In this document: one piece after another, positions 1-20,000 of the stretch
Position numbering within the stretch: position 1 is the stretch's first letter
How the letters are laid out: every line of letters begins with the position of its first letter
NCBI GenBank assembly: GCA_001724265.1
Contig: MEDY01000114.1
Coordinates: 53,836-73,835 of the forward strand
Source: Rhizaria sp. SCN 62-66
Lineage: Eukaryota
DNA length: 20,000 nt
Direction of reading: 5' to 3'
Position numbers and translations under genes: made by a program
Notes under the pieces: generated by a model
Seen by the model: only the letters and a program-made list of their open reading frames with translations
What the model was told of the DNA's origin: nothing
The model's database searches: none

Positions 1-410
1 AAAAGGCAATACACTTTCGTATTTCATGCTGAATAAAGCTGAATGTTAGTTGCTGTGGTACAAATGGTGTATTATTTATGTTTTTGAAAAGCAGCGTGAC
101 ACTCACTCCTGCTACTAATAAAACAGCATTGGGTAATGCATGTCGGCACAGCATCAATAGTGTTCAATGATCATTTGCAAACGGACAAAAGAAACTACTG
201 AGTCTTGAGACGTGACCATCCAAGTCAATACTTGACTGTCCTTTGAAAGAAAACAACAGGGCAATGTGAAGTGAAATCAGCATAAACAACTACTAAAAAA
301 AACAATATTTCTAGAAAACGTCTTGAAAGCGACGGAGTGGACAAAATCAAGTAAGATGTGTAAACAAAGGAAACGCGAACGCTTGAGTTCAGCGGCGTCG
401 GCGTCTCGCT

Positions 411-1217
411 TTACCGGGACTGCTTGAACTCGCGGCGCGCGTAGTGGGTGAACATGCTGCCGGCAGGCTTGACGAGCTGCGCTGGGTAGGGGTCGTTGAC
501 GAGCGGCGCCGTGCGCGCGGCGTCGAAGCGCGTGGCACCGCGGTTCACGACGGGCGAATGCGAAACAAGCGCGGGCGTCTGGGGGCGGAAGTCGGTCGCG
601 TCGGCCAGCACCTCGGGGCCCAGATACTGCCCGTTCGAGTGCGACTTGTACTCGCGAAAGCGCTGCGTGCTGCCCGTTGGCGGCGCGACCGTGGGCGGCA
701 CGATGCGCACGGTGAAGGGCGCGGGCTTGCCGCCCTCGGTCGACGGCGACTGATGGTATGCCCACGGCGCGCGGCCGGAGGACCAGGTCGCCTCGGAGTG
801 GCGGGTAATCGTATTCTGGTGCAGGTTCGGGAAGCGGTAGTTGAGCCCCGGGACGCCGCGGTAAGAGTTGTAGTCGGGCACGGAGTAGTCGGGGCCGGGC
901 TTGGTGTAGTACTGCTCGACGAACTGGTCGCGGCGCGCGGGGCGGCTCCACGACGCGGACGCAGGCAGCGCAGCGGCGGAGCCCGACGCGGACATCGCGG
1001 CGGGCGCCAACGCGCTCGCCGCGGCGGGCGCGGGCACGCCGTGCGACGCGTAGTACGCGTTCAGAGACTGGGTCGCGAAGGCGTTGTTGGCGGGGGCGGT
1101 GCTGGGCCGCGCGCCGGCGGTGGCCGAGAACGAGGACGAAGACGACGTCGCAGAGCGCTGGGTGGAGGCGAACTGCTGCGTGGCCACAAAGGGCGCAGCA
1201 ACGGCGTAGGCTGACAT
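411..1217 (-). CDS. Hypothetical protein, 268 aa (MSAYAVAAPF...REFKQSR), Ala/Ser-rich N-terminus and Tyr/Pro/Gly-rich remainder
   Basis: GC-rich frame with C/G-ending codons and sharp compositional edges. ATG at 1217 (context CAG CACA ATG), TAA at 413-411. The ORF-track extension to 1280 is a pyrimidine tract. No family recognised. Confidence 0.7.
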   Translation of the reverse strand: MSAYAVAAPFVATQQFASTQRSATSSSSSFSATAGARPSTAPANNAFATQSLNAYYASHGVPAPAAASALAPAAMSASGSAAALPASASWSRPARRDQFVEQYYTKPGPDYSVPDYNSYRGVPGLNYRFPNLHQNTITRHSEATWSSGRAPWAYHQSPSTEGGKPAPFTVRIVPPTVAPPTGSTQRFREYKSHSNGQYLGPEVLADATDFRPQTPALVSHSPVVNRGATRFDAARTAPLVNDPYPAQLVKPAGSMFTHYARREFKQSR

Positions 1218-2014
1218 TGTGCTGTGAGTCGGAATACGGCAGAGAGAGTGGAAAATGTGGGGCGAAAAGGGAAAGATCACATGGTGAGGAGTGAGAGGGA
1301 TACGGTTGTGAGATATGCATACTGAGCAGGTATTAACATGTTAATAAATGAGACAAGTGTAAAAAAGACTTAATTGTGCGCTGAATACAGCACAACACTT
1401 CCATCCACGGTCGTTACACAGCAAGAACGAAGGAAACAATATGGGTGCGTTTCAGCAGTTTCGTCTTGATTGCTGTAGGGTGTCTCAGGTCGATCACTTT
1501 TTGGTCACTCTTCGGTCTCTGGTCCGATATGACCGTGAGCAGGGTTTTGGCCCAGCAAAATTAAGCCGCACTTGTCTGCGAGCATTTTTTCTCAGGAGGC
1601 TTTTGTGTGGTGTGCAATAGGGTAATACGATCATGAATATCTTTTATATTTTGTCGAGTGTTATGTCTATATTGCCATCTGCGTCCCACGTTGAGCAGAC
1701 CTTTGTAGACGCCGCTGCAGCCTTAAACAGTCGCGCCCAGGTGGTTCGGTAGCCAACTCACCTGGTCACACTTTGAGTGCATCCACGGCCCTGCTGTTGC
1801 AAGTGTTAACAATTTAGCCAACGTTCATCGATGGCTTGTTGGTTATTCTATGCGCCTGTATTGGTCCTGCTTCAAACACATTTACCTGCGATCTGTGGCC
1901 GCTTGCAATAGCCGCTCCCCCAACAACGTGCCAAGCAATCACCTTTCCCTTTGCTTATTATCTCTTCCTACTCGCTTTACTGTCTCATTCTGCTGTTGTG
2001 TTGCTGCTGCGTAG

Positions 2015-2737
2015 ATGCTTGCTCGTACCCTCAAGCGCGTCTCCACCGCTGTCCCCGCGGTGTCGTCCGTCGCTGCGCGCACCTTCGCCTCCGGCGGCCA
2101 CCCTTCGATCAAGACCAACTACGCTGACCCCAAGCTCCAGGACTACTACGCGCAGACCGCGAAGCTCGGCGGTGTTGACCAGTACAACACCACTGACGGC
2201 CTTCTCGAGAAGAACATGCTCGACTCGTCCTACCCCGACACCCGCCCCATGCACTACATCGCCCTGAACTCCACCAAGGCCATGTACGCCGGCCTCGCCC
2301 GCGCCGGTGTGTGCAAGCTCGTCGCCCAGATGTCCGCCTCGGCCGACGTCCTCGCGCTCGCCTCGATCGAGGTCAACATCTCCGGCTTTGCCGAGGGCAC
2401 TAACACCACGGTCAAGTGGCGCGGCAAGCCCATCTTCATCAAGCACCGCACTCCCGCCGAGATCGCGCGCGCTAAGGAGGACGACAAGGCCGTGCTCCGC
2501 GACCAGGAGGCCGACTCTGCCCGCGTCGTCGACGACAAGTGGCTCATCGTCATCGGCATCTGCACCCACCTCGGCTGCGTCCCCATCCCCGGCGCCGGCG
2601 AGTACCCCGGTGGCTTCTTCTGCCCCTGCCACGGCTCCCACTACGACTCCTCGGGCCGCATCCGCAAGGGCCCCGCCCCGCTCAACCTCGAGGTCCCCGC
2701 CTACAAGATGAACGGCGACATGCTCACTATCGGCTAA
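2015..2737 (+). CDS. RIP1: Mitochondrial cytochrome bc1 complex Rieske iron-sulfur subunit, 240 aa, single coding exon
   Basis: Rieske boxes CTHLGC (2561-2578) and CPCHGS (2621-2638), [11 protein letters not shown] hinge, [14 protein letters not shown] and [15 protein letters not shown]. Arg/Ser/Ala-rich, acid-free N-terminus typical of a mitochondrial presequence. Confidence 0.98.
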
Positions 2738-3719
2738 GCAGTGTGCGACTTGCGGACATGCGCCGCAGTACAGCAAGCATGATAGCGCAGCTCAGCAGAC
2801 GACTACTTCAGTCCGTATGGCTGATGCTGTGTCAAGGGGATTGGGGAGCAACAAACGCGCGAGCGCAGTCTTTCTCGAAAATCAGCGACAGAAAGCTTGT
2901 GTTTGCGTGTCTGTTGCAAACACTTGAATGACGACGATGACGACGACCCTGTAGCGCCTAAAGCTGCGGAGGTGGACGGAAAGAGTCATATTTAAACAGT
3001 ACGTGCGTATACAATATGTATGTCTACGCATGTACTGTCACCATTCTCGCGACGAAATCACGACGCGCAACGAAACAACACTCAACACAACGCAAACGCA
3101 CCACGACACAGACCTATCGAAGCACACAGTCACTTAATTTGTTTTTCCCTTCCCCTCGTCGGTCGGTCGGTGCCCATCACGGGCACAGCTGCTCAATCGC
3201 GCCCGCCGCGCGCCCGCCCCGTTTGGGCGCGCGCGGCCTGGCCCGGCACGGCGGCCACGCTGCTCTGTGGCGGCGCCGACTGCGCTCGGCGCTGCCGGGG
3301 CTGCGACTGTGTCCCGCTCTCTGTGGCGCTGTGTGTTGTTGTGCACATGTGTGTGACAATGAATGTTGTTGTCGGCGTGGGAATGGCAACTAAAACAGTA
3401 TAACAACAAAAACACAATAATATTCAATAAATATTCTTTCTTTTTATCAACACTAACGTCTCAATACCGTTAATATCAACCGCTTGCATCTTATGTCTGC
3501 CTCCCTTGTTTTCAAATTCTGCAATTTGTGTAGTCAATGTTCTGTAATGACATGTATTGATTGATTAAATAGAAGCATATAATATTATATTTTGATATGT
3601 TTTCTTGTTTGTGGAATATCTTTTAACCTCCAACCTCAGCCACATTCTAAATAGATGGCGTTCCTAACACGTTCTAACCGGTTGGTTGATACTTAAACTA
3701 CTCGACTGTGCTGAGATGC

Positions 3720-4587
3720 TTACGCGGTCTCGTCGGCAGCCTTGACACGCGGAGCGGTGAGCGTGGCGCGCAGCTCGGCGGCGAAGAGCTCGGGCAGCGA
3801 CGCAACGAGCGCGTCCTGGTCCTTGATGTCGCCGGGGGGCAGCGCAACGGTGCCCTTCTTGGTGAGGGTGAGCAGCGTGCGCACGGGCGGCGCCAGGGCG
3901 GGCATCTCGGGCGTGGGGAACTGCTCCGCGGCCTCCTTGCCCTGCGCAGTAGCGATGAGCTTGGCGTAGATCTCGCTCGAGTCGAGCTTGGCAGTGTGCA
4001 GGACGGCGTTGGTGCCATCCGAGAAGATGGCGTTGATGCTCGACACGGCGTCGGGCGTCGACGTGCGCGTGACCTCGAACTCGGCAGTGGGGTTGTAGTA
4101 CTTGAACGACGGGAGACGGTTGCTTGTGAAGTGGCTGTGTGCCAGTGACGGGATGGAAGGAGAGCAAGGGAAGAGAATGCAGAATGCGATGTGGTGATGG
4201 GGTGAGAGGATGGTTTGTGCAAGTGGCGTAGAAGCGGGAGATGAAGCATGATGACAGCAAGAGTTTAAAAATCGGTAGAGAACATCGCACGGTTCAACAG
4301 CATAGTGCATGCATCGCGCTTCGTTGCTTGGCGAAGCTCACAGCGCTGGCGAGCGAGAGTAAAGGGAAGAGAGCGTACCGGAGGCCAGCGTGGTCCATGC
4401 CGTGCTTGGTGGTGGTGTTGATCTCGAACTTGATGACCTTGGGACAAATGGGCTCGAACATCTTCATGTGGGCAATGGTCAGGCCGCGGGACGCATTGAG
4501 GTTGAGCACGTTGCAGGGGTTACCGCGGACCTTGGCGACCTTCTTGGCGGCCACCTTGCCGGACTTCTTGATCACCTTGGCGGACAT
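3720..4587 (-). CDS. Probable mitochondrial ribosomal protein of the L51/S25/CI-B8 fold (mL61/Mrp49- or mS25-like), 207 aa, 2 exons
   Basis: Exons 4587-4379 and 4134-3720 join in phase 2 (CG|C) across a GTACGC...CACAG intron. The join gives HGMDHAGLRHFTSNRLPSFKYYNP, resembling the H-x-G-A-R-x-F...LP...Y-x-NP motif of Mrp49/MRPS25 (from memory). Lys-rich N-terminus; TAA stop. Confidence 0.7.
4135..4378 (-). other. Spliceosomal intron, 244 nt
   Basis: GTACGC donor at 4378, pyrimidine-rich 3' end, CAG acceptor at 4137-4135. Removal restores a conserved motif in frame. Confidence 0.85.
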
Positions 4588-5273
4588 GGTTCTCGACAGG
4601 GAAGAACGAGTAGTGTGTGCGTGTGCGCGGAAAGCGGGCTGGAAGGAGTGAACAGTGCAAGGCTGCGGGGGAAACGCGCGCAGACCAGACTAAAGGGTGG
4701 TAGGGGGGCGGAAGCGGCGACTGTAGCGAGAGTATGTGACACGGTGCGAGGGGGGCGAATTTAAGTAGGCAAAGGTCGGGGGTGAACGAACGAAGCGCAA
4801 CAAATGAAAAATAATAAGATAGAATACCACAATTTGATTATGGACTTAGAGTTTAAAGTCCTAAACACTGAGTGTGTGTCGAGATATTCCCGCTGCAAGT
4901 TGCCGCTATTTTCCCTCTGTCTCTGGCCTGCTTGACTGCTGTCGTCGGTGACTGTGTCCGGCTTTATTTTCGGCCCACCACAAAAGCAAATTTGACCAGC
5001 CCTCTTGGCTGGCCAACGGTTAGAAGAAGGGTTTGACTGGGAGGTGCAAAAGACGATTCGCCCTAGAGTATAATCACCGTTAATGAGAATAAGAGCGTGC
5101 GCATATGAATTATATGAGTGTTTTAGTTGTGTTATTTCAAATCAATTTCTATCGCGTCTCACCTTGCCCCTTGTGCGCTCCATGTCCGTTTCTCCCACAG
5201 CCGCTCGCGTTCTTTACTCTCAGTTCCACCGTTTCGCTCCCAGCTCGACCCCGCGACACTCTGCGCCGCCGCG

Positions 5274-5849
5274 ATGAGCTACCCGCACACGCAGCCGAGC
5301 CTTGCGTCGGCGATGAACACGTCTACCTCGTTTGAGCTGGACCCCAGCAACCGCGTGCGCTTCGCCCCCACGGACCAGGTCTACCCCATCCCGTCCGCGC
5401 TCAACGCCTCCTCCGTCAGCAACTCCAGCTTCAGCGGTGGCGGCGGCGGCGCGTACGGGGTAAACGCGAGTTACGGCGCCGCTGCGCTTCCCGTGCCGAC
5501 CGGCGCGCTTGCTCAGCAGCAGCAGCAGCCACAGGGCTACTACCCCGCCCCGCGTCCCCCGCTCCCTCTGTCCAACTCTGCGGCGACCGCGGGTATGCCG
5601 CCGGCGCTGACGCGGCCGCAGACTGGGCTGCTGCCGGTGCCCATCGGCATCATGGCGGCACCCTTTGCGCTCCCGGGCGCGGGACCGGTCCCCAACCCCG
5701 CCAAGGCGCCCCTGGCCTCGACCACGTACAACGCCAACGCAAACGCCAACTACAACAACTACAACATGCAGCCGCAGCCTCAGCCTCAGGCGCAGTATTA
5801 CTACAACCAGGCGCAGCCGCAGTATCCGCAGCAACAGCAGTATCCGTAG
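5274..5849 (+). CDS. Pro/Gln/Ala/Tyr-rich 191-aa ORF, in frame with and probably the N-terminal part of the downstream NPHP4-like gene
   Basis: ATG 5274 to TAG 5847-5849 with coding-like codon usage. The same frame stays open from 5850 to 11180. Confidence 0.55.
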   Translation: MSYPHTQPSLASAMNTSTSFELDPSNRVRFAPTDQVYPIPSALNASSVSNSSFSGGGGGAYGVNASYGAAALPVPTGALAQQQQQPQGYYPAPRPPLPLSNSAATAGMPPALTRPQTGLLPVPIGIMAAPFALPGAGPVPNPAKAPLASTTYNANANANYNNYNMQPQPQPQAQYYYNQAQPQYPQQQQYP

Positions 5850-5921
5850 CACCAGCAGCCGCAGCTGCTGCCCCAGCCCTCCGTCCCCGCGCCCCCCTCT
5901 GGCGGCAGTGGGGTGGTTGTC

Positions 5922-8900
5922 ATGGGGGGGCGCCTCGTGCGAGTGCCGGTGCCCGCAGGGGCAGTGGCGCTGCAGCAACAGCAGCAGCAGCAGCAGCAAC
6001 AGGCGATGGCTCAACAGCAAATGATGTGGCAACAGCAGCAGCAGCAACAACAACAACAACAACAGCTTCAACAACAGCAGCTGCAGCAGCAGCAGCAGCA
6101 GCAGCAGCAGTACTTACAGAATGTAAGTGACGTGTCTTTCATCGCCCCCGCCCCGGCCTCCGCGCCATGGGAGGCCGACGCCGCCGCGCCCAACGCCTTT
6201 GCTGACTCAGCCGCCGCCGCGGCTCACGGTCACTCTGCTGCAAAGCAGCAGGCGCACTACGTGGGGCCGGACGGGGCAGCGCTGTATAACGACAACAACC
6301 ACGGCAACACTAGCAGCGGAAACGACCCCGAGAATGAACCCACCGCCGGCGCCACCCGCGCCGTCTCCCTCTTCTCCAAACCTCAGGCGCAGTCGCACGC
6401 TCCGTCGAAACCGCCACCGCCGCCCGCATCCCGGACGGGCAACCCGTTCCACTCGCTGCACCAGGCGCTGCGCCCCGCGCTCACCGCGGTCGCGCCGATG
6501 CGGCTGCCGGCCGCGGCTATGGCGTTTCTGCGCCGCGCAGCCGCGCGCGCATTGCTGCCCGCGCCTTCCTTCGCCGCCGACGCCGCTACTATGGGCGGGG
6601 CGGGGGCCGCGGGCGCGCTCACGCCCTACTACCTGCACATTGACGCTGTGACCGGGCTGCGGCTCTTCAGCGCGATGCTCCGCGCCTCAGCCGCCACGGC
6701 AGCGACCAACTCCACTGCCGCGGGCGGCGCCGGCGCCACCGCCGCTGCGGCCGCGGCGGCGGGGGCGCTGCGGGGCACCCTTAAGCCGGAGTTTCTGTAC
6801 TGGCGGCTTAACTTGTCGCTCTACTCACAACGGCACCGCACCTTTTTCGGGCGCACCTGGGAGAGCGACGAGTACTGCGTCGCCACTTACCCAGAGGTGC
6901 TTACATCCCCGTCCCACACTGCAAGCCCTTACCCTGCGGTTGGCGGCCAGTTCGGCGCGGATGTAGGTACCCCCGGCGGCGATGTAAGCGCCCCGCCGCA
7001 CACGGCGCGCCTCCCGCCGATCGGCGTCTACTACTACAGCGACATCCACTCGTCGCAGTGCTTCGCCGTCGCCGAGGTCGTGCTCACGGTCCGCCTCCCC
7101 GGCGCTGCCCCCGCCAGCGTCGCGCTGGGCTGGGCCCCGCTGGCCGCCTTCGCACCCGTCGGCGGGCACGCCGGCGCCGGCCCCGCCACCGCGCTCCCGG
7201 GCGGCGCGCAGGCGGGCGGCTTCCCTTCAATGAGCGCCGGCGCTGGCGCTGAGGACCCCAACGCGAGCGCGCTGCTCGCCAACGCCGCGGGGGGCGCCGG
7301 GGGCGCGTTCGTGGGGTTCGGCGCGCTGCCTGACGTCGCTGACCACCTAGACACGATCTCTTACGCCGGCAACCGCGCCGCCGCCGCCTTCTCGGCCCTC
7401 AGCAGCAACGGCAACGCGAACGCGAGCCTGGACATGTCTTTCAACACCGGCGCGGCCGCGGGCGGTGGCGGCTTGGCTTCCGCGCCGCCGCGCATGACGA
7501 CTGTGCCCCTGTACCGCGGCTCTCCTCGCGCGTTGCTCTTCGCGCACAACCCGGTCCCGCGCGCGCTCAACTCGGGCGGCGGCGCGAACTTGGGCAGCTC
7601 CGCTCACCCCGTCGACGCCTACGGCAACCCCCTCCCGGGCGCCGGCGAGGTCATCGCCCTCAACAGCAACGGCGGCGGCGCGGCGCAGTCCGGCGCCGGC
7701 GGGGTGACTCTGGCGCAGCACGCGTCGTGGGACACGACGTTCCTGCACGCGCACGACATGCGGCTCAGCTTCCGCGTCTTCCGCTGCTCGGCGCTGCTGC
7801 GGGTTGCCCATCTGTTTCGGCCCAACGAGTTTGTCGCCGCCGACGGCTCCGCGCGGCTCGCGGGCCTGCCCCCCGTGCTCCAGCTCCACGCCCCCGCCCC
7901 CGCCCATAGCACTGAGGCGGGGGACGCCACCGCCGCCGCGTCTGCGCTGTCGCTGCTGCCTGGTGTGCTGCCGCCGCCGACGCACCTGGCGGCATTCGCG
8001 CGCGCCGTGCCGCTCACCCACCTGCGCGTGCGCGCGCCGCGGCTGGCGCTGCCGGCGCAGCTCGAGCCGCGGCTGCTGGCGGTGCTGCACCACCACCGCG
8101 CGCTGTTCGTCACCGCGCCCTCTGCGCGCGAGCGGCCCGTCGTCGTGGCGCGCGCGCTGCGCCTGGGGCTGCACAACGGCCGCCGCTTCGTGCACCTCCC
8201 CGCGCGCCTCCCGCTGACCGTGGCCGCGGCCAGCAGCGGCGACGTCGCGGGCACCGGCGCAGCCGCCTGGGACCCCGTGACCGTGAGCGCCGCGCGCAGC
8301 CGCGGAGACATCACGGCCCGCGGTAACGGACAGCAACAGGGACGGCTTAACTTCGAGAGCGAGCTCGCCAACGCGAATAACAACTTCAACAGCGGCGGCA
8401 GCGGCGGCATGGCGACTGCGCGCGGTCTGCGCGGCCCCGGCTCCGGCCTCGACAACCTCGCCGCTCTCGCGAGCGCTGCCGGCGCTAGCGCGGCCGGCGC
8501 CGCTGGTGCAGGCGCTGGCGCACTGCCAGTGGAGGACGGCGGCGTGGTCGCCGCTGCCGGCGCGTCCACATCGTTCCCTGCCTCGTACACCAATAGCGGG
8601 AACAGCAGCAATGGCGGGGGCGGCAGCATGGCGGACGGCAACTATTACGCCGACTCGCCCGCGCTCGACTTCAACACCGGCACGAACAATCCCTTGAATG
8701 GCCACGCTGTGACCGCGGCGGGCGGCGGGTTCACGGTGCTGCAGTGCGAGGGCGTCAACGCCGTGGTCGAGGGCGTGCGCTGCTCGCTGGCCGAGCCCGA
8801 GGCCGTGGCGCTCGTCGCCGAGCTTCAGTACGACGTCGCCTGGGTCGCCGAGGCCGCCGAGGTGAGCACTTACACGTCAAAGTACGGCGGCGCCGCGGGC

Positions 8901-9803
8901 GGCGCGGGCAACTCCAACGCGCTCATGGCCGCGGCGGCCGCGGGCGGGGCCTTAGGTGCCAGCGCCGCTCTGGCCGGCGGCGGCGGCGGCGGCGGCGAGG
9001 GCGAGACCGCGGGGGGCTACCCGGTAACGACCATCACGATCGCCTGGGGCATCCAGCTCATCACCACGCGCAACATGAATGCCAACACCAACCCTGGCTC
9101 TGGCGCGAGCTCTGGCGCTAGTTCTGGCGGTGTCAAGACGGGAGCCGGCCCGGTGTGCGTGGCGCTGCCGCTGGACGACTCTGTGGTCGACATCCCACTG
9201 CACCGCGGGCCCTGCCGCTCGCTGTCGGGCGCGCGCACCTACGGCTACTCGACGCTGTTCGAGGCGCTGCACCCGCTCGTCCGCCGCGGCGTTGTGCTGC
9301 GCGCAGCGTTTCAGTCGCCCGCGCACGCCGCCATCGCCGCCGCCGCCGCCGGGGAGCTGCCCGCGCCCGCGGCCGGCGCCGCTGCGACGCGTGACAGCGG
9401 CGATGGCGGCGACGGGGTGCCTGTGGGCAGCGAGGGTGCGTGGCAGGGCGCCGACGCCGACGGGCAGTACCGTGGCATTGCCGCGCTGCGCAAGCCCAAC
9501 AGCGCGGGCGACGACAACAACAACAACAACAACAAGAACAGCACTGTTGACAGTGCTCGGGCCAGTGGCAGTACTGGCGGTGTGTTGAAGGCTGCCGAGG
9601 TCGAGGTGGGCGCTGCGGCCGCGGCCGCACGCGCTCAGGCCGTTAGCGCTGCCCACGGCCACGGGTTGCAAATCGCGCTTGGCCCCGCCGCCGCGGCCGG
9701 GAACGGCGGCACGGTCACGCACGCGGCGAATAACAACGCTGCGAACGCGCTCGGGGCCAAGAGTGTCACGAAGACGCAGCGGCGCCGTCAACCGCAGGCA
9801 CAG

Positions 9804-9835
<32 letters not shown>

Positions 9836-11180
9836 ACAACAGCCGATGCAGCGGGGCGTGAGACTTGATGCCGGTAACAGCGGCAACAGCGGCGACGGCG
9901 GCGTGAACGACAGCATGCTGGGCGGCAATCTTTCTGGCATCTACCCCAATGTGCACAACAGCTACAGCAACGACAACAACTCGCTGCAGCTCTCCGCTGA
10001 CAACAACCGCAACCAACAGCAGCAGCAGCAGCAGCAGCAGCAGAACGCCAACAGCAGCAACCTGTGGCCCACGCCCAACACCAGCAGCGCCAACAACAAC
10101 AACAACAACGCCGCCGCCGCCGCTCCAGCCCCGATGGCTGCGCCCGCGTACTCGCACGTCCCCGTCCTGGCGGCCGACGCTGCCGCAGGCGGCAACACCA
10201 GCAGCAGCAACCCGCTTGGCGTGTCGTTCGCGGACGACCCCGTGAGCGCGCGCGGCACGGGGCAGACGGGCACGCACGCCTTTGCGTCGCGCGCGGCGCC
10301 GCTGTCGCTCACGGGCCGCCCGCAGCCGCCCGCGGCGCAGCTGTGGCCGAGCGCGGCCGTCGCGGGGGCGCTGCGGGCCGCGCTGTCGGCCGACAAGGCC
10401 ATCGCACCGCGCTGCGGGGAGCTTGTCTACTTTGAAGTGCTCTTCGCGAACCCGTTCCCGGTGCCGCTGCAGGTCGTCGCGCGCTTGGTGGACCCCGCGT
10501 GGAGCCGCGACTCGCTGCGCCAGGTCCAGCAGGCGCTACGCGACCTCGCGAACACGCCCAACGGCGCCGACGCCGCCGCGAACGCGAGCAGGTTCAGCAG
10601 CGTCGTCGGCGGCACCAACGGCGACGTCGCGAGCGTGCGCGCGGCGCTGGAGCGGCGCGAGCTGCTGCTGGAGCCGCAGCTGACGGTGGTCACCGACACG
10701 ACAGAGGCGACCAAGCTGCGCGCGCAGTTCGGCATCGCGGCCTCGGGCGCCGTGGCCGCCGCCGCGGGGGCCAGTCAGAGCGCGCGCGCGCGGGCCGGAG
10801 CTGCGGCCGCGGCCTCGGCCAACGCCACCGTCGACCTCACCGACGCGAGCGCCAACAACGCCAACGCCAGGAGCAGCTACTATGACAGCGCGCTGGCGAG
10901 CACCGCGGGCGCTGCGTCGGTGCCGTTAGCGCAGTGCGCGATGGTGCGCGAGCGCAGCGGCGGCGCGCTGGCGCAAATGCTGTCCGAGACGGCGCAGTGC
11001 TTCACGCTGCCGCTGCAGGCGCAGCAGACCGTGGCCGTGCCGCTGTGCTTCTTCGCGCCGGGCAAGACGGAGCGGCCGGAGCAGGAGTGCCCCGTGCCGC
11101 GCATCATTACCGTCACGCTCAGCAACACCGCGGGCGAGGCCCTCGCGCGGCTTAACCTCGAGGTCGCGCGGCAGTTCTAA
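5922..11180 (+). CDS. NPHP4: Nephrocystin-4-like ciliary transition-zone protein with large low-complexity insertions (first ATG after the TAG is 5922; start may be 5274)
   Basis: Collinear blocks resembling NPHP4 (from memory): WRLNLSLYSQRHRTFFGRTW (6801-6860), VYYYSDIHSSQCFAVAEVV, ALGWAPL, PLYRGSPRALL, AHLFRPNEFV, LRLGLHNGRRFV, ALVAELQY, GELVYFEVLFANP, LTVVTDTTE, LQAQQTVAVPLCF, RIITVTL...LARLNLEV. No intron needed; TAA stop. Confidence 0.8.
5973..6110 (+). repeat. Interrupted CAG/CAA trinucleotide tract encoding poly-Gln
   Basis: Directly visible. Further CAG/CAA runs lie near 9801-9842 and 10017-10043, and AAC (poly-Asn) runs near 9514-9533 and 10092-10109. Confidence 0.95.
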
Positions 11181-11489
11181 AGCGCTGCACTGTTGATGAT
11201 TAATTGAATGATGATTTACAGAATATAGAGTACTTTTGCAACGAATACATTAGTTTAACCTTTTCAGCATCTCAGTCAACAGAGTTATCAATACGAAGCC
11301 ACGTTCACAAAGTATGTTAGCCACGCTGCGTATGTTGCCCAAGAAAGATGTTAATAGAAAGAGTTGATGTATTATTTTTTCACATGTGACCGTAACAACA
11401 ATAAAAAGAAAGGTAATAAGAGAAAACAAAAAACAAAACAAAACAACAATTCTTCATTGGTTTTGCTCAATTGATCATTCGCTCCTTGT

Positions 11490-12835
11490 TTACTTCTTCT
11501 TCTGCTGCTGCGCGAGGACGTTCTTGATGTCCTCAGCGGCGACCTCCTCGTCCGACTTGGTCGTGCTGCGGATCTTGTTGTCGGCGTACGGGTACTCGAT
11601 GGGCGTGTAGGGGATGTTCATGCGCTTGAAGACGGCCTCCATCGTCTCGGGCCACGCCTCGTCGAAGGCGCGGATGGGGTAGTAGCCCACGTCGTTGCGC
11701 AGGTTGTCGACGTTGAAGTAGCGGTGCATCGACACCATCTTGACAACGAACGGGTTCAGCTTCATCGGCTTGCCCAGCACCTTGCCCAGCGCGAGCGCGG
11801 CGTAGGCCGCCGGGTACAGCAGGCACGTGTTGATGTTGAACTTGTTGAGCAGCGAGACGTAGCCCGCCGAGCGGCAAGCCCAGTCGAGCGCGCCCCACAT
11901 GTACTGCGCGCCGCCGTCGGTGACGATGTAGTACTTGCCGGCTGCCTTGCTCGTGTGGCTCGCGATGGCGTTGTAAGCGAGGATGTGCGCGTGTGCGCAG
12001 TTGTCCGTGTGCGTGAACGAGATGAGGTTCTGGCCGGTGCCGAGCACGCGCAGCAGACCCGAGCGCGCCGTCTCCATGAAGCTGGGCAGGAACAGGCGGT
12101 CCGCGGGGCCGTAAACCTGGTGCGGGCCGATGCAGATAGTGGTGAGCGCGGCGCAGTTTTGCTCGAGCACGTAGCGCTCGCCCATGGCCTTGGTCGTGGC
12201 GTACTCCTGCAGGTGCACGAACGTGCGCGGGTCGGGCAGCTCCTCCTCGCGCTTGTCGAAGATGTCCTCGCCGCGCATGCGGGTCGAGGGCGAAGAAGTC
12301 ATCACGAGGCGGGGCACGCCGGCGGCCTTGCAGGCGGAGTGGACAGAGATGGCGCCCTAGAGACAAGAAGCAAGAGGATGAATTGAGGGATATATCGATA
12401 GTATGTGAGCAATTAGTCGTAAAATTGAATTATTATGCACGTGAATCATTCATTAATACAAATAATATCTCAATCAAACATGAGCACATAAGCATGTTAG
12501 ACCGTATCAAGATAAAAGCTTTTGTGACGTACCTGGTGGTTGACCTTCTCGTAGAGGGGCTTGGGGTAGTAGGGCCCAACGAGCGCGGCGACGTGGAAGA
12601 CGCCCTCAATGTCCTTGCAGAGCTCGGTCATCTTGGGCGTGTCGCAAATGTCAGCGATGGTGTACTCGATCTTGGCGGCACCCTCCTTGCCGAGCAGGGC
12701 GACGTGGCGCGCCTTAATCTCCTCGGGGCAGGGCGTCACGTCGACCGAGATGACGCGCTCGCAGCCGCGCTGCACGAGCATCGAGCACAAGCGCTCGCCG
12801 ACGAGACCGGAGCCGCCGGTGACGAGGGCCGTCTT
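11490..12835 (-). other. ERG26: C-terminal extended-SDR 3beta-hydroxysteroid dehydrogenase/decarboxylase domain of the fusion
   Basis: TGGSGLVG (starts 12820), VFHVAA, TSSPS, catalytic YATTK (12203-12189), PHQVYGPAD, ISFTHTDNCAHAHILA, GKYYIVTD and DVGYYP, all typical of NSDHL/ERG26. Confidence 0.8.
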
Positions 12836-13687
12836 GGGCGCGTCGCGCAGCGCCATGGCCTTAGCGTAGGCGGCCTTGCAGGCGGGGACCGTGGAGTACT
12901 CGGGGGTGGGCGGGCGCGGGTACGAGAGATAGTCGACCGAGGGGTTGGACCAGTGGACGTAGGTGCCGAAGAGCACGTCCCAGAACTGGGTGTAGGCGGC
13001 GTAGTTGCACGTGAGCAGGCGGTGGTGGGTATCGTGCTCGCGGTTGTCGTAGAGGTAGCCCTTGCCGAGCATGACGACGAAGCGCGTGTGGTTGAGCGCG
13101 GAGAAGAGTGTGATGGCGCCCAGGAAGATTAGCACGGTGATGATGTGCGAGGGAACGACCCAGATGGCGAAGAGGTGGAGGTAGGCGCCGATCCAGAACT
13201 CGATGGGGTGCGTGTTGATGGCGTCATCATTGCCGTACTGCGGCGCACGCTGCTTGTGGTGGTGCTTATGGACAAAGCCGTAGAACTGGCGCATGTGCAG
13301 GATGCGGTGGAACTGGGCGTAGAAAAGGTCGTAGACGAGGAAGAGCAGGGGAAGCGCGATGATGGTGTTAAAGATGGTCATCTCGGACATCTTCCAGTAG
13401 ACGCCCTTGCCCGCCGAGTGCCAGCAGTACTGGAACAGGTGGTAGTTGAACACGCCGGTGCCGATCTTGTTGGTCCAGATGTAGATCCAGTCCCAGGTGC
13501 CGCGCTCCCAGATGAGCTTGCCACCCGGGGGGATGCGGGTGCGGTCCCTGGACTCGAGAACGAAGACGATCCAGGACAGGATTTCCAGGGTGACGATGTT
13601 CATGATGTTGTATAGCACCACCTGGCCCCACGTCCAGTTGGAGAAGCTGTCGAGGAAAAACACAGGCACGTCCGCTGACACCGTCAT
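11490..13687 (-). CDS. Fusion protein, 673 aa, 2 exons: fatty-acid-hydroxylase/sterol-desaturase superfamily domain (C4-methyl oxidase ERG25/SMO-like) plus 3beta-HSD/C4-decarboxylase (ERG26/NSDHL-like)
   Basis: Exons 13687-12533 and 12356-11490 join in phase 0, giving EKVNHQ|GAISVHSACKAAGVPRLVMTSSPS. The His boxes and the Rossmann motif both lie in exon 1 in one uninterrupted frame. TAA stop. Confidence 0.9.
12357..12532 (-). other. Spliceosomal intron, 176 nt
   Basis: CAG|GTACGT donor, AT-rich body, pyrimidine tract ending CTAG. Removal restores the SDR frame. Confidence 0.92.
12940..13687 (-). other. N-terminal membrane di-iron His-box domain of the fusion (approximate C-terminal boundary)
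   Basis: HRILH (13309-13295), HKHHH (13270-13256), HPIE, LNHT, HDTHH (13036-13022), NYAAYTQFWDVLFGT and several hydrophobic segments. Confidence 0.9.
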
Positions 13688-14551
13688 GTTGTCTCCTAAG
13701 CAATACAGCAGACGAGGCAAGGGCACATGGCAAAGAGCGCGAGTGGGTAGGAGGAAGAAATGAGCATGGGGTAGAGTGAATTTGCGGGTCGGCACGATAT
13801 TAAGTGGCGCAAAGCAAGTGCGAACGCTTGCACCTGGCAGAAGCCATCGTGTTTCACGCGGGGTAAAGCCACGGCATGGGGAAAAAGCGTGCGCTATGGC
13901 GGCAGAAAGCATTAAGAAGAGCCCGCGAAGGCCCAGTTACTCCACTTTCAAAGCAATGCCAGAAAGCGCGCGAACTCATATTTCGCGCGAAATCAAACGT
14001 CAACGTGTGGTTAAAAATTAAGTACGGAAGTAAATGCCATAATGCTAATTTCCCCTCGCAAATTCAGCTCTATAGAACCTTTGCTTGTGTGCTTCCGAAC
14101 TATATCGCCGGTCTCGCCGGTCGCCTTTCTCACGTGGCTGCCGTCGTTCTCCCGTCGTGTCCCGAGGCTCCCGGCGGTCGGTCAGAAACAGACCAACTGA
14201 CTTGACTTTGAGTGACCGTGAGCGAGCGAGCCAGTCGGCCGACGGCCGCTGTCTCTGCCTCGGGCGCTCGACTCGCTCGGGCGTGGTGGTGAGTCTTCCA
14301 AAACGAGATACACGACTTGTAATTCTCAGTGATACACGAATGCTTATGGATTTAAAATGAGTTTTTCGGGTAGTTCCATCTCTGTTGTTTTTTCTCATTC
14401 ATAAATACGCTTGCGCGCGTTTGTTTAAACGTCGTAGTATTTAACGCGTGAAATCACGTGCTTTACCGCCTCCAAACCCACGCCACCTGCTGACTTCTCA
14501 CTTCGTTTTTGTTATTTCATTCTTGCTCTTTTGCTTAGCTTTCATAGCACA
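13688..14551. promoter_or_regulatory. Divergent intergenic region (putative bidirectional promoter and 5' leaders) between the sterol fusion gene and CYP51
   Basis: 864 bp between head-to-head ATGs. Contains CACGTG at 14131 and 14455, GATACACGA at 14307 and 14331, and GAAACACGA on the minus strand at 13855-13847. Confidence 0.55.
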
Positions 14552-16795
14552 ATGGTGCCTCTGGAGGCTAGCTCCTGCTCGCTTTGCGCGGTTGCGGGTT
14601 TCTTTCTTGGTACGTGTCATTTTTGTCTTCTTAACACTTGGTTCACCCCCGCACCCACCTGCTCGCGGCGCCGTTTCTCTATCTTCCGCACTTCGCTTTC
14701 GTCAACATGACCACCCTATATCCTTCCGAAATTCCTTCCAATACTGCCCTCATCCTTGTTTGTCTCTTCTCAATTGCCTTGCACTTCCACGCACTTAGAG
14801 CACTATGTTCTGACGTTCTTTTTCGTCGTCCTGCCCCTTGCGTGGACGCTCTACACGGCCGACTACACGACCGCGAAGCTTCCCCCTCGCTTCTACTACC
14901 TCTTCGACGCTCTGAGCGGCAAGTACAACCTTGAGAAGAACGGCCCCGTCGACTTCATCCGCGCCGGTTACGACAAGCACGGCCCCTGCTTCCGCATCAA
15001 GGTCGCCAACAAGGGCATCACGTTCCTCATTGGTCCCAAGGGCAACGAGTTCTTCTACAACACCAGCGACAAGATCCTCACTGCGCGCGAGGTCTACCAC
15101 TTCACCGTTCCCGTCTTTGGCCGCAACATCGTCTATGACGCGCCCCTGCCCCTGATGCAGCGCCAGCTCTCCTTCCTGCGCCACGCGCTCAACGGCAAGA
15201 ACATGCAGACCTACGTCGACAAGGTCCTCATGGAGTGCGACCTCTACTTCAAGTCCTACGCCGCCACGGGCACCATTGACCTCCACAAGGAGTTCTCCGC
15301 GCTCATCATCAACACCGCGTCCCGCTGCCTCATGGGCGACGAGGTCCGTGAGACCCTCCACAAGGAGGTCGCCGACCAGTACGAGCTCCTCAATGACGGC
15401 ATGACCCGGTACGTTCCCCGTTTTGTACCGCATATAGCTCTACCATATTGCACAATACTCGCAATTTAACTATGTATAGTATGTATTTTTCTATTTATAA
15501 TCGATATGTCGACATTTTGGCTTGCATCGCGCTTATATTCTTTCTCTGCGTTCCTTTATTGTTGTTTTTTTAGCCTCTCGATCCTGTTCCCCTACGCCCC
15601 CATCGCCGCGCACAAGAAGCGCGACGCCGCCCGCCGCGAGATGGTCCGCCTGTTCGACCCCATTATCTCCAACCGCCGCGCCCGCAAGGAGCGTGGCGAG
15701 GACAACGCTCAGGACTTCCTCCAGGTACGGCCGAGAAGAAAACAAAAAGAATGCAATGATGACACCATGACACCAACAGCAATGTTGATAATTTTGTGGC
15801 TTATATCATGCGTTACAAAGAGAAAATGGGTGCATAATGTGTTGTTTTTTTTTATTTGTTGCTTTAACTTTGTTATTCCTTTCTGTATGTCAATCTCTCA
15901 CAATGTCCCTCTTGTTTCTTATTTGTTTCTGTCACTGCAGGAGCTCGTCGACTGCCGCTACGAGAACCGTCGTGAGCTGACGACCGACGAGATCGTCGGC
16001 CTGCTTATCGCCTGCCTCTTCGCCGGCCAGCACACGTCCAACATCACCGCGACCTGGCTCGGCGTGCTCATCGCCGCGCACAAGGACAAGATCCTCCCCC
16101 GTCTCCTCCAGGAGCAGAAGGACATCCTCGGGTACGCTCCAGCACCACCGAAAGATTACTTATAAGAGGATAGTTTAATGAATTAATAACTTTTTTCAGC
16201 ACACTATTATATTTTAAACTCAAGTGACTCACATATACGTTTTGATATTTGTCTCTACTTGTGCAGCCCCGACTTCAAGGACGGCGACGAGCTCCCCTAC
16301 GAGGCCGTGCAGCAGATGTCCCTGCTTCACTTCGCGATCAAGGAGGCGCTGCGTCTCTTCCCCCCCATCGTCGTCATGATGCGCACCGTGCAGGAGCCCC
16401 AGTACTTCAACGGCTACACGATCCCCGTGGGCGACATCGTCGTCGCCTCCCCGGCCGTGTCGCACCGCCTCGAGGACGTGTTCAAGAACCCGACTGAGTT
16501 CGACCCTGACCGCTTCCTGCCCCCGCGCGGCGAGGGCGAGGACATCATCGACGACGCCGGCAACATCACCAAGCAGTGGTCCTATATCGCCTTCGGTGAG
16601 GGCCGCCACCAGTGCATCGGCCGCGACTTCGCCTTCCTCCAGGTCAAGACCATCTACTCGTACCTGTTCCGCCACTTCGACTGGGACCTGGCCGGCAAGT
16701 ACGTTGGCAAGCAGAACTTCGACACCCTCGTCGCCGGCCCCGGCTGCGACTGCAAGGTCAACTACAAGCGCATCGACAACAAGGCCAACAAGTAA
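14552..16795 (+). CDS. CYP51: Sterol 14alpha-demethylase, cytochrome P450 family 51, 512 aa, 5 exons
   Basis: Exons 14552-14609, 14799-15408, 15574-15724, 15941-16131 and 16267-16795 total 1539 nt with all phases matching. N-terminal membrane anchor, YHFTVPVFGRNIVYD, TASRCLMG, FAGQHTS (I-helix), KEALR (ExxR), FDPDRF and the heme motif FGEGRHQCIG (16592-16621). Confidence 0.97.
14610..14798 (+). other. CYP51 intron 1, 189 nt
   Basis: GTACGT...CTTAG; phase-1 join G|AG gives FFLEHYVL. Confidence 0.8.
15409..15573 (+). other. CYP51 intron 2, 165 nt
   Basis: GTACGT...TTTTAG; phase-2 join gives DGMTRLSILFPY. Confidence 0.92.
15725..15940 (+). other. CYP51 intron 3, 216 nt, no in-frame stop
   Basis: CAG|GTACGG...CTGCAG; AT-rich; phase-0 join gives DFLQELVDCRY. 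Confidence 0.9.
16132..16266 (+). other. CYP51 intron 4, 135 nt
   Basis: GTACGC...GTGCAG; phase-2 join gives EQKDILGPDFK. Confidence 0.92.
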
Positions 16796-17423
16796 GAGGT
16801 GTACATGTAGTACATTTATTTGAGAACTCTGCTGGCTACTGCTTACACAGCGCGAGGCAGCGTGGCGACGCACGGCGGCGTACGGTGCAGACAAGGAAAC
16901 TAAACGCCCGCGGGGGGTGATCTCACCACGCCTGACTCGCTACCTATGTCTCGATAGGTCGCGACGACGGCGCTGAGTATCATACTACTGCGGGTTGTTC
17001 TCCCTCCTTGTCTGTGTTTTATGTGGCGTGTGTTTGTGCATGTGCGCGTGCATGTAAATTCGGTGTTGGTGCCGTTTTTGGTGTGTTGTTATTGCTATTG
17101 TTTGTTTGAATGATCTCTTTTTATTATGTATATAATAGTATGTTATTGTTGCAATAAATAACAGAAACTGTTTTTCTTTAATTCCCAAAAATCACATGAC
17201 TACTTCTAAACAATATCGTGATCGTACCCTTGAAACGAACACGGAAACTGCATTGTACGTACGTACGTGTGACGCAGAATATCGTGAAATATCTTGAATA
17301 ACAAACTGTATTGCTATGTATATCAATCGATAGTTAACGTAAAACCTGTCTTCAGCTCAAAAGTCGTCACTCAACAAGCAAGAACTCATCGTCTCCCAAC
17401 ACTGCAGTGTTCAGCTCATGTGC

Positions 17424-20000
17424 TCAGACGTAGGCCGTGCGCGCGAGCGTGGCGCCGCGGCCCGCCCCGCCGACGCCCGCGACGGCAACGGTGCGACCCG
17501 TGGCGGCCTCGACGCCCGCGCCGGGGCCGGGTCGCCATAGCACGCCAACGCCCGAGTACGCGCCGCTGCCGCCCACGCCCGTCACAGCGCCGGCACCACC
17601 AGCAGCGCCAGCGCCAGCGCCAGCGCCAGCGTCGGGGTTGGTGCGGGTAAGACGCCACTGCAACCGGCCCTGCTGCTGTGGCTGCGGCTGGTCGTGAGGG
17701 CCTTGTTGCTGCAGATGCGCCGTGTGCTTTGCGTGCAGACTGCTGTTGACACTGGCATGGTGCTGCTCACGGTCACGCGCAGCCGTCGCCGCCGCCACCG
17801 CGGCCGCCGCAACGACGCCGCCCGCCGAGCTGTGCGCACTGCCAGCGCTCGAGGCGGGAACGAGCACGTGCTGGTACCCCTCCGAGAGCAGCGTCGGCGG
17901 CGGCGGGCGCAAGAACGGCGGCAGCGGCGCATCGCTAACGCCGGCGCGGCCGGAGCGCGGGTATGGCCCGCTGGGCGGCAGAAACACGCGCAGCGACGCG
18001 GGGAGCGCGCCGCCGTCTGAGGAGACACTTACATTGCGCGCCGACTGGTGAGGGTTCAGGCGGGCCGGCAGCGTTGAGGATAACGACGACGCGCTGCCAC
18101 CACTTTGACTCCTGCCATTGCCATTGCCATAGCCATTGCTAGCGGTGTTCATGAGTGTGGGCGTGGGCATCTGCGCCGCGACGGCGACTGCGGGCGCGGG
18201 CCGCACCGAAGCCGGCAGGTGTACTGGCATCAGGCGGCCGCCGCTGATGGCCGTCAGCGTCGCGTTGCTGCTACAGCCGCCACTGCTGCTCACAGTCACC
18301 GCGCCCGCGCTGCTCACAGTCACCCCACCGCAGCCGCTGCTACCAGAGCTCATAGCGCCAGTGTAATTGTTGTTGTTCAGAGAGAGCGAGGCGGGCACCG
18401 AGTACGCCGACGGCCGCGACGCCGCTGCCGCCGCGCCCAGCACAACAGGCACCGGCCGCGCGACGGCGGAGCCCGCCGCAGCGGGAGCGCACACCGGGGT
18501 GCAGCTGACCGTGAGCGCCTGGCTGCGCGCTAAAGACTGCGCCAGCGACTGCGCGAGAGACTGGGAGCGCCTCGTAGTCGGCGTAGCGTTGGCGTTAGTG
18601 TTACTGGGACTGTGCGCTGGCAGAGGGTCGCTGAGGAGCCCGACGGCAGTGGCGCTGAGCTTCGCCGCGATATACGCGTCCGCGTCCGCGATCCCGCTTA
18701 CATCCTCAGCACTTAGCCCGCTGCCACTGCCTGTCGCGCTCGCCTTGCTGCAGGCGTTACCGCGCTCGGTCGCCCTCGCCCGCGCCTGCGCGCCGGCCGA
18801 CGCGAGCGCGTCGCGGCGGCGCAGCGCCTCGGCCCGCACGCGCGCCGCCGTCGTCAGGGACACTGCGCAACCGCGGAACAGCGCGCGCGCGACCAGCGCG
18901 AACGAGGGCTCCAGAAAGAAGTTAGGCCGCAGCAAGCTGCTGTTAAGCCGCTGCTGCGCCGGGGACTGTGTCGCAGCAAACGAGAGCACCCCAGACTGCG
19001 TCTGCGAGCTCTGCTGCTGCTGGCCGTGCTGCGCGAGCGCCGAGGGCGTAAGCAGGCCAAGGTCTATGGCGACCGCGGTGGCCACGTCAGCGAGCACGCT
19101 GCTGGTGTTGCCGCTAACGCTGACCGCGAGCCCCAGTCCGGCTCTGGCGGCGCTGTAGCGGCTGTGGCCCTCGTAGTCGGCCGCCAGTGCGCGCGCCAGC
19201 TGCTCCGCGGGCGTGCCCACCGAGACGCCGCTCGCGGGGACGGGCGCGCTGAGACTGCCGCCGGTGGCCGCGAGGCCGGGGCCGGGGACGCCTGAGCGCG
19301 CCGCGTCCCATGCCAGCAGCACGGCGAGCCGGCGCTCGCCTGCGGCCACCGCAGAGCCCGCCTTTGCATCCGCGACCGTGCCTTCTAAGGGGTCGCTAAG
19401 ATCGGTGACGGCGACGACGTCCTCGACGGCGGCGAGCAGGGCCGGGAACATCAGGCGCGCCGCCGCGGCGACGGCGACGGGGAGCAGCGCATTGCGCAGT
19501 GAGCTGTGCAGAGTGACCGTGAGCACCAGAGGCGTGAGGTAGTGTGGCACCAGGGCCAGGTCGGGGGCCGAAAAATACAGACCGTTAGCCGGCGAAAAAG
19601 ACTTAACGCCGGCTGTCGCAGTCTCCACCGCACGAATAGCATTGTTGTTATTTGGTTGCGAGCCCGCGCCCTTGGCCTCAAGCGCTTGAGCTGGAAGCGG
19701 GGCCTGCGGGAGCACGGGCCAGTTGAGCGGCAGCGGCACCGCGCCGGGCTGCGTCGCCGCAACCGAGCCGCCCACGCCCACGCCGGCGCCGCCACTCAAC
19801 CCTGCCTGGAGGCCGAGACAGAGCCCCGGGGTGCTGAAACTGGGGGCGCTCAGACTGGCGCCCCAGCCTAGACTGCTGTCGCTAGCCAGGCGCGGCAGCG
19901 GCGCGGGCGCGGGCGCCGCGGCGGCTGCGGCCGCGGCCTCCGCCGCCGCCGCCAGGGCCGCCGCGCTGGCCGCAGCCGCAGCCGTGGCCGCAGCCTGCGC
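17424..20000 (-). CDS. Hypothetical Ala/Gly/Ser-rich protein, 5'-partial (start lies beyond the window)
   Basis: The frame of ORF 17424..19799 stays open to base 20000 (AQAAATAAAA...LQAGLSGG). It ends at TGA 17426-17424 close to the GC-to-AT transition. Same low-complexity style as the NPHP4-like gene; no family recognised. Confidence 0.7.
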   Translation of the reverse strand, partial: AQAAATAAAAASAAALAAAAEAAAAAAAAPAPAPLPRLASDSSLGWGASLSAPSFSTPGLCLGLQAGLSGGAGVGVGGSVAATQPGAVPLPLNWPVLPQAPLPAQALEAKGAGSQPNNNNAIRAVETATAGVKSFSPANGLYFSAPDLALVPHYLTPLVLTVTLHSSLRNALLPVAVAAAARLMFPALLAAVEDVVAVTDLSDPLEGTVADAKAGSAVAAGERRLAVLLAWDAARSGVPGPGLAATGGSLSAPVPASGVSVGTPAEQLARALAADYEGHSRYSAARAGLGLAVSVSGNTSSVLADVATAVAIDLGLLTPSALAQHGQQQQSSQTQSGVLSFAATQSPAQQRLNSSLLRPNFFLEPSFALVARALFRGCAVSLTTAARVRAEALRRRDALASAGAQARARATERGNACSKASATGSGSGLSAEDVSGIADADAYIAAKLSATAVGLLSDPLPAHSPSNTNANATPTTRRSQSLAQSLAQSLARSQALTVSCTPVCAPAAAGSAVARPVPVVLGAAAAASRPSAYSVPASLSLNNNNYTGAMSSGSSGCGGVTVSSAGAVTVSSSGGCSSNATLTAISGGRLMPVHLPASVRPAPAVAVAAQMPTPTLMNTASNGYGNGNGRSQSGGSASSLSSTLPARLNPHQSARNVSVSSDGGALPASLRVFLPPSGPYPRSGRAGVSDAPLPPFLRPPPPTLLSEGYQHVLVPASSAGSAHSSAGGVVAAAAVAAATAARDREQHHASVNSSLHAKHTAHLQQQGPHDQPQPQQQGRLQWRLTRTNPDAGAGAGAGAAGGAGAVTGVGGSGAYSGVGVLWRPGPGAGVEAATGRTVAVAGVGGAGRGATLARTAYV

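Follow-up and report, generated by a model that had tools for sequence, protein, structure and literature searches.

A single gene on the minus strand of the window, the whole 20,000-nucleotide stretch of DNA analysed here, encodes a 673-residue protein in which a domain of the fatty acid hydroxylase (FAH) superfamily is fused to an SDR that resembles human NSDHL, and this gene lies head-to-head with one for CYP51 (sterol 14-alpha-demethylase). Because the SDR resembles a sterol C4-decarboxylase and the CYP51 gene is its immediate neighbour, the fusion is probably a compact sterol-trimming enzyme. The best reading is that of a non-canonical C4-methyl oxidase fused to a C4 decarboxylase, which we hold tentatively, with a confidence that stops a little short of even. 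To our knowledge, no part of eukaryotic sterol synthesis is less conserved than C4 demethylation, and ERG27 is confined to fungi and vertebrates. Kinetoplastids are reported to use a P450 instead for C4 demethylation (PMC11528044), and canonical forms of ERG25 and ERG28 went undetected in several protists that make sterols (PMC2817430). As such, a fusion of a non-canonical di-iron oxygenase with an NSDHL-type decarboxylase, adjoining CYP51, would be a concrete candidate for the missing oxidase.

Gene structure and the junction between the domains

The fusion gene consists of two exons (13687..12533 and 12356..11490, minus strand). Exon 1 (12533..13687, 385 codons) runs from an ATG at 13687..13685 as a single open frame up to a GT donor at 12532, and comprises the start codon, the FA_hydroxylase domain in full, the linker and the SDR's N-terminal Rossmann portion. 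It is followed by a phase 0 GT..AG intron of 176 nt (12357..12532, GTACGT...CTCTAG) with a GC content of 0.33, as compared to 0.62 and 0.65 in the exons. Exon 2 (11490..12356) adds 288 codons (12356..11493) and a TAA stop (11492..11490), and encodes the portion of the SDR that serves catalysis and substrate binding (Pfam 3Beta_HSD, 8.3e-23). This splice model is supported by the phase 0 GT..AG boundary itself, by a cDNA-library contig (run X2) that contains the junction, ending at 12532 and continuing with 12 letters equal to 12344..12355 at the start of exon 2, and by the orthologs L002/P0014 and L003/P0003, which are colinear with the window gene and lack the intron.

The original prediction held that the fusion does not depend on the splice model, and this was borne out, as the three His boxes, the linker and the TGGSGLVG motif all lie within the single open exon 1. 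It was equally right that exon 2 completes an intact YxxxK SDR, here YATTK (Y437, K441), with Pfam 3Beta_HSD matches in both exons. That two neighbouring genes were taken as one, or that the assembly is chimeric, is extremely improbable. Each half is partly covered by contigs from the polyA RNA run X1, and the fact that no RNA contig spans the FAH-SDR boundary could be read in favour of such an artefact. However, this boundary, the linker, sits inside one unbroken exon, run X6 supplies DNA contigs that tile this region, and about 17 independent homologs show the identical architecture, among them ORFs without introns on contigs 132,779 and 9,491 bases long. The linker (12833..12955, minus strand, residues 245-285) is Pro/Ala-rich with DAPK at its end. 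In the AF2 model of the ortholog P0003 (whole-protein pTM 0.81) a helix is placed at residues 263-274, the 10-residue blocks over 241-270 have mean pLDDT values of 82, 80 and 96, and the linker is, as modelled, ordered.

The two halves of the protein

The N-terminal half matches the FA_hydroxylase family (PF04116) over residues 114-242 (12962..13348, minus strand; 1.9e-17, 64.4 bits, the curated cut-off being 31), covering positions 3-132 of the 132-position profile. The exon 1 translation contains, on the same strand, His box 1 as FHRILH (H127 and H131; 13295..13309), His box 2 as HKHHH (H140-H144, with H140, H143 and H144; 13256..13270) and His box 3 as HDTHH (H218-H222, with H218, H221 and H222; 13022..13036). 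These fit the HX3-4H, HX2-3HH, HX2-3HH pattern of di-iron ligands, with H200 as a further His, and all nine of these His are invariant in an alignment of 44 family members. The AF2 model of window residues 1-262 (pLDDT 91.5) has long helices at 20-43, 64-90, 105-130 and 161-198, and its best solved fold is the hydroxylase domain of Scs7p, a weak match for a helical model at Z 5.6 (below 8), with the next family at 3.5. Searches by sequence did not name the domain any further: compared with solved chains it gave no match and its profile matched only His-tags, the profile found 10 matches without an informative name in a set of 5.8 billion proteins, the Atlas search returned generic FAH clusters only, and no named SMO was found among the relatives in the protein searches.

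On the basis of HPIE, HDxHH and NYA, this domain had been proposed to be ERG25-like rather than ERG3-like. That argument fails, since NYA versus NYG varies inside the clade itself: among 212 stored proteins, nearly all of them family members, NYA occurs in 47 and NYG[QHT] in 83, with NYAAY in the closest fusions, NYGQY in more distant ones and NYAQY in the Bigelowiella protein. ERG25, SMO and CH25H have a third His region of the HSGY(D/N)FPW type, and ERG3 has HPxDG. Neither H[SC]GY nor the ERG3-type HPxDG motif occurs in any of the 212 stored proteins, and the window has LNHTRF at the place of the former. Judged by its sequence, the N-terminal domain is probably not a canonical ERG25, but appears to belong to a separate clade of protist FAH proteins.

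The C-terminal half is better placed. Its NAD-binding TGxxGxxG motif (TGGSGLVG, T290-G297; 12797..12820, minus strand) and the codon of Asp316 at the end of beta-2 (12740..12742), which is aligned across the fusion rows, lie in exon 1, and the catalytic Tyr437 (12201..12203), Lys441 (12189..12191) and S406/S407 lie in exon 2. Exon 1 scores 33.8 bits against 3Beta_HSD (PF01073) over profile positions 1-77 and exon 2 scores 81.2 bits over positions 97-252, and therefore the two exons complete one SDR. Sixteen of the 17 fusion rows retain the glycine pattern and all 17 the Asp, while the other fusion rows keep the Tyr in 16 of 16 and the Lys in 15 of 16. An acidic residue at the end of beta-2 generally favours NAD+ over NADPH in SDRs, and the conserved Asp thus favours a prediction of NAD+ preference for the fused enzyme.

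Exon 2 alone finds human NSDHL (6jkg) among solved chains at 1.6e-20, and the entire SDR of P0003 does so at 1.5e-35 (126 bits, the next family reaching 62.6 bits), with approximately 38% identity over 192 aligned residues by hand count. The SDR of the Dracoamoeba fusion P0026 likewise finds NSDHL at 2.6e-39, with the next family at 46.6 bits, and in the alignment its beta-2 Asp falls opposite the NSDHL Asp. A Foldseek search with the full-length model gave generic extended SDRs only, among the matches listed. As predicted, then, the C-terminal half is an intact SDR of the 3beta-HSD family; human NSDHL is by a wide margin its closest solved relative, and the sole close 3beta-HSD-type chain among the PDB matches listed. 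The further suggestion that the protein might also reduce the 3-ketone, and so be a one-protein demethylase, found no support, given the NAD-type Asp in 17 of 17 fusion rows and a protein with no ketoreductase domain.

Distribution of the fusion and its CYP51 neighbour

The fusion is shared by about 17 eukaryotic proteins, and the 17 aligned rows reach down to 34% identity with exon 1 of the window. A search for longer proteins returned PF04116 together with PF01073 in all six matches, and a search for near relatives did so in six of ten, the other four being the window's own read-through model and three FAH-only proteins. The nearest named fusion is from Guttulinopsis, a cercozoan, and thus of the phylum of Bigelowiella. 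Pattern scans, which find exact patterns only, matched 18 stretches for the FAH domain and 44 for the SDR in prokaryote species genomes, and 135 in IMG/VR, none of which was confirmed; from these searches the N-terminal clade appears to be protist-only. In the article texts searched, no FAH-3betaHSD, ERG25-ERG26 or AltSQE-SDR fusion is described. The original prediction had left novelty to a search; the roughly 17 homologs, however, are already present, unannotated, in public sequence collections.

In P0026 the order of the domains is reversed (3Beta_HSD at 7-267, FA_hydroxylase at 486-617), and its identity to P0003 is 39% in the SDR and 37% in the FAH domain. In the tree, the FAH domain of P0026 groups with two stand-alone proteins (support 95/97), and none of 200 bootstrap trees unites all fusion FAH domains. 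The reversed order, and the position of this FAH domain apart from those of the other fusions, suggest more than one joining event between the two families. It should be noted, however, that the AU test did not reject a tree in which the FAH domains of all fusions form one clade (p 0.244), so that the case for independent fusion leans mainly on domain order. Rooted trees place the fusion clade as a nested group within the stand-alone FAH proteins. Near the genes of such stand-alone proteins, none of 92 ORFs (92 of the 156 listed, 13 loci) matches 3Beta_HSD or p450, so that no clustering of these genes with one for an NSDHL-type enzyme or CYP51 is visible.

The CYP51 gene, which the original prediction had not mentioned, lies on the plus strand (14795..16795; Pfam p450), with coding blocks from a provisional 5' end up to 15408, and at 15574..15724, ~15941..16131 and ~16280..16792, followed by a stop at 16793..16795. 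Its N-terminal and heme-binding parts were searched against the PDB, and the best 55 and best 56 chains, respectively, are all CYP51 (6q2c on top, at 2.3e-34 and 7.5e-36). The gene has an FGEGRHQCIG heme loop, and polyA RNA (run X1) includes a contig spliced from 15408 to 15574. Between the two genes lies a divergent intergenic region of approximately 1.1 kb (13688..14794, GC 0.52), a candidate shared promoter region; bins 13722..15079 show zero depth in run X1, a result that does not amount to evidence of absence. The same head-to-head pair occurs in the ortholog locus L003, which has 67-72% identity to the window. Three other fusion loci carry 2.9 kb or more of upstream sequence; of these, L003 has the CYP51 neighbour and L004 and L006 do not. 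Since the window and L003 are related at that level of identity, their pairing may represent a single evolutionary observation. Even so, the presence of this neighbour strengthens a role in sterol synthesis.

Possible functions and known systems

The main rival concerns the identity of the oxygenase. An alternative squalene epoxidase (AltSQE) of the FAH superfamily, reportedly described by Pollier et al. 2019, takes the place of ERG1 in diatoms, Bigelowiella and others. The N-terminal domain could be an ortholog of that enzyme, joined to the organism's C4 decarboxylase for co-expression or assembly and not for channelling, in the way the non-consecutive enzymes of the diatom IDI-SQS fusion are joined; we consider this unlikely, though it deserves to be taken seriously. 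Its clade includes stand-alone proteins of Phaeodactylum tricornutum (XP_002181276.1, 36% identical to the window, 4e-45) and Bigelowiella natans (Bigna1 90045, 33%), of which the former is presumably not the validated AltSQE Phatr3_J45494, one of those reported to complement yeast erg1, going by the order of JGI ids and accessions along the chromosomes. AltSQE has been reported in both species, as a FAH-superfamily enzyme with nine conserved His (PMC10174431), and the nine invariant His of the family alignment agree with this without being specific to AltSQE. The apparent restriction of the clade to protists, with no relative confirmed in the prokaryote and viral pattern scans, the nesting of the fusions among stand-alone proteins in rooted trees and the cercozoan affinity of the nearest named fusion all point the same way. 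Across the 26 clusters looked up the labels are generic throughout ('sterol desaturase/sphingolipid hydroxylase' and 'fatty acid hydroxylase domain-containing protein'), with no specific enzyme named. On the other hand, diatom AltSQEs are said to resemble the plant C5-desaturase DWARF7 (PMC7060231), yet the HPxDG motif of ERG3-type enzymes is absent from all 212 proteins; a joining of these two families in both orders is more readily understood if the enzymes pass a substrate between them; and oxidosqualene is not known as an SDR substrate. Were the oxygenase an AltSQE after all, the fusion would tie the first oxygenation step physically, and unexpectedly, to the machinery of C4 demethylation, and on either reading a single polypeptide could simplify the engineering of sterol demethylation.

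Ciliate FAH enzymes are reported to perform C5, C22 and C24 sterol reactions (PMC8172173), and the oxygenase might similarly carry out some other desaturation or hydroxylation of ring or side chain, for example of the ERG3-like C5 type, with the SDR acting as a 3beta-HSD, possibly with isomerase activity, that gives 3-keto steroids without decarboxylation. The 3Beta_HSD family does, by its Pfam name, include non-decarboxylating enzymes, and the C-terminal NYGQY..WD..FGT of most clade members resembles ERG3/STE1. This is nevertheless distinctly unlikely, as HPxDG is lacking, NSDHL is the sole close solved relative of both SDRs among the PDB matches listed, and the adjacency of CYP51 speaks for the core stage of demethylation. 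Chemistry on lipids other than sterols is very unlikely: a hydroxylase with an OleD-like beta-keto or beta-hydroxy acid reductase, or a pair akin to plant CER1/CER3, aldehyde-forming and decarbonylating, for hydrocarbons. In its favour, the best NCBIfam models for exon 2 are 2-alkyl-3-oxoalkanoate reductases (5.7e-33 and 6.9e-32), its nearest named Atlas clusters are generic bacterial 3beta-HSD/epimerase, and NAD_binding_4 appears in precomputed Pfam lists. However, the OleD models NF042422 and NF042423 score only 111.1 and 114.4 bits, far below the cut-off of 580, in a scoring that covered exon 2, or 288 of approximately 390 SDR residues. Furthermore, the conserved Asp316 argues for NAD+ as opposed to the NADPH of OleD, NSDHL is the best solved match, and the adjacency to CYP51 recurs in two species.

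If the protein is, as we favour, a C4-methyl oxidase joined to a C4 decarboxylase, it would act as a bifunctional ER-membrane enzyme of sterol biosynthesis in a heterotrophic protist. The N-terminal half, a putative four-helix membrane di-iron oxygenase of the FAH superfamily from a protist-specific clade, would take electrons from an external donor such as cytochrome b5 and convert the sterol 4-alpha-methyl group stepwise to a carboxylate. The tethered C-terminal half, an NSDHL/ERG26-type and probably NAD+-preferring 3beta-hydroxysteroid dehydrogenase, would then oxidise the 3beta-hydroxyl by means of Ser406/407, Tyr437 and Lys441, and CO2 would be lost from the resulting beta-keto acid. A separate NADPH-dependent ketoreductase would still be required. 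The covalent link would stand in place of the ERG28 tether and might allow channelling, and the divergent upstream region would be common to the fusion gene and CYP51, the enzyme of the neighbouring demethylation step, with possible co-regulation of the two.

A wider proposal is conceivable, though we regard it as less likely than not: the protist FAH clade as a whole would be previously unrecognised sterol C4-methyl oxidases, the missing ERG25 where canonical ERG25 and ERG28 were not found, with the fusion in both orders as their Rosetta stone. The fusion would then form a scaffold-free C4-demethylation module co-regulated with CYP51, and L006-type paralogs, in which the SDR domain is dead, would be SMO2-like second oxidases that dock on the active fusion via the SDR fold. 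Conversely, the clade may do something other than C4-methyl oxidation, since stand-alone members occur in species with reported AltSQE and Phaeodactylum also has an annotated methylsterol monooxygenase and ERG26 (PMC12168105).

Known systems offer partial parallels. NSDHL/ERG26 and the C-terminal half are both extended SDRs of the 3Beta_HSD family, with TGxxGxxG, a beta-2 Asp and the Ser/Tyr/Lys residues, but NSDHL/ERG26 stand alone and are tethered by ERG28, whereas the SDR of the window is fused to a putative membrane oxygenase. ERG25, SMO1/SMO2 and MSMO1, like the N-terminal domain, belong to PF04116 and have the HX3H, HX2HH and HX2HH boxes of membrane di-iron enzymes. The domain appears to lie in a separate clade, with LNHTR where ERG25, SMO and CH25H have HSGY(D/N)FPW. 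ERG25/SMO/MSMO1 are described as the natural upstream partner of ERG26 (PMC6385002). AltSQE is a sterol enzyme that shares with the N-terminal clade the FAH superfamily, nine conserved His (PMC10174431) and an apparent restriction to protists; it is described as stand-alone, and no SDR fusion comes up in the AltSQE passages searched. Bacterial SdmA/SdmB are also a two-component system with an SDR-type enzyme after an oxygenase, yet SdmA is a Rieske oxygenase and not a FAH protein, and SdmB both decarboxylates and reduces (PMC6385002), while nothing suggests that the fused SDR reduces a ketone. The cytochrome b5-FAH protein Scs7p/FA2H, whose hydroxylase domain gave the best fold match (4zr1_B; Z 5.6, rmsd 5.8 over 179 aligned residues), is only 14% identical, acts on the sphingolipid acyl chain, and has as its fused partner an electron donor and not the next enzyme. 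A further parallel would be the ERG25-ERG26-ERG27-ERG28 complex of yeast, mammals and plants, in which SMO, NAD+ decarboxylase and NADPH ketoreductase take consecutive steps and are tethered by ERG28 (PMC6385002). The fusion differs in having neither a separate tether nor a ketoreductase domain; in both, a consecutive oxidase and decarboxylase would be physically held together, in the fusion by a covalent link.

Gene model and domain content

The fusion gene opens with an ATG at 13687..13685 on the minus strand and reads through an open frame to a GTACGT donor at 12532. The intron that follows (12532..12357, minus strand) is 176 nt long and of phase 0, ends in CTCTAG, and at 0.33 has a lower GC content than the exons on either side (0.62 and 0.65). 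Exon 2 continues the phase-0 frame from 12356 onward to a TAA at 11492..11490, so that products of 385 (exon 1, P0001) and 288 residues (exon 2, P0002) add up to 673. Each product served as a reference of its own. This splice is supported because a contig of the cDNA-library run stops at 12532 and then carries 12 extra letters that equal 12344..12355, the initial bases of exon 2; because the closest orthologs have no intron here (in L002 the exon 1 match stops at 1249 and the exon 2 match starts at 1253, while the fusion gene of L003 is a single ORF across the splice point); and because the junction shows no missing residues in an 18-row alignment. Contigs of the polyA RNA run cover 11608-11876, 11957-12272, 12573-12816 and 13226-13531; none of them spans the linker, which itself lies inside exon 1. 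One contig each in the polyA RNA run and the DNA run matches the window only at 11777-11794 and 12312-12337, with 24 unlike letters between these pieces and unlike flanks. The probable source is a related SDR gene, whether of this or of a different organism, and not a splice form.

All motifs named in the original prediction were recovered: exon 1 carries FHRILH, HKHHH, HDTHH, the linker (residues 245-285) and TGGSGLVG (290-297), and exon 2 carries the YxxxK motif as YATTK (Y437, K441). Pfam places FA_hydroxylase (FAH) at residues 114-242 with 64.4 bits (cut-off 31), and assigns 3Beta_HSD to both exons, covering 1-77 and 97-252 of the profile. Residues 1-262, modelled with AF2, reached a pLDDT of 91.5. 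The best solved fold for this model was the hydroxylase domain of Scs7p (rmsd 5.8 over 179 aligned residues) at a Z of 5.6, a weak score where proteins are helical; the next family came out at Z 3.5. For P0003, the fusion ortholog of L003, the AF2 model (pLDDT 88.6, pTM 0.81) shows the linker as ordered, including a helix at 263-274, which suggests that the two halves may be held in a fixed arrangement.

Identity of the two halves

HSGY is a motif of ERG25, SMO and CH25H, and HPxDG of ERG3. Each of these is absent from all 212 proteins collected, nearly all of which are members of the FAH clade, while NHT[RK] is present in 150 of them. Furthermore, sequence, profile and cluster look-ups put the SMO name on no relative of the N-domain. 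The NYA versus NYG distinction, one of the features by which the domain had been called ERG25-type, varies inside the clade itself. The evidence gathered argues that the N-domain is not a canonical ERG25.

Its FAH family is, judging by where members occur, eukaryotic. Pattern scans of prokaryote species genomes and IMG/VR gave no confirmed relatives, a metagenome scan confirmed 258 among 275 matches, and the ORFs flanking 13 stand-alone FAH genes belong to eukaryotic families, e.g. HSF, DNA polymerase delta and SUI1. Stand-alone members named by cluster look-up are XP_002181276.1 of Phaeodactylum tricornutum (36% identical to the window, 4e-45), a protein of Bigelowiella natans (33%) and one of the diplonemid Namystynia karyoxenos. 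Three of the metagenome loci (L041, L056 and L079) share the order FAH gene, opposite-strand classical adh_short SDR, HSF-type factor; upstream of the FAH gene lies an MTR4-like helicase in L056 and L079, and a prenyltransferase-family ORF in L041. Their HSF neighbours suggest that these are stramenopile contigs, and the SDR next to the FAH gene falls outside the 3beta-HSD type.

For the SDR half, human NSDHL (6jkg) was the top solved match in every comparison: at 1.6e-20 with exon 2; at 1.5e-35 and 126 bits with the complete SDR of P0003 (62.6 bits for the next family, ~38% identity as counted in the alignment); and at 2.6e-39 and 138 bits (46.6 for the next) with that of P0026, a reverse-order SDR-FAH protein in which the Asp of beta-2 lines up with its NSDHL counterpart. 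Other collections were more generic. The top NCBIfam models for exon 2 were those of OleD-type reductases, whose cut-offs of 580 bits lie far above the 111-114 bits scored, the nearest named Atlas clusters were generic bacterial 3beta-HSD/epimerases, and Foldseek returned generic extended SDRs. Among the PDB matches obtained, no chain of 3beta-HSD type other than NSDHL is close. The label 'NSDHL-like' is therefore well supported, with ERG26 a candidate ortholog.

Distribution, phylogeny and neighbouring genes

A word-indexed search found both domains in all six matches among longer proteins and in six of ten among proteins of similar length; the remaining four were a read-through model of the window itself and three proteins with FAH alone. 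An exhaustive search returned 1450 representatives at E <=1e-3, 75 of them at E <=1e-30, with more fusions among the 150 matches listed; named sources are Guttulinopsis vulgaris in EukProt (62% identity to exon 1) and one NCBI record. Homologs of the fusion are already public, albeit under no specific enzyme name. The architecture is undescribed in the literature searched (a mention in Pollier et al. 2019 or supplementary files is possible). In the alignment of 17 fusion rows, the one departure from His in the ten His columns is a Ser in P0025; all 17 rows retain the beta-2 Asp and 16 of 17 the glycine motif; the catalytic Tyr is kept in all 16 other fusion rows and the Lys in 15.

P0026, from Dracoamoeba jomungandri, has the opposite order, its 3Beta_HSD domain (7-267) preceding FA_hydroxylase (486-617). 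Its SDR (39% identical, 2e-71) and FAH domain (37%, 8e-47) both match P0003, and by this comparison its halves are of the same two families as those of the window fusion. A paralog-like fusion with 39% identity to window exon 1 (P0008 at L006:9950-12478, also P0023, P0169 and P0027), on a contig whose name begins with the same prefix as the L003 contig, keeps all FAH His columns intact but has a degenerate SDR: TQAASPLG stands in place of TGxxGxxG, Val replaces the catalytic Lys, and there are large insertions. This SDR fold appears to be retained as an inactive module.

A quick tree search on 105 near-complete FAH domains, leaving out nine near-duplicates and all partial domains, united 20 rows in one clade (SH-aLRT 99), namely 16 full or partial fusions and four truncated-looking rows. 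For a second, more careful tree, 44 rows were picked by hand and two distant bacterial-type proteins served as the root. It recovered the family as monophyletic at 100/100, with the main fusions as a group of eight (93/85) nested among stand-alone proteins, and P0026 grouping with two stand-alone proteins (95/97). No bootstrap tree out of 200 united all fusions. A single fusion clade was not rejected by the AU test (lnL 13.5 lower, p 0.244), which leaves the opposite domain order as the main ground for independent fusion.

Head-to-head with the fusion gene, ~1.1 kb from its ATG, lies a spliced P450 gene whose top solved matches are all CYP51, the best being 6q2c, 'obtusifoliol 14-alpha-demethylase'. 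It occupies 14795-16795 on the plus strand, with at least three introns and all coding blocks in one reading frame; the first intron (15409..15573) was seen spliced in a polyA contig. The first coding block has no start codon, so an upstream exon is likely. Among 80 loci, CYP51 was present in L001, a twin locus 100% identical to the window, and also in L003, where an intronless CYP51 (5828..7276, minus) faces the intronless, 67% identical fusion gene (9995..12043, plus). It is absent upstream of the fusion in L004 (2.9 kb of upstream sequence) and L006 (10 kb); L002, L005 and L007, with fewer than 150 bases upstream, are uninformative.

Elsewhere in the window, a Rieske ORF (2015..2737, plus; 1.6e-59 to 9f5x) was ruled out as related to the fusion gene, being a mitochondrial cytochrome bc1 subunit. 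Together with an ORF at 3720-4337 (minus; a weak L51_S25_CI-B8 match just under cut-off), it looks like an ordinary nuclear gene for a mitochondrial protein. A 1776-codon open frame (5850-11180, plus) with poly-Q, poly-N, Ala and Gly runs and GC up to 0.75 stops 310 bases away from the fusion gene's 3' end, its sole Pfam match being a sub-threshold TFIIA (18.3 bits, cut-off 36.2). An 858-codon frame (17424-20000, minus) runs past the window end and has no Pfam family at E <=0.01.

Possible roles in sterol metabolism

So what might the fused protein do? The main rival to the simplest reading, and a rather unlikely one, is that the N-domain is an alternative squalene epoxidase (AltSQE) fused to ERG26, in which case the protein would join the first oxygenation step to ERG26. 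The clade member XP_002181276.1 is presumably not Phatr3_J45494, judging by the order of identifiers along chromosomes. The latter is the AltSQE of Phaeodactylum (PMC12168105). Like the N-domain, AltSQE is an FAH enzyme of protists; it has nine conserved His and is reported in both Phaeodactylum and Bigelowiella (PMC10174431, PMC8172173, PMC10864609). Some other sterol modification seems somewhat less probable still, a function outside sterol metabolism is improbable, and we give an artefact almost no weight.

The simplest reading, held at slightly less than even confidence, is an oxidase-decarboxylase module, because a di-iron oxygenase and an NSDHL-type SDR occur joined in either order, and next to CYP51. 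The C4-methyl oxidase half and the NSDHL-type decarboxylase half would then act as one module. A conserved Asp in the SDR argues for NAD+, so that a separate NADPH ketoreductase would still be needed to complete C4 demethylation, and the 'one-protein demethylase' proposed originally is unsupported. The words 'fusion' and 'fused' are absent from the text of PMC2817430. There, Desmond and Gribaldo describe several sterol-making protists without canonical ERG25 and ERG28, and a non-canonical oxidase is therefore to be expected. As for the known system, ERG26/NSDHL takes the C4-methyl oxidase product directly as its substrate, and ERG28 holds both enzymes in one complex (PMC6385002).
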